Positions 1 to 64,000 of a DNA stretch of 64,000 bases are shown here, piece after piece. The stretch lies in IMG/VR virus record IMGVR_UViG_3300005805_000046, positions 32,001-96,000 of that record. One strand, given 5' to 3'. This stretch comes from a virus. Each line of letters starts with the position of its first letter. Within the stretch, counting starts at the first letter, position 1. The translations under genes were made by a program, and so were the position numbers. The notes beneath the pieces are model-generated. The model was not told the origin of the DNA, ran no database searches, and worked only from the letters and a program-made list of their open reading frames with translations.

Positions 1-30
1 CTCCTTTATATAGGAATACACCAAAATGGC

Positions 31-351
31 CTATTGTGCTTTGGGGGTTCTTCTTTTTGTTGATCTGGGTTTCTGTTTGCGAGCATTAGTCCTATTGGCT
101 TCTTTTCTTTCGTTTTCGGTGGCTGTGCTCCACCAAGTTTGTTTGAGATTTGTTCGTCCGTTAATATATTTAAATAATACGGTTAGTTGTCCAATAATTA
201 GTATAGTAGCTTCTAAACCTCTGCTAGTTTCTGCTATTAAATCTTCTTTTTGGCTATGATCATCTAATATTCCTATTAGATATAATCCACTAAATAAAAA
301 GCTTACCAGAGTAAACCAGAATTCACTAGTACGATAACCAGGTTTAATCAT
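31..351 (-). CDS. small membrane protein, holin-like
   Basis: N-terminal KPGYRTSEFW motif, two hydrophobic helices and a basic C-terminal tail; GGAG RBS. Confidence 0.5.
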   Translation of the reverse strand: MIKPGYRTSEFWFTLVSFLFSGLYLIGILDDHSQKEDLIAETSRGLEATILIIGQLTVLFKYINGRTNLKQTWWSTATENERKEANRTNARKQKPRSTKRRTPKAQ

Positions 352-400
352 TGTGCATCTCCTATATAATAATACTTAATATATAATTAATACACTTTTA

Positions 401-2677
401 TTATATAATTTGAATAGAGTTTACGGTATTGTTTACATTAAAATTAAAAGCTGTATCTATTGTTCCATTGATATTTAATCTAACTAATCCTAATTTTCTG
501 TAGCCAAACGACAAGTCTTTTCCTATTCCTGCGCATATTATTTTGCCGTTTTTTTGTAATGCCACATCACATATAGTATTAATAATCATGTTGGAAAAAC
601 TACTATCTAAAGACCCGTCGGTATTTAACCGTATAATTCTACCAATGTCAATGTTGTTGTATTTATTATAATCATTATATGCACAGATTATTTTATCATC
701 ATTTTGAATGATAATTTTTGAACAGGGCATGTTCGTTCCTGACGGCCCCACAAATGTAGAAGTAAAACCAGTACCAACAATAAAAGACGTGTCGATTGCT
801 CCGTTATCATGAAGGCGTACTATTCCTTTGGAAGAAATATTGTTGTAATTACTAAAAGAGCCGCCACAAAGTATTTTACCGTCTTTTTGTAAAGTTAATG
901 CTGTAACTCTGCCATCAAAGCCTGAACCTATACTAAAACTAGTATCAATAGTACCGTTGGTATTTAGTTTTACTATTCTATTAGATGTCAATCCGTTATA
1001 ATTGGTAAAAGTTCCACCAGCTATGATTTTACCATCATTGAGTATTACGATACAGTCTACTCGACCATTAAACCCGGAACCAGTATTAAAGCTATTATCT
1101 GTAGATCCATCGGCATTAAGACGAACAATATTAAATGCTCCCGCACATAATATTTTGTTATCTGGTTGAACCAATAATGTTGACATATTGCCAATTTTTG
1201 AACTCAAAACAGAATCAGTTATGAAATTATTATCTATAGTACCGTCAATATTTATACGAACTATATCTCCGGTTATTTGAGTATTATTATATCTATTAAA
1301 GGTACCAGCACATACGAATTTTCCATCATGTTGCTTAACTATACAACAAACCCCTGGGGGTTTAAACTCTAGTCCTCCTATGGATGTTGCGTTAACTGTG
1401 TTATTAAAACCAGAGCCTATATTAAAATTATTATTAATTAATCCTTGATTGTAAATATTTATTATTCTATTAATTTGTGTTTTATTGTAATATAAAAAAC
1501 TACCACAACAAATAATTGAGGAACCAGTATCTATTATGTTTAATATCGATCCTCCAAATAGCTGTCCTCGAAAACTTAGGTCTATAGACCCGTCTGTGTT
1601 TAGGCGACATATGCTGTTCGTTTCATTGTTTTTATACGAAGTAAAAACTCCTCCTAATAATATTTTTCCATTGTTTTGTATTAATACTTTATCTACAGTA
1701 TTATTAAAACCTGTTAAACTCGAAGAGCCAACATCGAAGGTATTATCTATAGATCCATTACTATTTAAACGAATAATATTGTTAATAATAACTTCTTGGT
1801 ATTGTGTCATTCTACCAACACAAATAATTTTACCATCGCTTTGAATAGCAGCATCATTTACTGATGGAGACCCAAACGAGCCCACAAAACCATTACCAAC
1901 AACAAAGCTATTGTCTATAGACCCATCATTATTTAATCTTATAATTCCACTACTAGAAATATTATTATAGGACGTAAAGTTTCCTACGCATAATATTTTT
2001 TGATCATTTTGAATGATAATTTTTGAGGGTGACGGAGAATTACCAAGCGTTGTAGTACCAGAAAATCCACTACCACTCATAAAACTGTTGTCTATGGTTC
2101 CGTTAGGATGAATTCTTACTATGCGTCCGCATGATACGTTATTATACATAGTAAATGATCCGACACAAATCATTTTGCCATCACTCTGTATAGCCACATC
2201 ACTTACTGCGTCATTAAAACCGCTGCCTACAACAAAACTACTATCTAAAGAACCATCAGCATTTAGTCTTGCCATTCTAGTAATAGATATTGAATTATAT
2301 GAGGTAAAACCGCCCACACAAAGAATTTTTCCGTCGCTTTGTAGTTTTATGCTTGATATAGGGGAGTTAAAACCTTCTCCTGATGCAAAGCTGTTGTCTA
2401 TGGTGCCGTCTGTATTTAATCTAAATATGCTACTCATAAGCCATTCATGAAATGGCGACACATTGGATTCACCACAAAGAATTTTTCCGTCACTTTGATA
2501 GACCATAGAACGTACAGGCACATCAAATTTTGCCACAAAACTATTATTTATATTGCCACTATCATCAAATGATATTATCCTGGGGCTATCGCCTAGCTCT
2601 GCGATAAAGTTTCCTGCTACTATTAGTTCTTCAGTTTCAACAGCTGATAACTGAGTATTATTGCCGAATGCACACAT
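401..2677 (-). CDS. delta-60 repeat beta-propeller protein, probably virion-associated
   Basis: About 12 repeats of the type Q(S/N)DGKI..G.FT.YN......I.RLN.DG.ID.SF..GSGF. Confidence 0.8.
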   Translation of the reverse strand: MCAFGNNTQLSAVETEELIVAGNFIAELGDSPRIISFDDSGNINNSFVAKFDVPVRSMVYQSDGKILCGESNVSPFHEWLMSSIFRLNTDGTIDNSFASGEGFNSPISSIKLQSDGKILCVGGFTSYNSISITRMARLNADGSLDSSFVVGSGFNDAVSDVAIQSDGKMICVGSFTMYNNVSCGRIVRIHPNGTIDNSFMSGSGFSGTTTLGNSPSPSKIIIQNDQKILCVGNFTSYNNISSSGIIRLNNDGSIDNSFVVGNGFVGSFGSPSVNDAAIQSDGKIICVGRMTQYQEVIINNIIRLNSNGSIDNTFDVGSSSLTGFNNTVDKVLIQNNGKILLGGVFTSYKNNETNSICRLNTDGSIDLSFRGQLFGGSILNIIDTGSSIICCGSFLYYNKTQINRIINIYNQGLINNNFNIGSGFNNTVNATSIGGLEFKPPGVCCIVKQHDGKFVCAGTFNRYNNTQITGDIVRINIDGTIDNNFITDSVLSSKIGNMSTLLVQPDNKILCAGAFNIVRLNADGSTDNSFNTGSGFNGRVDCIVILNDGKIIAGGTFTNYNGLTSNRIVKLNTNGTIDTSFSIGSGFDGRVTALTLQKDGKILCGGSFSNYNNISSKGIVRLHDNGAIDTSFIVGTGFTSTFVGPSGTNMPCSKIIIQNDDKIICAYNDYNKYNNIDIGRIIRLNTDGSLDSSFSNMIINTICDVALQKNGKIICAGIGKDLSFGYRKLGLVRLNINGTIDTAFNFNVNNTVNSIQII

Positions 2678-2680
2678 ATT

Positions 2681-3616
2681 TTAATTCTTTGTTGGTTTTT
2701 TAATTTTTGGCTGAACAACACTTGCTGGAATAACCCCGTCTCCTACGCTATTAGCACTTACTGGAACCGGATCGCTATCGCTTTGAGTTGCATACTTCCA
2801 ATAACCCGGACCGGATCCGTTTTTATCGGGTGTGTAGTATGCGGCCTTATACCATTCATTTTCTGTTGGTATGTGATATTTTGCGTTAGCGTTTCTAGCC
2901 ACAGCATTTCCCGACACAGCTCCGTTTAAGGAATATGCTCCATCTTCTGTGGTGCTGTTATTTTGAGATCCAACCGGCCTATCATTGTGCAGCCAGTTGC
3001 AGTATCGTGCGCAATCAAACCAGCTAACAAAAACTACAGGCTTGTTGCTCATATTGGGTTTAGTGCTATAGGAATACGTTCCGCTACTGCCGCTGCGATT
3101 TATTCCACCGGGATTATCGCTACTCATACCAGTAGAGTATAAGTTATATGTGTCTGTAGCAGCAACAGAGTTAAGAAATTCAACATACTCGCTGTTAGTA
3201 ACAACATATTTAGCTATCCTGTAAACATAATTTACATTTCCATAGCCAGTAGTATGATTAAGGTTGTTAACGTCTCCTATCTCTACAAAGTTAGAAAAAT
3301 TTAAAGGGTTAAGGGACGATGCGAGACGAAAACCGATGTAGTTGCCCTCGCCCGACGGGTCGAACGTGGTCCTGATGGAGGACGACAAGTTGAACGCGTT
3401 GTCGTAACAGCTGCCGCCGCGGAGCCCACGAGACGGGCCGACTAATACATTCAAATCATTCCATTGAAATACATTTCCGCTCATATCATAAGTACCATAA
3501 AAGCTTGGTCCGCCGTTTGTGCCTACGGTCGTGACGTTGCCACTCATGTTATTCCATTTGGCACCACTGTTAAAGTTCGCGCTATTAATAATCTTATTAT
3601 TTGTTAAAAGACTCAT
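2681..3616 (-). CDS. FGE-sulfatase/C-type-lectin-fold protein, circularly permuted, probable DGR target
   Basis: Motifs YGTYDMSGNVFQW, LRGGS and IGFRLA occur before VTNSEYVEFLN, PVVFVSWFDCARYCNWL and IPTENEWYKAA. Confidence 0.8.
   Translation of the reverse strand: MSLLTNNKIINSANFNSGAKWNNMSGNVTTVGTNGGPSFYGTYDMSGNVFQWNDLNVLVGPSRGLRGGSCYDNAFNLSSSIRTTFDPSGEGNYIGFRLASSLNPLNFSNFVEIGDVNNLNHTTGYGNVNYVYRIAKYVVTNSEYVEFLNSVAATDTYNLYSTGMSSDNPGGINRSGSSGTYSYSTKPNMSNKPVVFVSWFDCARYCNWLHNDRPVGSQNNSTTEDGAYSLNGAVSGNAVARNANAKYHIPTENEWYKAAYYTPDKNGSGPGYWKYATQSDSDPVPVSANSVGDGVIPASVVQPKIKKPTKN
3314..3442 (-). other. putative DGR variable region (VR)
   Basis: 129-bp patch at about 64% GC (82/129, hand count) in an AT-rich gene; encodes VGPSRGLRGGS...GFRLASS with many NNC codons; only 1 of 43 codons ends in A. 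Confidence 0.7.
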
Positions 3617-3618
3617 AA

Positions 3619-6600
3619 TTAATTGGTTTTATTTCCTATATAGTGACCTTCAATTATGCTAGATCCTATTGCTCGTAATAGGAAAAGATGCGTACCAACC
3701 GATAATGCCCCGGCTGGTGGCTGATTAAACCAATCGTTCACAATAGTCCATGTTATGCTAGTAGCAGATGTTACGGTAATTCTTAAGATCACATCAGCGC
3801 TTAATGTGCCAATATCTGGCCAGTTAATTCCCTTGGTAAAGGTTGTTGCTGTTCCGTTTAGCGTTAATGTTTGAATCAATCGGTCTGTGCCAAAACTTAT
3901 AGCATTACTTCCAGAAACTGAACCCAAAGCTAATATAGAAGGATTCTCGGTTGTTGATACTACTATATTATCATTAATATTGTCATAAGTCAAAACTATG
4001 CCGTTTCCAGCAACAAGATCCGTAGAAACAATGTTGGAAACTGCTGTGTTAAAGTCGGTTATGGAACCTGAAGTATGGTTGTGGTTGGTTGGTGCTTTAC
4101 CATCTAACGCTGTTTGTAAGCCATCTACTGTGCTGATAGCTTGAGTGCCTGTGTGGTTGCTTCGCTGAACTGCAAAAGCCTGAGCGTTGTTTGCTTTTGT
4201 TGCGGCATCACTAGCAGCAGCACTTTGAACAGCACTATCCGCAGATGCTTGTGCGGTACTAACAGGTTTGTTAACGTCGCTTGTGTTGTCAACATTACCT
4301 AAACCTACCATGCTCTTGGTAATGCCACTAACAGTTCCCGTGAATGTCGGGCTATTGATGTTGGCCTTAAGATCGACATTCGCCTTCAGGCTCTTGAACG
4401 CCTGCTGAACAGTCGCGGCGCCGGCAATACCACTATCAATCTGGTTGTGATAGATGTTTCTGCTATCGTGCAACACTTCGAGTGCGTGCTGCACGTTGTA
4501 AGAAATTGCCGAGGTGCCAGCCACGGTCAAAGTAACATTAGCGTTGGTGGCCGTAGCGTTCGCGCTGATCGTTAACGTTGCACCGCTGATGGCCGTGATC
4601 GTGGTATTGGCCGGAATGCCAGTACCGGTGATCACATAGCCGACTTGGAAGTTGGCCGCAAGCACGCTGCCAACCGATGTGACCGTTACTTGGTTGCTTC
4701 CGCTTGTGATGCTGCCAGTGAAACCAAGACTGAAAGACAGCGGGAAACTCAACTGCTCGCACTGCCATGTGATCGAGCCGTCCACGACCGTACCGCCGAT
4801 TGTGGTTGGCCATGTGGGTGCTGTTGCGCCGCTACGGCCAATGCCAGTAGCGGTCACATTGCGATACTGATAGCCGTTACCGGGAAGCAGGATGCGATTG
4901 CGCACATACTGCGCATTCGCGGCCCAGCCAATCGCCGGATATCTAAATGTGACGCCCGATGAGCGCGCGGTAATAAACGCACTGCCGAGACCGGGCTGGG
5001 TATTCGTATTCCAACCGGGATGCGTATGGATAGCACCTTCGTTTAATGACAACGAAACTGGGTTGGGCTGAATATAACCGGCCGTATTGGAGTTACCAAA
5101 GAACGCTCCCTTGATCCACTTGGCGTTGGCCGCAGTGACCGCAACCGAAACATCGGGTCCGGTGTTCTCGTAGGACACGGTGTTGGCAGTCGGGAAGTCA
5201 ACGACCTTGGCGCCAAAATTAGGCGTATTGAACGAAGTGTTTTCAGTCACGCCATTGATGAGCACATACTGCTCACGCCAGTAGCCATCGGGAAGAATGT
5301 TGCGGCTTTGACCGTGATTCAACGACAGCGTAACCGTGGCAACATTGTTCGTTCTGGTGAACGATGTGGCCTTGATTTCGTTGTAGGCTGGCATGAACGT
5401 GGCGTCCATGTTGAAAACGCCGTGGCGGCCAGTTGAAAAAATGGACGCCCACGAGTGGAAAAATACTTGTTCGAGCGTATTGAACGCCACGTTGCCGATA
5501 ATGTTTCCGAACCCGTTGCCGCCAGTACTGTTTTGGCAATCCACGGCGTACAACGTGATGCCGTGAGTACCGGTGGCTTTAAGCGTGTCGAAAGTAGCAT
5601 TCTGGTACGCATACAGGTGCATCGTCGAGCCACCACTCGACGTGCTTGTTGCTTCGATCACGCCACGCACACCGCAGTTCGTCAGATGCACCTGATTAAA
5701 GCCTAAGGTGTCTACGGTGTGAACGGTCAAGTTGCCCTGAATGCCCACAAAACTGTGCTGGCCGTTATTGAACATTGGCCGATGATTCGAGCCGATCATG
5801 GCGAAAACAAAGTTGTTCAGTTCGCCGGAATCGAATGACAGGCTGGCCGAAGCATTCGTTGCTGTGGCAGTGTTGTTTAGCGTAATGGTGCTGCCATTGA
5901 TGGCCGTGATGACAGTATTGGTGGGCATGCCCGTGCCGGTCATAATCGTGCCAACCTTGAGTCGGCTGTAATTAACGTGCGATGTGCTAACAGTGATAGT
6001 GTTACTGCCGGTCGTAGTCGCGGAGGTAACGGTGTTCGTATTGCCGCCGGTCGTCGCGGGAACCACGTTCGCCGGACGACTCCACAAATAGTTGCCCTTA
6101 AGCGTGGCGCCACCGGTCACATCGAACACAACACCCGGGCGGAACGGAATATTTAATGTGCCGCCAGATTCTTCGTCATAAAAGCCCGGAGCAATACGGA
6201 AGCAATAGAAGCGCTTGGTCGTATCGTTCATGTCAGCGAGCGACGACGCGCTAGAAACAGACGCCAAAGCCGCACGCATGGTCTTAAATGGCTTGTATTG
6301 GCTGCCGTCCGCGGTATAGGTGTCGGTGCGACCATTGTCTACATAGATATTTTTAGTGCCGGGTTCGGAAAGTGAACTAAAGAGTTCCTCCGAGGTGTGA
6401 GTGTGGTTTGTTGCTGCTTTGCTATCTAACACTGTTTGCAAACCGTCTACTGTACCGATAGCTTGGGTTCCAGTATGATTGTTTCGCTGAACTGCAAAAG
6501 CCTGGGCGTTGTTTGCTTTTGTTGCGGCATCACTAGCAGCAGCACTTTGAACAGCACTATCCGCAGCGGCCTGTGCGGTACTAACAGGTTTGTTAACGTC

Positions 6601-7257
6601 GCTTGTGTTGTCAACATTGCTTAAGCCAACATCGTCTTTTGTTAGAGTCACCACGCCGGTCTTACCAGCTACGCTCTGTACTGGTGCTGCGGCACTAGCT
6701 CGTGCATCTGTGTAATATTTGTTAACGCTTCCTTCTGGAACAGCATCCGTGCTACCGGGAGAGGCGCTAATCTCGACATAAATGCTGCCGCTCCAGCGAT
6801 ATGTCTTATTGTTTTCGAGAGTAACATAAATTTTGCCACTTTCGCCGCTCGATGGTAGCGTGGAAAAATTCGCCACTTCTATTACGTCGTCTACGTAGCT
6901 GGGCAATTGAGATGCTGGCACTCTACCATTTACAAGATTAGCATAATCACCAGCCAACTGAAGACCAACCGCACTTATAGTAAGCTCGTTAGAATTATCG
7001 TTGTAAGAAATAGATATATTAGATCCTGCCTTAATTAAACCAGCAACTCTATCATCAATATTTTCTAAAACAACACTATCATTAATGTCTATACCAGAGT
7101 ACTGTAAATTATTCCAAGATGTTACTCCATCTCCAAATTTTAATTTTCTGGTATCAGTTTCTAGTCCTGGTTCACCAACTTTTAAAATAGGATTGTTAGT
7201 AGACCAGTTATTTGAGGTATCTCTACGTAATCTGATATGGACGTATGATTGTGTCAT
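3619..7257 (-). CDS. tail fibre / receptor-binding protein with Mtd_N-like N-terminus
   Basis: N-terminal IRLRRDT..W...NPIL..GE.G.ETDT.KLK.GDG motif; VGL.NVDNTSD..KPVS fibre repeats; Thr/Ser/Gly-rich beta regions. Confidence 0.8.
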   Translation of the reverse strand: MTQSYVHIRLRRDTSNNWSTNNPILKVGEPGLETDTRKLKFGDGVTSWNNLQYSGIDINDSVVLENIDDRVAGLIKAGSNISISYNDNSNELTISAVGLQLAGDYANLVNGRVPASQLPSYVDDVIEVANFSTLPSSGESGKIYVTLENNKTYRWSGSIYVEISASPGSTDAVPEGSVNKYYTDARASAAAPVQSVAGKTGVVTLTKDDVGLSNVDNTSDVNKPVSTAQAAADSAVQSAAASDAATKANNAQAFAVQRNNHTGTQAIGTVDGLQTVLDSKAATNHTHTSEELFSSLSEPGTKNIYVDNGRTDTYTADGSQYKPFKTMRAALASVSSASSLADMNDTTKRFYCFRIAPGFYDEESGGTLNIPFRPGVVFDVTGGATLKGNYLWSRPANVVPATTGGNTNTVTSATTTGSNTITVSTSHVNYSRLKVGTIMTGTGMPTNTVITAINGSTITLNNTATATNASASLSFDSGELNNFVFAMIGSNHRPMFNNGQHSFVGIQGNLTVHTVDTLGFNQVHLTNCGVRGVIEATSTSSGGSTMHLYAYQNATFDTLKATGTHGITLYAVDCQNSTGGNGFGNIIGNVAFNTLEQVFFHSWASIFSTGRHGVFNMDATFMPAYNEIKATSFTRTNNVATVTLSLNHGQSRNILPDGYWREQYVLINGVTENTSFNTPNFGAKVVDFPTANTVSYENTGPDVSVAVTAANAKWIKGAFFGNSNTAGYIQPNPVSLSLNEGAIHTHPGWNTNTQPGLGSAFITARSSGVTFRYPAIGWAANAQYVRNRILLPGNGYQYRNVTATGIGRSGATAPTWPTTIGGTVVDGSITWQCEQLSFPLSFSLGFTGSITSGSNQVTVTSVGSVLAANFQVGYVITGTGIPANTTITAISGATLTISANATATNANVTLTVAGTSAISYNVQHALEVLHDSRNIYHNQIDSGIAGAATVQQAFKSLKANVDLKANINSPTFTGTVSGITKSMVGLGNVDNTSDVNKPVSTAQASADSAVQSAAASDAATKANNAQAFAVQRSNHTGTQAISTVDGLQTALDGKAPTNHNHTSGSITDFNTAVSNIVSTDLVAGNGIVLTYDNINDNIVVSTTENPSILALGSVSGSNAISFGTDRLIQTLTLNGTATTFTKGINWPDIGTLSADVILRITVTSATSITWTIVNDWFNQPPAGALSVGTHLFLLRAIGSSIIEGHYIGNKTN
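4081..4305. repeat. direct repeat copy 1 within tail fibre gene
   Basis: Core 4161-4296 is nearly identical to 6483-6618. Confidence 0.9.
6403..6628. repeat. direct repeat copy 2 within tail fibre gene
   Basis: Core 6483-6618 is nearly identical to 4161-4296; offset 2322 bp, in frame. Confidence 0.9.
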
Positions 7258-7480
7258 TGTGTTAATTCCGTTTTTAATTATTAGGTATATGAAATATAAA
7301 TATTGGTGCAGCCTAGTTTGGACAGCTCCTCTTCTAAAGCCTTTTCTTCTAGTTGATTTAATTCATCTTTTTTAGATAAAATAGCAATTAAATCTGTTTC
7401 TGTGCCTCTCATTAGGCTACAAGTAACAATATATCTATCTAGTTCAAAATAAATTGTTTCCATATATTATATATATTCTC

Positions 7481-7717
7481 TTAAGATAATGAAGATCCGC
7501 CATTTAAATCGCCACTAATAATATTAGTAAAAATACCGTTGTAAAATCTATTACCATATTTTTGTTGAATATTCTCTATTGTCAGATTAACTGGGAAGTT
7601 TGACCTAATAGTTCTAATAGAGGAATAGCCCGTAACTGTGGTTGAACAAACAGCATTTTTATTATTAATGGGTCTGCTATCATCGACTCTCGATATGTCT
7701 GTATATGGTCTTGGCAT
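7481..7717 (-). CDS. hypothetical protein
   Basis: ORF with AAGG RBS, co-oriented with neighbours. Confidence 0.6.
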   Translation of the reverse strand: MPRPYTDISRVDDSRPINNKNAVCSTTVTGYSSIRTIRSNFPVNLTIENIQQKYGNRFYNGIFTNIISGDLNGGSSLS

Positions 7718-7783
7718 CGTATACTACCTTTATTATAAAGTATTTTAGGTGTGTTGTTACAATATGATACACCACTGGCCTGG

Positions 7784-8104
7784 CTATGCTCTCTCTATTC
7801 TTTCTTCGAGGGCTTCCAATGTTTTGCCAAGCATCACAATCTGTACTTTTAGTTCGTTCATGACCTCTGTATTTCTTTGTAGGGCAGAAGCAAAAGCGGC
7901 CTGGGTTTCTTTGTTTGTATTTAGTCTTTCCATAATAAACTGTCTATCATGGATGTATGGGGACTGTGTTTCTATCATTACTAATACCTCGGCTTTAGTA
8001 GCCATATTCCTGCCTATGGCTACCCAAAACCCTACCATCGTGACTATAATTCCAATACTAGTTGTCGCAATATTTTCCCAGAAATGGATAATAGTCTCGC
8101 TCAT
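7784..8104 (-). CDS. membrane-anchored coiled-coil protein
   Basis: N-terminal transmembrane helix followed by a heptad-rich C-terminus. Confidence 0.6.
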   Translation of the reverse strand: MSETIIHFWENIATTSIGIIVTMVGFWVAIGRNMATKAEVLVMIETQSPYIHDRQFIMERLNTNKETQAAFASALQRNTEVMNELKVQIVMLGKTLEALEERIERA

Positions 8105-8198
8105 GTTAATTGCTTTCTATTAAAAACTAGAAGCCAACGATACCATAGGAATCATTGGCTTTAGTTGTATCGTTAAAACTAAAAAATAATATATTAAA

Positions 8199-8726
8199 TC
8201 AATTAGTCTTCGGCTTGTAGTTAACCTCAACAGGAACCACTCCACCCAACTTATATACCAACCTGCCCGGCACTGAGCGTGTTGGAGTAGCGGCCGTGTC
8301 GTTTGCTAGCGAGTCTACAGCAACAGTTAGGGCTGGATTATATTTGCCAGTATAAAAATTAAACTGACCGGCTCTGAAAGCTGTTGATTGTCTAGTTGTT
8401 CTGAGTGTCTCAAGTTTATGAATACTTCTAACTAGACCAGGAACACTGGCGCCACTTAATAACACGGTGTTACTAATAGTACCAGATAATACTCTTGATA
8501 CTTTGCGAGCAACAATTGAATTAATGGATGCAAATAATCCAAAATCTAGTGCTGATACTGTGTTTACCCCCTCCACTACGGTTGAACCAAATACATTTAT
8601 ATTTGATCTATTAGAATTGAGTCTAGCGCCCAAAACAGGAAATGTTTCATAGTCTGTTCCTGCGTTTATAACAGAACCACCATTATTTTTTCGGGGCTGA
8701 CTATTTTTAGCTTTTTGAGTGGCCAT
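8199..8726 (-). CDS. hypothetical protein, possibly structural
   Basis: GGAG RBS; located in the virion module. Confidence 0.6.
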   Translation of the reverse strand: MATQKAKNSQPRKNNGGSVINAGTDYETFPVLGARLNSNRSNINVFGSTVVEGVNTVSALDFGLFASINSIVARKVSRVLSGTISNTVLLSGASVPGLVRSIHKLETLRTTRQSTAFRAGQFNFYTGKYNPALTVAVDSLANDTAATPTRSVPGRLVYKLGGVVPVEVNYKPKTN

Positions 8727-8850
8727 TATGATCTCCGATAATTATGTTATAAAAAAGCAATATATTTACTATACTCTATAGTACCCCAAACAAAACAATT
8801 CTAAATATTTTATTTTGTAAGATTTGGCCATTTATATATTTACCAAGCTA

Positions 8851-10293
8851 CTATGAAGATGCTCTAATCTTGATGGTCATTTGACCTTTCCCGGTATCCG
8901 GAAAAGCAGCAGTATCAATAATATACCCACCCCCCCAGTCTGCATAATGTCCGTTATGACATGACGAAGCATTAGGACATTCTACTGGCGGAGGAGCCTT
9001 GCCAACATTCGTACTTAGACGAGAACCCCATACAACATCGTATTCTTTAAACAAAACTCTAGCACACGGTTCTGAGGTGGTATATTCTCCTTTTGGCTCA
9101 ACACACGCTAATCCTTCTACTGGTAAATTACAATTTTGTTCCCAATTTGCTTTTAATCTTAATTCTCCGAAGCCTATTGACAAATACGAAAATGGCCCAG
9201 TTTCGTAGCCGCTTCCGGGATTATTAACTGTTACGGATGTTACTTTACCAAAATTTTCTGATAATGGATCTTGGTCAATGTTTGCAACAGCGGATGCTCC
9301 TTGTCCAGTACCTAGAATTACCACGTTCGGAGCACTTACAACTACGTCTCCTTCTGGTACGCTACATGTTCTTATAAACGGAGTTCCATAACCATAACTG
9401 TTGTAGCCAGTTATTGATCCATTCTCGTCAACGATAGCGTCTCCGTAAGAAGAGCCTGCCGGCCAACAATAGTAAGAATTACTACCCCAAACATTTATAT
9501 ACGCATAGGAATAGCCCGTACCACCATTTGTTATGGTAACTGCTACATCTCCGTATGTTTGTCCTGGTCCCGGATTGGTTATTATTGTTGCTGTTGCTTC
9601 GGCCCCCTGTCCGTCTCCGGATATAGACACATTGACATCGTCTGTTACTAATACATCCACCTGTTCCTTGTATGCGTAACCCATACCCCCATCTGTCACA
9701 GAGATAGAACCTATGCCTCCACTAGAAACAGAAGCAGTAGCATAGGCGCCGTTACCGGAACCGCCAGCAAGAATACACGACACCTCGCGTTCTGTGGTTG
9801 TGATTGTTACGCTTGCCCCAACGCTAGTTTCACGACAGCCTTCTGAAGTATTGCCTCCTCCTTGAAAATACCACTGTTCTGGAAGCAAAACGCTACCACT
9901 CCACGTTGTTGAGGCGCACCCATTTCTTTGAAGCGTAATTGTTTTACTATCAAGAGCTCTATAATCTAGACTATTAAGAGTAATATTAAGAGCGGATCCT
10001 GATCTATTATTATATAAAACAACATCTTCCCAAGATGGTATACATTCTCCATTACCGGGTATTGGTCCATCGAAAGGGTGTTCGATTACATTAAGATTTT
10101 TAATGGTAAGACTAATATTATCCGGATAGCAGTCACCACAAGAACCATCTATGCATGGTTCGCATGGTTCTGGTTCGAGAGAGCATTCATCTTTCGGTAA
10201 AGACGGCAAAAAGACATTGCTATTATTGATGTCTTCTATAATTTGACTGATACTAGCGTTATTAGTTGGCGGTCCGTAAAATGGTCTACTCAT
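8851..10293 (-). CDS. Cys/Gly-rich virion or fibre protein with shared N-terminal module
   Basis: G.G.GA.A.A...V...T.GG.GY repeats of phage fibre/baseplate type; first ~46 aa shared with 10744-11307. Confidence 0.7.
   Translation of the reverse strand: MSRPFYGPPTNNASISQIIEDINNSNVFLPSLPKDECSLEPEPCEPCIDGSCGDCYPDNISLTIKNLNVIEHPFDGPIPGNGECIPSWEDVVLYNNRSGSALNITLNSLDYRALDSKTITLQRNGCASTTWSGSVLLPEQWYFQGGGNTSEGCRETSVGASVTITTTEREVSCILAGGSGNGAYATASVSSGGIGSISVTDGGMGYAYKEQVDVLVTDDVNVSISGDGQGAEATATIITNPGPGQTYGDVAVTITNGGTGYSYAYINVWGSNSYYCWPAGSSYGDAIVDENGSITGYNSYGYGTPFIRTCSVPEGDVVVSAPNVVILGTGQGASAVANIDQDPLSENFGKVTSVTVNNPGSGYETGPFSYLSIGFGELRLKANWEQNCNLPVEGLACVEPKGEYTTSEPCARVLFKEYDVVWGSRLSTNVGKAPPPVECPNASSCHNGHYADWGGGYIIDTAAFPDTGKGQMTIKIRASS
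10160..10255. repeat. 96-bp exact direct repeat, copy 1
   Basis: Identical to 11174-11269; similarity extends to both start codons. Confidence 0.95.
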
Positions 10294-10747
10294 TATTGAT
10301 CATCCTTTGTTGTTTTTTATGATTTTGGATAGCTTTTTTAACTAAAAGTTTACCAGCAGAGTCAAAGAACGGAAGGCCTCTTTTATTAGCTTCTTCTCTT
10401 AACCAGCCAACGATCTCGTCGAGGTGGGCCTCGCACCAGCCGGGCTCCTTGGCCTCCTCCTCGTCCATCGTCCGCGCGCGGGCGTTGCACGAGCAGGTGG
10501 GCGTGGCCGTGATGCCGACGCGCTTTAGGAGTTTCTTCAACTCGGTGCCGGGGCCGTGCGTCGGGGCTGCTGGTTTCGGCTTCGGCGGAACGAATCCCGG
10601 CTTCGGCTCACGCGGGTACGCAGGGTGCGTCTCGTCTACGGTGATCCTGTCGCCGTTCTCGCTGACGATGCAGGGCCGCACTTCGTCTAGCGTGTAGCCG
10701 CGCTGGCGGCAGCGGGCGGCAAGGTGTGCGCGGTGGCAGGTAATCAT
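10286..10747 (-). CDS. hypothetical Cys-containing phage protein (MITCHRAH...)
   Basis: ATGA overlap with the upstream stop codon; GC-rich 5' three quarters and AT-rich 3' end. Confidence 0.75.
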   Translation of the reverse strand: MITCHRAHLAARCRQRGYTLDEVRPCIVSENGDRITVDETHPAYPREPKPGFVPPKPKPAAPTHGPGTELKKLLKRVGITATPTCSCNARARTMDEEEAKEPGWCEAHLDEIVGWLREEANKRGLPFFDSAGKLLVKKAIQNHKKQQRMINNE

Positions 10748-11307
10748 GGGAGTTCGTTTGGAATGCAGGGCGGGATGTCTGGAGCGCCCGAAAAACCCTG
10801 CCAGTAAAACGGCGGGTCTTGTCCGGGGAATACGTCGCCAAAGACCCAAAGCCACTCAGGGCCATAATCTCCTTGCTGCACTCCGTCGCAGCAGGCACTG
10901 ACGCCAAAATTCACGCTGCCCCACAAATCACAGGTGCCATCGGGTCCGACGCACGCCGTGCAGGACGGCGCTGTGGGGGCTGTTGCCGAGCCGGTAGCGT
11001 TGGTATAGCCGTTGGCGTTCATCCATTCCGCGATGGCGTCCATCCACGCCTGCGCGATTTCCGCCTGACCCTCTGGGTCGTTGTTAAATCCCTCGCCGCT
11101 GCACGCTTCACCGCCGTAGACTAGTATGGTGTCTCCCCCGTAAGAGACGATTTGCGGGCACGGCACGCACGGCTCGCATGGTTCTGGTTCGAGAGAGCAT
11201 TCATCTTTCGGTAAAGACGGCAAAAAGACATTGCTATTATTGATGTCTTCTATAATTTGACTGATACTATTGTTATTGGTTGGTGGTCCGTAAAATGGTC
11301 TGCTCAT
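10744..11307 (-). CDS. Cys-rich protein with shared N-terminal module and GC-rich C-terminus
   Basis: MSRPFYGPPTNN...EPEPCEPC N-terminus is shared with 8851-10293. Confidence 0.75.
   Translation of the reverse strand: MSRPFYGPPTNNNSISQIIEDINNSNVFLPSLPKDECSLEPEPCEPCVPCPQIVSYGGDTILVYGGEACSGEGFNNDPEGQAEIAQAWMDAIAEWMNANGYTNATGSATAPTAPSCTACVGPDGTCDLWGSVNFGVSACCDGVQQGDYGPEWLWVFGDVFPGQDPPFYWQGFSGAPDIPPCIPNELP
11174..11269. repeat. 96-bp exact direct repeat, copy 2
   Basis: Identical to 10160-10255. Confidence 0.95.
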
Positions 11308-11308
11308 A

Positions 11309-13312
11309 TTAATTAAAACCTTCGCAGGCTGTTGCCGTGGCTGTCTTTACTGTCATTTCTGGTATTTTATCGTAAAGATTTGTTGATTCTTGTCCGGGAA
11401 GATATACGAATCCTCCTTTTCGGGGATTAGGCGCAGGATCGTCGTTCTCATCCATTATAATTGGAACAAATATATTTGGACCGCACTCAACCACAAAAGG
11501 ACGATTAATATTGAATGAGTTTTGTATGTATCGCTTGGCTCCTTCTTTATTGAATGTTCTTTCGACTGTTACAGTACAACTTATGGGCTTGGTCCAGCGA
11601 CCACCGGGTGTTTTTGGACATGGGCTCATTTCTCCTGCTTTTTTGTTTGTTGCCCCTATTGCTGCTTTCATGTTTATCTCAATAGCTTGTTCTTTAGACT
11701 GTGTTGGCGATAATACTTCTTTAATAAACCTATTTAGATCACCGTCTGGAGTAAAAGAAACAGCAGGAGTCGTTGCTTCTTGATCAGCAACAGTATATGA
11801 GATAGTAACATTTTTAACAGTAATTTCTTGATTGTCTCTAATAGCATTATTAATTGTGTCTGTAGCTTCTTTTTTTACTGACATCAGATAAGTGGCGAGA
11901 TTCGTTTCCCATCTTTGTATAATCCCATCTAGTTTAGCCACCGAGCTGCTCAATTTTGATATGTGATCATCAAGAGCAATTAGTCTTTTTTCCAAAGACA
12001 TCAATGTCTTTTGTCCATGATCATTTTCATAACCATATTGATATTCATTAAAATAATAGTTTGTTAATACTGATCCTAGCTTTAAGTACGCATTTGGACT
12101 CAATCCTTTCCACGGTGGAAGAATAGTGCTTGTTGGACGAAAACGGAAGTCCTCACCTTGTTTTTGTTGTGATACGCTCTGAATCTTACTGATAATGTCG
12201 TTTAGTCTCTTTTTTGATTGCTGTTTACTGTCGCCTGGATTTAGTTCTTTTAGTTTATCTATACTAATAGTTACTGTTACCTTAACTTCATTAGGATAGT
12301 CATCGTTGTCATCAGGTGGTAAAGTTTTTTCCGAAAAGGTAAGCTCAGGGTCTACCCCAGCAAACTTTTTAACAACATTGATAAAATTACTACCATACGT
12401 TGGACTTTCAAAGAAGTAATATAATTCTACTACCTGTTCTTTGTCTAGATCAAGCTCTTTTTTTGGTTCAACTTTACGAATATCTGGAAAAGACCCTAAA
12501 GCTTTGTCCATCCATCCGGCAACAATAGGCACGGCTTCTGCTCTTTCCTTTTTTTTCCATGTTTCACCAGTGCTTTTAGGCTGAATAGTCCATTGAGGTG
12601 TTGCGCTCAGGGTGCCATCTGGATTTATTGTTTTAAATAGAGGGTATTTGTTGGGAGCGGTACCTGGAGTATAAGACACGAATTCCGGTGCGTTCGGGGC
12701 TCCTGCCCCAATAGGCCATGCAGTAATAACGCCTATCGCGCTCTCAAGTCCAGCTTTAAATTCTTGTAAAGCAGCTTTTTCTTTGCGATATTCTAGGATT
12801 CTACCAGCAGTATGTTCTTTGCAGGCTTTGAAATCGCTTAAGTTTGGCTGTCCCAAAATGATATCTGATGATCTAAGTAATGTAAATCCCGATAGTTTTA
12901 CCACGTTGTTGTTGCATTGAATAGCATTAGGACATTCTTGTAGTTGGTTGTCTTTATTCCATTTTTTTACTTTTTCTTCATATGCACCTCTATCTGCGCG
13001 AAACTTCTCAATATCCTTTTCATAGTCATATTTCATCTGAGTATAGTCCCGACAAGCTTTTGACGTTAACCAGTATAGTGTGGAGTCTGGCTTTCCGTCT
13101 TTTGGTGCTGTATCCAGGCAAGCGCCAAGGGCTATTGGCAGATCTTCTTTAAGTTTATTGATTTTACCAGCTAAAGCGTCTAATCTAGCCTCTTCGGCAT
13201 TAAGGCTTGATGCTGCGGCGCTACATCCGGGATAGTCTGGAACATCAATGTTCGGAATTGCTGGACCATATGTTGAATCAACAGCAGATTGTTTCTGTCT
13301 TTGCTTGGTCAT
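11309..13312 (-). CDS. large hypothetical protein with coiled-coil segments
   Basis: 667-aa ORF tightly packed with neighbours. Confidence 0.7.
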   Translation of the reverse strand: MTKQRQKQSAVDSTYGPAIPNIDVPDYPGCSAAASSLNAEEARLDALAGKINKLKEDLPIALGACLDTAPKDGKPDSTLYWLTSKACRDYTQMKYDYEKDIEKFRADRGAYEEKVKKWNKDNQLQECPNAIQCNNNVVKLSGFTLLRSSDIILGQPNLSDFKACKEHTAGRILEYRKEKAALQEFKAGLESAIGVITAWPIGAGAPNAPEFVSYTPGTAPNKYPLFKTINPDGTLSATPQWTIQPKSTGETWKKKERAEAVPIVAGWMDKALGSFPDIRKVEPKKELDLDKEQVVELYYFFESPTYGSNFINVVKKFAGVDPELTFSEKTLPPDDNDDYPNEVKVTVTISIDKLKELNPGDSKQQSKKRLNDIISKIQSVSQQKQGEDFRFRPTSTILPPWKGLSPNAYLKLGSVLTNYYFNEYQYGYENDHGQKTLMSLEKRLIALDDHISKLSSSVAKLDGIIQRWETNLATYLMSVKKEATDTINNAIRDNQEITVKNVTISYTVADQEATTPAVSFTPDGDLNRFIKEVLSPTQSKEQAIEINMKAAIGATNKKAGEMSPCPKTPGGRWTKPISCTVTVERTFNKEGAKRYIQNSFNINRPFVVECGPNIFVPIIMDENDDPAPNPRKGGFVYLPGQESTNLYDKIPEMTVKTATATACEGFN

Positions 13313-13313
13313 A

Positions 13314-13589
13314 TTAATATATTCCTATGCGAAGTTTATTTGGGCCAGCAGAATAAATATTTTGTGTGGTATTTTGTATACCAAATCTAGAATACCCTGG
13401 ATAGTGATTAGAAACAATTTGTTGTTGCGAGACTATCGTGGAGGTATTTTTATATATAATATTATTTTTGATATATGTAGATCTTATAGAAGAACGATAC
13501 GCATTGGTCGTAACGTTCGCTTTATTCTTAAAGTATGTTGTTGATCTTACAACGTTTAGAGCTTTAGATTGATCGATTTTAGATACCAT
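13314..13589 (-). CDS. hypothetical protein
   Basis: Co-oriented ORF downstream of a GGTGTAT motif; start codon uncertain. Confidence 0.55.
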   Translation of the reverse strand: MVSKIDQSKALNVVRSTTYFKNKANVTTNAYRSSIRSTYIKNNIIYKNTSTIVSQQQIVSNHYPGYSRFGIQNTTQNIYSAGPNKLRIGIY

Positions 13590-13650
13590 GGTTTGGCTCA
13601 ATTAAAAGAGAGAAAATAATAGTTCAGTATCTGATACACCAAAAAACAGA

Positions 13651-14307
13651 CTATTTAGGATCTTTTAAAAGATCTATTAAAGAATATATGTTTGAAGTTT
13701 TGCATCCATATATGTGGGAATTGGTTTTTAGTGTTTCTATGTGTCGATTATTCCATATGTTGCCACTGATAATTATGTTGATATCCGGAACCTTTTGATT
13801 AATGAGCGCCGAGGCCAAGATATTATCTGCTAGGTCATCAATTAAGTGTCCAGTAGAAGGATACATAGTTTTGATATTATGTCCAACAAGTATTTGAGCC
13901 ACCTTGCACAATAATTCAGACGTAAAAATCCTATATTCTAGAATATATCTCAATTCTACTCCTGTCTTAGCGCATAGTTCTGTATGAGCAGATATGTCTG
14001 TGCGAAACTTATCGTATTTCCTGTGACATAAAAAAAAGCTAGGAGCAACCACCTCTATCATGTTTGCTCCATTAGAAATAGCGTATTCGGTAGCAGATAG
14101 TCTTGTGTTAAGATCCGAAACTCCGAAAGGGTAGTCTATCACAGTGGATAATGAGATCTGATCAGAAATTAATGGTTTGGCCAGTTTAAGATAACTTGGT
14201 AGTATAGATATTACAGAAGGTTTAAGCTTGTTAGCCTTACTAATAATTTCTTTGAATTCAACCTCATTGCTAGCGATATCGTAGTGAGAAAATTCTATAG
14301 TCTTCAT
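13651..14307 (-). CDS. deoxyribose-phosphate aldolase (DeoC)-like protein lacking the catalytic lysines
   Basis: TVIDYPFG, AISNGA..IEVV, LRYILE and YPSTG match the DeoC scaffold. Confidence 0.75.
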   Translation of the reverse strand: MKTIEFSHYDIASNEVEFKEIISKANKLKPSVISILPSYLKLAKPLISDQISLSTVIDYPFGVSDLNTRLSATEYAISNGANMIEVVAPSFFLCHRKYDKFRTDISAHTELCAKTGVELRYILEYRIFTSELLCKVAQILVGHNIKTMYPSTGHLIDDLADNILASALINQKVPDINIIISGNIWNNRHIETLKTNSHIYGCKTSNIYSLIDLLKDPK

Positions 14308-14996
14308 TATTTTAGCTTTTTAACATATGTTTTGAGATAATCGATGCTGGGAAACTCCTCACTACCCAATACACCGTCCGCAAAACCATATCTAATAGCT
14401 TCTTCTGAAGATAATATCCAATCGCATTGATTGTTAATTTGTGACATTATGTGCTTTTTGGCCATCATCCTTTTCCATTTTTTTTCTTTATAAATTGGAC
14501 TATCAACACACCTGTCTGTAAAAATTTCTAACATTTTCTCGCATTCTTGCTCATTCCATTTTATGGAGCTTGCTGCCGCTTTGGAGTGTTCTGCGTCTAG
14601 ACTCAAAAAACCATAATGTATCATAAGACTAGTGTTTGGCATCAAAATTCTTAGTCTAGAGGACTGTAGTAATACTCCACTTGATGATTCTGCTTTAGCA
14701 TAAGCCAAAATAATAATTTTAGCTTTTGAAGACATAATAGTGTCATACATGCCCAAACAGTCTTGCCAATCTCCTCCGGGCAAGTGCATATGTATTAGTA
14801 TGGGGTCACTAGATATTGTGTTGAGATAACGAATATTTTTTTCTAAAGATATCGCAACGCGGTAATCTAGACCAGCCTCATCTTCCCCATCTATATAGGA
14901 ATGTAGATAAATTTCTCTATTGTTCACATCAATATTGTACTGATGTATATTGTGCAGGACCGTGTCTGCCGCCCCTTTGTCGTTAGCGTTGCTCAA
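14307..14996 (-). CDS. clpP: ClpP-like protease subunit
   Basis: REIYL, PI.IH...PGG, AESS (Ser nucleophile position), MPN..LMIH and LS.EEA..YG.AD motifs. Confidence 0.8.
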   Translation of the reverse strand: MSNANDKGAADTVLHNIHQYNIDVNNREIYLHSYIDGEDEAGLDYRVAISLEKNIRYLNTISSDPILIHMHLPGGDWQDCLGMYDTIMSSKAKIIILAYAKAESSSGVLLQSSRLRILMPNTSLMIHYGFLSLDAEHSKAAASSIKWNEQECEKMLEIFTDRCVDSPIYKEKKWKRMMAKKHIMSQINNQCDWILSSEEAIRYGFADGVLGSEEFPSIDYLKTYVKKLK

Positions 14997-14998
14997 TC

Positions 14999-15409
14999 TT
15001 ATACTACTCTTTCTTCGATAAGTCGCATAACTTCTCTAGCTTCAAAGACTTTACCTATTCCAATTCTAAAGCGATATCTAGTAAAAACATCTAATGTTTC
15101 TACACCGTCTGTATTTTCAATAATATGAGCAATATTCTTAGAAATTGCAAAATTGGTGTGACCCATCCAAAAATTAAAAATTTTACTGCTAGCAGTATAT
15201 TCATTATATGGGATCAATCCCATAGGAGTTGCTATAACTTTGACAGAATCTCCGATTTTTTTAATCTGGTCTACGGATTCTTCTTCTGCTGGTTCTTCGT
15301 CATCTAAAAAATTCATGTTATCTACGTCTATTTCGTTTTCGTCATAGCCCAAAAAGGGGTCTCTCCACTTCTCCCATGCTATGCTTTTTTGACGCTTATC
15401 AAGAATCAT
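14999..15409 (-). CDS. hypothetical protein
   Basis: Co-oriented ORF; likely start MILDK. Confidence 0.65.
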   Translation of the reverse strand: MILDKRQKSIAWEKWRDPFLGYDENEIDVDNMNFLDDEEPAEEESVDQIKKIGDSVKVIATPMGLIPYNEYTASSKIFNFWMGHTNFAISKNIAHIIENTDGVETLDVFTRYRFRIGIGKVFEAREVMRLIEERVV

Positions 15410-15420
15410 TTTATCGAGCC

Positions 15421-15828
15421 TCAGTGTTTGAATACTTGGGTTGGTCTGATCAAAGGAAGGTCGTCGTCTTTGGACCCTTTGTTTCTTTGTTCCAGTGAGC
15501 GCTGCCAAAAAAACAAAACATTGTTATAGAATAATAAGTTATTATTGGAATTTTTCTTTAATAGCTCAATATTATTTAACATCAATTCTGTTAATCCAAT
15601 ACTATCCCCACATAATTGATTTAGCATAAGGCCGAGCGACTCCGCCTGCTTGATCATTCTGTTGTCCTCAATATCATAAGGATAAGCATCTATAATGCTA
15701 GCGATTTTATTCGTTTTGCAGTCCATTAGTACGCTTATGAGTACTAGATCTTTATCTTCTGTTGCTATTGTGCTTTCTTGTTCTTTTTTTTTAAAGAAAT
15801 AACTAATAAGTTTATTTATTTTGAACAT
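15421..15828 (-). CDS. hypothetical protein
   Basis: Overlapping, co-oriented ORF. Confidence 0.6.
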   Translation of the reverse strand: MFKINKLISYFFKKKEQESTIATEDKDLVLISVLMDCKTNKIASIIDAYPYDIEDNRMIKQAESLGLMLNQLCGDSIGLTELMLNNIELLKKNSNNNLLFYNNVLFFWQRSLEQRNKGSKDDDLPLIRPTQVFKH

Positions 15829-16196
15829 AGAAGAGCCTTCCTTAGTATTTGGCTATGTGGCAATATACTATCCCCAATAATCCAGCTACTACTATTTAGT
15901 CGCGTAGCATATGGAATATAGCAACTATAGTATATATGGGTTTGCAGAATTTTTTGTTCACTATAAAAGATATCTATATCCAATAATTTCGGCTGAGCCC
16001 AATTGTAATCAAGATCAATGTACTTATCGTATAATCCCTTCACAATCTCGTTAACGGATATTTCTTTAGTTTTATCTTTATCTGTCAATGAATCAAGATT
16101 AAGAGACGGCAGCCTCATAGTCTCCGAATCAACGGACAATAGATAAAGAGAACCCTCGTTAAAAGAATGTGCTAGTAAATTAATTAGCGTTAGCAT
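15816..16196 (-). CDS. hypothetical protein
   Basis: Overlapping, co-oriented ORF. Confidence 0.6.
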   Translation of the reverse strand: MLTLINLLAHSFNEGSLYLLSVDSETMRLPSLNLDSLTDKDKTKEISVNEIVKGLYDKYIDLDYNWAQPKLLDIDIFYSEQKILQTHIYYSCYIPYATRLNSSSWIIGDSILPHSQILRKALLCSK

Positions 16197-16749
16197 AAAA
16201 CCTTAGTATATTAATACTCTTATTAATGTTCTGCCTGATAGCCTCTCTAGTAACATTATAAATCTGACCTATCTCGGATAAAGTTTTATTTTCATAATAA
16301 TATAGGATTACTTGTTCTTTTTGCTTTTCTGTTAAGGGAGCAGCATTAATTAGCTCTTTGATATTTTTAGATAGGTTATCGCCTTCTTCTTTTTGAGCAA
16401 AAATCTTTGCTGGATCAGACAAATCAATACAGCTTGAATGCTCTATAGCGTGTTGAATCTGTGATTGGTCTTTTTTCTGTTTTCTATATCTCTGCGTTGC
16501 ATATGTTTTTATTGCCCAAATAGCACACTGGTTTCGATAAGAATAAAGACTCTTGCTTAGTCCAGTTTTTTTGCCTTTACGGTCTCCGTCCCACTTCCAA
16601 TCCGCTATCATGATCGCTTCGGCAATCTCAGATACGGCCTCGTCGTTCGATAGGATTTCCTTTACGAGAGAAGGATACATCTTTGATCCAAATTTAGAGA
16701 TAGTTTTTTTTGCTATATGTAAATAATTATCCAGGGTGTCGAATTCCAT
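16180..16749 (-). CDS. sigma-70-like factor (region 2-like plus region 4 HTH)
   Basis: LTEKQKEQVILYYYENKTLSEIGQIYNVTREAIRQ region-4 helix-turn-helix; SY...CAIWAIK region-2-like segment. Confidence 0.75.
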   Translation of the reverse strand: MEFDTLDNYLHIAKKTISKFGSKMYPSLVKEILSNDEAVSEIAEAIMIADWKWDGDRKGKKTGLSKSLYSYRNQCAIWAIKTYATQRYRKQKKDQSQIQHAIEHSSCIDLSDPAKIFAQKEEGDNLSKNIKELINAAPLTEKQKEQVILYYYENKTLSEIGQIYNVTREAIRQNINKSINILRFYANAN

Positions 16750-16792
16750 TATTAGTCCTTATGTAAAGAGTCCTTAATTAATCAATATCTAA

Positions 16793-17254
16793 CTAGCTTA
16801 GTTTTTTCCACTGCTTCGGGTCTGGCCTGTCCGGATCTCCGGGTTTAGCTGGTTTATAATTTTTACCTTCCCTTTCTTTTTTTCTCCTGATATTTTCCCA
16901 AAGTCCAGGCTTGTTTGCCCCTTCTGTGTTATCGGCAGCGTCAGAAACATACATGACAAAATCGTGAATCGTTCTCATGTAATCCTCTGTGATGGCGATT
17001 TTACCCTGTAGCCAGCTTTCTGTCAAGTTTTCGCTGACTCCGGGGTTCTCTAGACTATCCAATATTGACTTGGCATTAGACATTATAGCCCTCAAAGAAC
17101 CAACACTCATGTTATAAAAGTCTTTCTTGTATTCCATCATTTCTTGTTCTGTCGTTTCTTTTTCTGTGTCCTCGACAGACATAAAATCTGATGATTCTTC
17201 GCTTGAAGCAAAATACTGTTTGATATTATTTAGTATCTCATTAAGTCGTGACAT
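16793..17254 (-). CDS. hypothetical phage protein
   Basis: ESWLQGKI and GLWENIRRKKER motifs. Confidence 0.65.
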   Translation of the reverse strand: MSRLNEILNNIKQYFASSEESSDFMSVEDTEKETTEQEMMEYKKDFYNMSVGSLRAIMSNAKSILDSLENPGVSENLTESWLQGKIAITEDYMRTIHDFVMYVSDAADNTEGANKPGLWENIRRKKEREGKNYKPAKPGDPDRPDPKQWKKLS

Positions 17255-17256
17255 GT

Positions 17257-17802
17257 TTAAGCCTGTATACTGAGGAAGTTGTCTAAACCCATTTGATCAA
17301 TTAGCTTCAAGAAACCTTCGTACAAAACAATACCGTTCTCGCTACCTTGTAGTAGAGGTATCATAATATTAGCTGTCAGTTCGTCACCCACCGATCTTGC
17401 GGCGACAATAGTGGCCTTTTCTGCTTCTGCCGCTTCTTTTACAGACGCTAGGTTGTACTGTATCATTGCTAGCATATCGTGTCTTTTCCATACTGGCGGA
17501 GCAACAGTAAGAGGCTGATAATCTGCATCAAAAAATTCTAATCTTTTAAGATTTTCCATAGCATGAAGATGTTCTTCTTTTGCGTCTTCTCTTATGGTGT
17601 CAGCCAGTTTCTTATATCCCCAGCGTTCAAGGTGGACAGCTTGGGCAGATAGGGACGTTGTTTGTTGCCAGTGGATATTTAGGGACTTTTTAAGTAAATC
17701 GATAACAGTCTCTGTGGTGTAGTTTTGTACTTGCTGTGCTTTGGATTCTGACATATTTGTTACCTTGCTTTGTTCTAATAGTTCTGATATAGATTTATTC
17801 AT
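17257..17802 (-). CDS. bacterioferritin-like four-helix protein with degenerate ferroxidase centre
   Basis: WGYKKLA...EE..HA....RL.F and GD..TA motifs of the Bfr family. Confidence 0.7.
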   Translation of the reverse strand: MNKSISELLEQSKVTNMSESKAQQVQNYTTETVIDLLKKSLNIHWQQTTSLSAQAVHLERWGYKKLADTIREDAKEEHLHAMENLKRLEFFDADYQPLTVAPPVWKRHDMLAMIQYNLASVKEAAEAEKATIVAARSVGDELTANIMIPLLQGSENGIVLYEGFLKLIDQMGLDNFLSIQA

Positions 17803-17807
17803 ATTAT

Positions 17808-18320
17808 TCACCATGATTTGCAAGCCCAGTATCTTGCTTTCCATTTGGGTCCAGGACTATCGCACCTCATTCTTGCTCTAAAACTTTTTCGTCTTTCTGG
17901 TATGTTCTTTTTTATAGTCATATTTGGATCACCAAAATTAACCTTCACTACATTTCCTTTATCATTTTTAACATATACACTAAACTTCTTTGGGCCATCT
18001 GGAGTTCTAAATGGCTTATTGAGCGTAACTTTTTTGCCGGTTTTTTCAGCGGCGATTGCTATTCCGTCTTCGTCTATAATATCTTTGGCCTCGATCTCCC
18101 ATACAAATTCGTCCCATTCATCGTCCCATTGGCAATTATTGGCCAAAAGCTGGTCATGAACTTCCTCAATAAAAGATCCTTTATTTTTTTTGCTTTGACC
18201 CAAACATATGGCTACTCTCTGCTTGGTGTCTGGATACTCGTTTTTCATTACCTCGCTACTCATGCAACGAGAAACGAACTTTTCTTTGTCTTCATTTGAT
18301 TTTTTGTCTGGTATGGGCAT
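17808..18320 (-). CDS. hypothetical phage protein
   Basis: KFVSRCM...QRVAIC and RRKSFRAR..C...KARYWAC motifs. Confidence 0.7.
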   Translation of the reverse strand: MPIPDKKSNEDKEKFVSRCMSSEVMKNEYPDTKQRVAICLGQSKKNKGSFIEEVHDQLLANNCQWDDEWDEFVWEIEAKDIIDEDGIAIAAEKTGKKVTLNKPFRTPDGPKKFSVYVKNDKGNVVKVNFGDPNMTIKKNIPERRKSFRARMRCDSPGPKWKARYWACKSW

Positions 18321-18339
18321 ACTATCCTCCTGTGTAATC

Positions 18340-19428
18340 TTATATACACTTTATGAGAGTATCAACAGAATTTTGCCAAGAATACTTGATACCTGTTTCT
18401 AGGCCTGCTAAATTAGTTGTAATTTTAGATTTGGCCACTAATCTCATTAAGTTGATTATTTGCTCTTTTTGATTTGGTCCAATTTTTGCCCATTCTCCAT
18501 GACCAAAAAACCATTTACCGTCATACGCTGGTTCGAGTTCGTCTATGTCAACAAGATAAGAGTTTTTATCCGTACAAAACTCTGTATGAGCAGAATAGTT
18601 TGTTGTTATAACCGGCTTATTCATACTCATCATTTCCAATAACTCAAGATTCCAGCCTTCGGCCCTAGACAAAAAGATACCACAATCAGCCTGTGCTATT
18701 TTGTTAGCTATATCAAGTTGAGTTGGTAGTCTAGGTATAATTTTAATTTTATCTTTCATTGGTCCTGTTTGATAGTAGTTATGCCATTCAAATAACTCTT
18801 TGTCAGAAAAACAAGACTTGTCCGACGATGCTGCAATCCAAAGTTCAACATTGTCAGATGGGGAAAAGGCTTTATTAAAAACTTCGTGCAGTATATCGTG
18901 ACCCTTTCTAATTTCCCATTTGCCTATAGCTAAAAACACATATGGATCCTCATCTTTTCTTGATCTCATATTCGATAGTTCTGGATTAAAAATTTCTCTA
19001 TTCACCCCCAAAGGAACAACTGTGATTTGTTTATTTATTCCATTTGACAATATGATGTCCTTAGCCCATTGTGATGCTACGACTAATTCGTCTGGTACAT
19101 TAAGATGAATCAGTTCTCTTTCGTTGAACTTATCTGCTTCGAAAAAAGGAAATGCTATGTACTTACCAGTTCCTATTCTTTCGGCCAAATCGAATTGGTG
19201 CCATATTTTGAGACACGTTGCTTTACTATCAAAAGACCTATGACTCAGCTTGACTAATAAGTTATTTTCCTCCTCACTATCCAACTGAGGTAGTGATGTA
19301 AACTTTTGTACGGAAATGGGGAAAACTGTTGTATCTACGCCCGTTAGGTCTAGATGTTTCGTTAGATTCCATCCAACAACGCCATATCCGGTATATCCTA
19401 CTGGGGTATTAATTAGAATTTTTTTCAT
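18340..19428 (-). CDS. glycosyltransferase, GT-B (family 4-like)
   Basis: GKWEIRKG and SRAEGWNLELLEMM..PVI.T motifs. Confidence 0.85.
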   Translation of the reverse strand: MKKILINTPVGYTGYGVVGWNLTKHLDLTGVDTTVFPISVQKFTSLPQLDSEEENNLLVKLSHRSFDSKATCLKIWHQFDLAERIGTGKYIAFPFFEADKFNERELIHLNVPDELVVASQWAKDIILSNGINKQITVVPLGVNREIFNPELSNMRSRKDEDPYVFLAIGKWEIRKGHDILHEVFNKAFSPSDNVELWIAASSDKSCFSDKELFEWHNYYQTGPMKDKIKIIPRLPTQLDIANKIAQADCGIFLSRAEGWNLELLEMMSMNKPVITTNYSAHTEFCTDKNSYLVDIDELEPAYDGKWFFGHGEWAKIGPNQKEQIINLMRLVAKSKITTNLAGLETGIKYSWQNSVDTLIKCI

Positions 19429-20551
19429 ATATTTTATTGTGAGTATTATTAACTTGTATAAAGGTTGTTTTTTTGCCAAAATCTTTGATTTTATCTGCGC
19501 CTATATAGGTGCATGCGCTTCTGATGCCTCCGTATACGTCTTGCAAAACATCTTCTGCTTTACCCTTATAATTAACGGTAACGCATTTACCTTCTGCTGT
19601 TCTGTATTTTGCTATTCCATTGTGATGTTTGTTCATGGCTTGCTCAGAACTCATTCCATAATATTTTAAGGATTTCTTTCTTTTTTCGGCTTGGTACCCT
19701 GGATCGAAAGGCTGCCACCACTCAGAATGAATCGTTCTGTCATTATTCATAATCTGACACAGATATTCATATACCCATTCTCCCTCACATTCATCACAAC
19801 CAGCAAACATACTGCCAAGCATTACAAAATCACTATTGCCCCCTAGAGCCTTACAAATATCTCCTACATACTTGCACCCACCGTCTGAGCATATGTGACC
19901 ACCAAGACCGTGTGCTGCGTCAGAACATTCCATAACGGCGCTCAGTTGTGGGTATCCAACGCCAGTTTTTAAACGAGTGGTACATACGCTGCCAGAACCT
20001 ATACCAACCTTGACTATATCTACTTTACCATGAATGATGAGTTCTTCAACCATTTCTGGAGTAACCACATTTCCTGCCATAAGAATAATTTCAGGAAATA
20101 ATTTACGAATATGAGCAGCGGTTTTGACAAATTGTTCTGTATATCCATTAGCAACATCGAGACATACATTTGGTATGATCCCGCCTGCGCTTTTGATTAC
20201 ATCAAATATGTTTTCTAGTTTATGTATATCTTTATGAGAAGTTCCAGTAGAATACCAAATAAAGTCTGTATCGGTGGTGAAGCTGAATAATTTAATCAAA
20301 TTATCTGTATCGTAATGTTTATGTAGACAGGTTATTGCTTTGTGTTTGGAAATAGACTTGGCCATATCAACCGTTCCCACGGTATCCATATTAGCAATCA
20401 TAATTGGTACGCAATTTAGTTGTCGTTGACTATGAGCAAACTTAAACGTTCTCATCAAATCCACTTCTGATCTACTTTTCAAGGCGGATCTTTTGGGGCG
20501 AATAAGAACATCATCAAAATCTAGTTTAGTTTCATTGATTATTTTTTGCAT
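19409..20551 (-). CDS. guaC: GMP reductase
   Basis: LDFDDVLIRPKRS, ANMDTVG, LDVANGY, KVGIGSGSVCTTR and YYGMSS motifs. Confidence 0.95.
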   Translation of the reverse strand: MQKIINETKLDFDDVLIRPKRSALKSRSEVDLMRTFKFAHSQRQLNCVPIMIANMDTVGTVDMAKSISKHKAITCLHKHYDTDNLIKLFSFTTDTDFIWYSTGTSHKDIHKLENIFDVIKSAGGIIPNVCLDVANGYTEQFVKTAAHIRKLFPEIILMAGNVVTPEMVEELIIHGKVDIVKVGIGSGSVCTTRLKTGVGYPQLSAVMECSDAAHGLGGHICSDGGCKYVGDICKALGGNSDFVMLGSMFAGCDECEGEWVYEYLCQIMNNDRTIHSEWWQPFDPGYQAEKRKKSLKYYGMSSEQAMNKHHNGIAKYRTAEGKCVTVNYKGKAEDVLQDVYGGIRSACTYIGADKIKDFGKKTTFIQVNNTHNKIYEKNSN

Positions 20552-21287
20552 TTTGCAGATCGTCCGATGTGTATGGGGACATATGATTCATAGTGTGCCA
20601 CTCTGTTTCATCCATATTGTACTGGTTCGCAACCAAAGATGAGTATGTTCCATTTTTGGCTCCTATATTTTGTATCCTAGAAATAATAGGTCTGGCCTGA
20701 TAATACCCTAATTTTTGAAATATATTGTTGTGCAGGTGTGTGTCCCAAGAGCCGTATCTGTTTTCTCTGTCTTGAAACTGAGTCCAATTATTGATGATAA
20801 TGTCGGACTTGTTTTTCCAAAAAGCACAACCCCAACATATAAAGCTGGATTCTTTGATTATTTCTTTATATCTTTCTGGTTCTAGAATGGTAGTTTTATT
20901 ATATCCAGAAATAGACAAAATCGAAGATTCGTCCTTATATTTATTTAGATTTTCTGTGTAGAAATTTATAGCGTCTCTGGTTGGTATCGTGTCATCTTCA
21001 AGATGAATAACCGCATCATGATTACTTATCGCTAATTCTATTGCCTGTTTTGTATTTTTGTTACAGCCGAGAGACGGGTTATTGACGACTATAATTTTAT
21101 TAAACTGATTTAAACTATTGACATATTTAACAATAGAACTATGGTAGTAGTCTACTGAAATATAGATAGGGGTATTATTTTTATTAGCCAGACTCAGAGA
21201 TTTATCCAAAGCCCTGAACATAGTAGACAGGTAGTCTAGTCTTTTATAGCAAGTGACCGATATTGCTATGTCTAAATCATTCGGCAT
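20532..21287 (-). CDS. glycosyltransferase, GT-A (family 2-like)
   Basis: YKRLDYL, IHLEDD, CWG, SWD and SRIQNIG motifs. Confidence 0.8.
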   Translation of the reverse strand: MPNDLDIAISVTCYKRLDYLSTMFRALDKSLSLANKNNTPIYISVDYYHSSIVKYVNSLNQFNKIIVVNNPSLGCNKNTKQAIELAISNHDAVIHLEDDTIPTRDAINFYTENLNKYKDESSILSISGYNKTTILEPERYKEIIKESSFICWGCAFWKNKSDIIINNWTQFQDRENRYGSWDTHLHNNIFQKLGYYQARPIISRIQNIGAKNGTYSSLVANQYNMDETEWHTMNHMSPYTSDDLQNAKNNQ

Positions 21288-21819
21288 TACTGTCTACCAT
21301 GACTTTGGGCCTGTGCTTAAAGTAAGACTCGCCGTATGTTACAAAAATTTCTTCACCCCTACTGATTGGGCGATTGGCTATAATATCAACATATAGATTT
21401 TTATGATTAAATTTCATATCGGCGGTATTGTCATCTTGGTGGTTATATATCATGCCGTGGCCGAGAACCATATAAAAAATAAATCCATTGGTTTTACACT
21501 CATTGCACTCGCATAGGGGTTTTGTATAACAGTAGGACCATATTGCATTATCTGTGTGTTGTTTAGACCTGAGCTGTAAAGGAACGATTGGGCATCTCTC
21601 TATGAGTTCTCCTTCTTCTATATTATCCGTAGCGAATACTCCTCTGCCGCCAACGAGAGAATGTCCGTATTTGATTTTGTATGTTTCAACAAATGGATAC
21701 GGAGCATTTCTGTCGTAGGTATCCTTTGGGATTACTGTGGAGTGTTCATTAGTCTGCGACTGCTGGGCCGCTATGTTAGTGGAGTCCGACCACCAAGCAT
21801 TATTCTCTTCCGATATCAT
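21277..21819 (-). CDS. SET-domain lysine methyltransferase
   Basis: GRGVFA...I..GE.IE, YNH and I.RGEEIFVTYG SET motifs. Confidence 0.9.
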   Translation of the reverse strand: MISEENNAWWSDSTNIAAQQSQTNEHSTVIPKDTYDRNAPYPFVETYKIKYGHSLVGGRGVFATDNIEEGELIERCPIVPLQLRSKQHTDNAIWSYCYTKPLCECNECKTNGFIFYMVLGHGMIYNHQDDNTADMKFNHKNLYVDIIANRPISRGEEIFVTYGESYFKHRPKVMVDSNAE

Positions 21820-22357
21820 TATTGCTCCCTACATCAAAAAAGTACCATCTTTTATGTGTTTCTATATTTTCACTAGAATCAATATGCAATAAATATGTCT
21901 TGATTTCGTCCCAAGTAGAAAAAATCATTTGATGAGGAATAGTCCCAAAAAGCCAGTCTGGAGTATGAGATTTTCCTTGTTCCATATGTACTATGATAGG
22001 CTTTTTTTGTCTATTTGCCAAAAAAATTTCTTCTAATGTTCCGCACGGATGTACTGTGATATCCAGATTAACTATCAAAAAATCGCTGATGTCTACCAAA
22101 CGTAGATCTACCGCACGAATAACTTTCATCATAGATGACAGTTCGTCGTATCTGCCTTTTTCTTTAAGCTTGGTTTTTATTAGGTGAGTATCTGTATCCT
22201 CAAGGCCGATATCGGTTGGTTTGCTGATAGGATTAAACACCACAACGCCCAAACTCTCCAAAAACGGAGTTATATTGTCTCTCCAGGTTGCTCCCCTGTC
22301 GGCAACTCTGTCCATAGCTCCAGCTAAATAACATCTTTGTTTATTTATTCTGTTCAT
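21800..22357 (-). CDS. nucleoside 2-deoxyribosyltransferase-like protein
   Basis: YLAGAM, FNP, DLRLVDISD and GTLEE motifs. Confidence 0.8.
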   Translation of the reverse strand: MNRINKQRCYLAGAMDRVADRGATWRDNITPFLESLGVVVFNPISKPTDIGLEDTDTHLIKTKLKEKGRYDELSSMMKVIRAVDLRLVDISDFLIVNLDITVHPCGTLEEIFLANRQKKPIIVHMEQGKSHTPDWLFGTIPHQMIFSTWDEIKTYLLHIDSSENIETHKRWYFFDVGSNNDIGRE

Positions 22358-22449
22358 TAGTTTTCCGAAGTTAAAAGTCCTCTTATTACCCCAGCAACAA
22401 TGACAGCTATAAAAGCAAAATAAAGATTATAGTCTATGTGGATCATGTT

Positions 22450-22722
22450 TTATAGCTCAAAAATAAATCCATTATTATTAGCAGGATTAATAATCTCTAC
22501 TGTTTTAATGTTTTCTACTGCTCGCAGAGCGTCGAGCAGATCTGGAATTTGATCAATATTCATTCCCTGAAAATTCGCCATAATACCCTGTAGCTGCATA
22601 AACATATCTGCTTGTTTCTTAAAGTCTGACAGAGATTCGGATGACTCCACAAAGATTCTAACCATCATTGTGGGAAAACGAAAGTTTGTAACTGTCTTAT
22701 ATTTTTCTATTGGTGTGGTCAT
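22450..22722 (-). CDS. hypothetical protein
   Basis: Co-oriented ORF with ATGA overlap. Confidence 0.6.
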   Translation of the reverse strand: MTTPIEKYKTVTNFRFPTMMVRIFVESSESLSDFKKQADMFMQLQGIMANFQGMNIDQIPDLLDALRAVENIKTVEIINPANNNGFIFEL

Positions 22723-23279
22723 GATCTAATTTCTTTCTTACGAGTATGGTGATTAATATATACATAAACTCCGACATCGTGCCAGATATCGTTGATTAAT
22801 TCGGAAATAAAATTCCAGTCTCCACCAGCCAAACCGGAACCAAATTTTGGAGCATGAATTTCTACGCATGTTTCTTCTGAATTGGCATATAGATTAGTAT
22901 AGAACTTCCTTACGTCCACCATGCAATATACTAAGGCGGCGTAGTTTATTGGTCTCTTGTTTTTATTGCTTATTATCCCATTTTGAGCTATCATGTTTGC
23001 AACAACAACCTTATTTTTTCTCTGGTTGTCTTCTATTGCGGTAACGAACTGCACCTTTCCTAGTTTGGCGTCGGGCCGTCCTAATAGGTGGAAATTTTCC
23101 TTGACAAGAGGAAACTTATCTCCTAAAGCCTTTGCAAAACCTGCTCCAAATAAATCTACATTATTGCATACGTGAGGAATAATAATTGTGTGATTATTAA
23201 TCCCTCCGTTAGTTATCCTAGAGACAGCAGACTCTATAGTATTTCCTTTAACTGTTGTAAATTCTTTCGTGTTCTTCAT
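22719..23279 (-). CDS. macro-domain (ADP-ribose-binding/hydrolase) protein
   Basis: IPHVCNN...GAGFA, VANMIAQ and PKFGSGLAGG.W motifs. Confidence 0.85.
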   Translation of the reverse strand: MKNTKEFTTVKGNTIESAVSRITNGGINNHTIIIPHVCNNVDLFGAGFAKALGDKFPLVKENFHLLGRPDAKLGKVQFVTAIEDNQRKNKVVVANMIAQNGIISNKNKRPINYAALVYCMVDVRKFYTNLYANSEETCVEIHAPKFGSGLAGGDWNFISELINDIWHDVGVYVYINHHTRKKEIRS

Positions 23280-23539
23280 GTGATCCTATCCCATTTATCT
23301 AAAGGACACTTTTGATCTGCCCATGCCAGCTTATTCATAAAAATCTTTTTATCCGAAATAGCGCACCCGCACACTAAGCACTGATGATTTTTGGTGTCAA
23401 ATTTATCGCACGACAGGCATACTTTGAGCCTATCGTTAATCTGCTCCTGTGTTGACTTTGGGAATCCTGCCCATACGTGCCACCAGAGAGAATACAAAAA
23501 TGTTTTGAGTTTAGATAGTGTTATTGTTTGTAGTTTCAT
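23276..23539 (-). CDS. small Zn-binding protein
   Basis: R...C.SC, C..CGC and CP..KW motifs. Confidence 0.7.
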   Translation of the reverse strand: MKLQTITLSKLKTFLYSLWWHVWAGFPKSTQEQINDRLKVCLSCDKFDTKNHQCLVCGCAISDKKIFMNKLAWADQKCPLDKWDRIT

Positions 23540-23983
23540 TTTCTCGCAGCTTTACAAGATTATTGCTGTTATCTAGAATATATCCCTGAATCTCATCCAC
23601 AGATGCGTCTGAATTAAGCCAAGAAGGGAATCCGTCTTTTACAGATATACACATGCGGCATCCATTTTTTTTAAAGTCGCTAGTCAATATCCAATATGAC
23701 GATCCATAAAGAAACAAAGTTCCTGGTGAGAGTTCTTCTAAATATTTCATTACCTGTAATCTTCTTTCCAGTTTTCCCAGTCTGCATCTTCTTCCAATAA
23801 AGCTTTTCTTTTTTGTTTGAAAAACTTATTCAGTTTAGCTTGGTCTCTCTGGTCTTCGTCGATTGTTTTTTTAACAAATTTTTTTTTGTTTTTTTTATTC
23901 GGCTTACTGTTGTCGAACTCGTCAAAATTATTCATAATCTCTCCGGACACTCCTACTTCATTATCTACGAATCGAACCCGTTG

Positions 23984-24922
23984 TCAAGTGCTTAGATAAG
24001 GAGTAATTATTCCAAATCCCTCGTATCGTTTTTTCTTGGCAAACATTGGATCAGTTAAGCTTTTAGCTTTCTTTTTAAAGTAACCAATATATTCCTGACT
24101 ACTCGTAAAAGCATTTAGACTATTCTTTTTCCTGTAAGAAGAAACCAAGGCAGCACAACCAACAGCAAAGGGGTTGCTCATGCTTGTTCCGCTCATGGTC
24201 GCATATCCGTTACCGGGTACGCAACTTATAATATCTTGACCAGGGGCTAGGAAGTCAAGTGACTCTCCACTACAAGTAAAACTTGTTCTTTCTAAGTTTT
24301 TATCAATAGCGCCTATTGATATAACATCTTCATATTGAGCTGGATACATTACGTCAACATTTGGTCCAGCATTTCCAGCAGCACAAAAAATAACTGTATT
24401 TTTACTAACTGCATACTTAATAGCATTATATAGATCGTTAGTTGTTTGAGCACATCCTAGGCTCATCGTAATAAAATCTACACGCTGATCCGCCGACCAG
24501 ATAATAGCCTCAACAATATCTTGAATATTACCAGACCCATCATCAGATAATGCCTTAACTGGTATAATTTTTGACATTGGAGCCACACCAACCATACCGT
24601 ACTCATTATCTTGGGCCGATATTGTACCAGCAACGTGAGTACCATGACCATTATAGTCAATGGGGTCTTTATTTTTTTCTACAAAGTTTTTTCCCTGTAG
24701 AAGATTATCTTTTATGTCCTTGTGGTATAGATCGCATCCGGTATCTATAACCGCTATTCTGACCCCTTCGCCATTTGATTCTTTCCATAGTTTTGGTATG
24801 TCGAATTTAGATATTTCCCAACCGTAAAACTTAGATACATACGGATTCAATCCGCTGATATCTTCTCTGGTATATGGCAATAGTCCAATCTTATTCTTGG
24901 GCGATCTTCTATTTCTTTTCAT
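23984..24922 (-). CDS. subtilisin-like serine protease (S8)
   Basis: Catalytic triad motifs VIDTG, HGTHVAG and GTSMS. Confidence 0.95.
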   Translation of the reverse strand: MKRNRRSPKNKIGLLPYTREDISGLNPYVSKFYGWEISKFDIPKLWKESNGEGVRIAVIDTGCDLYHKDIKDNLLQGKNFVEKNKDPIDYNGHGTHVAGTISAQDNEYGMVGVAPMSKIIPVKALSDDGSGNIQDIVEAIIWSADQRVDFITMSLGCAQTTNDLYNAIKYAVSKNTVIFCAAGNAGPNVDVMYPAQYEDVISIGAIDKNLERTSFTCSGESLDFLAPGQDIISCVPGNGYATMSGTSMSNPFAVGCAALVSSYRKKNSLNAFTSSQEYIGYFKKKAKSLTDPMFAKKKRYEGFGIITPYLST

Positions 24923-25673
24923 TTGCCTCAGCTCTAAGAAGATTTATATTATCTCTTATCCATGTTACATGGTCGCTTATTCTTGTATGGCCACTTTCTG
25001 AGCCATATTCAGAATTTGATAGTTTTCCAACCGCCATTACACAGGAGTGTATTCCCGCCAACCTATTTCCTATAAAAAGACCACCTCCGCTATCTCCAGA
25101 CGCTATTAAAAATTCTAATGCCGTTTTATTATGGCCGGACGGTGTGCAGACTAGTAATCCTCTGTCTATATAATCTATTTTATTAGAGCCTGCTCTTTGC
25201 TTGTTATCAAAAAAAACTGCTCCGGTCTTAAAGTTTCCACTTTTTCCAAAGCCAGACAAAGAACATATTTTTGATATTTCGTCTTTATTCTCATATAGTT
25301 CTGGATAAAACTTTAAATCAATACTATTGTCGAGTAAACCAACCGCTATATCGAAATAGCCATAGACATTAGTATGGTATTTTTCGTGGACTATGTGTTT
25401 TTTGATTTTAATTATTTTATTATTTATATGAACAAGAGAATTATGACTATTTTCTATAACATGAGCAGCGGTTAGAATTATATCGTCCTTATAGGCAACA
25501 ACCGAACCAGAGATAGGATTATTGTCCGAGCTGATTCCCATAAACTGACCTATAAACGGAAATCCGGTAGCATAGTCTAGATATTCCTCATCCTTAGTAT
25601 TCGGATCTATCGTACCAGCCAAAAGACTTCCGGAGAAAAAAACTAATGCGACTAAAAAACGTAGGATTTTCAT
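24909..25673 (-). CDS. trypsin-like serine protease with signal peptide
   Basis: LTAAH, DIA and GDSGG motifs; hydrophobic N-terminus. Confidence 0.9.
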   Translation of the reverse strand: MKILRFLVALVFFSGSLLAGTIDPNTKDEEYLDYATGFPFIGQFMGISSDNNPISGSVVAYKDDIILTAAHVIENSHNSLVHINNKIIKIKKHIVHEKYHTNVYGYFDIAVGLLDNSIDLKFYPELYENKDEISKICSLSGFGKSGNFKTGAVFFDNKQRAGSNKIDYIDRGLLVCTPSGHNKTALEFLIASGDSGGGLFIGNRLAGIHSCVMAVGKLSNSEYGSESGHTRISDHVTWIRDNINLLRAEANEKK

Positions 25674-25992
25674 TTGAAGATATCCTTACTTTATAAGGTC
25701 TATTATTTACCTTATTAAGATACACCGCCGCATCATGAATAACCTCAGTATTCCAGCTTTGTGTACTCATCAAATGACCTATTGCTAAATGACAGTATTT
25801 ATCGCATAGGGTTATAAGATTAGTAGGATCTAGTTCTCTGTCTGGATTATGATGTACGGGCTCTATGTGGTGTGCTTGTAAACCTTCTTTTCTCCCACAT
25901 GCAGCACAAGCGGGGAACTTTGATATATGTTCATCACGCACCCTTTTCCAGAGCGGGGATCTTTTTTCGCTACCAAATATAAAAAAATTCAT
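25594..25992 (-). CDS. HNH endonuclease
   Basis: CAACG...HHI.P...NLITLC...CH motif. Confidence 0.85.
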   Translation of the reverse strand: MNFFIFGSEKRSPLWKRVRDEHISKFPACAACGRKEGLQAHHIEPVHHNPDRELDPTNLITLCDKYCHLAIGHLMSTQSWNTEVIHDAAVYLNKVNNRPYKVRISSNENPTFFSRISFFLRKSFGWYDRSEY

Positions 25993-26894
25993 ACCCTACT
26001 ACCTATTACTCGTCCTTTCTGAGTTCTTACAACAAAACCCTTTCTAACCAAAAACGGCTCTATGCTATTTTCTATCGTGTCTATGGCGATACCCGTGAGC
26101 GAGGAGATCGCTTTTAAACCCAATGGCTGTCCCTTGCTGTTTTTTAAACTCTCCAGATACAGACGATCATATACGTCCAGACCGTGCTTATCTATACCCT
26201 GCACACTAAAAACCTCGTCTATGCTAGCGCTGTTACCGTGGCATATTCTATAATTTTTATACCACTGTAATCTGCCGTTTAAAATTCTTGGAGTACCTTT
26301 ACTTCTCTCAGCAACAGCGAGCAAGTCTTCATCGGATATAACAATCCCGAGTTTTTCGCAATTTAATCTTGCTAGTTTAGCTAAATCTTCTGTAGCATAA
26401 AATGATAGATGCTCTTTGATCTGGAATCTATCATAAAATGGCTGACTTAAAGAACCTCCGCTTGTTGTTGCGCCTACCATTGTGAACGCGGGTAGGTTGA
26501 TTGTTTCTATTTGTTCGTCTGTAGTTGTACTTAGTACAAAATCTTCCATTACGGGATATAAAAATTCTTCTACAAGTTTTGGTAGTCTGTGAATCTCGTC
26601 AATAAATAACACAGATCTTGGCGACAGACCCATTAGATATGGAATAATATTTTTTGAACTACGAATAGAAGCAGCGTTTATGGTATATAGATCTACCCCA
26701 AGTTCATTAGAGATAGCACTCGCTATAGTAGTTTTTCCAAGACCGGGAGGCCCATCTATTAAAACGTGGGGCAATACTTCTCCTGCGCTTTTGCATCCAG
26801 CGACAGAAACTCGTAATCTGTTTATAACGTCCGACTGTCCTATAATTTCATTGAACGTTGTTGGTCTGATATGGTTACTCATGATACTCTCCAA
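25989..26894 (-). CDS. ruvB: Holliday junction branch-migration ATPase RuvB
   Basis: RP.TF.E.IGQ, GPPGLGKTT, FIDEIHRL, LYPVMED, GATT, GTPRI and IEPFL motifs. Confidence 0.95.
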   Translation of the reverse strand: MESIMSNHIRPTTFNEIIGQSDVINRLRVSVAGCKSAGEVLPHVLIDGPPGLGKTTIASAISNELGVDLYTINAASIRSSKNIIPYLMGLSPRSVLFIDEIHRLPKLVEEFLYPVMEDFVLSTTTDEQIETINLPAFTMVGATTSGGSLSQPFYDRFQIKEHLSFYATEDLAKLARLNCEKLGIVISDEDLLAVAERSKGTPRILNGRLQWYKNYRICHGNSASIDEVFSVQGIDKHGLDVYDRLYLESLKNSKGQPLGLKAISSLTGIAIDTIENSIEPFLVRKGFVVRTQKGRVIGSRV

Positions 26895-26923
26895 AGTTTA
26901 ATAGGCCAATATTTAATTAATGA

Positions 26924-27352
26924 CTAGTCTTGTTCGGTATTTCCTTGGTCTGCATTTTTTATCCAGAACACAAAATCATTGATCTCGCTATCATAAGCGG
27001 TATCAACCAATCCCTTTTTAATCAAACCCGAAAGAATATTGCTAACTAATCTTGAGTGCATAGACTCTACTATTTCTGAAAAGATTTTTTCATTGATTAC
27101 GTATCTGATTGCTTGGGTTTGTTTGTTCTTTTGTTTTTTTGCTAATTCTTTCACTATTGTTAGTGCTTCAGAAAAACTTAGAACAGTATCCATTTCTTGT
27201 GTTTCTGCTTCTGAAATATCTCCCATTAGTTTAATAAATTCATCGGGATCGTCCGTTGTTTCTTTACCAAATTTACCAAAGCCATTAAATACTACCCTAC
27301 GCATACTATCCGTAAATTTATCTGTATCGGTAATAACATAGTTACTCTTCAT
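26924..27352 (-). CDS. hypothetical protein, paralog of 41602-42006
   Basis: Shared Y.I.D...F/Y...MR start and L...GL...A.D...N...FW end. Confidence 0.7.
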   Translation of the reverse strand: MKSNYVITDTDKFTDSMRRVVFNGFGKFGKETTDDPDEFIKLMGDISEAETQEMDTVLSFSEALTIVKELAKKQKNKQTQAIRYVINEKIFSEIVESMHSRLVSNILSGLIKKGLVDTAYDSEINDFVFWIKNADQGNTEQD

Positions 27353-27387
27353 AATTATTCGATTCTTTCTTCTATAAATTTTATAGT

Positions 27388-27840
27388 TTAATTCAGAATA
27401 TCAAACAGTCCTCGATAATACGAAGGCTGCTGAACAAAATGCTTAATGTTGCTTTGTAGATGTAAAATATATGATTCTTGTAGTTTGTCTCTGATAAAAT
27501 ATTTTTGTTTCCATACAGGACTATTATACTGATTGTTCCCCAAATACAGGAGGGAGTTTCCTCCACCCACTGTATTGGAGACCCAATCAGTCACAGGTAA
27601 CTGAACAAACGGAAAGCCAGAGATATTATTTATACTGCTCAAGTCATTAGTATTCGCCGGAGGATTATTAATAAGGTTGTCTATCATCTTGTGAACCCAT
27701 TCTGATATAGGCCCGCTACTTACGTCAAATTTAAAATAAAACTTATTCCAGTCTGATTGTTGCTGACTCTCATCGTATTCGTGACTATCATCATAATCAT
27801 CTCCATAATAGTCTTCATAATCATCATATGGTTCGTACAC
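27388..27840 (-). CDS. hypothetical protein with acidic N-terminus
   Basis: GTG start with AAGGA RBS. Confidence 0.6.
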   Translation of the reverse strand: MYEPYDDYEDYYGDDYDDSHEYDESQQQSDWNKFYFKFDVSSGPISEWVHKMIDNLINNPPANTNDLSSINNISGFPFVQLPVTDWVSNTVGGGNSLLYLGNNQYNSPVWKQKYFIRDKLQESYILHLQSNIKHFVQQPSYYRGLFDILN

Positions 27841-27858
27841 AGATTTATCCTTTCATAA

Positions 27859-27937
27859 AAGATGGCCGAGAGAATCGAACCCTCGTTATTAGCAACACAA
27901 ACTATTAGATGCTGCCAACAAGACCACTCGCCACCTT
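27859..27937 (-). ncRNA. tRNA-like RNA without D-stem or anticodon loop
   Basis: AAGGTGGC/GCCATCTT closing stem, GAGTGGTC D-loop-like segment, 12-bp helix, CGAGGG-TTCGATT-CTCTCG T-arm. Confidence 0.6.
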
Positions 27938-27946
27938 GACTATTAA

Positions 27947-28810
27947 TCAATACTGATTGTCATAATCTTCATCATCATAGTCTTCTTCTTCATCTTCTTC
28001 GTCGAACTGACCCCAATAACTTTCATCATAGTCATTAAGATAATCATCCTCATCATCCTCATACTCGTCCTGAGTAAAATCGGCTGAATAAAGAGGCTTG
28101 AGTAGTTCGCCTTCGTATTCCCCAACCACTTCATATCGACAGGTACGAAGTTTTTCACAATTACAGTCGCTTGGAACACTTACCACATCCTTGGGATTGA
28201 TTTTGACAATAACAATTCTATCGCCAGCATCTACGTTGCCATAACTAGCGACATAATTTAATGCACCAGCATGAAGACCATTTGAACATCCGCGACCACG
28301 ATCATCATCGACCTTTGATCTGGTCATTTGACAAACCTGACCGACATGATTATCGAACTTGCCAACATACTTGTCCATATAGTCGCTTCTAACCGCTTTA
28401 TATGCCAAGAAATGACCATCCTCTGTGATCGGCAGATGCTCATGCTCCAAGAAATCATACAGTTCCTTTTGGCTCTGCATACTTGGATTCTCCATGAGAT
28501 TGTTTAGAAAAGTCACAAGGGGCTCAAAAGGCAGACCCTTACTCATAAATTCAAGGATACGCTTACTAATACTACCGTGAACAACTTCACCCTCATAAGT
28601 AACTTGTCCATTCTTAATCTCGACCAAACCATCACTAAAATTAGCAACAGCCTTTTCTACATCAACAATATCCAAAAGTTCCTCTGCCGTTGCTGTTGGC
28701 AGAGCCTCAAGGATCATCTTGTAGTTAATGTGGTCCGGCAACACCTGATAACTCTGGTTATTAAGAACCAGCGTCAAATTACCATCGACAAACATAAAAG
28801 GAACAGCCAT
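27947..28810 (-). CDS. rIIB: rIIB-like protein
   Basis: L.ENPS...ELYDFL...LPITEDG.FLAYKAV, CS.GLH, INPKDVVSVP.D and R.CRY.V motifs; adjacent to rIIA. Confidence 0.9.
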   Translation of the reverse strand: MAVPFMFVDGNLTLVLNNQSYQVLPDHINYKMILEALPTATAEELLDIVDVEKAVANFSDGLVEIKNGQVTYEGEVVHGSISKRILEFMSKGLPFEPLVTFLNNLMENPSMQSQKELYDFLEHEHLPITEDGHFLAYKAVRSDYMDKYVGKFDNHVGQVCQMTRSKVDDDRGRGCSNGLHAGALNYVASYGNVDAGDRIVIVKINPKDVVSVPSDCNCEKLRTCRYEVVGEYEGELLKPLYSADFTQDEYEDDEDDYLNDYDESYWGQFDEEDEEEDYDDEDYDNQY

Positions 28811-28835
28811 TTTAATTCTCCTATTACCTGTGAAA

Positions 28836-31523
28836 TTACTTAATCAAACTACTCAACTGAATCTTGAACAAATCCACATTGTCTTGACTCATTTGACTAA
28901 ACCAATCTTTACCATTATTATTGTAATAACTATTTCGCTCATCAAGTTGATTGATCGGGTTCTTGTTAGTTTTGAGTTCTCGCAGGTTCCCGCTAACTTG
29001 GTGACTACCAAGAATATACTTTAGCATCGGGTTCTTGTCAACCTCCGCTTTAATATTTTCTCTAATCTCACTAATTTTTGGCAGAGTATACTTCTCGGAT
29101 ACTTCTGTCTTGATTATTTTGGCATACTCAATAGCCAGAGTAGCCTTATCCCCACCATATAGTCTGTTTTCGATAGTTTGTAACAGATAGTTGTACGCAA
29201 CATTACCATTACGAATCTGGTTACTATCAACGTCCTTAATACCAAGATCACTTAACAGTTTTGTCATATGGTTTAGGTAATCCGTTTCATTGAATCTAGT
29301 TATAGCAAACTTAGAATCATGAACAGTGTGAGCAAAGAACTCCAAAATCATGGTATTATCAACTGCTTCTGACAGTTTCTTGTTGCCAATAAACTTACCA
29401 TAGTCTAGTCCAAAAATATTTAGCATATGGAACATAAACTGCCTATCCACAGACCCATAGTTATAGTACCTATAGGAGTCAGACTTTTCTTGCTTTTCAT
29501 ACTCTCTCTTGGCATACTCAATAATAGCGTTGTACGAGGCAATATTTTTAAAATGCTTCTGTGCAACAACCTTGAGTTGACGCTTTAGAAACTCATTGAA
29601 ATTAGTAAGTGTATGACCATCGTTTTCAAGTTTAGCGACAAACGCACTCTTGATAGCATAGATCTTATTTTTTCCAATCAAGTCCTTCATTATATGCTTG
29701 ATATGATCGTCATGTAGTGCGAGAGAAATATCTGCGATCTCTGGAAAGCCAGCACCCTCTTGAGACTTATATCTCACCATAGGCACATAGATAATCTCAT
29801 CCGTTTCCAGAAAGTCATTCAACTGATCTTCCGACAGCATCTTAAGACACTGAGCATCATTATATGGATTACTAATGCTCTTGCTCTTTGCGTCTGCCCC
29901 ATAGATGAAGAATACATCTTGATCGCTGACACTACCCTTGCTATTTCTAGTGGATTGCTTTCTTGGGCCGGAATTTTGAGTAAGATGCTTATAGTCTGAG
30001 ACTTTAAGAATATTATCCTCACCCACATCCTTTCGCAACTTATCAAAACCTTCGTGACTTTGGGTATAATCCTTACTATCAAGCATCATATACGCAAAGC
30101 AATCGTTCTGATTACAATATCTTGTAATAATCTTTTTGGCTGTTTCTTCGCTCTTAACATCACAAACAAAGAAAGCCATGCTACCATTCTTCTTGGTGGA
30201 ATTCCAGTAAGAATATCCCTTGCCAGTCAAGGTTTCGTGATGAATCTTATCTGTGAGAGCAACAAGCCTACGAGAACGGTAGCCGCTGCTCTTATAGTTA
30301 AAGACATACAGACTCTTACCGGCTGGAATTTTATATTCAAGGTCATTGCCAGAATTAATCTGATGCTCCTTGCCGGTATCATCCTTCCAAGAAGCACCAA
30401 CGCCCCAACCGCCGGCCAATTCATTCATGGTATAATACAGACTAATGGCTTCCACCTTCGTCTTGGCGGCGGCGATCTTTTTGGAGAATTCCTCCTTCAT
30501 TTCCATATAGATATCTTGAGTCTTTTGACGCAGGGTTTTAATAACCTGTTTCGTATACTGCAAGCCTTCTCTGGAAACATCCATTTCCAATTCACCAATA
30601 CCAAAGTCTAGTTCAAGATATAGACCGGAGTGAATGATTTCTCCGATAAAACTCTTCCAACTATCAATATCTGCTTTTTGGAAAGCACGATTCCACTTCT
30701 GGATATGATCTGGAGTATCCTCTTTCTCTTGACCAACAATCTGTGCAGTATGCACGGGATATGCAATATTGCCCATGATAGCCACAACACCGCTATCAAT
30801 ACGATGATAATTATTAGGATAATACTGACTATCGTTATTAAGTCTACAGACTCTCCATCCAGTACCACTGATTACAATATTGGTATTACTATACTTATGG
30901 TCTTGGAGATTTGGTGCAACACCACCCTCAATAATAGGTTTCATTCGGAAATAATGAAAAATCCGCATAGCCTTGTTAGTAAACTCAGCAAAATCCTGCT
31001 GCTTAACAGCAAAACTAATTTCCAGACCGTTGGGCTCTGTTGTGTCAGAAGTATTAAAAAGATTTAGGGTAGGAACACCACTATCATCAATAGCGGCGAT
31101 ATACGTATACTTCTTTCCGTTAAAATAAGAGGCAGTAGTAAAACTTTTTGTATATGCAAACGGACTCTTAGACCCTAGACCCAAGCACCCCACAAAATCA
31201 TTGCTATCATTCTTATTTGAAGCACCGTAGGTGGTATACAGGTTCTCCATATCTCCCTGACTAAGACCAGTGCCATAGTCTCGCACCATAAATGTGGGAT
31301 TGGCAGCGGTAGGAAGAAATACCTTAAACGGATTTTTATTTCCGGCAGAAATATGGCTATCATAAGCATTGGTGGACAACTCACGAATAGCGGCCATTAC
31401 TTTGTCGGAATAGAGAGAATCCGACAAGATTTTAAACATTTTGCTAGTCTGAGCGATATTGAACTGATTGCGACTCTCAACCCCAACACTATGCGTTTCG
31501 ATAGTACGATCTGCCAACTTCAT
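28836..31523 (-). CDS. rIIA: rIIA-like protein with GHKL ATPase N-terminus
   Basis: LYSDK..A.IREL..NA.D, RDYG.G, GLGSKSPFAY and SREGLQY motifs. Confidence 0.9.
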   Translation of the reverse strand: MKLADRTIETHSVGVESRNQFNIAQTSKMFKILSDSLYSDKVMAAIRELSTNAYDSHISAGNKNPFKVFLPTAANPTFMVRDYGTGLSQGDMENLYTTYGASNKNDSNDFVGCLGLGSKSPFAYTKSFTTASYFNGKKYTYIAAIDDSGVPTLNLFNTSDTTEPNGLEISFAVKQQDFAEFTNKAMRIFHYFRMKPIIEGGVAPNLQDHKYSNTNIVISGTGWRVCRLNNDSQYYPNNYHRIDSGVVAIMGNIAYPVHTAQIVGQEKEDTPDHIQKWNRAFQKADIDSWKSFIGEIIHSGLYLELDFGIGELEMDVSREGLQYTKQVIKTLRQKTQDIYMEMKEEFSKKIAAAKTKVEAISLYYTMNELAGGWGVGASWKDDTGKEHQINSGNDLEYKIPAGKSLYVFNYKSSGYRSRRLVALTDKIHHETLTGKGYSYWNSTKKNGSMAFFVCDVKSEETAKKIITRYCNQNDCFAYMMLDSKDYTQSHEGFDKLRKDVGEDNILKVSDYKHLTQNSGPRKQSTRNSKGSVSDQDVFFIYGADAKSKSISNPYNDAQCLKMLSEDQLNDFLETDEIIYVPMVRYKSQEGAGFPEIADISLALHDDHIKHIMKDLIGKNKIYAIKSAFVAKLENDGHTLTNFNEFLKRQLKVVAQKHFKNIASYNAIIEYAKREYEKQEKSDSYRYYNYGSVDRQFMFHMLNIFGLDYGKFIGNKKLSEAVDNTMILEFFAHTVHDSKFAITRFNETDYLNHMTKLLSDLGIKDVDSNQIRNGNVAYNYLLQTIENRLYGGDKATLAIEYAKIIKTEVSEKYTLPKISEIRENIKAEVDKNPMLKYILGSHQVSGNLRELKTNKNPINQLDERNSYYNNNGKDWFSQMSQDNVDLFKIQLSSLIK

Positions 31524-31564
31524 CTTTGTTCTCCAAAATTGTTATCGTTTCCTGTGATGCTCCA

Positions 31565-31593
31565 AGTATACCATCGGCAAGTCGGATTGTCAA
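31565..31593 (-). promoter_or_regulatory. sigma70-type promoter for rIIA with GCCGAT spacer box
   Basis: TTGACA-N17-TATACT. Confidence 0.8.
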
Positions 31594-31849
31594 CCTTTAG
31601 TTGTTGTTGCGTGTAAAGTTTTTTCCTATGCGATTGTTGATAGACAAAACACCAAGTAAAAGAGACACAATTCCCACATATCTTATTCCTGGTATGGGTA
31701 GATAAAAAAACCATAATCCTGCGAATATGGTTACACCAGATATGAGGACAACGAACCATGTTGGCACATAATAAATTCCACTTATAACGAAACATAGTGG
31801 ACCTGAGACCAATATAGCCAAAACAATAATAGATGCTAATAAGGCTAAG

Positions 31850-32176
31850 CTAATCATTATCTAGATCTTCGTCTTCAAGAGATTCTCTCCAATCTTCATT
31901 GTCTGGAATCCAGCCCTCGTTGGATTCGTAATCTTCTTCATGTTCATCTAGTTCTCCTATCTCAACACTTTCTTCAATAAAAAGAGTAAGTGTCATCATC
32001 ATTTCTACTACTGTGTCTAGTTTAGCAATGATCGTGTTGATCTGTTTCTTGATATCCTCGACATCTTTATTTAGTAACACTATATTTTTTAGTGTATTGT
32101 CTTCTAATTTATATATCTCTTGATTATTTTTGTTTACATTTTTTAGGATATCATTAATTTCTTTTGACACACCCAT
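31850..32176 (-). CDS. hypothetical coiled-coil acidic protein
   Basis: Co-oriented ORF with GGAG RBS. Confidence 0.65.
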   Translation of the reverse strand: MGVSKEINDILKNVNKNNQEIYKLEDNTLKNIVLLNKDVEDIKKQINTIIAKLDTVVEMMMTLTLFIEESVEIGELDEHEEDYESNEGWIPDNEDWRESLEDEDLDND

Positions 32177-32180
32177 CTCC

Positions 32181-32492
32181 TTAATTTAATCGTTTGTATT
32201 CTTTAATATCTCCATTGGTACAGATCTTCTTATCTTCATAGGACGATGCAACTCTACGATAAAACTCTTGTTTAATATTTTCTAATACACCAGTTGCCAT
32301 AGCAATTTTAGTATAAGAAACATCGCCCATTACTGAGGCTATAACCCGCGAAAAGCAATAGTTAATACGTCCCAAAAAATTACTAAAATTATTCGGATCA
32401 ACCAGTGCTGTTTTGTGGTCTTTTATTGCTTTCGCCATAATTTCTATGGCTTCATCTAGTTCCACTCTTTCTTCTTCATTAATATATGGCAT
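32181..32492 (-). CDS. hypothetical phage protein (MPYI family)
   Basis: MPYI...G.INY...GVLE..KQEFYRRV...YED.K...NGD pattern. Confidence 0.75.
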   Translation of the reverse strand: MPYINEEERVELDEAIEIMAKAIKDHKTALVDPNNFSNFLGRINYCFSRVIASVMGDVSYTKIAMATGVLENIKQEFYRRVASSYEDKKICTNGDIKEYKRLN

Positions 32493-32493
32493 T

Positions 32494-33027
32494 TTAGTCC
32501 TCGCTACATCTGCATTGATATTTATTACAATAACTACATTTTGGCCCAGGAGAACCCATCCCCCAAGCATCGGAATAGCCACTAAAACTTTCTGATCCCG
32601 TATCAATACATACTAGTTTATTTGAACCATTCCTGCAAACCCATCCAGTATTATAATAATGACAGTCCCAAAATTTTAGTTTAGCGACCCGGTAAATAGA
32701 ATCAACAAGCGTCTGAATTTTCCTTAATATGTTATATTTTTCTTTTTTTGTACTGTACGATGGAGAGGCTGCTGATTCTGTTATATATCCCCAATTACTG
32801 CGGCCAATAACTAAATTATCCGATACAAAATCTAATCTGCATAAGTCTGAGTAAACCATCGGAGCAAGATCAAATTGGGCTAATTTATGCTGAATACACA
32901 TAGCATATTCCGCTTTATTTCTCTTAGAAAATTCTTTGAATAAAATTTCGGGATGTTTTTCAATGGAATAGACTTGGCAGCACCCTCCCTCCTGAAATAT
33001 GTCTTTGCTATTGATTAGATATTGCAT
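32494..33027 (-). CDS. protein-kinase-like protein
   Basis: GG...VY, LFKEF, LAP.VY, DCH..N.G and IDTG motifs; C-terminal Cys cluster. Confidence 0.65.
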   Translation of the reverse strand: MQYLINSKDIFQEGGCCQVYSIEKHPEILFKEFSKRNKAEYAMCIQHKLAQFDLAPMVYSDLCRLDFVSDNLVIGRSNWGYITESAASPSYSTKKEKYNILRKIQTLVDSIYRVAKLKFWDCHYYNTGWVCRNGSNKLVCIDTGSESFSGYSDAWGMGSPGPKCSYCNKYQCRCSED

Positions 33028-33031
33028 ACGT

Positions 33032-33343
33032 TTAATAGGAGACGATATCTACCGATGAACCAGTTATATCGTATAAGAAATTCTTGGCATCATCAATACT
33101 AAAAAAATCTGCTATAAATTTTCGTGATTTGGGACAAGATTCTTTATAAACTCCAAAGACTCTATAAAAAGGGTCATCATAAGCATTAAGAGAGTCTAAA
33201 AACTCTGCCGCAGTATTAATTTCGTCAATATATGTACCACCATTGTAATCGCTGTATTCTCTCATTGTTACTATTTCAAAATGAGAAAATTTAGACAGCG
33301 GGTTATTCGTTGGTACTATTGCTCGACATAGCCTGTTGGACAT
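33032..33343 (-). CDS. hypothetical protein
   Basis: Likely start MSNRLC with AGGA RBS. Confidence 0.55.
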   Translation of the reverse strand: MSNRLCRAIVPTNNPLSKFSHFEIVTMREYSDYNGGTYIDEINTAAEFLDSLNAYDDPFYRVFGVYKESCPKSRKFIADFFSIDDAKNFLYDITGSSVDIVSY

Positions 33344-33836
33344 TTTCTTTTCTTGCATATAATGCAACCACATTGGAGTTCGGATTATCTGATGAACATA
33401 ATGAGTGATTTGATAATTCGTATAAATCGCCATTGCTATTCATTCTAGCCCATGCAATCGGATAAGCAAGTGCATCATCCACCTGATTCTTATCACGCAG
33501 TTTTTTTAGTTCGTCTTTAGCGTTGTTTACGATGAACCTAGCAGCACCATTGGCCCAAGCAAATTCGATTAGATACTCTATTGGGTTGGCGTGTTGTTCC
33601 ATTTTAGACAAATCCTATTCTTGTTTTTTCAGCAATGGTTACTTCTATCTCATTAGCAGAAAATAATTGAGTTGTATAGGAGCGACTATTCCACCAACCA
33701 CATTCATAACTGACATGGTTTTCTCCCCTAATATTAATTCCAACTATTGTTCCAAAAACATCTTCGGCCAACTTCACCTTACTGCCAATCTTATATAGTT
33801 CTATATTGTTCTTACTCATATATCTCCTTTTGATAT

Positions 33837-34142
33837 TTAGCGATACCTAACACAAGCATACCATCCATTCGGACCTTTTGCAACTCCGATCTCTACAGGA
33901 GTCTTTTGTCCCCAATAACAACAATTCCTAATAGCATGATCCGCACTTACAGTAGAAAATCCTACTCCTTCATAACCACTATTTCCACCACAATGACCCA
34001 TATATCCTCGTTTAGCCTGAATATTCGCTACTCCTTGTGCTGACGATGTTGTATAAGTATATGTTTTATGTGTTGTGTTATTTTGTCCATAAGACATTTC
34101 TGAACAGAACAACGCCAAAGCAATCAGTAATACCTTCTTCAT
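33837..34142 (-). CDS. secreted small protein, CAP/SCP-like C-terminus
   Basis: Signal peptide; H.GG...EGVG and GVA.G.NGWYAC motifs. Confidence 0.6.
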   Translation of the reverse strand: MKKVLLIALALFCSEMSYGQNNTTHKTYTYTTSSAQGVANIQAKRGYMGHCGGNSGYEGVGFSTVSADHAIRNCCYWGQKTPVEIGVAKGPNGWYACVRYR

Positions 34143-34232
34143 AGTTCCTCCTTGAAAAATAAATAAGAGAGAAAAAGACCCCCGAAAGTGTGCATTATTA
34201 AGAGGCATCGGGGGTTTCCTTTTCATTATAAA

Positions 34233-34451
34233 TTAACGAACAACTGTAACCGTTCGACTACGGCAAACACCATTAGCACAGCCAGAAACAATTCTCTTTG
34301 GCAGAACTACAGTCTCACGAACAACACTCTTTGTAACAGTCACAACTTTTCGTCCGCGAGCAACCGCACAATTACCAGACTGGCAATCACCAGCAAAAGA
34401 TACCGACGATAGCGAAAAAGCAATAACTAGAAACAAAACAACATTCTTCAT
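34233..34451 (-). CDS. secreted small Cys/Val/Arg-rich peptide
   Basis: Signal peptide followed by CQSGNC and CANGVC. Confidence 0.65.
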   Translation of the reverse strand: MKNVVLFLVIAFSLSSVSFAGDCQSGNCAVARGRKVVTVTKSVVRETVVLPKRIVSGCANGVCRSRTVTVVR

Positions 34452-34577
34452 AATAATAAATCTCCTTGGTGTTTAAAAATAAAAGGTCAAATCCGTTCGA
34501 CATTTACTAGATTATAGCGATCTATGTTTGGTTGTCAATCGTCAAATCTTGTAAATTTCAAATAAGTTGGTGTATAA

Positions 34578-34660
34578 TCTCACGGGAGGGAGTCGAACCC
34601 TCATGACTAAAAGTCGAGGCATTTTAAGTGCCTTGCGTATACCAATTTCGCCACCGTGAG
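34578..34660 (-). tRNA. tRNA-Leu(TAA)
   Basis: CTCACGG/CCGTGAG acceptor stem, AGGCA-CT-TAA-AA-TGCCT anticodon arm, long variable arm, GGTTCGAC T-loop. Confidence 0.93.
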
Positions 34661-34666
34661 GTATGT

Positions 34667-35110
34667 ATGGGTTCTAAAAGAAAGTGTTCCTGTTGTCAAG
34701 TAAGCCAAAATGAGTCATGTTTTGCTTTTAAGAACAAAAAATTAAATAAATTACAAAATAAATGTAAACAATGTCAATCAAAATATCATAAAAAATATTA
34801 TGAACTCAATAAAGATATTTATTGTGATAGAGCGAGAACCAACAACCCTAAATATAAAAGAAGAAATCAAGATTTTATTAATGAATATAAAGCAAACAAA
34901 GGGTGCGAATTCTGTTCAGAAAATACTCCAATCTGTCTGGACTTTCACCATACTAATCCAAAAATTAAAGATTGGAATATTTCTGTTATGTCTAGAGGTG
35001 CTAATTCGATACAAACTATTCAAGAAGAAATTAATAAATGTATTGTAATTTGTTCTAATTGTCATAGAAAACTTCATGCTGGATTAATTAATAAAACCAA
35101 AACACACTGA
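34667..35110 (+). CDS. free-standing HNH (homing-type) endonuclease
   Basis: C..C zinc ribbons, LDFHH and EEINKC.V.C.NCHRKLH; the only convincing plus-strand gene. Confidence 0.85.
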   Translation: MGSKRKCSCCQVSQNESCFAFKNKKLNKLQNKCKQCQSKYHKKYYELNKDIYCDRARTNNPKYKRRNQDFINEYKANKGCEFCSENTPICLDFHHTNPKIKDWNISVMSRGANSIQTIQEEINKCIVICSNCHRKLHAGLINKTKTH

Positions 35111-35177
35111 CTACACAAACAATTGATTTGAGGTTGACTATAACTTGTGCCTCTCGTTTAGTCTGTGTAGCCAGCGC
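35103..35177 (-). ncRNA. structured hairpin RNA or terminator element
   Basis: 17-bp closing stem GCGCTGGCTACACAGAC/GTTTGTGTAGTCAGTGT whose four G-U pairs form only on the minus strand. Confidence 0.5.
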
Positions 35178-35191
35178 ATCTTGGGTTTTAA

Positions 35192-35473
35192 TCAACCGTT
35201 GGCATGAGCCTTGAGACGAGCCACGATCTGAGCCATCTGCTCAACATTGTCAATCGTCTTGACAGGCTTCGCTCTCTCCATAGTGGGCAACTCAATACCC
35301 TTGGCCTTGAGAGCCTCCTTGGTGCGAGCAAAACGAGCCATTGTACTAGCGACCTTTTGGCCGGTCTTACTAGCAATCTCAGCATAAGTCTTACTAGAAA
35401 AAACAGCCTCAAGAAACTGCTCGTCCGAACAACGAACACGCTTCTGCTTCTCAATCGTACTAATTTCAGCCAT
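35192..35473 (-). CDS. small HTH DNA-binding protein
   Basis: TYAEIASKTGQKVAST helix-turn-helix pattern; GGAGG RBS; own promoter at 35553-35581. Confidence 0.6.
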   Translation of the reverse strand: MAEISTIEKQKRVRCSDEQFLEAVFSSKTYAEIASKTGQKVASTMARFARTKEALKAKGIELPTMERAKPVKTIDNVEQMAQIVARLKAHANG

Positions 35474-35640
35474 AATCAACCTCCAAATCTTAATCCAAAT
35501 TCACTCAGCAAGATTCGATCACGCGACCGATTAACTCCTGCTTTGTCCTTTCATTGTACAACAGTGTATCGTCACTGTCAATCCTCGTCCTTGAAAAATT
35601 TTTGCACTCCAACCAGTTTTTCAGAAAAGTAGATTCTGGA

Positions 35641-36039
35641 CTAGTTGGACTTTCTTCGCAACCACCTAGAATAGTCTTCTGTTTTATATCCTACTTTTCT
35701 TGATATCTCATTATTACTTGTTTGGTCTATAATTAGAGAGGTTGGTAGACTTTTTATTCCCATTTTTTTCTTAAGTTCTGGATTGGCCTCTATGTCTATG
35801 GTACAGACTATGTACCTGTCTGTCTCTTGTAGATTAGGCATATCTTTTTTAAGTTGCTGACAATATCCGCACCAATCAGCACTAAATATCAAAAGTATTG
35901 GCATATCGGTTTCTTTTGCCAAAACCCTTGCTGTTTCATAGTCATTCTTAATAAGATATGAAGTTGCAGAGACTTGTGCGTTTGCTAGACTAGAAACAAA
36001 ACAACAAACCAAAGCAACAACTAGTGACAGTTTTTTCAT
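35641..36039 (-). CDS. thioredoxin-family protein with signal peptide
   Basis: WCGYC active site and cis-Pro motif SLPT. Confidence 0.85.
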   Translation of the reverse strand: MKKLSLVVALVCCFVSSLANAQVSATSYLIKNDYETARVLAKETDMPILLIFSADWCGYCQQLKKDMPNLQETDRYIVCTIDIEANPELKKKMGIKSLPTSLIIDQTSNNEISRKVGYKTEDYSRWLRRKSN

Positions 36040-36886
36040 GGCTTATCTCACTAGACACAAATAGCGCCTTGAGTGCTAATATTCTCTTCTTTGTCTACAG
36101 ACATTAAACTGTCAAGAATATCTTTTAGGGTTTTATTTTCTTCTTGTAGTATTTGAATAATTTTATCGGCATCAGATAGTGCTGAACTTAAAATTTTGAC
36201 TTTTTTAGCCAACTCATCGCCTACGTAATTATTCATGCTCATGATAAACTCCTTTTAGTAGGAATATACTACATATAATTAAATACACTATTTAATATCA
36301 ATTTCGACCAGAAATCGCTTTAGTTCTTTCAACTGGGAGTATGTTAAAACCAATTGATCCGAATATGGTTTTGAGTGTACCAAAACCTGCCAGATATATC
36401 TTAGTTTTTGCCATAATGACAGGCTTCTGGAGTATGGTAAGTAATAAATAGATAAATCCGCTATCTTATGTTCATGATCATACTCTATGTATAAAACCTC
36501 ACTCTTGCAATCGCATGGCACAAATACAGAGGTTGTTTTATCTTTATTGTATTTTGTTATACAGCCCATGTTGATGCTATTCTCCCTGATCTTCCTTAAT
36601 CTCAGTAAATTCCTGTGGGCTTAATAGGTATGTGATCTGAGAAGATTCTCCCCAAATCTCATAGAGTTGAGAGTTTAGTCTTCTAGTAATATATCCATAT
36701 TCTGTTATAGGATGATTATTGCCGTCATTAGTATTAATTAGAACCCTTACTCCTGTTGGCATTTTTTTGTTCCCCTTTTTTAAAGATTCTATCGTAGTTA
36801 TCTGCCCACGTTTTTTGATCTACGCTTTTGGGTCTGCGTTTTGATCCTTTTCCGTTTTGGCTCATTTCTAATTCTCCCAATTCTTA

Positions 36887-37597
36887 TTATAAGGTCTCAG
36901 GCTCTTCCTCAAAGACATAAGACCAATAACGAGAATCAGTCTTATTCTGTTTTGCGTCCCAAAAAATTGATCTAGCGATATAAGCGGGAACACCTATTTT
37001 GCCACAATTAACACTCCAGTGTCTTTCCATCTTCTTATACAGTTCAAGTCCTTTTTTAGATTGGTATGTCAATGTTTTCATACCATACAATTCAAGCATA
37101 TGCGTATCGCCACAAAATACTCTACACTCATTAGGATGAGACTGTTCAAGGGCAAAAGATACCTTGGCAGTACCTAATCCAGATATATTATTTACGATTT
37201 GATCTCTCTTTTTGACATGATACTTCTTAGTAGTCAAATAAAAATCTTTAGGATTGGCCCAAAACTTATCTTTAAAATCCCAAATAAACTTTGTACGATT
37301 ATTATACAAGCCGCAGCCGCTATTTTTAATTTTTTCTCTCAACAGTTCTTTATCGTCCAGCCATTCGCTAAAATTTTTGATTGCATTATATCCTGCTACA
37401 TTAGATTTCCAAGTAGTATGAACGCTCATATAGGCAAAGAGGTAGCGACGAAAAATCTCATCATTATTATTTGGTCGAATACTTTCCCAATAGTCTTTAT
37501 AGGATACGACCTTATCCTTCGGGAAGTTCTTAAAAAACTCATCGGCCTTTGAGGTACTCATAACAACAGGCTTTTTCTCAATAACTGCTTCGCTCAT
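36887..37597 (-). CDS. HhH-GPD-superfamily DNA glycosylase-like protein
   Basis: GLYNNR, ISGLGTAKVSF (HhH with Lys) and DTH (Asp) motifs. Confidence 0.65.
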   Translation of the reverse strand: MSEAVIEKKPVVMSTSKADEFFKNFPKDKVVSYKDYWESIRPNNNDEIFRRYLFAYMSVHTTWKSNVAGYNAIKNFSEWLDDKELLREKIKNSGCGLYNNRTKFIWDFKDKFWANPKDFYLTTKKYHVKKRDQIVNNISGLGTAKVSFALEQSHPNECRVFCGDTHMLELYGMKTLTYQSKKGLELYKKMERHWSVNCGKIGVPAYIARSIFWDAKQNKTDSRYWSYVFEEEPETL

Positions 37598-37673
37598 GTT
37601 TGCTCCAGTTTGTGTTCCAAAGTGTATGCTACGATTCTATGCTAATGGTATCGGTTTGTCAAGACCCGTTTCT

Positions 37674-38984
37674 TTAAACGGTTCTAGCCGATCCATGCAA
37701 AAACTTAAAAGTGGGAAAGCGTAGGCTCAAGCCTCCATCTTGGTTTTCGCTCTCACTAAAGTACTGTACAGTTATAATTTTACCAAGAATCTTTTTTGGA
37801 TGATTATAAAAGTCCTGTCTTTGTTCTATACTAAAGCCGCTTCCAACCCGAACATTATAACCTTTATGTTTAATAGTTACACAACTAAGCATAGTTTCTT
37901 CTGTTTCTTGGCCGTCTTTAACATAACGAAATGGCCCCATTTCAACATCGACTACTTCATATTCGTCATCATTGAAACTTTTAAACTTGAGAAGGTCTTT
38001 AGATCGCTTACCCTTATACGGTTCGTCTGCCCTCAACATCAGTCCCTCCCAAGAATAATCTTTAGATCTTTTAGTCCACTCAGCAAAATGGTCATCGTCT
38101 TTAATTAGTTCTTGACCAAGCACACTAAGGCAAGTACAGGTATTTTCTCTCATAACTTCTCTTAGATTATTATAGCGATAGGTATAAGTCTTATTCTTAT
38201 CTCCCTTTTTGTTATAAAATTCATCATGAGAGATCATATCAAAAATTTTATAAGATGGATTAGGAATGGTATGATCCTTCTTCTTGAGTTGCTTCATAAC
38301 TCCTTGGAAATCTTCATTACCCTCATCATCCACCAAGCACAACTCCCCATCAAAAACAACATCAGTAATACCAAGAGCCTTAATACCACCGGCCACAACA
38401 TCAAGTGTATCGAATGTTTTTCCGGTACGAGAAAAGAAAGAGGCATTACCTTCTGAGTCAACAATAGCAATACATCTAGCACCGTCAATTTTGCGACTAA
38501 CATACCAATTGTCTTTCCAATCTACAAGTTTAGGCTCATACTTATCCGCCAGAGCAACACTAAACTCTGGAATATGGTCAGGAATAGCCTTGTTGATAAT
38601 CTTGTCACCAGCACGGGTTTTCAAATCCTTATCAATGATGCAGTAAATGAGTTCTTCGTGGTCGGGGTGAAAGTCGATAAAACTATTTACTGCCCCAATA
38701 GCATCGTGACCAGTAATTTTGCGACTCTTTAGGTTATCCAAAAGATCAAAGAAATTCTTATACTGTTTTCCACGAAGTTTAGATTTCTTCTTGAGATTAT
38801 CGCTGGTTACATTATACTGCCACAAAGGATGATAGGTATATTTCAAAATTTGTTTAGTAAAAGTAGCAGCAGCAGAATTATGGTTGCAATAGTCCTCAAT
38901 GATGCCCTGCTTATCGGTAGTGCTACTGGTAGCCCTAAGATCACGCACCATACCCCAAACATAATTAAAATCGTGAACCATCAA
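37674..38984 (-). CDS. lig: ATP-dependent DNA ligase
   Basis: KIDGAR, FDGEL, EGLML, KRS..LLK.K, VGSGF and LRFP motifs. Confidence 0.95.
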   Translation of the reverse strand: MMVHDFNYVWGMVRDLRATSSTTDKQGIIEDYCNHNSAAATFTKQILKYTYHPLWQYNVTSDNLKKKSKLRGKQYKNFFDLLDNLKSRKITGHDAIGAVNSFIDFHPDHEELIYCIIDKDLKTRAGDKIINKAIPDHIPEFSVALADKYEPKLVDWKDNWYVSRKIDGARCIAIVDSEGNASFFSRTGKTFDTLDVVAGGIKALGITDVVFDGELCLVDDEGNEDFQGVMKQLKKKDHTIPNPSYKIFDMISHDEFYNKKGDKNKTYTYRYNNLREVMRENTCTCLSVLGQELIKDDDHFAEWTKRSKDYSWEGLMLRADEPYKGKRSKDLLKFKSFNDDEYEVVDVEMGPFRYVKDGQETEETMLSCVTIKHKGYNVRVGSGFSIEQRQDFYNHPKKILGKIITVQYFSESENQDGGLSLRFPTFKFLHGSARTV

Positions 38985-39045
38985 ATTAGTCTCCTGTGTT
39001 CACAGTATCTTACCATACTAGTATCGACCTGTCAATAGAGCATCT

Positions 39046-39387
39046 TTAGGTTTTGGGTCTTGAAAGAAAATAGTTCATAGCATTAACTATTCCCCGCAAA
39101 TCATCACCAAGTTTACCTATTCCGGTATTACATTTATCACAAATCCACCCACGGAAAGTATCGTCTTTGTGATCGTGGTCTAATACCCATTTTATTGGAG
39201 TCTGTTTACAGCACTCACAAGTCTCTGGTCTTGGTGGAGCCTCTTTATGTAATCTACCCCTAATTTTGGAATGTTTTTTAACGCACTTTTTACATCTGCT
39301 GTCCAACTTATCTTTGTACATACTGTGTTTTGAAAAACTTTTCCGATTTTTCCTTTCTCCACAATATGAACAAATTTTTCTTGGCAT
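39046..39387 (-). CDS. endonuclease VII-like (His-Me) nuclease
   Basis: C..C, LDHDH...RGWIC..CN..IG motifs. Confidence 0.85.
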   Translation of the reverse strand: MPRKICSYCGERKNRKSFSKHSMYKDKLDSRCKKCVKKHSKIRGRLHKEAPPRPETCECCKQTPIKWVLDHDHKDDTFRGWICDKCNTGIGKLGDDLRGIVNAMNYFLSRPKT

Positions 39388-39415
39388 CGGAACTTATTTC
39401 TTTTTAGGTTTGTCA

Positions 39416-40204
39416 CTAGGAACTAGTTCTCAAATTTTGCATAAAGCGAAATAACATTAAGTCGCAAAGTTCATTTCTTTCTTTGTCTCCATCTTCGGCA
39501 GATAGTCTCTTCATATTTTCCCATGATCTAATAAATTCTTTAGCGTGTCTTAGTGCTGATAGATTTGGTATGTTTCGATATATTGGAACATAATTATTTG
39601 CTGTTTTTTTCATTAGCGTTATGCGAAGTTCTAATGGCAAAGAGGGAAAATGAGTAATGAAACTACTATCATCTGACCGATATTCTGAGTTTGACGATAT
39701 TTCTAGTGGATACGCATTAAATTCTTTATTTGGTAGATATTTGATATAATCTTGAACATTGTTCCAGTTATTATCAATGAGTTCAATTAAAGCGGCCTGT
39801 TCCCACCAAGAATGATTTATATACTCTTCTTTATTCCATATCTTATATAATAGATCTAGGTTATAACTATTATTAGCGAATAAAATAACTCCAGCATTGA
39901 TTGCGTTAAAATCTTTGGAAATATAAATATATCTATGTGGCTCAATAACGGAGAGAATATCATAACTGCTACCGCTAATTATAGCATCAGCATCTATCCA
40001 TAGAATGTACTGATATTTCTTTTCTTCTAGATTTGTAATCAAATACTGTATTTTTGACCAAGAAGGTGGGCGTATATAGTTATCTGGAATTTTGTACGCT
40101 TCATAGTCAAACGAATGATAATTACAATAGTTGGTAATTATAGAAGAACTTATATCTATTAATGGCTTGTATGAATTATTATATGCAGTAATAACTTTAA
40201 GCAT
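39416..40204 (-). CDS. glycosyltransferase (GT34/MNN10-like)
   Basis: WSKI, WIDADA, NAGV, WEQAA and HF motifs. Confidence 0.85.
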   Translation of the reverse strand: MLKVITAYNNSYKPLIDISSSIITNYCNYHSFDYEAYKIPDNYIRPPSWSKIQYLITNLEEKKYQYILWIDADAIISGSSYDILSVIEPHRYIYISKDFNAINAGVILFANNSYNLDLLYKIWNKEEYINHSWWEQAALIELIDNNWNNVQDYIKYLPNKEFNAYPLEISSNSEYRSDDSSFITHFPSLPLELRITLMKKTANNYVPIYRNIPNLSALRHAKEFIRSWENMKRLSAEDGDKERNELCDLMLFRFMQNLRTSS

Positions 40205-40370
40205 TATTCTAGTTACTATGTTTTTTTCATCTTCTTCTCTAGTCTTTTCATCTTCTTTTCTAGTTTCTTTAGGTATTCCATTTCTTCTTCATGGAATTCC
40301 TTGTTTTCTTTTTCTATCTTTTTGAATATTTTTTTCCAGAATTTCATATTATATTCTCCTTGTTTTTAAG

Positions 40371-40724
40371 TGGAGGCGGCGGCATCGAAGCCGCGTCCTA
40401 GTAATACCGTTTTGATCTTTTCTACAAGTTTATTTTGTTCATAAATTAAGCGAAATTACAGAACAAACAAGACTTATTTCGCCTTACCAACTGCTCTTAA
40501 CCTACAACCCGCTGGATATTGTAAGTGCAGAGGGATTTAACGACAGACTTTTGATCGCTACCCTCATTCGCAATCGCAGTCTGTTACTGCCTGTTTTTAT
40601 TAGGCAGCAAGGGCTAACTGAGTTGTGCCAGTTAAAGCATTTGATATGATGATTAAAGAGGCCAACATATCATCCTCTACTTGCTAAAACCAATCGGTTA
40701 TTATAGTCGAAACCTTTCGCCCCC
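40371..40724 (-). ncRNA. ssrA: tmRNA, predicted tag (A)GTTQLALAA
   Basis: 5' GGGGGCG pairs with 3' CGCCTCC-A including G3-U70; T-arm GCGGC-TTCGAT-GCCGC; tag ORF 40600-40629 reads GGC ACA ACT CAG TTA GCC CTT GCT GCC TAA. Confidence 0.93.
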
Positions 40725-41156
40725 AATGTATTATACTACCCCAAACTATAGTTGATTTCTGGATAATCTATAAAGATATTCTGTTTGACTCAGCCAAATA
40801 TCGTCATTTAGGGAGTATCGTCCTTCGATAATGCTATATATTTGCTTCCTTCCTCTGTAAGATAGTTTGAGCCATAGATTTTCTCCGGTTATATAACAAT
40901 ATCTCCTAGACCAAGAAAATGCTAGTTTCCAGTTTCTTTTTCTTAGTATTCTAGGTATCATTTCCAGCATTAATGTCTGTATTTGACAAGTTTTTAATTT
41001 CTTCCATAAGTTTTTGTAGATCATCGTCGCTAACTGGCATAATGATCCTATTTAGTTCTGATCTGAAACTCTCCATTTCTTGCCACAGCAAGATATTGAG
41101 GGTGACAGAAAAAACCAGAAATGAAAACAGGGTTGCTATAATTGTATTTTTCATAA

Positions 41157-41232
41157 TAGGGCGTGTCTGAGTCGAACAGACCTATGAACACCTTATAAGA
41201 GTGTCGGATGCAACCGGCTTACCTTACGCCCC
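41157..41232 (-). tRNA. tRNA-Ile(TAT)
   Basis: GGGGCGT/ACGCCCT acceptor stem, ACACT-CT-TAT-AA-GGTGT anticodon arm, GTCTG-TTCGACT-CAGAC T-arm; own promoter at 41257-41284. Confidence 0.88.
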
Positions 41233-41601
41233 GTATTTTGAACTATCAACTCTTCTATTCTACTATCGGCAATCGAACTGTCAACTCTTGAAGAAAAATT
41301 TTGAACTAAAGAACCCCAAAAACTTTCATCATAATAACAGAACTCATAATCAACCCAAAGATACTAGTAATTGTGCGAATTAGTTCAAATTTATGGTTAT
41401 GATGGTCTACCCACAATTCAAAATTATCTCTCAGTTTTCCTTCTTTCTTTAGTCTATTCAGTCTTTTTTGACTTAGTTTTTTCATACTCTGGATTCTCTT
41501 CCAATTCTTTAATTTCCTGTTGATATTTTTCTATCTTAGATATTATCTCAGAACACTGTCTGCAACAATCCGAAAAAAGATATTCTTTTAGATGATATAT
41601 C

Positions 41602-42006
41602 TCATTCTTTAGGTTCGATATTGTTTCTTTCAGATTTTGTTTCATTGTTTAGGTCTTTGTCTTTAAGCGTTGGTTGACTTGAACAAGCCCAAAAAATCAT
41701 TTCGTTTGTTTGTTCATCCCAAGCACACTCTATGAGTCCCTTAGAAGCCAACTTTGACAAGCCTACATTATGTATCCAATCTACAATAGTGTCGAACAGA
41801 AACCCATTGGTATCTTCGTCCAGAATTGGTCTGTTTTCGGCATCATAACCAAGACAATGTTCATCCAATAAATTATTGATTTGTCCAATACTTATATAAT
41901 CATCTAGGTTGTCGTTATTCTCTTGAGATATAAAATCCCCGGCCGCTTTCCTCATTTGAGTAGCATAGCCTTCAATATCGTGTATAGCGTAAAAATGGTT
42001 GTTCAT
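41602..42006 (-). CDS. hypothetical protein, paralog of 26924-27352
   Basis: Shared N- and C-terminal patterns. Confidence 0.65.
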   Translation of the reverse strand: MNNHFYAIHDIEGYATQMRKAAGDFISQENNDNLDDYISIGQINNLLDEHCLGYDAENRPILDEDTNGFLFDTIVDWIHNVGLSKLASKGLIECAWDEQTNEMIFWACSSQPTLKDKDLNNETKSERNNIEPKE

Positions 42007-42294
42007 ATATGTACTACTTGATAAATTTATTTACACCTTTTGTGTCCCGATTCTCATTCAGTCTGTCAAATAGTCTGTTTAAGCATTGTTGCATTGTGTG
42101 TTGTCCGCGAGGAAGCCACCTAGTATCATCATACAAAGAGGTTGTGATTTGTGGAATCCAATGTTGGTAAGCCACTTCAAACTCTTCTGGAAAATAATGC
42201 TTTAGTATTCTTTCTATATGGAATACAGAATTACTGATCTCGTCTCTATGATCTAGCAGTTTATTTAACTGATGTTTCTGTTCTGGGGTAAAAC

Positions 42295-42708
42295 TCACGA
42301 TACTGGTTCCTTTGGCTTTAATTTCATCATTTTGTGCTTGGTTTTCCAAACGCCTGTTTCTTTATTTTGAATATCTCCATTCATCCAAATATGACAAAAT
42401 CCTGCTTGCTTATCAATACCCCATGCGAGAATACCGTTTTCGTCTACTTTTTCCACAACAAAACGCCCGCGATAACCCATTGGAATGAATTCGCCCCTAC
42501 TTACATAAAACGGGCCACCGGCAACCTTAACCCTATCACCCTTAACCAATTCTCTCCAATTAAAGTCTCGGATAATCTTTGTGTTTTTAGACTCCTTGCT
42601 CTTTGCCTTAAAAACAAATGGATGATTACAATTCTTGCACATATATGCACGGGGGCCGGTTACAGTGCCGCATTTTTCGCAAGCCTTCTTACCTTTTCCA
42701 AGACCCAT
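42295..42708 (-). CDS. Zn-ribbon protein
   Basis: G.K.C.KCG...GPRA..C.NC; promoter at 42748-42775. Confidence 0.7.
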   Translation of the reverse strand: MGLGKGKKACEKCGTVTGPRAYMCKNCNHPFVFKAKSKESKNTKIIRDFNWRELVKGDRVKVAGGPFYVSRGEFIPMGYRGRFVVEKVDENGILAWGIDKQAGFCHIWMNGDIQNKETGVWKTKHKMMKLKPKEPVS

Positions 42709-42785
42709 TGTAAAATCTCCTGAGTGTGAAATTGTCGTTACATGGTAAGTATAACACAGTTATCGGCATTGTCAAGCCGCGGTCT

Positions 42786-43220
42786 TTAGGAATTTCTGTG
42801 AGCCTCACAACGAGTTGAAATCCAGCCGTCTTTATTGGGTTCTCCTTTGTTGCCACAAACGTCACAAATCTTATAACTAATTGCTTCTGCCATGCTAACT
42901 AAACCCTCTATATATTCATCGCCACCACTAAAATAGACTCTAAGACCACCATATTTTTCTTTGATTTGGTCAAATTTTACGGGAAAATAGTCTATATCTT
43001 CCTTGTCATTTTGTGTTCCGACTTTATTTCTAATCCGTATTCTTTCTGATATATTTTCTTCATGCTGTTTAATCATCCAACAAAGAGAAGATAGAATGTC
43101 ATACCAACCTTCCCCGCACTCTATGCCAAAACACATAGGGCTTTCCATAGGAGTCTTGTCTTTATTGAAAAAAAGTTGCGGATATTTTTCGTATAACTGA
43201 TTTTGTAATTCGCTGTTCAT
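42786..43220 (-). CDS. hypothetical phage protein
   Basis: ECG.GW, QIKEKYG.LR.Y and C..CG..G...C..H motifs. Confidence 0.75.
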   Translation of the reverse strand: MNSELQNQLYEKYPQLFFNKDKTPMESPMCFGIECGEGWYDILSSLCWMIKQHEENISERIRIRNKVGTQNDKEDIDYFPVKFDQIKEKYGGLRVYFSGGDEYIEGLVSMAEAISYKICDVCGNKGEPNKDGWISTRCEAHRNS

Positions 43221-43912
43221 AGTCTTTTTTGTTCTTCTGATTTATAATCCGGTTCTGGTACAATAGTGAGTTTACCTGGACTATAGTGACAAAAGTAACT
43301 TTGCTTAATCTTTCGTTTAATTAAATTGTTTTCTTCGATTTCAACATAGACATTAATGCGATAACGATTTTCAAATACATTAATAATTCTAGTCATCAAA
43401 TAGTGTTTAGGTTTATTTACCTGCTTAAATAGAAGGTGTTCAATCTCCAAATCCATTAAGAGTTCTCCTCAAAAATCTTTTCAATATTAGTAATCAATAC
43501 CAGACGATCATCGCCCCTACTGTCGCTGACGTAATAAGTGTCACAGACAAATTCATCGCCCGTGTCGGCATCGTGTACTAACACTGGTCTGCTCCAATCA
43601 AAAGTTCCTACTGCATTAATATTGTTTGCTCTTTCGTTCAGAAAATTATATAAATCAAGCCAAGTCATTTGATTCATCTTCCTCTCCTATTTGCTCTATC
43701 AAGAATACGGATGGTTTCTTTAGCATTACTTGGAACCATCACTAAACTTGGTGCTGTTTTGTGTCCCCAGTCCATAAAGCCAACAGCCTTATTTTCTACA
43801 CTACATTCCTTACAGATAATTTTGCGACCCGTTTCCGATAGGAACTCATACCGATCAATACCGACGCAACTTTTGCAATAAATACAGTTCATAGCAACCT
43901 CCGTTAATCGGA

Positions 43913-44371
43913 TTATACCATCATCATCGGCACTGTCAACGCTCCCGCTTCAATCGAATATCCAAAACTGTCGATAAATTGTCCGCTATCTGTGCTATAA
44001 AAAACATTATTTAGTCCTACAGCACTTAACAGTTTGTCACAATTTTCGCAAGGCTTACTTCCTAAAATAAGTCCTTTTCTATTAATACGCATAACAACAA
44101 TAGACCAACTAGGATCAATGGAGTTATACATATCAAGTAATTTAGAAATAAGATGAGATTCAGCATGGACAAATGGGTATTCCTTATACTTTGGTAAATT
44201 AAACTGCTCACCTATTCTGTAGGCTCTGGTATTGGTTTTGATCGGGTTGTTTTTGCTGAAACATATCATTTTCTGTCCATCAAAAGCAGCAGCATAATGA
44301 TAGCACCTAATTAGAGGACTAGGGTTCCAGTTCGCATATGCTTTACGAATAGTCTTATTAATAATTTTCAT
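43913..44371 (-). CDS. cytidine/nucleotide deaminase-fold protein
   Basis: HAE...SKPC..C zinc-binding motif. Confidence 0.8.
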   Translation of the reverse strand: MKIINKTIRKAYANWNPSPLIRCYHYAAAFDGQKMICFSKNNPIKTNTRAYRIGEQFNLPKYKEYPFVHAESHLISKLLDMYNSIDPSWSIVVMRINRKGLILGSKPCENCDKLLSAVGLNNVFYSTDSGQFIDSFGYSIEAGALTVPMMMV

Positions 44372-44515
44372 TTTATTTCGTAGCCAACATATACAAGCCG
44401 CAATTAGCAAAAGAATACCCAGCATAGGCTATGCCAAGCCCAATATTCCCCTTATAAAATTGCTCTATACTAACATAAGCGTAAACACAGCCAGTTAATG
44501 CTATAAGCCATCCAC

Positions 44516-45430
44516 TCATGCTAATACTCCTTTACAAATTTCTTCGTGCTTCTCTATGGCGTAGTCTTTGGCTTTTAGTTCCATATCTACATCAAAATCT
44601 AATCCATATGTCTCAAACTTATTATAGGCATAGTCTGCATGGGCTCTAGGATTATTGCCCTCTTTTGATTCACTATAATGAAATAGCGGCTTGCGTCCAT
44701 GCCAAGTATCGTGACAGGCAGAAATAGCAGTATTTTCATTAAGCATATCAGAGTGGCATTTGTGATGTAGATAGTCGAACGTGATAGGGATATTGGTTTT
44801 TGGATGAAAATGAGTGATTAGTTCACGAACACTCCAGCAATTCAACTTGTCATCATTTTCAATAACAAGTCTTGCCTTGCAGTTATCGTCTAATTTGTTA
44901 AAGTTTCGTTTAAATCTTTCAATAATTTCATCATACGTTCCATTTTTATTGTGAACATGAATATTCATGGGGCTATTATAATTGGCTGGAAGGCCAATTC
45001 TATCGAAGAAACTACTATAAAAGTTTAGTTCTGTGATAGTTTTTTCTACTGCTTTTTCGTTCGTAGAAGCAAGAACATTAAACTCTGATGGATGACAGGA
45101 TACGCGAACGCCAGTATTTTTAATGGTTTGTTCAATGTTATCCATTTCGTCTTGAACATCTTCATAATTTGGTAAATCTTCTAATGAGATATTGGCCTCA
45201 TCAAAAGTGATAAGAGGAAATAGATCGCTACTAACTCTGTAAGCGTAGCCATTATCTCCGCAAAATTTGATTGTTTCATTGGTTACAACCATGTTATTAT
45301 GGATACGATCACCAAGGACACTCAACGCTTCCTCTCTTGGTAGAGAGGAAAAACGCTTATAGGTCATAGTTTGAAATCCATGACCCTGTTCCTTAAGTTT
45401 TAAAGATATACAGCACAGACCGTAAGCCAT
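44516..45430 (-). CDS. uvsE: UV damage endonuclease UvsE/UVDE
   Basis: GLCC, YRVSSDLFP, HP.EF.VL.S, IENDD, FDYLHH, FHYSES, AHAD and E.K.K motifs. Confidence 0.92.
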   Translation of the reverse strand: MAYGLCCISLKLKEQGHGFQTMTYKRFSSLPREEALSVLGDRIHNNMVVTNETIKFCGDNGYAYRVSSDLFPLITFDEANISLEDLPNYEDVQDEMDNIEQTIKNTGVRVSCHPSEFNVLASTNEKAVEKTITELNFYSSFFDRIGLPANYNSPMNIHVHNKNGTYDEIIERFKRNFNKLDDNCKARLVIENDDKLNCWSVRELITHFHPKTNIPITFDYLHHKCHSDMLNENTAISACHDTWHGRKPLFHYSESKEGNNPRAHADYAYNKFETYGLDFDVDMELKAKDYAIEKHEEICKGVLA

Positions 45431-45475
45431 AGATTCTCCTAAGATAGCATCAGTATACTAGACTATCGGCATGTG

Positions 45476-46099
45476 TCAAGACGATTCTTGAGTTTTTTCG
45501 TATTCTTGCAGGAGTGCCGCTCTCATTGATTCGGAAATACTACCAGAGTCTAGATAATAGTCCAGACTGGTATTGAATGTATTGGGCATATGAGATAAAA
45601 CCCTATCGGAATATATTGGGTTTTTTGGTCTTTTTCGTAAAGAACGATTTATGTGATAATGAAGCAAATATGCGTTAACAGCACGAATATACTTATCAAC
45701 ACTTACATCCTCTATAGGATTATTCTGTAGCAATCTTAGCGCTTTATTCTCGCAATCATGTTCTAGTTCTAGAATATCATGAAGACTTTGGTTCAATTCT
45801 TCATCAGTATAATTAGATTCAGGCTTGTCTATCCACTCAAATAAAGTGTCGTATGTTAGTAGTGATCTATCCCACAAATCACGATTATTTTTCCATTGTA
45901 GGTAGTGACAATACTCATGTAAGAATACTTCAAAACCCATATCGTGATCTAAAGCAACAACCAATTCTTTCTCTCCTTCTTCTGCACCAAACCATCCTCC
46001 GTAGCCATCCAATTCCTTTTTTCTATGTATCAATACAGAAAATCCATTGGCTAGAAGTTCTCTTGTGCATTTCGTGATAAAGTTTAATTTGGTATCCAT
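45476..46099 (-). CDS. putative Zn metallopeptidase
   Basis: FLHEYCHYLQ (HExxH) and downstream E.DCE. Confidence 0.65.
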   Translation of the reverse strand: MDTKLNFITKCTRELLANGFSVLIHRKKELDGYGGWFGAEEGEKELVVALDHDMGFEVFLHEYCHYLQWKNNRDLWDRSLLTYDTLFEWIDKPESNYTDEELNQSLHDILELEHDCENKALRLLQNNPIEDVSVDKYIRAVNAYLLHYHINRSLRKRPKNPIYSDRVLSHMPNTFNTSLDYYLDSGSISESMRAALLQEYEKTQESS

Positions 46100-46407
46100 G
46101 CTATTTATCTGTAGGTTTTTCTTTGTTCGTAATAGTAATACTAATTTTATTGTCTTTATAAATAGAATATAATAGGCAGGTCGTTAAGCAAATCAAAGGG
46201 ATAAATACCAGTAGTCCTAAAAACAAAAATACAATAAACAACAATAAACAAATATCTGCCAAGCCCATAGTTATCTCCTGTTATTTTTTTCTATAAAATC
46301 TGCTAATCTGAATATAATCAATGCTGTTGTAAACAGAACCATACCTACCGATACTATAATTAGTGGGGCCATGAACAGAATATCGGTATAGTTTTCAAAT
46401 CTAAGGA

Positions 46408-47043
46408 CTACCATGCCAAAGCCTCCGCTATTGTTGGAAATTGTTGTTTAAAAATTTCTTTAGCATCATTGGCTATCGTCATATGTTCTTTTTGGGTGCC
46501 ATGAGCAGCCCTAAGATTGATATAATGAATCCATGACCGAACACTACCGCTCATATAAAGCCTTGTTGGTGTTGCTAACGGTAGTATAAATCTAGCACAC
46601 TCTTTAGCAATTCCGTCTGCTATCATCCCGTCATAAATAGACTTTGCCTTGGCAAAATGCTCCCTTATCTTTGAGTTCCACTTAGACTTAATCTCATCAC
46701 TAATGTCGTTAATACTATTTTGACGATTTTTAGTGTCTTGCCTTCTTAATTCAAACAGAGGAATATCTTCTGCTAAAAGAGTTGCATCTGCATATCTTTG
46801 ACTAAATTCTTGGAAGGTAAAACTTCTGTGTCTTAAGATTTGAGCAGCGATGCCTCTGGTGGTTTCTATTTGAAGAGTCATAAAAGCCTGTTCAAATATA
46901 GACCAGTGCTGATGATCTATACAATACTTCAATAGTTTGCTGTAGTTTTGATTGTCTTGATTAGAAGGGTTGCTAACCCTAGCACAATAAGATATGAGTT
47001 TTTCTGCGTCTGGGGTGGCACCGATAAATTTTACTGAGTTCAT
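46408..47043 (-). CDS. thyX: flavin-dependent thymidylate synthase
   Basis: HWSIFEQ, QILRHRSFTFQEFSQRY, ECARFILP and TQKEH motifs. Confidence 0.97.
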   Translation of the reverse strand: MNSVKFIGATPDAEKLISYCARVSNPSNQDNQNYSKLLKYCIDHQHWSIFEQAFMTLQIETTRGIAAQILRHRSFTFQEFSQRYADATLLAEDIPLFELRRQDTKNRQNSINDISDEIKSKWNSKIREHFAKAKSIYDGMIADGIAKECARFILPLATPTRLYMSGSVRSWIHYINLRAAHGTQKEHMTIANDAKEIFKQQFPTIAEALAW

Positions 47044-50000
47044 TTAGATTCCCTATTTTTGAAAATATCTTGTTATTTTTTCCCATGCTGGCTTAAAAAA
47101 ATAGACAGCAACAAACCCAATAATCCCGTTGATAGCAGAAGATAGTATGCTGGTGATGGTTAATGCTGGCAGGCATTGTATTTTATTGTCTTTGCTAGAC
47201 TGTTTATCAGTAGTCCGACACATTAAACTTTCCTATTGTTTTAGATTCTTGAAAGACTGTCTGATGCTCTGCCCATTTATTATTAGTAATACTATTATAG
47301 ATATCTTTCGCAAGTTTACTAACGCTTAATGAAACGCCGCTTACTTGAGGATCATCTACTTTAGACCAATAATACGAATGTCCATTAACACTATCGTCTT
47401 TTTCCTTAACCGTTTCGTACCCCTGATCCTTTGCCCACTTTTTTATTTCTGACCAGAGCATCCAATTTCTCCCTAGAGTGACGTTCATTATACAACTTGT
47501 TCAGCATCCTGTCAATATCGGATATTTGCTCTTTGTCGAGGCCATAGCCTTTTCTCAATGAGTATTGACAAATCCTAATAAGTAAATCATAATCATTTTT
47601 TGTCATATCTTTTCCAAGCCTCTTTATGTTTAATTGCTATAATCTCTGATCTTTGTTCTTTAATAACATGATACTGATAAGAGATTAACTCTTTAAGACC
47701 ATCAATATATGCTTGTATGGTGGGGTCTTGTATGTCAATATTCTCTTCTAGTATTCTGTATTTTAGAGGATTGGGAGTTTCTTTCATTGGTTATGTTCTA
47801 TCTTTGGTATTAGGTTTGTATCGTCCGATACTTCTTTTAGTTCTATAGTAAGTAATGATAGGTTTTTATTGCCTGAGTTTTTAGATACCAGCATTTGAAT
47901 TAGTTGACATATTTTTTCGCAAGAAATCTGTTGTTGGGTGAGAGATATTGCTATTTTAGTGTCCATAAATTATTATTCTTGTATCTTTGTTCCCATATCA
48001 TAGGCATATCCATCTTCGGGATCGTCGCTATAAACTCCTTCATATTCATTATCCCACCAAGGAATTTTGCTATCTGGTAATATCTCACTCATTATTTTCT
48101 CATCCCGCTCTTCATAAATTTTCCGCGTTTTTTTCTATAATATCTGCAATAGTTGAAAATTTTTTGCCAGCGTCGTTCAAGTCTGCTAAACACTTAGTAT
48201 CCTTAAATGTGCCATAAGCATCTTTTTCAATATAAGAAAAAGTACCCATGTCGTTTTTAATACCGGCCCATTTTCTTACTACGGTTGGTAGCGAACCATC
48301 TTTGTTACCAAATTTAACATAACGATGATCTAATGCTGGTTCATCATTACATTCTTTTACTGAGATGGTTTTTTTGTGATTCTTTTTCATAGTATCATTA
48401 TAGAGTTCACAAAGAACTCCTAAACAACAATGTCTTGGCTGTCCACTACTGTTGAATTGTTTTAGAAAATTCTGTCCTTGCTTATATTTCCCGCTACGCA
48501 AAGCATTAATCCACTTTTTAGCAATGTCTTTTCTCATATTATTCCTTTTCTACCATCGTTCCGTTCTTTACTACATAAATCTTAGTATTACCGCTTGATC
48601 TAATATATTCCCGCCCGCCATCAATCATATTTCCATTGTTGAAACTTTTATAATCATGATGATACTGAGAATATTGAAGATCACCACCATCATCCTCCAC
48701 CATACCAAAAGTGAAATCTTCTACTTTGTCGGCATTAAATATTACATAATCGCCACTGTCGTAGTTATATCCAAAACCAAAATATTTGTTTCCAAATTCT
48801 GGATGAGGAGTCTCTCTGTAAAAAATATCCACAGGAGCATCGCTTCGTCTAAAGTCTGTGGTACAAACATAGGCTATTGGAACACCATCTTTTGCAGAAT
48901 AATACTCTATAACTTTGTCTGTTTTTGTTAAGGGGAAGTGTTTAATCATTGGTATATTCTTCTAGTTTTTGGACTGCCTCGTTTCTCCTATGATGCCACA
49001 ATCGGGCGAGTCCGGTTAAATTATCAGCATAACCCATATCGTTCTGGTTGTCAAATACAAAATCGACCAGACTCTCAGATAACTTTAAAACATCTTTTGG
49101 GGTTAGTCTATGCTCGCTATAGTCAGTGTAGGAATATACCCTAAGATAGAATGGTCTGTCATTAAGAAGAGGATTATGATGTAGTTCTATCAACAGATCA
49201 TTATTTATCTCTATGGTCTGTTTTTTATATTCTGACATTTGTGAGTTCTTCCTAATGCTTTGCTACTAAAGTCTAGTTGTTTATTGTCCTCGTCCTCTAT
49301 TAAGGCATTAAAATCAGACAATAGTTCTATCTCTATTTCCTCTGCTGTAATCGTGTAGTCTCTAAATATTTTTTTGTCCTTAGAATCATAAACCCTAAAG
49401 AAATGTTTATTGTTTATTGGGCTATATAACAGAAAACCTCTGATACCTTTTGCTGAAATTTCTATCATAGTATAGTATAATCTTGTCCTTCTAGGGGATC
49501 TTTTTCATAAGGATATTTAAATGGCCCCAAAACCTGCCTTCTCTTGTCTTTAATAAAGTTTAGAACCTCCAAAAAACAATTTTCACAAAGATCAATATTA
49601 TACTTCGTACCATCATCCTTTGATCCGTATCCCCAACAACTTTCTAATGTAGCATAATCTGGCCCTATATTGGTATTATTTGTGGTGCTTTTCCCGCAAA
49701 CATCACAATTAACATCATCAACAACTCTTCTTAATTGCTCTTTAAAAGTTTTCATCGAATATTTCCATATCGTCAAAATTATAGGGTTCTACAGTCCAGC
49801 CTAGTTTTAATAGGTCTAGTCTTACCTCGTCTGTAACAAAACCCTCACCAACAAAGCCATCGGTATTATGTCCTATACCACTACAATACCAATCAATATA
49901 ATCTCCCTTTTCATTTAGATCAGCAACAATGCCGCCAGCATATCTCCAAGAACAAGTCCATTCTTTTTTGTTTTGTAAAAATCTATTGTTACATAAAGCA

Positions 50001-52069
50001 GCGTATAAGTTCTGGCTATAAACAACACTATATTTACACTTATTGGCAATCCATTCAGAACCCCTTAAATCCCAACCTAGATCAGCGTCTTTGGGGCTTT
50101 CTTTCTGAGACAACATACGTTGTATTGAATCAAAATAATCTTGAGTAATATCACCTTTATCCAGGGACTTTTTATAATGGTTCATCATAAAACTGCCCCT
50201 ATCGGGACTTGTGAAGTATTTCATGCCAGTTTTTCTCTAGGTGGTTCATAATATCTGGTATTTTACGATCATTGTAAAAACAGTCAAGATGCGAACCCGT
50301 TAATTCTCTATATTTATCCGGCCACGCTTTACGCAAGCAATTCATAACATTCTGGCCCTGCCTTATACCTAACTGATAATGAATATCAACATAGTGTTTA
50401 AATTGTTGAAATGTCATGTCCAAAGACTTCCTCTGATCTTAATAAGTTCAATAAGCATCTTTGTATCTTCTTTTTCGTAATTGTCTTGCGTTTTACTAAT
50501 TTGCTTATAATAACTCTTGCCGTGCTTTTCCTCAGAGAAAATTTCGTAAGGGTCTGGTCTGTTGTCTCTGTTTTTCCACCAGTTATATAACTCTACTGTT
50601 TTACGAGCGGCGACTGCCTGTTCAGTTGGCTCACCAAACCCCTTGTCTCCCTTTCTAAAGCCATAATCTTTGTTATAGGTCAAACCACTAGCCCATTTTA
50701 AATAATCAAGCCCAGCCTCAACGCAGCGACCGCGAACAAACTCATACTTCTTTTCCTTATAGCACTTGAATAAATGGGCGTATTCTATTTCAACAAGATC
50801 AACAAGTTCATTAAAAAGACCATGAATAATTCTATAATCTAAGTCATAGTAATTACCCGGCTCTAATCCCGTATTCAGACAATGAGTTTTGTCTATAAAT
50901 CTATTGCGAACGTAAGCCTCTATGGTATAGTAAATATCACAGGGTAAATAAATTATATCCTGCAAACGATCAAGCAGTTTTTCTGCCACCCAATATCTAT
51001 AAGGATGTTTAGTTTGAGCATCTTTACGCCACTCATCCCAACCATCCCATGCTAGTGCGTATGGTTTATCTGTTCCTCTAATCCAGTCTGCTAAACTAGA
51101 GCAACTCCAATAGTTTATTCTGCTTCTTTTGCTTAGTTTAAACATATTAATCTAATTCAACCCCATGTTCATTCACCAGCCTATAGAATTCTTCACGAAT
51201 TTTATCAAGAGCATCATCAGCATCTTTAAAGTCATTACCATATTTCTGCCAAGAACGAAGTTGTTGAGCAAAATACCATAGCATACTCTTGGCTTTCGCC
51301 GCATTAATAGCAGTATCAAATTCGCTCTGTTCTTCTGGTAAGTTAAATCTCAACGTAACTATTGGCATGATTATTCTTTATGGTTATCAAGTTTAAGTGC
51401 TTGGGTAAAAGCCCCAAAGGTATCATCGGTATGAAGTTCAATCAAAACGGACAAACCCTCTAAAACATTAGCGAGTTTATCGTTATTCATCTTATTTTCC
51501 AGTACAGCATTTGTTACAGACCGCAGATGATCTGCAAAAAGTGCTGTTTGATTAATCTTGTTTTCAAGATCAAACCTATCCATTAGCAATCTCCTTTTCA
51601 TATTCCTCAATATCTGTCTTAAATTCATCCGCTTGGCCTAAAACAACAGCGGCATGATACAAAATATGATCTCTAGGATCGCTACCGTCCTGAATAAATT
51701 CCTGATAACTAATTTGCTCACTATCACAATCAAAAATATATCTAGCACACTCCATAGCAGCATCGGTATAGTTCAGTTCGGTCTGTGTACGCATATTTTG
51801 CTCCTTTTTAAGTAAGTTCCTTGATAATCTTATCAAACTTATTCTGAATCTTCTTGTTTTTAGAGGAATCGCAAAATCCAAGTCCCTTTTTGGTTTCTTC
51901 AACGCTTTCAACAATAGGAGGCTCATATTCGGTAGTTGTCCACTGACAATTCTTCTCAAAGAAAGTAAAGTCTAGTTCTCCAAGACCATCGTGAACGTCA
52001 TCCTTGTTTTCAGCCTCAATAACAAAAGAGGTACTCTTAGCCTCAACGTAATTCATAGTAACCAGATAT

Positions 52070-52468
52070 TTAGGCATGATTCGTCTCCAAAAGAGTGATG
52101 TTGCTAGTAAATACTATACCTCGTCTTTGAGAAATGTCAAGAGGCTTCTCAAACTTTTTAATATTGCTCACTACCCATCCGTATTTAGGTTTGGTTGAAT
52201 TCCATCCGTATAATTTATTGCTATCTTCTACCTTGTGCCTACTATAATCATCAACCCAATCTTGCTTAAACACATAAAGAAAACTGTGACTAAAAGTTAT
52301 AGTTCCAATAATACGAGCCTTAAACTTACCCCTCTTTCCTGGCGTTTCAATCAATGCTAATTCAACTCCCTCGTACTTTTTTGGTAAAGCATATGAGCGG
52401 GTTTCGACAGTTTTAGTGCCGTTTATTAAAAGGCTAGACCAAGGGGCTTGAATATTTAAACCAGTCAT
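52070..52468 (-). CDS. ASCH-domain protein
   Basis: L.I.APW..L...G.K.VETR motif. Confidence 0.85.
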   Translation of the reverse strand: MTGLNIQAPWSSLLINGTKTVETRSYALPKKYEGVELALIETPGKRGKFKARIIGTITFSHSFLYVFKQDWVDDYSRHKVEDSNKLYGWNSTKPKYGWVVSNIKKFEKPLDISQRRGIVFTSNITLLETNHA

Positions 52469-55400
52469 TGTGTAACTTCGATATGCCACTTATTGCCATG
52501 AAGTTCAGCCACAACCCCCATATTCAACTTAACAAGTTCTGCTACGATTTCGGCCAACTTTTGAGTTTCATTCAGATAAAGGTAAATCATCTTGTTTCTC
52601 CGTTGTGAGCGTTTAGCATAACTCACTTATCGGCTTTTGTCAAGAGCCACCTTTAGTTTTTACTTGACCCACTCATAAAAACCATGACTCATAGCCATTT
52701 CAATACTAGCATCCGGATTTTTTTGTAAATACTTTAGAGCAAACAAAACAACTTCTGGTTCTAATCCATAGGGTCTAGCGTCTTTGAGAAAAGAATAGAC
52801 AATATCTAGTTCGGTACTAATATCCATTATAATTCCAATTAAATAATATCCGCTTCCATAAAGTCCATATCCAGATTTAGTTCATCCCAATCTTCCTTCG
52901 TAACATTACCAATCACCAAATAATTATCATCCTTAGAATAATCTTGATCTTTATCATATTTGATATAAAAGTCCTCAGACAAACTTGATTTCATCTGGTT
53001 AAGATCAGTAACAATCTCTTGAGCCTCTTTATGCCCAATAACATTACTAAAACACTGAATAAGACTCATTAGTTGTTCTCCAAAGTGTTATTTAATTGTT
53101 CAATAAGATTTTGTACTTCGTTTTCAGTCCAAACATACTCATAGCCATTCTCTTTGCCGTGTTCGATATCTAGTCGATAACTTTCAAGAGCATCAAGAAT
53201 TAGGCCAATTTCATGCTTATCAAGATTAATATTCATTTCTTTTCTCCAATACTCTCATAGATAAAATCGGCCAAGCCTTTTAGTTCTTCTCTGCTACAAG
53301 TATATCCCACACAAGTATCATTTCGATCATTATAAATACTAACGTGCATCCTGTTATGACTCCAATGATCCACCCTAATATCAATCAGTTTATCTTTATC
53401 AAGATAATATTGTACTGGTTTTGAATCCATAGTTATTCTACTTCCCAACTTTCAACTTCAAGATCATAATATCCATTACGATAATAGACAGTATCGCCAT
53501 AAGGTTTTCTTTGGCCTTTAGCCAGTTTATTATCGGCCACAAACTTTGTTGCATCACCAAAGTCTGAGAATACTTGTACAATTTCCTTGTCTGGATGGGG
53601 CAAAAATTCCCCACCAATAACATCTTGAAAAACATTCTCTTTTGTACCAATAACAATATAAACTGTCATCGTTCCATCCTTGAGAGGATCGTCGCAAAAA
53701 CAATAGACATAATTAGTCCCACAAGACTACCACCGAACCATGCTCCTAAAGTCCAGATAATTGCCTCTCTACTAATCATTGTTATTCTTCAAAACATCGT
53801 TAATAAAATCGGCCAACTCCTTTAGTTCATCCCTAGTCATAGGAGGATTAACAACATTCTTTGTTGGGCCAAATATAAGCCCAAACTCATAACTGGTTAA
53901 ATTATCAGTAAATCCCCCAAACATATCTTGAATGATATGAAAGTTTAGATAGTCGCTAGAGTAGGTAAATTTTTTCATCACTTTGATTTGGTCAAATTTT
54001 TCAAAATACCCAAATACCTCTCAGCATCACTCTTAGTATCAAAGACCGTAACAATAGACGATCCACCACTACTAGGCAGATTGATAGGTTGACCATTTTT
54101 AGTCACCACAAACTTACCATTCTGCTCAATCACGCCATAACTAGTCATTAACATTCTCCCTAATCTCTTTAGTATAAGCCCTACTAATTCTAAGATAACT
54201 AACAATCTCATTAGCCACATTACTCACACAACGATCATAATGATAATGGGTCACCATCATATTATAAATGGTTTGTTTTTCATCTTCGTTCAACCCATCA
54301 AACTCTGAGCCACCATATTCAGCATCAATATAGTCCGCAACACTAAGAGCATATTTGTGGAAACTGTCGGAATTTGATTCTTTGTTCATTTGTGGGTCAT
54401 TTGCCATAAAAGGTTATTTGATTTAGGTTTTCTGTGGGTTTCTTACCAATTATATGACGTAATAGAATGTGGGCATTATGATATTCAAAGCCGGGATTGT
54501 CCAGTTTTTCACCAATATAATATCGAATTATAGAGGCTAACAGGTCTAGTTCCTTATCGGTCAATAGAATCTGTTTATACATATTTTCCCGATCAAAACT
54601 AACATTTACTCACATACCACATACTACCAGTATAAGAGACAATAGCGCTGTTGTCAATAGTGGTTATCGGCCAATTACCACCAGATACTTTAGCCCATTC
54701 TCACTACGGGCATATACAATAAGTAAAAATATGGCGATATTATGCAGAGATAGGTGTTGAAACCCATAATATGCTGTTATTTTCCCGAAAAGTCCGATGA
54801 TGTGAATACTGATCTATGGGGGAATAATAGTCTTAAAACTTGTGGTTGTGAATAAAATCGTACCAGAACCATGCAACTAATGGTCGCTACTGCTACAAAT
54901 ATTAAAGAACCGAGAAAAGGTTGATGATTTTTAGCCATTTTAGTCTAACTCGTCATATTCGTTAAAAAGTACCAAATAGACACAGTACCAAAAAATTAAG
55001 CAGAGGATAATGGGCATTGTGAAAAGTTCCCTATAATTATCCATTGAAGTATCTAAATGTCCTTATCAGAATTGCTACGCACGATAGTATTAGTATTGGT
55101 ATTATTGCTAGTCTTGCTTCATCTGTATGTATGAAAGTTGGACACAGAGGTTTTTTCACCACAGTTAGTTGGGCCATTAGATTTGGTAACATAATAAATC
55201 CATGCTATATAGGCTGGCCAAAATAATGACACGGCCAATATTAGTACTAATGTGAAAATAGAAATGATTTTACCCTATCCAAAAAAGATAACTTAACAAT
55301 AACCTGTGGAACATCTTGTTCCTTCTTTTTCCTGATCCTTGGCTTCTTTGCTACTGGTGATTTCTTAACAGACTTTTTCTTTGCCATAATAATGTTTCCA

Positions 55401-55802
55401 TATTCTCGCTGACTACAACCACAAAAACCAAACCCTGTACATTTGGTAGTACAAAACCACAACACACAACCTATACTACCCTATTGTTCGTTCCCGTGCA
55501 AGTGCGTTTTGTATTATTAAAAAATTTCTTTAAGCCACATTTGATGCTTGACGACAACCCTGAATTTATTTAAGTATTATGCAGCGGGTGGGATATTATA
55601 TTCTTCTTGTATCTAGTAATACTTGATACTAATAACACCTTACAACCATTCTCCCGCATCACTCATTCTTTATGAATTCGCCCCCTTGACCACAAAAGAA
55701 AATCTGGTAGTATAGTCTACACACACAAAGGGCCAACAACCCTGCCTGACTATAAAAAGTTTGGCTGACTGTCTCTATAGTTTCGGATCTTATTGGTTTA
55801 GG

Positions 55803-55858
55803 AAAAACAAAAACAAAAAAAAGAAAATCCCCAACTACCATTACTGATAGTGGGGAAA
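55803..55858 (-). terminator. probable intrinsic terminator
   Basis: CCCCACTA...TAGTTGGGG hairpin followed by a long U-tract on the minus strand. Confidence 0.55.
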
Positions 55859-57199
55859 TTCTCTGCGAGTATTTTAAACTAGGAAAAATTCAGTGTCTGG
55901 TTTCTTGTAAAGATGAATCTTTGGTAATTTAGTTACCTTTGTTATTCTTCCTCTAGAATCCTTATGTTCTGATTCAATATAGAACCGATCTTTACCATCA
56001 CCATAATCCCTAAAATTCCAGGTATAATTTTTGATAATATCTTCTGGTCGTGCTTCACGATCATAGATTTCTCCTTCCACATGAAAAGTAATTATCCTAT
56101 TAAATAGCCTAGGCATTGTAATCCTCCTTTTCTTGTGTTAAGGTAGCGGGTTCATGAAAATCTTCCCAATTTTCTACCAAAATTTCAGGAGCCTCATGTC
56201 TAATTTCCGCTTCTAACGAACGATTAGATTCTCTATCTTTTTCTAGATCAAGATAGTCTCTCAACTTATCTTTGATCTGCATAAAGTCTAGTGACCCTAA
56301 GATATGGTCAATATACTTTCTTTGAATCTCGATACGATTCATTTCTGAGATATAACGGGCCTTCATAAATCACCTCATGGTAAAAAGTTAATAAAACAAT
56401 TTGCCCATGACTCCAAATAGTCTCCAGATATCTCTGACTACCTTTTGGCTCCGTTGACAATAGTATTTTACCACCGGTCAATAAGATGTCCAACAGAATT
56501 TTTAACTGACCCCATAATCTCGCTGACTATCGCCAAGACTGCCAATCGGATCAGATTAGGTAAGACAATCTATTGTTTATTTTTCAGCAGAGAGTCTGCT
56601 ATTTCGTTAATCTTATCAACACTAAAATAATCTTCATTAGTAATAAGACTATTCACAGTAGTAGAGCAAGAGATACTGTGAGAATGGTGAGGGGCAACAT
56701 TAACAGAATTTATGTTGTATGAAACCCACACACAAAAATATGCCAACGCATTCATAGGGGCCAACATAATTAATCCTCCAAGATTTCAGGATAGTATTCT
56801 ATAATTTCATTTTCCAAAGGCTCATTATCCATAAGACTCTTACTCTCCACCAACTGTTCATAAGCAAAACTATAAAGAGTATCAAAGTCCATATGATCCA
56901 AGATGGTAGAAGCATAGACCCTGATAATATCTTCTCTATTTTTATCTGTCACCACAACTCTATTCTGCATCATTACAAAGACCCCCAATTTTGGCTGACT
57001 ATCAGCAACGTCAGCAAATCCGTAGGATTAGATAGGACAATAGGTTAGAACTTAAAACAGACTTAGGATTAGTAGACTAGACATAACTGTAAATCTTTCT
57101 TATCCCAAACCCTTACTACTACTAGCCTTACGTTCCATTGTATCGTCACTTAGGGCAGTTGTCCATGACGTAAGTTGAGATTCTTTGAAGAAATTTGCC

Positions 57200-57279
57200 G
57201 TAACCCCTTGTGAATACTAAACTTAGGACTAATTTCCGGGGCCCCGCTCGCCCTAAACCCTCTTGGGCAAAGGACTTAG
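57200..57279. repeat. 80-bp double-palindrome element A
   Basis: gtaaccccttg-tgaat-actaaacttag, 26-bp spacer, ctaaaccctct-tgggc-aaaggacttag. Confidence 0.8.
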
Positions 57280-57309
57280 AGCGAGTCGGGGTTTCACCGA
57301 ACGAAAGGA

Positions 57310-58257
57310 TTAGATGGCGTTCGCAAACTCAAGAGCGGTCTTTAACGCCTTGCCGTTCTCGTTAGCGTTCTGGCCGAACCAGAGCGAATCGAGTCGGTTG
57401 TCGGTCGTGCGACCCTTGTTATAGTTAAGGTATTCGTTGTAGCCGTTATAAGCGGCCCACCAAGTACCCCTCACGCCCGTTGCTGATTGCTTCGGCCCTT
57501 CGACCAGAGCAAGAATCTCGTCCATGATATTGCGGGTACGAGTCTTAATGTCCTCGTCCACGGTGCCTTCGATACCCAGCATTACCTTAACGTACCGACG
57601 AATATCGGCCTGATTAAAGTTCTTGCTAGCGAGGAATCGAAACTGTTCCGCAGTAGCCTCAAACTGGACATTAATGTTATCCATAATATCCCGCACTTGT
57701 TCCAGATTCTTTTGGCTGGAGCGAGTGTGTCGAATCCGAATCAATTGCGATCCGCTATTGCTATGGGCCATAGCCATCGTGTTAGCACACACAACGCGAA
57801 TCGGGGTATAGCCGACGCGAATTGCGGTTGTGCCATCATGGCTGTTAGACAGAAGGATAAACTTGGAAACCTCGTCACCCTTCACGATCTCGCTATTGTC
57901 ACGGTTGAGTTGAGCGAGAACCCATACCTTTTGACCGCTATGGAGCGATCCGGCAGTATGGAGTTGGCACTCGTTAGCATCGAGAAACGGCTGGAACCAA
58001 TCGAAAGCATCGCTGTTTTGCAGCGGGGTATATCGCGGGCCAACAACACCCAAGATAGAATTGTCCGTCTTGCGATAGGTTGCACGAGCCGGAACCGGAG
58101 TACCTTCGCTCGTAAACAAATCCTTAAGACCAACCTCCCAGTCCAGACCAGCGGAGGTAATCGCCTCGCTAATCGTGGGAGCCTCGTCCAACTGATTGCC
58201 AAGACCGTGCCACGGGGTAGCACCAACAAACATCATCTGTTCAACTGCATGAGCCAT
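57310..58257 (-). CDS. DUF932 / phage-plasmid LGT-family protein
   Basis: PWHGLG, Y.PLQN..AF, AGSL..G..VW, L.NSHDG, RVVCANT and RHT motifs. Confidence 0.9.
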   Translation of the reverse strand: MAHAVEQMMFVGATPWHGLGNQLDEAPTISEAITSAGLDWEVGLKDLFTSEGTPVPARATYRKTDNSILGVVGPRYTPLQNSDAFDWFQPFLDANECQLHTAGSLHSGQKVWVLAQLNRDNSEIVKGDEVSKFILLSNSHDGTTAIRVGYTPIRVVCANTMAMAHSNSGSQLIRIRHTRSSQKNLEQVRDIMDNINVQFEATAEQFRFLASKNFNQADIRRYVKVMLGIEGTVDEDIKTRTRNIMDEILALVEGPKQSATGVRGTWWAAYNGYNEYLNYNKGRTTDNRLDSLWFGQNANENGKALKTALEFANAI

Positions 58258-58300
58258 CTCATTGCCCTTTCGTGTTATCGTACTTCGTTCAACTCCACTT

Positions 58301-58328
58301 ATTCTACAGTATGTTATCGGCTTGTCAA
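58301..58328 (-). promoter_or_regulatory. sigma70-type promoter with GCCGATA spacer box
   Basis: TTGACA-agccgataacatactg-TAGAAT with upstream A/T tract. Confidence 0.8.
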
Positions 58329-58358
58329 CAGGAAATCTTGCGAAAAAATTTTCTCGCC

Positions 58359-58438
58359 GTAAGGTGTTGATGCGTAAGGGTTTGCGTCACGCGGGGCCGC
58401 CCCGGCTCGCCCTAAGTCTTTGGCGGGCCTGGATTTAG
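58359..58438. repeat. 80-bp double-palindrome element B
   Basis: gtaaggtgttg-atgcg-taagggtttgc, 26-bp GC spacer, ctaagtctttg-gcggg-cctggatttag. Confidence 0.85.
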
Positions 58439-58918
58439 GAACAGCGTGCCGAAATCACGTTCAAAAAGTTTAGCGTTATCGGTGTTGTATGCACACTCAT
58501 CCGGCATATAACAATAAACGCCAACACACTTGGATTTAGGACATTCTTCGTAGATGGTATTTTTAATAAATTTGATAGTAGAGCCAGAGCAAACCAGATC
58601 GTCAACAATAACGTATCTAAAAGGAATCACACCCTCTATAGCAAAATCACTATACGATTTTGTTTCTGGTTTTCTAATTACAACAATGTGCTTATCTAGT
58701 AATTCTGCTATTTGCGGAACAACCATCAATCCACTAGTTCCGCAGCAAACAATACTATCGAACTGATTGCTAATCTTACGCAGGTCGCAAACAGCCTTTA
58801 CAATAGCCCTATTTCTAATCTTGTGGTTCAATACCATGCAGGTGTGGCTAGCACCTTGTATAACCTTGCCATCTGCCATTACCCTGAAATCATCTATATT
58901 CTGATTCAGCGTATTCAT
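58412..58918 (-). CDS. type I phosphoribosyltransferase-like protein
   Basis: G.SG, RK and YVIVDDLVCSGST PRPP-binding loop. Confidence 0.85.
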   Translation of the reverse strand: MNTLNQNIDDFRVMADGKVIQGASHTCMVLNHKIRNRAIVKAVCDLRKISNQFDSIVCCGTSGLMVVPQIAELLDKHIVVIRKPETKSYSDFAIEGVIPFRYVIVDDLVCSGSTIKFIKNTIYEECPKSKCVGVYCYMPDECAYNTDNAKLFERDFGTLFLNPGPPKT

Positions 58919-58921
58919 AAG

Positions 58922-59008
58922 AGTGGATGGTGCGATTCGAACGCACTACTTTAGAAAAGAAAGAAAGAATTTATAGAAAAGAGTCTCGTCCCACCGAGAT
59001 GCATCCAC
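58922..59008 (-). ncRNA. tRNA-like RNA with the anticodon arm replaced by a pyrimidine tract
   Basis: GTGGATG/CATCCAC acceptor stem, TCTCG-GTGGGA-CGAGA D-like arm, GTGCG-TTCGAAT-CGCAC T-arm. Confidence 0.7.
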
Positions 59009-59253
59009 ATAGTTACTCGTCAACAATTTCATCTTCTACAGTATTGTACGAATTAACCCATTCATCAATGTCTTTATCGTCATTAACTTCGTACAGTTCG
59101 TCCTCATTATAATCTTCTTCCTCTAGAAGATCATCAAATTCACTATTCATCATAGTTTGATAGTCGAACGGATAGTCTGTTTCTTCGTCATTGTAACGCA
59201 TAAACTCACTCCTTTCTAATTCTAGAATACACCAAATGGGTCAACTTGTCAAG

Positions 59254-59327
59254 TGGGCCCCCTGGGACTCGAACCCAGAACCAACAGATTAAAAGTCTGT
59301 TGCACTAACCAATTGTGCTAGAGGCCC
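59254..59327 (-). tRNA. tRNA-Lys(TTT)
   Basis: Full cloverleaf; ACAGA-CT-TTT-AA-TCTGT anticodon arm. Confidence 0.95.
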
Positions 59328-59740
59328 ATCAGTAAGTATTTTACTTATAGTTGCCTATATAGTCAATAGCCTTACATTTACGCCAAGATACAGGAATACC
59401 GCCTTTAGGATAGTGATTAGTATTAACGTCGCTGCCGTCGCTTTGCTCGGGGGAATGGTCAACGAAATGAACAATATACGTTTTTGTAGCGCCCTGTCCA
59501 TCAACCCCAACAACCCTAGCCCTGCTGGCAGTATACAAGCCAGTCTCATACCAGACTATATCGCCTTCCTGAAAGTTGTTCATTCTGTTAATTTTCTTCC
59601 ATATTGATTTGAGAATATCCTGTGATCATACCTAGTCCAATAATAATAATAAATAAAGTTGACAAATTCGCTATTCTCCAAGGTGCGGGTCGATCCTATA
59701 TCAGTATACAGCAGTCTCCACAGTTGTCAAACATACACAG

Positions 59741-59811
59741 CAAAGGCGGAAGGAGTCGAACCTTCATCTACGGTTTTGGAGACCGTCATTCTACCGTTGA
59801 ACTACGCCAAT
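59741..59811 (-). tRNA. tRNA-Trp(CCA) with mismatched acceptor stem
   Basis: ACGGT-CT-CCA-AA-ACCGT anticodon arm; acceptor ATTGGCG/CGCCTTT has two U-U mismatches. Confidence 0.8.
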
Positions 59812-59837
59812 GTCCGCAACTCTGCGTCAGCCTCCGA

Positions 59838-59924
59838 CGGAATCTGAGGGATTCGAACCCCCGGAGGATTTTAACCCTCGGCGGTTTAGTAAACCGCTGC
59901 CTTAAACCACTCGGCCAAGATTCC
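59838..59924 (-). tRNA. tRNA-Ser(ACT)
   Basis: GGAATCT/AGATTCC acceptor with G73, long variable arm, GCGGT-TT-ACT-AA-ACCGC anticodon arm. Confidence 0.9.
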
Positions 59925-59927
59925 AAA

Positions 59928-59999
59928 CTGCCCGACTAGGACTCGAACCTAGAACCTACAAATTAACAGTTTGCCGCACTACCATTGTGCTATCGGGCA
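59928..59999 (-). tRNA. tRNA-Asn(GTT)
   Basis: Full cloverleaf; GCAAA-CT-GTT-AA-TTTGT anticodon arm. Confidence 0.93.
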
Positions 60000-60004
60000 A
60001 AAAA

Positions 60005-60427
60005 TTATACCGCCACTTCCCTTGGCATAATCTTATAAGTCTTACTACGAATATCAGTGCTTGTCATATTATTCTCTATCTCAAAATCCAAAATCTTTGC
60101 CATAACTATCAAGTCATCTGCTATTCTATTATAGTCTTTTTCGCAAGAACCAAATGCTACATTACTATTATAGTTCAAACAAGAAAGCAATTCGGCCGAT
60201 ATGTTCTCTATAGCAGCAAATTTCATTTTATAACCATATAGGTTAGATCTACTGTTATTAGTCATAAACTCATACATCATTATTCCCATATCGCTAATAG
60301 AATTATTAAAAGAACGAATAGTAACTTCATTCTTTTTGATAGTATCTATTCTTTGAGTCTCGTTCATCTTGGTGAGACCCCAACTGCCGATTTCTCTTGC
60401 CAAGTATATCGCATTACTTCCAAGCAT
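60005..60427 (-). CDS. hypothetical protein inside the tRNA cluster
   Basis: AAGGAG RBS before MLGSN. Confidence 0.6.
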   Translation of the reverse strand: MLGSNAIYLAREIGSWGLTKMNETQRIDTIKKNEVTIRSFNNSISDMGIMMYEFMTNNSRSNLYGYKMKFAAIENISAELLSCLNYNSNVAFGSCEKDYNRIADDLIVMAKILDFEIENNMTSTDIRSKTYKIMPREVAV

Positions 60428-60445
60428 AATTATCTCCTTTATTAA

Positions 60446-60516
60446 TTCCGGGGCTAGGATTCGAACCCAGACAAAGAGAACCAAAATCTCTGGTGCTACC
60501 GTTACACTACCCCGGA
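60446..60516 (-). tRNA. tRNA-Gln(TTG)
   Basis: Full cloverleaf; AGAGA-TT-TTG-GT-TCTCT anticodon arm. Confidence 0.93.
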
Positions 60517-60517
60517 G

Positions 60518-60590
60518 AGCCGATGATAGGAGTCGAACCTACAACCCACGGTTTACAAAACCGTTGCTCTGCCATTGAAGCTACATCGGC
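60518..60590 (-). tRNA. tRNA-Thr(TGT)
   Basis: Full cloverleaf; ACGGT-TT-TGT-AA-ACCGT anticodon arm. Confidence 0.95.
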
Positions 60591-60625
60591 AATCCTACAT
60601 ATCATACTCTTGCTGCCAGCCCCTG

Positions 60626-60994
60626 TCAATGTCTCGTCGTGTTCGCTGTCGCTTGGGCCTGCTGTCCATAGTAGTATCCCGATACTCCTTGTGTCCCGTA
60701 GGAGCCTCCCAAGGCTGCTTGACCTTGACTTTGATCTTGCCGTACTTGCGGCGTGGTCGGGTATCGTCGTTGTTGTGGAGCGTAATCATGCCATTGTCCA
60801 TTTTCGTGTAAGTAAAAAACCTTGTCAACATTAGGGTCGTAAGCCATTAAGCAGTATTGTACTGGATAAACTACTTTTGTCAATACTTCTTTTTTTGGTA
60901 GTTTGGGTATTTTTATATCACCCTTCTGATAGTCTTTTACACCATTATAGGCTAATCCTAATAGGGCAATAATAACCCCTATCCACTGAATCAT
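60626..60994 (-). CDS. membrane-anchored hypothetical protein
   Basis: GGAG RBS, N-terminal transmembrane helix; promoter at 61017-61045. Confidence 0.55.
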   Translation of the reverse strand: MIQWIGVIIALLGLAYNGVKDYQKGDIKIPKLPKKEVLTKVVYPVQYCLMAYDPNVDKVFYLHENGQWHDYAPQQRRYPTTPQVRQDQSQGQAALGGSYGTQGVSGYYYGQQAQATANTTRH

Positions 60995-61063
60995 TCTTTC
61001 TCCCTTGCGTCTGATGAGCATACCATAGTTATCGGTAGTTGTCCACCCATTCTTTAGTTTTTC

Positions 61064-61143
61064 CTAAGTGGTTGAAATATAAGGGGTTACGATCAGCCGG
61101 GCCGGCCCCGCTCGCCCTAAGTGCTTACGCCCAAAGGGTTTGC
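61064..61143. repeat. 80-bp double-palindrome element C
   Basis: ctaagtggttg-aaata-taaggggttac, 26-bp GC spacer, ctaagtgctta-cgccc-aaagggtttgc. Confidence 0.85.
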
Positions 61144-61151
61144 GGTTAGTT

Positions 61152-61394
61152 TTATTCGTCTTCTCTATTGATTTCCCAGCCGGCTAGTCTACATACTTTA
61201 TTTAGTTTGATAACCTGCGTTAACTTATCGGCTGTAGTATAGTCTCTAAAACCACGCTCATCTATATAGAAGTATTCATCTAGAACATCGAACTTATTGC
61301 TTTCGCCAAGAGTAGTTACTGCTGCCTCAAGAGGATTTTTACTTGTTGAGTAGATTAGTTCTAGCGTACCACATTTGACATAATATTTAGACAT
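61152..61394 (-). CDS. hypothetical protein
   Basis: Likely start MSKYYV with GAGG RBS. Confidence 0.6.
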   Translation of the reverse strand: MSKYYVKCGTLELIYSTSKNPLEAAVTTLGESNKFDVLDEYFYIDERGFRDYTTADKLTQVIKLNKVCRLAGWEINREDE

Positions 61395-61980
61395 AACATT
61401 CCTCGCATTTAGGGCAGTCACAATAAGCATCATCAACGCCTTGATAGCAAACTTCTGGAAACATATCGTCGTCCGTATATCCGATACTTTCTCGTCCAAA
61501 GTCAATCGGAACTAATATCCTAGATTTGCCACGCCTAACATATCCAAAATTACCCTCATGGCAATCAGAGTATTCCACCCCGTAGTCGCTGATTTCTTCC
61601 AACAAATCAGATAAAACATAATAGTTAGAGCAACATCCAGAATCTATACAAGACCCCTCACACTCACTATTTCTACACACAAAAGGCTTTGCAATTTCGG
61701 TTAAGTAACCCCAATCGCTCAATACCATTTCTGTACGATATTTTATCTTATTGTTCTTGATGCCGTCTACAAAATAATTAGGAACCCTGATCCTACACAC
61801 AGGACTATAAACCTTCGGAGCAAGATATGGGGCCAAATGACTTTGAACAGCATGAGCAAACTCGGCCAAACTCTTATTAGGAAAACTCTTGAAACCATAT
61901 GGTTTTCCAGACAGTTTATAGAAAGAGTTCCTGCTACCACTATTCTCATACTTTCCAACATAACTAAATTTAGCAGCCAT
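61387..61980 (-). CDS. protein-kinase-like protein, paralog of 32494-33027
   Basis: GFKSF, LAPKVY, WGYLTE, DCHEGNFG and IDFG motifs. Confidence 0.7.
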   Translation of the reverse strand: MAAKFSYVGKYENSGSRNSFYKLSGKPYGFKSFPNKSLAEFAHAVQSHLAPYLAPKVYSPVCRIRVPNYFVDGIKNNKIKYRTEMVLSDWGYLTEIAKPFVCRNSECEGSCIDSGCCSNYYVLSDLLEEISDYGVEYSDCHEGNFGYVRRGKSRILVPIDFGRESIGYTDDDMFPEVCYQGVDDAYCDCPKCEECYV

Positions 61981-61988
61981 GATTATTC

Positions 61989-62696
61989 CTAGTGAGCGGG
62001 AAACAGTACGTTAGCCAAACCCTTGACGCACATATCACAACTTATACTATCTTTCGTACCGGTGCAAGTGATAACCGAACGACCGCGACGAATTTCTGGA
62101 CAAGTCACAAACTTCTCACCGTTCAGCACGACCAGTTTGGGCAACGCTTGCCGCCAAGCGTCGGCCTTAGCCTTGTTCTTTGGTCGCTTCGGGGCAATTT
62201 TCATATCGCTATCGCACCACGCAAACAACTTGAAGCCTTGATTCTTAGCCTCATTCATATCGTTATCGTCGTGAACACTAGCATAGACTGCCATATACTT
62301 TTCCAGAGCCACGAGCCGACTATCGTAGATATGAGTATAGAACCACATATCGGGCAGACTATCGCCACTAGCAAGAATACTCTCGCAAGCCCACGTTACA
62401 TTATCAACGTAGTCTGTGTCAAGTTCACCATTGAGAAACCAATCGCCACGTTCATGCCAGCGGATAGATTTCTCACGCTTTTTTGCGTCAAGAATCATAG
62501 CACGGATTTTGTTTTTCTCCGTGATTACGTTAGCAAAACCAGCGACACGGGCGTTTTTGTACTGCCGTTCAGTACCTTCGGCATAACAGCCGTTTCCGAG
62601 ATAATCGCAATCGCTTGGGCAAGTATCGCCAACCGGACGCGAAACCACAATGCAACCCTTACCCAACTTATCATTACCGTCTGCGGTTTTCATCAT
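61989..62696 (-). CDS. Cys-cluster phage protein (Gp88-like, radical-SAM-related fold)
   Basis: N.KLG, TCP..C......CYA, IRWHE.GD, WFYTH and C..C motifs. Confidence 0.6.
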   Translation of the reverse strand: MMKTADGNDKLGKGCIVVSRPVGDTCPSDCDYLGNGCYAEGTERQYKNARVAGFANVITEKNKIRAMILDAKKREKSIRWHERGDWFLNGELDTDYVDNVTWACESILASGDSLPDMWFYTHIYDSRLVALEKYMAVYASVHDDNDMNEAKNQGFKLFAWCDSDMKIAPKRPKNKAKADAWRQALPKLVVLNGEKFVTCPEIRRGRSVITCTGTKDSISCDMCVKGLANVLFPAH

Positions 62697-62718
62697 TCTT
62701 CTCCTAGCGTGTCTGATG

Positions 62719-62747
62719 ATTCTACACTAGGTTATCGGTACTGTCAA
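62719..62747 (-). promoter_or_regulatory. sigma70-type promoter with CCGATA spacer box
   Basis: TTGACA-gtaccgataacctagtg-TAGAAT. Confidence 0.8.
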
Positions 62748-62776
62748 GGCATTTTCTTGAAGAAATTATTTTTGAC

Positions 62777-62856
62777 GCAAGGTGTTGATACTAAAGGAGT
62801 TACGTCAAGCGGGGCCGCCCCCGCTCGCCCTAAGTCTTTATCCTCAAAGAGTTTAG
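62777..62856. repeat. 80-bp double-palindrome element D
   Basis: gcaaggtgttg-atact-aaaggagttac, 26-bp GC spacer, ctaagtcttta-tcctc-aaagagtttag. Confidence 0.85.
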
Positions 62857-62912
62857 AAGCAGTTCACACATGCTTAAAAACTGCTCAGTAGTTTCTGCTT
62901 CGTTTTTCATAG

Positions 62913-62984
62913 TAGCCCCAAGAGGAATCGAACCTCTAACCAGTGCTTAGAAGGCACTTGTTATATCCATTTAACTATGGGGCC
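62913..62984 (-). tRNA. tRNA-Arg(TCT)
   Basis: Full cloverleaf; AGTGC-CT-TCT-AA-GCACT anticodon arm. Confidence 0.95.
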
Positions 62985-62985
62985 G

Positions 62986-63176
62986 TCAATGCCGCAGGCC
63001 CGCCACGGCGTCCCGTGCGGGTTATGCGGTTGATGGTGGAGCCACTTTACCATCGGTAATATACTAGCAGCAGACCCCTTCCCAGCAACCACGCTGGTTA
63101 TCAGTTGGTTAGACTCTGCTAGGTGGGTATTTCCCACATCATTACGCGGGAGTTATCCCGCCGCACTATGCCTAAA
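62986..63176 (-). ncRNA. unidentified multi-helix structured RNA
   Basis: Six GC-rich helices, no ORF, TTGACA-N17-TATAAA promoter at 63182-63210. Confidence 0.6.
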
Positions 63177-63210
63177 ATCTATTTATACTGGCATAGTCCA
63201 GTTGTGTCAA

Positions 63211-63459
63211 CTAGGCCGTAGCCTCTGCCGTCACCTTCGCGTTGTGAGCATCACCTGCCTGCTCGGCAGTCACGCCCGTCACCCTAGCACGCCACACCTT
63301 GTAGCCCTGCTCGCTAAAAGCCTTGATTTCCCCAGCCTTCACATTAGCGTGAACATCGCCAGGGAGCGAATCACTCAGGCACGAACGAATCGAAGAAACA
63401 ACCTCGTCACGATCCAGTTCATCAGCCACAACATCAACCACAAACGTAAACTTCTTCAT
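63211..63459 (-). CDS. hypothetical protein
   Basis: AAGGG RBS; promoter TTGACA-N17-TAAAAT at 63501-63529. Confidence 0.7.
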   Translation of the reverse strand: MKKFTFVVDVVADELDRDEVVSSIRSCLSDSLPGDVHANVKAGEIKAFSEQGYKVWRARVTGVTAEQAGDAHNAKVTAEATA

Positions 63460-63590
63460 TTGTAAACCCTTTCCAAAGTGTTATCGAACCAAGTAAACCA
63501 ATTTTACCTAATCAGTCATCACTTGTCAAGAGTCTGCCAGATGGTTTCTGCTGTTTGGCATCTGCTGTCGTCTTGTCTTGTGATGCTATC

Positions 63591-63618
63591 AGTATACAAT
63601 AGTTATCGGCACTGTCAA
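63591..63618 (-). promoter_or_regulatory. sigma70-type promoter with GCCGATA spacer box
   Basis: TTGACA-gtgccgataactattg-TATACT. Confidence 0.8.
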
Positions 63619-63660
63619 CCCCATTCGTGAATCATTTTTTGAGATTTCCAAAAATTTGTT

Positions 63661-63740
63661 CTAAGTCATTGGTACATAACGAGTTACGTCGAGCCGGGCC
63701 GGCTCCGTTTACCGTAAGTGCTTACGGCATAGGGGTTTAG
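63661..63740. repeat. 80-bp double-palindrome element E
   Basis: ctaagtcattg-gtaca-taacgagttac, 26-bp GC spacer, gtaagtgctta-cggca-taggggtttag. Confidence 0.85.
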
Positions 63741-63741
63741 G

Positions 63742-64000
63742 TCATGAGAGAAATCCCTGACAACCCAAAGCCACAAGATCGCGCAGCAACTTCTCGGCCG
63801 CTGCTGGTGTGGGCAGAGTCACGCTATTACGACCCTTGCCGTTTACAAAACGACAAAGGGTGTAATCATACGCACCCATCAGTTCATCGCTCCAATCCTT
63901 CGACTCCTTCAAGCCCCATCCGGTAGCAAGCCGAATAGCCTTGATGGAAGCGATCCGGTTGTCGGTGGTCATTCCACCGGTAATGGTCACCGTTCGGTAC
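63742..64000 (-). CDS. ribosomal protein bL12 C-terminal-like domain protein (5' end probably outside the window)
   Basis: RIASIKAIRLATGWGLKESKD resembles the bL12 CTD motif KI..IK.VR..TGLGLKEAK. Confidence 0.7.
   Translation of the reverse strand, partial: YRTVTITGGMTTDNRIASIKAIRLATGWGLKESKDWSDELMGAYDYTLCRFVNGKGRNSVTLPTPAAAEKLLRDLVALGCQGFLS

Follow-up and report, generated by a model that had tools for sequence, protein, structure and literature searches.

Genes and features at the locus

The window considered here is a stretch of 64,000 nucleotides, positions 32,001 to 96,000 of the IMG/VR virus record IMGVR_UViG_3300005805_000046. The source record, 153,585 bp long and rated 100% complete, is that of a lake phage with a genome GC content of 38.6%. 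Three adjacent genes of the window form a tight fibre module, and the middle one carries the features discussed below (Table 1). The stop of the tail-fibre gene and the start of the 311-aa gene are separated by 2 nt, and the beta-propeller gene, third in the module, begins 3 nt past the stop of the 311-aa gene. Baseplate-like genes are found farther upstream. The fibre protein matches PHROG families of minor-tail and tail-fibre proteins and also contains PTR repeats (PF12789). The Mtd_N-like start that a first reading of the sequence had recognized in it corresponds to a Pfam match (PF18454, E 6.6e-13) over residues 8-46. The 311-aa protein probably forms the receptor-binding tip of the fibre module.

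Table 1. Features of the fibre module, with their positions in the window
Feature	Position	Strand	Basis
FGE-sulfatase / C-type-lectin-fold gene, 311 aa	2681..3616	(-)	ORF; PF03781; BLASTP; AlphaFold2
Tail-fibre gene, 1212 aa, directly upstream	3619..7257	(-)	PF18454 Mtd_N, PF12789 PTR repeats, PHROG
Delta-60 / DUF5122 beta-propeller repeat protein, 758 aa, directly downstream	401..2677	(-)	PF17164 E 2e-118; NCBIfam TIGR02608
Variable region (VR), 124 nt, equivalent of the template repeat (TR); ~residues 59-100, ...GPSRGLRGGS to GFRLAS	3318..3441	(-)	TR alignment
N-terminal segment of the lectin domain, profile 154-254 (C-terminal third of a normal FGE); contains the VR	3320..3556	(-)	six-frame Pfam, G000 35320-35556
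C-terminal segment of the lectin domain, profile 37-129 (N-terminal half of a normal FGE)	2819..3223	(-)	Pfam; BLASTP
Permutation junction, ~residues 100-109, SSLNPLNFSN	3290..3319	(-)	gap between the two BLASTP segments

Several other features of the module and its surroundings deserve mention. The fibre protein holds two near-identical copies of ~80 aa, running from DVGLSNVDNTSDVNKPVSTAQA to NHTHT and lying ~2.3 kb apart, at ~4125-4300 and 6436-6624 of the window (residues ~200-285 and ~985-1065), where they overlap the PTR-repeat matches. The largest GC-rich islands of the genome are the body of the fibre gene (4301-6800; 53% GC, 2.5 kb) and a 1-kb segment of unannotated genes (10301-11300; 58% GC), both of which may be further imported segments. 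In a related phage of 144 kb (L002/L003), RuvB-like and actin-like (Volactin/MreB) proteins and a glycosyltransferase block stand beside the fibre module, near the homologue of the 311-aa gene.

A circularly permuted lectin domain

The FGE/C-type-lectin domain of the 311-aa protein is circularly permuted. The sequence-only reading had proposed this from the order of the motifs, and profile searches, protein alignments and structure prediction now bear it out. The Pfam FGE-sulfatase profile (PF03781, 255 positions) matches the protein in two pieces that are not collinear, their order being swapped. In BLASTP against a non-permuted DGR target of planctomycetes (L224:6969-7985), phage residues 109-294 correspond to host residues 31-210 with 53% identity, and phage residues 11-102 to host residues 217-309 with 57% identity. 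At the junction the former C-terminus (GFRLAS) is thus connected to the former N-terminus (FVEIGD). When the protein is compared with human pFGE (1y4j), residues 15-100 align to chain residues 174-266 and residues 192-215 to chain residues 116-139.

The AlphaFold2 model, computed from an alignment of 90 sequences, has a mean pLDDT of 92.7 and a pTM of 0.90, and forms a single compact domain that includes the junction; it was used in place of a model from 23 sequences, which reached a pLDDT of 55. At the junction, LNPLN is conserved among the permuted homologues, and pLDDT there is ~97. Foldseek gave partial, weak matches (E of at least 0.037) over ~100 residues to PorK, the DGR variable protein TvpA (2y3c) and pFGE (1y4j). 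These matches are only partial because the aligner is sequential and the fold is permuted. The permuted layout is common, and among 6420 homologues the closest ~100 cover >90% of the query at ~50-65% identity. As a result of the permutation, the VR is placed in the first third of the gene.

The GC-rich patch

Positions 3314-3442 of the window contain 82 G+C among 129 nucleotides (63.6%), against 39.9% in the rest of the gene. GC3 is 0.88 in the patch and 0.35 elsewhere in the gene, and the 30 nt next to each edge have a GC of only 0.23-0.33. These values match the abrupt GC jump and return that had been described for codons 59-101. The variable positions of the patch are NNC codons and the scaffold positions are A-free codons, a pattern that the sequence-only reading had described in the phage gene and that recurs across its homologues. 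The VR comprises codons ~59-100 of 311, and so is not at the 3' end of the gene. The match to PF03781, the high-confidence model and the partial FGE-fold matches place it in the ligand-binding part of the C-type-lectin/FGE fold. DGR variable proteins of the FGE fold are binding proteins and are not known to act as enzymes.

In the 96 nt downstream of the phage VR the sequence folds no better than its shuffles (z = 0.37), that is, this segment has no hairpin or cruciform. For comparison, an inverted repeat of 12-14 bp follows the host VRs. In the phage genes the VR is immediately followed by CCCTTAACCCTTTAA, which encodes LNPLN. A repeated CCCTTTATCCCTTTATCCCTTTGG-like motif occurs after the stop of the planctomycete target gene on contigs L224, L184, L188 and L124, inverted on the last, and its likeness to CCCTTAACCCTTTAA may be due to chance. 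Another conserved motif, GNVTTVGTNGGP, at ~3500-3540, is GC-elevated in all phage homologues and unrelated to the TR. It was considered as a second host-derived patch and ruled out, given its elevated GC in all phage homologues and a best host sequence only 77% identical.

The phage genome has no DGR machinery

The initial observation that no TR or RT lies near the gene extends to the entire 153,585-bp genome. The DGR-type RT that belongs to a VR usually lies in the same genome, at a distance of ~10-50 kb or less. RVT_1 is absent from the six frames of the 153.6-kb genome, which gives no match to the RT of the host cassette either, and the Avd family PF22296 is absent from the whole phage genome. 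A whole-genome blastn of the patch recovered the self match alone. An adenine-tolerant sliding scan of both strands of the whole genome yielded A-rich noise and no TR. The same is seen in related viruses: no TR occurs within 10 kb at 75 related IMG/VR loci, and 46 related viral records, of which 9 are at least 90% complete, are devoid of RT. Searches of IMG/VR with a guessed exact TR pattern and two scaffold patterns returned already known VRs only, and blastn of the gene against 50,697 GenBank phages gave no match.

The template in bacterial cassettes

Protein alignments of the homologues are conserved throughout save for the block RGGxWxxxAxxLSSSxRxxxxPSxxxxxxGFR. The scaffold codons are identical at synonymous sites (TTG TCG TCC TCC; GGT TTT CGT), though the proteins are only ~60% identical. 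From this identity and the NNC pattern, a template was expected that has AAC wherever the VRs have NNC, its adenines falling on codon positions 1-2 of the variable residues. It was searched for with a pattern made of the A-free scaffold only (TTGTCGTCCTCC, a gap of 39-51, GGTTTTCGT), which matched 5 viral contigs, all of them carrying VRs, >120 metagenome contigs and 41 genome contigs. The matched genome contigs belong mostly to bins of freshwater Planctomycetota (Pirellulales, Planctomycetaceae and Gemmatales), with a few Verrucomicrobiota or actinobacterial bins.

Among the pattern matches, 11 are TR copies rich in AAC, each on a contig of 62-67% GC. Two of the TR contigs are in genome bins, both of Planctomycetota, and several others are short and unbinned. 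On L224, from a Planctomycetaceae bin, the order of the cassette is an FGE target with a C-terminal VR and a PEP-CTERM anchor, Avd, RT and TR, next to a neighbour gene of bacterial type (carbohydrate-binding). Its Avd was recognized by NCBIfam NF033474 (99.8 bits against a cut-off of 80), PF22296 being also present in the planctomycete cassette, and its RT by RVT_1 (1.6e-21). A distant, A-specific template next to a reverse transcriptase, as had been anticipated, does exist, and it lies outside the phage. The suggestion that the high GC pointed to a host template agrees with the position of the TR beside RT and Avd on contigs of this composition, including the two binned as Planctomycetota.

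In cognate TR/VR pairs of the hosts, 13/32, 19/32 and 21/31 adenines are changed, against 0/95, 3/92 and 0/93 of the other bases, respectively. To judge from these pairs, the planctomycete cassettes are apparently ordinary cellular DGRs and active. The TR/VR sequence was found in 4 of 401 sampled Planctomycetota genomes, a count that says little on its distribution since 2 candidates per genome were scored. On three GC-rich bacterial contigs, L124 (- strand 220), L142 (+121) and L229 (+4615), the 3' part of the VR alone, from TTGTCGTCCTCC to GGTTTTCGT, is joined to unrelated 5' sequence; these pieces may stem from partial or ectopic insertion of VRs in the hosts.

The phage patch compared with the template

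The phage VR aligns without gaps to the 124-nt TR of L166 and L124, with 12-13 differences at adenine sites (~12/30). Only 2 internal non-adenine differences from these TRs are present, T6C and G35T, and two terminal bases also differ. In the BLAST local alignment of phage VR and TR, 11/29 A-sites and 2/92 non-A sites are changed (Fisher p = 1.5e-6). The patch spans base 2 to base 122 of the TR, and its edges coincide with the edges of TR/VR homology in the bacterial cassettes. It is as faithful to the TR as the VRs of the hosts themselves. G35T falls in codon 70 (3407-3409), where TGT replaces TGG and the nearly invariant Trp of RGGxW becomes Cys; because the base changed within the VR is not a TR adenine, the substitution probably postdates the last rewriting. 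The DGR-type variable region that had been suspected inside the gene now has a TR with A-specific mismatches, and on this alignment we regard the patch as a genuine DGR variable region.

Variation among related phage genes

The composition of the patch is found in many relatives. Of 26 distinct homologues, 14, which lie on AT-rich viral contigs, have a VR whose GC3 is higher than in the rest of the gene by >0.15, and 15, including one from a GC-rich contig, reach a VR GC3 of at least 0.6. Within the TR extent, 13 related phage genes average 0.62 GC, compared with 0.39 and 0.33 in the adjacent 30 nt. Between phages, these 13 genes are identical at 0.84 of the non-A sites of the TR, at 0.33 of the A-sites, and at 0.70-0.73 of the 150-nt flanks. 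The non-A sites are thus better conserved than the flanks and the A-sites are randomised, which implies repeated and independent rewriting from the template after the genes had diverged. One old acquisition with later drift would not produce these values. The localised variation expected among related phages is accordingly present, and it is limited to codons that are AAC, or otherwise A-bearing, in the TR. In L006, a relative with a record of 230,097 bp, 15/32 A-sites and 9/95 non-A sites are changed with respect to the TR.

Rewriting appears to be rare, since VRs are stable in most clusters of at least 90% identity, which have variable columns elsewhere and none in the VR, and since the region of the window's gene is identical over 2.9 kb, VR included, in a second assembly. 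One pair, P0046 and P0161, whose proteins share at least 90% identity overall, has 11 differing VR positions, and these lie without exception in the 3' two-thirds, while the 5' third is shared. From its layout, this difference would fit a 3'-anchored conversion tract of the kind made by DGR homing. Many relatives have 'cold' VRs with low GC3 in which K, E and Q are present; these look like decayed patches.

Paralogues of the permuted gene, 2-3 in number, occur in the relatives L009/L060 (one record), L020, L007 and L026/L032, and the L007 genome has one 'hot' VR copy (GC3 0.88) and one 'cold' copy (GC3 0.38). The permuted gene is also present on the GC-rich viral contigs L049 (GC 0.67) and L020 (GC 0.51), so phage relatives nearer to planctomycete composition exist. 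Relatives of this type could be intermediates for exchange. The ends of one provirus-flagged relative show no GC-rich host flank.

How the patch reached the phage

The explanation to which we give most weight, at roughly even chances of being correct, is retrohoming in trans of host cDNA into the phage VR. The phage gene encodes a circularly permuted relative of a PEP-CTERM surface protein that freshwater Planctomycetota diversify by a DGR of their own, and the patch is a copy of this bacterial type of template with its adenines randomised. Once the phage genome is inside a DGR-expressing cell, adenine-mutagenised cDNA made from the TR RNA of the cell would replace the phage VR. The match required for homing would be provided by the A-free scaffold at the two ends, 5' (~29 nt) and 3' (~17 nt). 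The rewritten VR would give the progeny a new binding surface. Between rewritings the patch would decay to the AT-rich composition of the phage, leading to the 'cold' VRs of relatives. Rewriting by cDNA homing in trans, and the identity of the template-bearing planctomycetes as hosts, are both what we infer from these data. Homing in trans is supported by the extent of the patch, which equals that of the TR and is flanked by AT-rich sequence, both for the gene of the window and for 9 of the 13 phage genes. The laboratory complementation of BPP-1 in trans (see below) and the lack of a near-identical host donor among the VRs sampled also favour it. The missing hairpin downstream of the phage VR and the rarity of VR changes count against it. 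Along the VR, the decay of the scaffold has no clear 5'-to-3' polarity.

A serious but less probable alternative is that the phage gene recombines with a host target gene. With crossovers in the invariant scaffold ends of the VR, it would import VRs already diversified in the host chromosome, and no cDNA would enter the phage DNA. Such capture is favoured at least in two of the 13 phage genes, those of L039 and L007. The L039 gene is ~89% identical to the host target gene over ~56 nt past the 5' edge of the TR, and L007 behaves likewise; in L071 and L187 the sequence immediately upstream of the edge is GC-rich and host-like. These tracts speak against homing in trans, as cDNA of the TR cannot supply a host-like tract past the TR edge, and recombination with host target genes therefore occurs in the family. 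The 53-57% identity of phage and host proteins over their whole length makes homeologous pairing possible. The absence of a downstream hairpin at the phage target, the rare change of VRs within phage populations, and the spectrum of bases at A-sites, which does not differ between phage and host VRs, as it should not if the phage VRs came from the host, are also in line with capture. Against capture stands the same coincidence of patch and TR edges, with AT-rich flanks. Moreover, homology to the host gene on the 3' side ends after ~17-20 nt, where the permutation junction follows, so that every event needs a crossover within this segment, which is short for ordinary recombination. Pairing would also have to take place across a segment only ~80-85% identical. 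Finally, none of the 48 sampled host VRs resembles any phage VR at the A-sites: identity at these sites peaks at 0.52-0.58, the background level, and no near-identical donor is found in this thin sampling.

An improbable explanation is that the lineage once had a DGR of its own, or uses that of a co-infecting phage or satellite, the VR being a relic or being serviced by an unsampled element. This is the usual reading of orphan VR-like cassettes in the literature (PMC5758913). The virus records are 'linear', metagenome assemblies can miss regions, and several of the TR-bearing contigs are short and unbinned, all of which leaves room for such an element. Yet the 46 related viral records, with the 9 nearly complete ones among them, lack an RT, all 11 of the TR copies are on contigs of 62-67% GC, and the whole L224 cassette is located beside a PEP-CTERM cellular target. 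The scaffold is as intact as in the VRs of the hosts, with 2 internal non-A changes, within an AT-rich genome, and the VR is therefore not an old relic. The last explanation, an ordinary hypervariable loop whose patch arose without a template from amino-acid content, codon bias or convergent selection, may draw on the richness of the region in Gly, Arg, Ser and Pro and on the elevated GC of the nearby GNVTTVGTNGGP motif, which is not TR-related, but is refuted by the identity of scaffold codons at synonymous sites in ~60%-identical proteins, by the exact coincidence with a 124-nt TR adjoining RT and Avd, and by the A-specific mismatches (p ~1.5e-6).

Whether by homing in trans or by capture, the phage binding loop is made by a bacterial DGR. 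From the template match it follows that phage DNA has shared a cell with a planctomycete-type DGR or with its target gene. Caution on the host is called for, since the phage (38.6%) and the template-bearing contigs (~65%) lie ~26 GC points apart, an uncommon distance for phage and host, since the assignment rests on the genome-bin labels of mostly short contigs, and since a few pattern matches fall in Verrucomicrobiota or actinobacterial bins.

Comparison with known systems

The system resembles the DGR of Bordetella phage BPP-1, in which a phage tail-fibre receptor-binding protein of C-type-lectin fold varies an RGG...GFR-type surface at TR adenines. Both have an Mtd_N domain in the fibre module and variable NNC codons derived from AAC. 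In BPP-1, avd, TR and brt lie next to mtd, whereas here the phage is without machinery and the TR is in bacterial genomes of very different GC. The VR of BPP-1 is at the 3' end and is followed by the IMH (homing-initiation site) and a hairpin; here the VR is in the first third of the gene and no hairpin is present. Also unlike BPP-1, the lectin domain has a gene of its own here, and it is circularly permuted.

Cellular DGRs with remote targets, such as the TvpA family of Treponema denticola and lineage-4 DGRs, offer another parallel, as one TR/RT serves distant VRs and the targets are of the FGE-sulfatase CLec type. TvpA (2y3c) is among the best structural matches of the phage protein. The remote targets of cellular DGRs lie in the DGR's own genome (PMC5758913), whereas here the target is viral and the template cellular. 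Wu et al. (2018) argued that phages should lack remote DGR targets, not being inherited together (PMC5758913), and in the largest metagenome survey of DGRs remote targets were undetectable (PMC8144416).

Diversification across replicons has been obtained in the laboratory. Guo et al. (2011) complemented BPP-1 lacking avd-TR with a donor plasmid, and Avd, TR and RT thus work in trans (PMC3240598). Their experiment shows that RT, Avd and TR coming from a second replicon of the cell can rewrite a phage VR. The BPP-1 complementation was engineered, and its homing efficiency needs IMH and hairpin (PMC3240598); by contrast, the phage gene has no such hairpin. In the published full text, neither a natural phage VR served by a host DGR nor a permuted FGE/CLec DGR target was found. 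What is new here is a DGR VR whose template and enzymes are in the genome of another organism, and its location in a circularly permuted lectin domain.

Implications for phages and their hosts

It is about evenly balanced whether a group of large, AT-rich and RT-less freshwater phages keep a tail-fibre lectin loop as a landing pad on which the DGR of an infected cell can act. If they do, a viral receptor-binding protein would be diversified by a hypermutation machine encoded in another genome, that of the host, and the template match would identify this host as freshwater Planctomycetota, a group with few known phages. The permuted lectin also indicates that a DGR-tolerant fold survives circular permutation. 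DGR-finding software that expects the VR close to TR and RT would miss genes of this kind.

DGRs have been described as self-contained cassettes, with remote targets in the same genome, and a phage VR with a bacterial template departs from that description. Viruses may borrow a host mutator for their host range, or they may trade diversified binding loops with their hosts. Both possibilities bear on the evolution of phage receptor-binding proteins and on the sequence-based linking of uncultured phages to their hosts.

Follow-up and report, generated by a model that had tools for sequence, protein, structure and literature searches.

Four-box repeats upstream of early promoters in a large uncultured phage: candidate phased sites for a putative DNA-binding protein

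The early region of the phage genome represented by IMG/VR record IMGVR_UViG_3300005805_000046 raises the question of what a conserved, repeated non-coding element does between genes and promoters. The original prediction, made on a window of 64,000 nucleotides (positions 32,001 to 96,000 of the record), described five 80-bp double-palindrome elements. It proposed two possible functions: an integron-like or dif-module-like array that shuffles gene cassettes, or phased binding sites for a dimer-of-dimers protein that activates or protects first-injected DNA.

With regard to the elements themselves, a repeat search of the window showed that the five belong to one repeat family, and a model built from sequence only (R1) matched all five sites on the minus strand, with E-values of 2e-17 to 2e-22, which confirms their existence and location. 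Scanning window positions 1-57000 with R1 revealed no further element. As predicted, each of the five is preceded by a gene or tRNA end, according to the ORF table and the tRNA positions, and followed by a sigma70-type promoter. In transcription order, the elements and promoters are the following.

63654..63744, minus strand: four-box element (genome ~95701; R1 64.0 bits, E 7e-19, nhmmer), starting directly after the stop (63742-63744) of a 123-aa ORF (63742-63999) that runs off the window end.
63591..63618, minus strand: sigma70-type promoter TTGACA-16-TATACT, preceded by an AT-rich tract and containing CCGATA in its spacer (regex and consensus scans), serving the 82-aa ORF 63211-63459, a Pistol ribozyme and tRNA-Arg.
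62770..62862, minus strand: four-box element (genome ~94817; R1 75.4 bits, E 2e-22), downstream of tRNA-Arg (62912-62984).
62719..62747, minus strand: promoter TTGACA-17-TAGAAT with CCGATAAC in the spacer (regex scan), serving ORFs 61989-62696 (DUF7227/GP88-like, Pfam), 61387-61980 and 61152-61394.
61058..61150, minus strand: four-box element (genome ~93104; R1 69.7 bits, E 1e-20), beginning just past the stop of ORF 61152-61394.
61017..61045, minus strand: promoter TGGACA-17-TATGCT with CCGATAAC in the spacer (promoter scan), serving ORF 60626-61021 and a tRNA cluster.
58354..58444, minus strand: four-box element (genome ~90399; R1 65.0 bits, E 4e-19), overlapping the stop (58412-58414) of the phosphoribosyltransferase-like ORF 58412-58918 (PHROGs).
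58301..58328, minus strand: promoter TTGACA-16-TAGAAT, which has a full UP-like tract and contains CCGATAAC in its spacer (regex scan), serving the DUF932-like ORF 57310-58257 (tblastn).
57193..57286, minus strand: four-box element (genome ~89240; R1 59.3 bits, E 2e-17), closing the array in the direction of transcription and following the stop of ORF 57310-58257.
57137..57165, minus strand: weaker promoter TGGACA-17-TACAAT, past the last element (consensus and promoter scans).

The predicted geometry, a pair of palindromes with centres 53 bp apart and a GC-rich spacer, holds. Each element comprises two imperfect palindromes of 27-29 bp around a GC-rich core of ~24-26 bp, and in the family alignment these exhibit an 11-7-11 organisation (columns 9-19/20-26/27-37 and 62-72/73-79/80-90). 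Read on its sense strand, which is the minus strand, the element is nevertheless better seen as an 82-bp array of four 10-bp YAA-N4-TTR boxes (a to d) with spacings of 15, 38 and 15 bp, the inner pair being AAGGACTTAGG and its inverse CGTAAGTCCTT on either side of the core. Among the 458 unique sequences of the family, the box positions are near-invariant (AA, TT, ACTTA and TAA at 1.5-2.0 bits), whereas most positions in the spacers and the core do not exceed 0.4 bit. In the sense direction, the order is upstream stop codon, element, AT-rich tract and near-consensus sigma70 promoter. In ~60% of 442 copies, the upstream ORF stops between -30 and +35 relative to element column 1, the distribution peaking at +4/+5 and at -2.

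The array extends beyond the window end. The whole phage genome, which is complete according to CheckV (153.6 kb), contains 15 full copies and one half copy (R1 model, nhmmer), all located at 89.2-105.9 kb, a single 17-kb early-gene region. The GC content of the enclosing region is 0.43-0.44 as compared with 0.386 genome-wide, in agreement with the GC-richer enclosed genes noted in the original prediction. Partial elements, halves and quarters, retain the promoter-proximal boxes. A further ~590 copies were found in 116 related IMG/VR stretches, and no copy was found in cultured phages. In 8/8 large genomes examined, the copies form one cluster of 12-20 kb. In a relative with direct terminal repeats, this cluster is located at 197-216 kb of 244 kb, and the idea that the elements act on first-injected DNA finds no support.

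The association with promoters is close. All 16 copies in this genome have a downstream sigma70-type promoter, and 282 of 442 family members exhibit a strict TTGACN-16..18-TAnnnT motif 10-60 bp downstream. The distance between the last box and the -35 hexamer peaks at 21, 31-32, 42, 52 and 62-64 bp, with a vector strength of 0.69 for a 10.5-bp period that falls to 0.63 once similar linkers are collapsed. Outside the main peak, 49 of 77 distances are in phase (p = 2e-10). Such a quantised distance points to a constraint acting on double-stranded DNA. Linkers made of phased A-tracts, rather than protein contact, could be a partial source of this phasing. About half of the region's promoters carry no element while displaying the same core features, so the element is dispensable for promoter function.

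Based on these observations, we consider it somewhat probable that the element is a set of phased sites for a putative DNA-binding protein that marks early transcription-unit boundaries. The element would act in cis on double-stranded DNA, its four boxes being most likely bound by a sequence-specific protein, probably an oligomer. It would open a conserved subset of early transcription units, right after the upstream stop codon, and keep a fixed helical phase with the AT-rich tract and the near-consensus sigma70 promoter. As the promoters are already near-consensus, the bound protein may repress or time them, or insulate them from read-through that originates at the numerous strong promoters further upstream, rather than activate them. 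The dimer-of-dimers part of the original prediction thus fits the conserved sequence without covariation and the ~10.5-bp quantised distance, whereas activation is not favoured.

Alternatively, the element could work at the RNA level, to terminate or attenuate transcription, stabilise 3' ends or direct processing, through hairpins formed by boxes a and b, the GC core, and boxes c and d. This would account for its beginning at the upstream gene's stop codon and for the presence of just one canonical terminator on the sense strand in 20 kb; in addition, whole-element minimum free energies are below those of shuffles in 90% of copies, some copies form strong hairpins (with z of about -3 in two of them), and the stem-loops of promoter-early stem-loop cassettes (PeSLs) are proven terminators (PMC2839356). 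However, no compensatory change was observed in any pairing among the 458 sequences: for a:b, c:d, b:c and a:d, the Watson-Crick fraction equals the column-frequency expectation, and the variable positions of box a lie opposite invariant partners in box b. Mutual information for the proposed pairings does not exceed 0.12, all top pairs being adjacent columns, and RNAalifold found no consensus structure for the family. The GC core folds no better than its shuffles (mean -7.7 vs -8.3 kcal/mol; 4 of 153 copies in the lowest 5% of their own shuffles), and the sense and antisense strands fold alike (-23.2 vs -23.0 kcal/mol). No U-tract was found after any stem of the element, no sense-strand site was found within any element in the terminator scan, and no Rfam covariance model matched over any element, either at gathering score or at E <=1. 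Moreover, an RNA signal is not expected to be phased to the -35 hexamer. The absence of covariation, together with a core no better than shuffles, indicates that the element is neither a stem-loop terminator nor an attC/REP-type hairpin, and we regard a function through RNA folding as improbable. An RNA role through sequence-specific recognition without base pairing is possible.

The sites known as dif, loxP and FRT are tyrosine-recombinase core sites with inverted arms and a spacer. The ~11-bp inverted arms around a 7-bp spacer, two per element, resemble such sites as well as pdif and attC sites, and modules are gained and lost near some elements; the 11-7-11 palindromes could thus be the core sites of a host Xer or phage enzyme, in an integron-like or dif-module-like array. 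In contrast, the original prediction's observation that no recombinase is encoded in the window extends to the complete genome, from which tyrosine recombinases (PF00589), serine recombinases (PF00239) and Y1 transposases (PF01797) are absent, positive controls of these searches having matched. The 7-bp spacers differ between copies within this genome (columns 20-26 and 74-78 at 0.03-0.46 bit), which would block strand exchange between copies, and attC-type folded-strand features are lacking. Synteny breakpoints, had the cassettes been shuffled, should be visible among relatives; instead, gene order is collinear (3674 concordant vs 128 discordant gene-family pairs) and junction occupancy is all-or-none, with for example 29/29, 22/22 and 21/21 relatives carrying the element at some junctions and 0/35 and 0/33 at others. 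Conservation of orthologous elements equals or exceeds that of the flanking coding DNA (0.65-0.84 vs 0.54-0.81). Although the copies are without exception direct repeats, the array is stable in the eight genomes. Cassette shuffling by site-specific recombination, as initially proposed, is consequently very improbable.

The closest known analogue is, by its organisation, the PeSL promoter cassette, which in T4-type phages combines a stem-loop, an AT-rich tract and a sigma70 promoter between small early ORFs (Arbiol et al. 2010, PMC2839356; Comeau et al. 2014, PMC4122927). Both are composite conserved intergenic modules in which the upstream stop is followed by a motif, then by an AT-rich tract, a near-consensus sigma70 promoter and the next gene, and both are clustered in a plastic region, associated in PeSLs, and possibly here, with ORF modules that are gained, lost or replaced between close relatives. 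The upstream motif differs: in PeSLs, it is a simple G-run/C-run stem-loop that terminates transcription (PMC2839356), whereas the present element has an 82-bp dyad of four boxes in its place, without a selected hairpin or a U-tract, which is strongly conserved in sequence rather than structure, keeps one helical phase relative to the promoter and occupies orthologous positions that are conserved. A stable terminator stem-loop of the PeSL type was rejected on the covariation, shuffle, U-tract and RNAalifold results given above. As for the phage, it has an rIIA gene, at most 31% identical to that of any cultured phage, and a Kyano_Gp96 domain; the Gp23 Pfam search gave no match, but neither did the controls of the same search. 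The phage is not demonstrably T4-type.

This analogy suggests another possible main role, namely a repeated linker for homologous recombination of promoter-plus-ORF modules between co-infecting relatives, protein binding being secondary. Between relatives of at least 84% identity, 13 of 50 similarity ends lie within 15 bp of elements as compared with 5.6 expected (p about 0.004), and 12 of 50 within 15 bp of promoters as compared with 6.3 expected (p about 0.02). In one worked case, a module comprising element, promoter and a 67-aa ORF is present here and missing in a 90%-identical relative, the last codons of the upstream gene being replaced; the location between small early ORFs, next to an AT-rich tract and a sigma70 promoter, is also that of PeSLs. 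No site-to-site junction was found at this insertion, which is a further argument against a recombinase site. Nevertheless, homology alone suffices for recombination, so the conservation of boxes with variable spacers is left unexplained, as are the fixed helical phase to the promoter and the all-or-none orthologous occupancy. Many indel ends are found at plain promoters or gene ends without an element, and some BLAST ends at elements are mere local divergence inside collinear alignments. We therefore consider a primary linker role rather unlikely. With the phased-site reading, module exchange would be a side effect, as repeated boundary-plus-promoter sequences may be places of gain, loss and replacement between related phages, as in PeSLs.

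The element's short length, dyad symmetry, intergenic location and high copy number would also suit a selfish miniature mobile element, or a repeat of the REP/BIME type copied from a host. A search of 596 Gb of prokaryote genomes (GTDB), however, gave only 6 exact-pattern matches, four of them on short contigs (2.5-4.6 kb) of metagenome-assembled genomes and the other two on contigs that measure 97 and 277 kb, as against 116 IMG/VR stretches. The copies share one region and one orientation at conserved orthologous positions. Membership of the REP, BIME or MITE families was rejected on these GTDB counts, the absence of compensatory hairpin changes and the absence of a Y1 transposase, and this explanation is close to refuted.

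Other systems of protein-binding sites resemble the element. At E. coli rrnB P1, Fis sites I-III accompany an UP element, and phage phi29 has four p4 inverted-repeat sites. These share with the element several short symmetric sites upstream of -60 of a strong sigma70 promoter with an UP-like tract, and face-of-helix spacing. Nonetheless, the boxes do not appear to match the consensus of Fis or that of p4, and here each genome carries ~15 repeats of the module, which also adjoins the end of the upstream gene. The stoperators of cluster A mycobacteriophages are single 13-bp asymmetric repressor sites, dispersed genome-wide in short intergenic gaps of temperate phages with a known repressor, in one orientation relative to transcription. 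The likeness lies in the many copies of one putative protein-binding motif at gene boundaries, with orientation tied to transcription, whereas here 82-bp four-box arrays occupy one early region and, unlike in stoperator phages, the genome gave no match for an integrase or a Cro/CI-type HTH (HTH_3).

Concerning the putative binder, HU/IHF, HTH_17 and Bro-N also gave no match in the genome, and thirty early ORFs displayed no DNA-binding Pfam domain. Region 4 of a single phage sigma factor is the only recognisable sequence-specific DNA-binding domain in the genome. With the 13-bp IHF consensus WATCAANNNNTTR, the boxes have just the core YAA-N4-TTR in common; the WAT positions of this consensus show no conservation upstream of box d (at most 0.28 bit in columns 76-78), and a distance of 15 bp between box centres probably leaves too little room for two IHF footprints. 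Tentatively, the element could be the operator of a global switch, in which one putative protein, encoded by the host or by an early phage gene or brought in with the virion, would act on ~15 phased four-box arrays and time or insulate a conserved set of early units lineage-wide.

Gene lists are nearly all that is available for large uncultured phages, whose regulatory DNA has for the most part not been read. The element is a non-coding signal that is strongly conserved, repeated many times and subject to clear rules, which concern the sequence of its boxes, their spacing, the helical phase to the promoter and the fixed positions. It charts early transcription units across an entire phage lineage and predicts a DNA-binding factor. 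The idea of promoter cassettes as module boundaries, developed for PeSLs, would reach beyond classical T4-type phages, and their upstream part need not be a terminator hairpin. Together with its near-consensus promoter, the element may provide a compact insulator-plus-promoter part. If the global-switch reading were true, it would represent a new kind of phage regulatory architecture and a new DNA-recognition motif in a lineage of 150-240-kb phages.

The source record, of which the window covers bases 32001-96000, is a single IMG/VR virus genome of 153,585 bp, rated complete by CheckV, with a GC content of 38.6%. It encodes rIIA, tail proteins, DNA ligase, a tmRNA, ten tRNAs and a Pistol ribozyme. 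In 50,697 phage records, identity to the best rIIA match does not exceed 31%, and the record is a large phage genome distant from cultured phages. The five elements of the original prediction are real: a repeat search of the window grouped them as one family, and an nhmmer profile built from them found 16 loci in the genome, all located at 89.2-105.9 kb (E-values down to 8.5e-25) and all with the minus strand as best strand. The genes of this region lie on the minus strand, on which the element is also described. Scanning the whole genome and relatives with a profile thus bore out the observation of five copies and extended it: with R1, a sequence-only Infernal model of the element, 15 full copies and one half copy were found in the genome, and none at positions 1-57000 of the window.

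IMG/VR contigs of 10-244 kb contain 116 stretches with the exact pattern ACTTAGGGCGAG-N17..21-CGTAAS. These stretches (roughly 0.9 Mb) yielded 590 non-overlapping elements with nhmmer, comprising 458 unique sequences. The family profile exhibits four 10-bp boxes:

Box a, CGTAArYCCTTg, profile columns 9-20
Box b, wAAGGACTTAGG, profile columns 26-37
Box c, CGTAAGTCCTTA, profile columns 62-73
Box d, CAAnnnCTTAcG, profile columns 79-90

Box c is the reverse complement of box b; box a is a more degenerate version of c, and box d of b. The spacings are 15 bp from a to b, 38 bp from b to c, 15 bp from c to d, and 53 bp from a to c. The interval between b and c consists of GGCGAG, about 15 GC-rich and very variable bases, and TtTGAcG; the variable stretch takes 401 different versions in the 458 sequences, and the 7-bp spacers are also unlike between copies. 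In most copies, the upstream ORF terminates at the element or slightly ahead of it; the positions of its stop codon peak at columns +4/+5, -2 and +10. On the 3' side, an A/T-rich tract comes first, then a motif of the form (T/C)AAAG or CAAG, and then a sigma70-type promoter, the spacer of which often contains CCGATA(A). In 282 of 442 contexts, a strict TTGACN-16..18-TAnnnT promoter is present at 10-60 bp downstream of the element, and each of the 16 copies in this genome is likewise followed by one. A sigma28, ECF or sigma70 promoter within the element itself, formed by box b and the core GCCGA(A/T) or by TTGACG at columns 58-63, was checked by eye and rejected: the spacings do not fit (25 nt vs 21 nt in the phage's own motifs), and a -10 follows TTGACG in only 17 of 442 copies. 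Two reduced forms were observed:

Genome ~103895-103945 (15895-15945 of L001, a stretch of this genome), minus strand, lone b/d-type box (AAGGACTTAGG), 32 nt before a TTGACT -35 hexamer, which is the standard spacing
Genome 105881-105927, half element

Together, they suggest that the promoter-proximal box is the minimal unit.

With regard to the early sigma70-type promoters, CCGATA(A) in the spacer is accompanied by (T/C)AAAG about 21 nt upstream of it. On the minus strand, 22 promoters show this combination (genome 67.5-104.7 kb, e.g. window 62719-62747); the plus strand has none, and the combined pattern is common in the promoters of relatives. It resembles a sigma28 (FliA)-like promoter laid over the sigma70 one. 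The phage encodes one sigma-70-family factor, which is ECF-like with weaker similarity to FliA/WhiG, and which could be the reader of this motif. This factor and other features of the genome are as follows:

Window 16180-16749, minus strand, sigma factor, 189 aa, passing the cut-off of the sigma70-ECF superfamily model TIGR02937
Window 40370-40724, minus strand, tmRNA, 113.9 bits, tag peptide GTTQLALAA
Window 59013-59201, minus strand, acidic early protein, 62 aa, 26 D/E
Window 59836-59925, minus strand, tRNA-Ser, anticodon ACT (ARAGORN), an unusual A34 anticodon, in a cluster of seven phage tRNAs
Window 63140-63202, minus strand, Pistol ribozyme, 53.7 bits vs a gathering score of 34.5
Window 63742-64000, continuing to genome 96113, minus strand, ORF of a 123-aa early protein
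Genome 101541-101795 (L001 13541-13795), minus strand, acidic early protein, 84 aa, 29 D/E and no K/R
Genome 106031-107275 (L001 18031-19275), minus strand, subtilase, 414 aa, Peptidase_S8, E 2e-42

The ribozyme lies between an 82-aa early ORF (63211-63459) and a tRNA-Arg, within one element-bounded transcription unit; in L071, a stretch from a relative that is 96% identical next door, 72 nt take the place of the 235-nt stretch that bears the ribozyme (genome 94985-95220). The two small acidic proteins are candidate DNA mimics or anti-restriction proteins. For the 123-aa protein, similarity to the C-terminal domain of ribosomal protein L7/L12 stays below threshold (E 1e-4, 23.1 bits vs a cut-off of 25.9). 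The subtilase gene is located just upstream of the first (half) element and has its own promoter, after the only canonical terminator of the region.

The inverted boxes could be read as an RNA or single-strand hairpin. RNAalifold gave no consensus structure for the 15 copies of this genome, and single-copy folds vary among copies. Among the 458 unique sequences, no compensated pair was found for a:b, c:d, b:c, a:d or three core registers. For each pairing, the observed Watson-Crick fraction equals that expected from column frequencies (MI <=0.12), and the 45 top MI pairs, nearly all of them between adjacent or near-adjacent columns, include no predicted pair. The variable columns 14 and 15 of box a are opposite the invariant box b partners C32 and A31, which leaves most copies with a mismatched a:b stem. 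The hairpin of the GC core is no stronger than mononucleotide shuffles (mean -7.7 vs -8.3 kcal/mol), and the core fold is in the lowest 5% of its own shuffles for only 4 of 153 sampled copies. Folding is equally good for the sense and antisense strands, none of the stems has a U-tract after it, a terminator scan found no sense-strand terminator inside the elements, and Rfam gave no match, whether at the gathering score or at E <=1. As neither covariation nor a selected fold is observed, the symmetry of the element is one of conserved sequence and not of selected base pairs. The hairpin reading was therefore rejected.

The original prediction offered two readings, namely an integron-like or dif-module-like cassette array, or phased sites for a dimer-of-dimers protein. 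Loci were oriented by their elements and their sense-strand ORFs clustered into 688 families; the order of families in the other loci is concordant with this genome for 3674 pairs and discordant for 128. The element occupancy of a given family junction is conserved all-or-none across loci, with 29/29, 22/22, 21/21, 19/20, 18/18 and 17/17 at junctions with an element and 0/35, 0/33, 1/28 and 1/25 at junctions without. Orthologous elements are at least as conserved as the flanking 90 nt of coding sequence (0.65-0.84 vs 0.54-0.81). About half of the region's promoters lack an element, which thus marks only some of the units, mostly those of widely conserved genes. A tyrosine recombinase (PF00589) was not found in the genome, nor were a serine recombinase (PF00239) or a Y1 transposase (PF01797), while positive controls matched. 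These stable positions, the differing 7-bp spacers, and the lack of a recombinase or transposase disfavour the integron-like and dif-module-like readings as well as a MITE or REP family. In 596 Gb of prokaryote genomes, there were only six matches to the exact pattern, four on MAG contigs of 2.5-4.6 kb and two on contigs of 97 and 277 kb. Megablast and blastn against the 50,697 phage records gave no element match, and R1, with a working positive control, found no copy in Melnitz-3, C48C1 and LR756511. A single cluster of copies, ~12-20 kb long, was also observed in each of seven further large genomes, of which six are rated complete. In the one relative with direct terminal repeats, this cluster is internal, at 197-216 kb of 244 kb; the proposed role on first-injected DNA is not supported.

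Some exchange may take place at the elements. In relatives at least 84% identical, 13 of 50 similarity ends lie within 15 bp of an element, vs 5.6 expected (p ~0.004), and 12 of 50 within this limit of a promoter, vs 6.3 expected (p ~0.02). In one case, an element, a promoter and a 67-aa ORF are present here, whereas a 90%-identical relative joins both neighbour genes directly; the final codons of the upstream gene differ, and the junction shows neither a target duplication nor a second element. This resembles the behaviour of the closest known kind, namely the PeSL (promoter-early stem-loop) cassette of T4-type phages, a repeated linker in which a terminator of the G/C stem-loop type is combined with an AT-rich tract and a sigma70 promoter, and at which module exchange and mini-circle formation take place (PMC2839356, PMC4122927). 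Position and promoter features are shared with PeSL, but the stem-loop that defines it is absent, and the four-box, helically phased, operator-like array at conserved positions goes beyond it. Since recombination alone leaves the anatomy, phasing and stable positions unexplained, module exchange is regarded here as a by-product.

Measured between the last base of box d and the first of the -35 hexamer, the distances are not spread evenly but peak at 20-22, 30-33, 41-44, 52 and 62-65 bp, with a vector strength of 0.69-0.71 at 10.5-11 bp. When similar linkers were collapsed to 142, the vector strength was 0.63, vs a maximum of 0.25 in 5000 jittered controls. With the main peak excluded, 49 of 77 distances are within 1 bp of this peak ± multiples of 10.5 bp (29% expected, p = 2e-10). 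As the linkers within each distance class differ in sequence, these classes are not copies of one ancestor. The 53-bp repeat corresponds to five turns, so that a and c share one face of the helix, while b and d share a different one. Such a face-of-helix rule is expected for a duplex-bound protein touching RNA polymerase or something at the promoter; a designed bend could produce it as well, but a terminator or an RNA signal would not be expected to. The phased protein-binding reading fits the evidence, given the sequence conservation without covariation and the helical phase to the -35 hexamer.

With regard to the protein, no match to HU/IHF (PF00216), HTH_3 (PF01381), HTH_17 (PF12728) or Bro-N (PF02498) was found in the genome; searches for the MotA C-terminal domain and AsiA also gave no match, but are uninformative, as they had no positive control matches. 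No DNA-binding domain was found in 30 early ORFs with Pfam or in 10 ORFs with PHROGs, and the boxes fit no promoter geometry tried for the phage sigma factor. The boxes share a YAA-N4-TTR core with IHF sites, but the rest of the IHF consensus is not matched. Resemblances to MotA-box, CpxR, RcsAB, TyrR and CtrA sites were also considered, but the spacings do not fit. Possible binders are a nucleoid protein of the host, a protein delivered with the virion or a novel early protein. Near-consensus sequences and UP-like tracts are already present in the linked promoters, so the bound protein would more likely repress, time or insulate them than activate them.

Follow-up and report, generated by a model that had tools for sequence, protein, structure and literature searches.

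A pistol ribozyme followed by a putative new double-pseudoknot RNA upstream of tRNA-Arg in a clade of uncultured phages

In the 64,000-nt stretch of DNA analysed here (the window), taken from a 153.6-kb IMG/VR phage record, the minus strand carries a structured interval between an 82-aa gene, ORF82 (63459-63211), and a tRNA-Arg(UCU) gene (62984-62912), and the question is what this interval encodes. A preliminary description of the letters had read it as one unassigned non-coding RNA of ~190 nt, transcribed from a promoter of its own together with the tRNA. The observation behind it is real: a conserved structured non-coding RNA lies before tRNA-Arg on the same strand, and the span from ORF82 to the tRNA has no predicted terminator. 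The interval was mis-parsed, and it consists of three elements in a row on one transcript, namely a known ribozyme (pistol), a new RNA family, here called X, and a generic leader hairpin (H4) before tRNA-Arg. The first 63 nt of the presumed single RNA belong to pistol and the last ~40 nt to the leader hairpin, and what stands of the earlier assignment is X, which has no Rfam match. All coordinates are window positions on the minus strand.

The locus and its pistol ribozyme

ORF82 is conserved, with 75 homologous loci in IMG/VR (53-93% identity), and matched neither a Pfam nor a PHROG family; it ends with a stop codon at 63213-63211, 8 nt upstream of the pistol ribozyme. At the other end, tRNA-Arg (62984-62912, called by ARAGORN; RF00005, 67.2 bits) directly follows the feature, as had been described. 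The region is GC-rich, again in agreement with the earlier reading (0.53 in the feature vs 0.38 across the window), and the tRNA strand of the feature folds more stably than its shuffles (z -2.8). The helices named before are all present: GCGGGA/TCCCGC (63161-63146), GTGGG/CCCAC (63137-63123), CTAGCAG/CTGCTAG (63122-63064), GATGGT/ACCATC (63054-63032) and the nested CCGCA/TGCGG hairpin (63029-62992). An ORF of 58 codons (62961-63137) does overlap the feature and the tRNA, where no ORF had been claimed, but it shows no sign of being a gene.

The window encodes an rIIA homologue that is ~30% identical to those of T4-type phages, and when 50,697 phage records were searched for cultured relatives, only the tRNA itself matched the region. 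In the Rfam scan of the window, tRNA, tmRNA and pistol were the only families reaching the gathering score. The phage-encoded tmRNA (40368-40724; RF00023, 113.9 bits) has the tag peptide GTTQLALAA, the tRNA cluster includes a tRNA-Ser (59836-59925) whose ACU anticodon, with A at position 34, is unusual, and another 82-aa ORF upstream of ORF82 (63742-63990) weakly matches the C-terminal domain of ribosomal protein L7/L12 (23.7 bits, just below the cut-off).

The pistol class dates from 2015 (Harris et al. 2015, PMC4604425), and much is known of its structure and chemistry. Positions 63202-63140 match the Rfam pistol model RF02679 over its full length (model positions 1-68 of 68) with 53.7 bits, compared to a gathering score of 34.5 bits; by family membership this segment is a pistol ribozyme, for which self-cleavage is predicted. 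The 5' third of the feature is thus placed in a known family, and the X part is unmatched in Rfam at E<=10. When the segment is aligned to the family consensus, the core positions are all present, including the AUAAA linker, UUAGGC and the GCG after the pseudoknot. P1 is formed by 63202-63198 and 63191-63187, the P1 loop (63197-63192) forms the 6-bp pseudoknot with 63170-63165, the linker AUAAAUA spans 63186-63180, P2 pairs 63178-63176 with 63143-63141, and P3 pairs 63161-63156 with 63151-63146. P3 and the 3' strand of P2 flank the G-U cleavage dinucleotide, and the predicted cut, at the position of the family's G^U site, is G63145^U63144. Three parts of the preliminary description take on a different identity here: the pistol pseudoknot accounts for the ACTATGCC/GGCATAGT 'inverted repeat', the AUAAA linker for the TATAAA '-10 box', and P3 for GCGGGA/TCCCGC. 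Like known members, the window copy is full-length with all of these parts and is located in phage DNA, as most of them are; it differs in covering only the first 63 nt of a longer feature and in its short P2 of 3 bp, and the latter counts against the main model proposed below.

Among 20 related loci scanned, 19 have a pistol above the threshold, with 51-61 bits. Variants were read directly against each other, with no formal pair count, and among 26 distinct clade variants compensatory changes were found in the pseudoknot (ACUAUG/CAUAGU, ACUGUG/CACAGU, CCCGGC/GCCGGG and CCCAGC/GCUGGG), in P2 (AUU/AAU, CAU/AUG and CUU/AAG) and in P3, which argues that the ribozyme is under selection. Several loci carry a modified pistol region. 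In four of them (L064, L068, L389 and L397) an extra hairpin of ~25-40 nt is inserted after the pistol AUAAA, and the L064 pistol, with the hairpin in its linker, is not above the Rfam gathering score. In L066 (IMG/VR contig 3300032116_000124, 3266-3547) a small ORF of ~45 codons lies between ORF82 and X with a pistol on each side, and each of the two small genes thus has its own pistol 3' of it.

Fold and covariation of X

Downstream of the predicted cut lies X (63144-63032), an orphan RNA of ~113 nt with two pseudoknots. In a search of 451 nt with permissive filters, X had no Rfam 15 match at E<=10, and X in the 20 related loci gave nothing above the Rfam gathering score. A first covariance model was built from 12 close X copies and recovered divergent subtypes at E values of 1e-9 to 1e-3; a second model aligned 67 X copies, among them 53 distinct sequences, taken from IMG/VR and a complete pattern scan of metagenomes.

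The resulting fold comprises hairpin H1 (63137-63133/63127-63123), an outer stem of 7 bp (63122-63116/63070-63064) and two stacks; in each, a strand further upstream is paired to the 3' portion of a hairpin loop. In the first stack, pseudoknot PK1 (63110-63106 with 63091-63087) is placed on the inner hairpin S (63097-63093/63086-63082), whose loop (G followed by UGGUU) pairs with AACCA upstream. In the second, PK2 (63078-63073 with 63043-63038) is placed on hairpin H3 (63054-63049/63037-63032), whose loop contributes its 3' portion as the partner of the strand that follows the conserved GAA (63081-63079). AGUCU (63115-63111) follows the 5' strand of the outer stem, and an AU-rich linker (63063-63055) leads from its 3' strand to H3. 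Conserved unpaired nucleotides (GUCU, AUAA and GAA) surround the pseudoknots.

Across the 53 distinct sequences, 95.2% of the cells pair and 22 of the 30 pairs are compensatory, i.e. changed on both sides, counts that are inflated for the nested helices, to which the alignments (A4 and A5) were fitted, and unaffected for PK1 and PK2. None of 500 shuffles reaches this level of pairing, and sliding the partners reduces it to 26-55%. Counting on a MAFFT-only alignment supports S, PK1 and H3, and the outer stem has fitted counts only. Since both pseudoknots were left out of the covariance models, the support for them is independent of the alignment method. PK1 varies as AAGCCA/UGGCUU and AAUCA/UGAUU; in PK2 all seven pairs are compensatory, with more than 13 distinct pair types, and its strand scores 6.1 against its own loop and 3.9 against mismatched loops (permutation p<5e-5). 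H1 varies with compensation as well, and four of the helices named before covary in homologues. The frequent G-U pairs assign the RNA to the tRNA strand. The preliminary description had left room for a rapidly degraded tRNA leader. Such a leader would be free of constraint on sequence or structure beyond the RNase P site, and the 22 compensatory pairs in 53 distinct sequences speak against this. With more than 50 distinct sequences, X is, as far as comparative sequence analysis can tell, a new and strongly supported RNA fold.

Two other pairings were tried and set aside. Pairing of the AUAA linker with the 3' arm strand (GAUAA/UUAUC) is possible in the D2 subtype, but covariation points to the H3 loop as the partner of that strand (e.g. 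UUGUC/GACAA). A single junction closed by GTAAT/ATTAC, as the preliminary description had it, exists as a helix in the window but occurs in only ~12 of 29 variants and shows no covariation. H1 is a plain hairpin in the window, and in the D2 subtype (L187:4953-4985 and other copies) it is itself pseudoknotted: a GGUU on the 5' side is paired to GACC from the loop of the GUUGCA/UGCAAC hairpin, and this pairing covaries by eye (AGUC/GACU, GGCC/GGCC and GUUCU/AGGAC).

A compact double-pseudoknot core with invariant unpaired nucleotides would suit a new ribozyme, one that cleaves itself or carries out another reaction on the neighbouring RNA, and self-cleaving ribozymes do cluster together, a tendency that led to the discovery of pistol itself (PMC4604425; PMC6765202). 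However, X resembles no Rfam ribozyme family at E<=10, no conserved candidate cleavage site was identified in it, and structured RNAs near ribozymes have earlier failed to cleave (PMC6765202), and we regard this as the least probable of the readings weighed here. A resemblance to the hairpin ribozyme via GUAUAUUAC in the linker was also considered and dropped, as GUAUAUUAC is not kept in homologues.

Genomic contexts of X and the ORF82-tRNA slot

A search for X elsewhere in the 153.6-kb genome found the single copy only. In IMG/VR, all 29 distinct X copies have a pistol directly before them, and in the complete metagenome scan 47 of 48 true X copies follow a complete pistol, which in two of the 47 has a hairpin inserted in its linker. 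In every variant X starts 4-20 nt after the cleavage site. The one exception, L390 (metagenome contig Ga0208048_1008375, 3200-3430), has lost the 3' half of the pistol and has X intact, with P1 and TTGACA-16-TATAAA kept directly before it; this natural deletion apparently arose via ATAG microhomology. In other phages, ~53 matches to the pistol pattern pass the pseudoknot check, and none of them carries X or has a tRNA within 420 nt, so adjacency of pistol and tRNA is not a general rule. X occurs in a single clade of uncultured phages and in the same genomic slot each time, and the fixed order of pistol and X could therefore partly reflect shared descent and not functional need.

The constant fusion of X to pistol, together with the riboswitch-like conservation of unpaired GUCU, AUAA and GAA around the pseudoknots, raises the idea that X is a sensor domain and pistol an allosteric ribozyme, in which a ligand or protein on X decides whether P2 holds the cleavage site or the AU-rich linker sequesters it. 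The window does allow GUAAUG (63145-63140) to pair with UAUUAC (63061-63056), and this helix would compete with P2 and the cleavage site, which also counts against the main model proposed below. However, the sequestering helix is the poorly conserved, non-covarying one described above, sister phages have pistol without X, and L390 retains X without a working pistol. In addition, the linker is transcribed ~85 nt after the ribozyme, and pistol can therefore fold first. Taken together, these points make a sensor function very unlikely.

What follows X varies much more than what precedes it. Among 60 distinct loci, the tRNA comes immediately after X/H4 in 28 and is separated from it by a -10-like box in 31, and in one (L304) an ORF with a ribosome-binding site lies downstream, with X/H4 located in its 5' UTR. 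In 58 of 59 homologous loci, Arg(UCU) is the tRNA that comes next. In a distant group (L074-76) an X-like RNA comes directly after pistol and is followed by an intrinsic terminator. This type scores 12.3 bits and was found only with filters off; since it lies directly after pistol and retains both pseudoknots in altered sequence (GUCAA/UUGAC and AGCGGU/ACCGCU), it is probably an X homologue, with weaker support than the rest. This variation downstream of X/H4 suggests that the constant unit is pistol-X and not X-tRNA. Since a -10-like box, an ORF or a terminator can follow it, X is not merely a tRNA leader, and a leader role may apply too in loci where it abuts the tRNA. Some loci differ in other ways. 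In L404, L417, L423, L427, L454 and L460 the tRNA after X/H4 has a long variable arm (type II body) with a UCU anticodon, and ARAGORN calls it Arg(tct). In L383, L391, L398, L416, L422 and L429 an alternative H4 hairpin, CCGAUAAAACCG...CGGCUAUCGG, lies between X and the tRNA; it ends with CUUUUAC directly 5' of the tRNA and is terminator-like, and the tRNA is without its own promoter.

These contexts bear on whether X instead protects in cis, with its knotted fold of two pseudoknots and a 5'-hydroxyl end shielding the downstream RNA, be it a tRNA precursor or an mRNA, from 5'-end-dependent decay. The close start of X behind the cleavage site in all variants, its place in the 5' UTR of the L304 ORF and its direct contact with the tRNA in 28 of 60 loci agree with such a shield. 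It fits less well that the L074 type has a terminator next and hence no cargo to protect, that a -10-like box separates X from the tRNA in about half of the loci (31/60), that RNase P cuts out tRNAs and makes a 5' shield unneeded, and that relatives manage with a plain hairpin. We therefore consider a protective 5' structure fairly unlikely.

The relatives in question also show what the third element is. H4 (62992-63029) is a nested, GC-rich leader hairpin with a GACG loop (63012-63009), followed by a 7-nt spacer, CAUUGAC (62985-62991), and its inner stem covaries. In its short form the gap between ORF82 and tRNA-Arg is 49-66 nt long and holds a TATAAT box and a hairpin, the 65-66-nt type being a TATAAT box, an H4-type hairpin and the tRNA. 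Since this form has H4 without pistol and X, H4 belongs to the tRNA slot and is not part of the new element. The H4 loop motif GGGACGCC was considered as a dispersed repeat and occurs once in the window. In the long form of the gap, pistol is followed by 160-205 nt of structured RNA. Between these forms are L004, in which pistol abuts the tRNA and X is missing, and L067, with pistol and a promoter-like stretch and again no X.

The slot also bears on the promoter from which the preliminary description had started the RNA. TTGACA (63210-63205) is a perfect -35 hexamer with a 17-nt spacer to the TATAAA of pistol, and a perfect -35 hexamer in promoter register with AUAAA sets this copy apart from the known pistol class. 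The sigma-70 criteria used were -35 and -10 hexamers 16-18 nt apart with A at -11 and T at -7. TATAAA is without a T at -7, and TTGACA-N17-TATAAA is not among the promoters that the scan calls, although the letters are there as described. The scan does call three neighbouring promoters; the ORF82 promoter lies at 63529-63501. The sigma-70-type promoters nearby are what could make the RNA an early one, as the preliminary description had supposed. In distinct upstream contexts, TTGACN is kept at 15-17 nt in ~14 of 25, and ~11 of 25 are without a -35.

If the main transcript nevertheless started there, the ribozyme would mostly be incomplete and the product would be a ~190-nt leader with a 5'-triphosphate. 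This agrees with the perfect -35, its spacing and its retention in over half of the contexts, with L390, which retains exactly the promoter part, and with the pistol-less relatives, which have a promoter at the same place. On the other hand, the scan calls the three neighbours and not this site, the '-10' is conserved as the pistol AUAAA core, many contexts are without the -35, and P1 and the pseudoknot, which lie upstream of such a start, are intact and covary, which implies that selection acts on transcripts reading through. An internal start as the main one is thus very doubtful. A weak promoter buried in pistol and giving uncleavable transcripts is possible, and L390 hints at it by keeping the promoter part after loss of the pistol 3' half; transcription from its TTGACA-16-TATAAA could give X nearly the same 5' end. 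In any case the TATAAA hexamer is fixed by the ribozyme core. The 5' end of X is most likely made by self-cleavage at G63145^U63144 and not by the proposed promoter.

A proposed processing cassette

The reading we favour, to which we give a probability of about 0.6, is that the locus is a processing cassette in which pistol cleavage and RNase P together release a 160-nt RNA with a 5'-hydroxyl, and X is the cargo. Read-through from the ORF82 promoter (63529-63501) would give an mRNA-pistol-X-H4-tRNA transcript, to which a weak promoter inside pistol may add. In vivo, pistol would cut itself between G63145 and U63144. At its 3' end the ORF82 mRNA would retain the ribozyme in folded form with a 2',3'-cyclic phosphate, an end that may make this mRNA more stable, and the downstream RNA would begin with a 5'-hydroxyl 7 nt ahead of H1. 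Since the tRNA starts 7 nt after H4, RNase P is expected to cut between 62985 and 62984, in line with the 3'-end release proposed in the preliminary description, which would free tRNA-Arg(UCU) and leave the 160-nt RNA of X and H4. As cargo, X would be a stable RNA, presumably acting in trans, that needs a defined 5' end near H1, supplied by pistol, and it would most likely bind a protein or a small ligand. Phage-encoded repair of the 5'-OH and cyclic phosphate ends was considered and rejected, as no RtcB, Rnl2-type ligase or AAA_33 kinase domain was found in the 153.6-kb genome.

The size and conservation of X are typical of RNAs with demanding biochemical jobs. It is quite unlikely, in our estimate, that X is a new catalytic or ligand-sensing RNA class working with pistol, as a second ribozyme or an aptamer; if it were, pistol-X would be a natural two-part RNA device in phages.

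Parts of this arrangement recall other phage RNAs. GOLLD and ROOL are ornate, conserved non-coding RNAs of phages that often lie beside tRNA genes and whose function is unexplained; they are 500-800 nt long and have Rfam models, whereas X has ~113 nt and no Rfam match at E<=10. In T4, rnaC and rnaD (species 1 and 2) are small stable RNAs from the tRNA region whose role is unexplained (PMC3014915). Like X they are small, structured, co-transcribed with tRNAs and next to a tRNA-Arg, and the phage of the window is T4-related. They differ from X in lying 3' of the tRNA (the T4 annotation gives the order tRNA-Arg, rnaD, rnaC), where X lies 5' of it, and the T4 tRNA region has no ribozyme at this site. 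A search of T4 at 70.7-71.4 kb with the X model R2 and filters off gave a best score of 6.9 bits for a partial match (E 0.13), and similarity of X to rnaC or rnaD was therefore dismissed. Theta (HDV-like) ribozymes adjoin phage tRNAs and trim their trailers (PMC10879173), and they share with the window pistol that a small self-cleaving ribozyme lies within a phage tRNA transcription unit and has a proposed role in end processing. Theta is a different ribozyme class and lies 3' of the tRNAs, whereas the window pistol lies upstream with a separate RNA in between; in the sister phage L004, pistol is directly adjacent to the tRNA.

Pistol has no established natural function, and members have been noted near phage genes (PMC4604425, PMC6765202). 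The pistol of the window differs from these in that a conserved structured RNA is fused to its 3' cleavage product, and our literature search found no paper on such a fusion. The novelty of the locus thus lies in X and in its fixed pairing with pistol. The phages of this clade offer a natural comparison at one slot, with promoter and hairpin, pistol alone, pistol and X, or a half-pistol promoter and X. The arrangement suggests a natural job for the pistol class, and the candidate role is that pistol cuts an mRNA apart from the non-coding RNA downstream of it and would give the latter a precise 5'-OH end.
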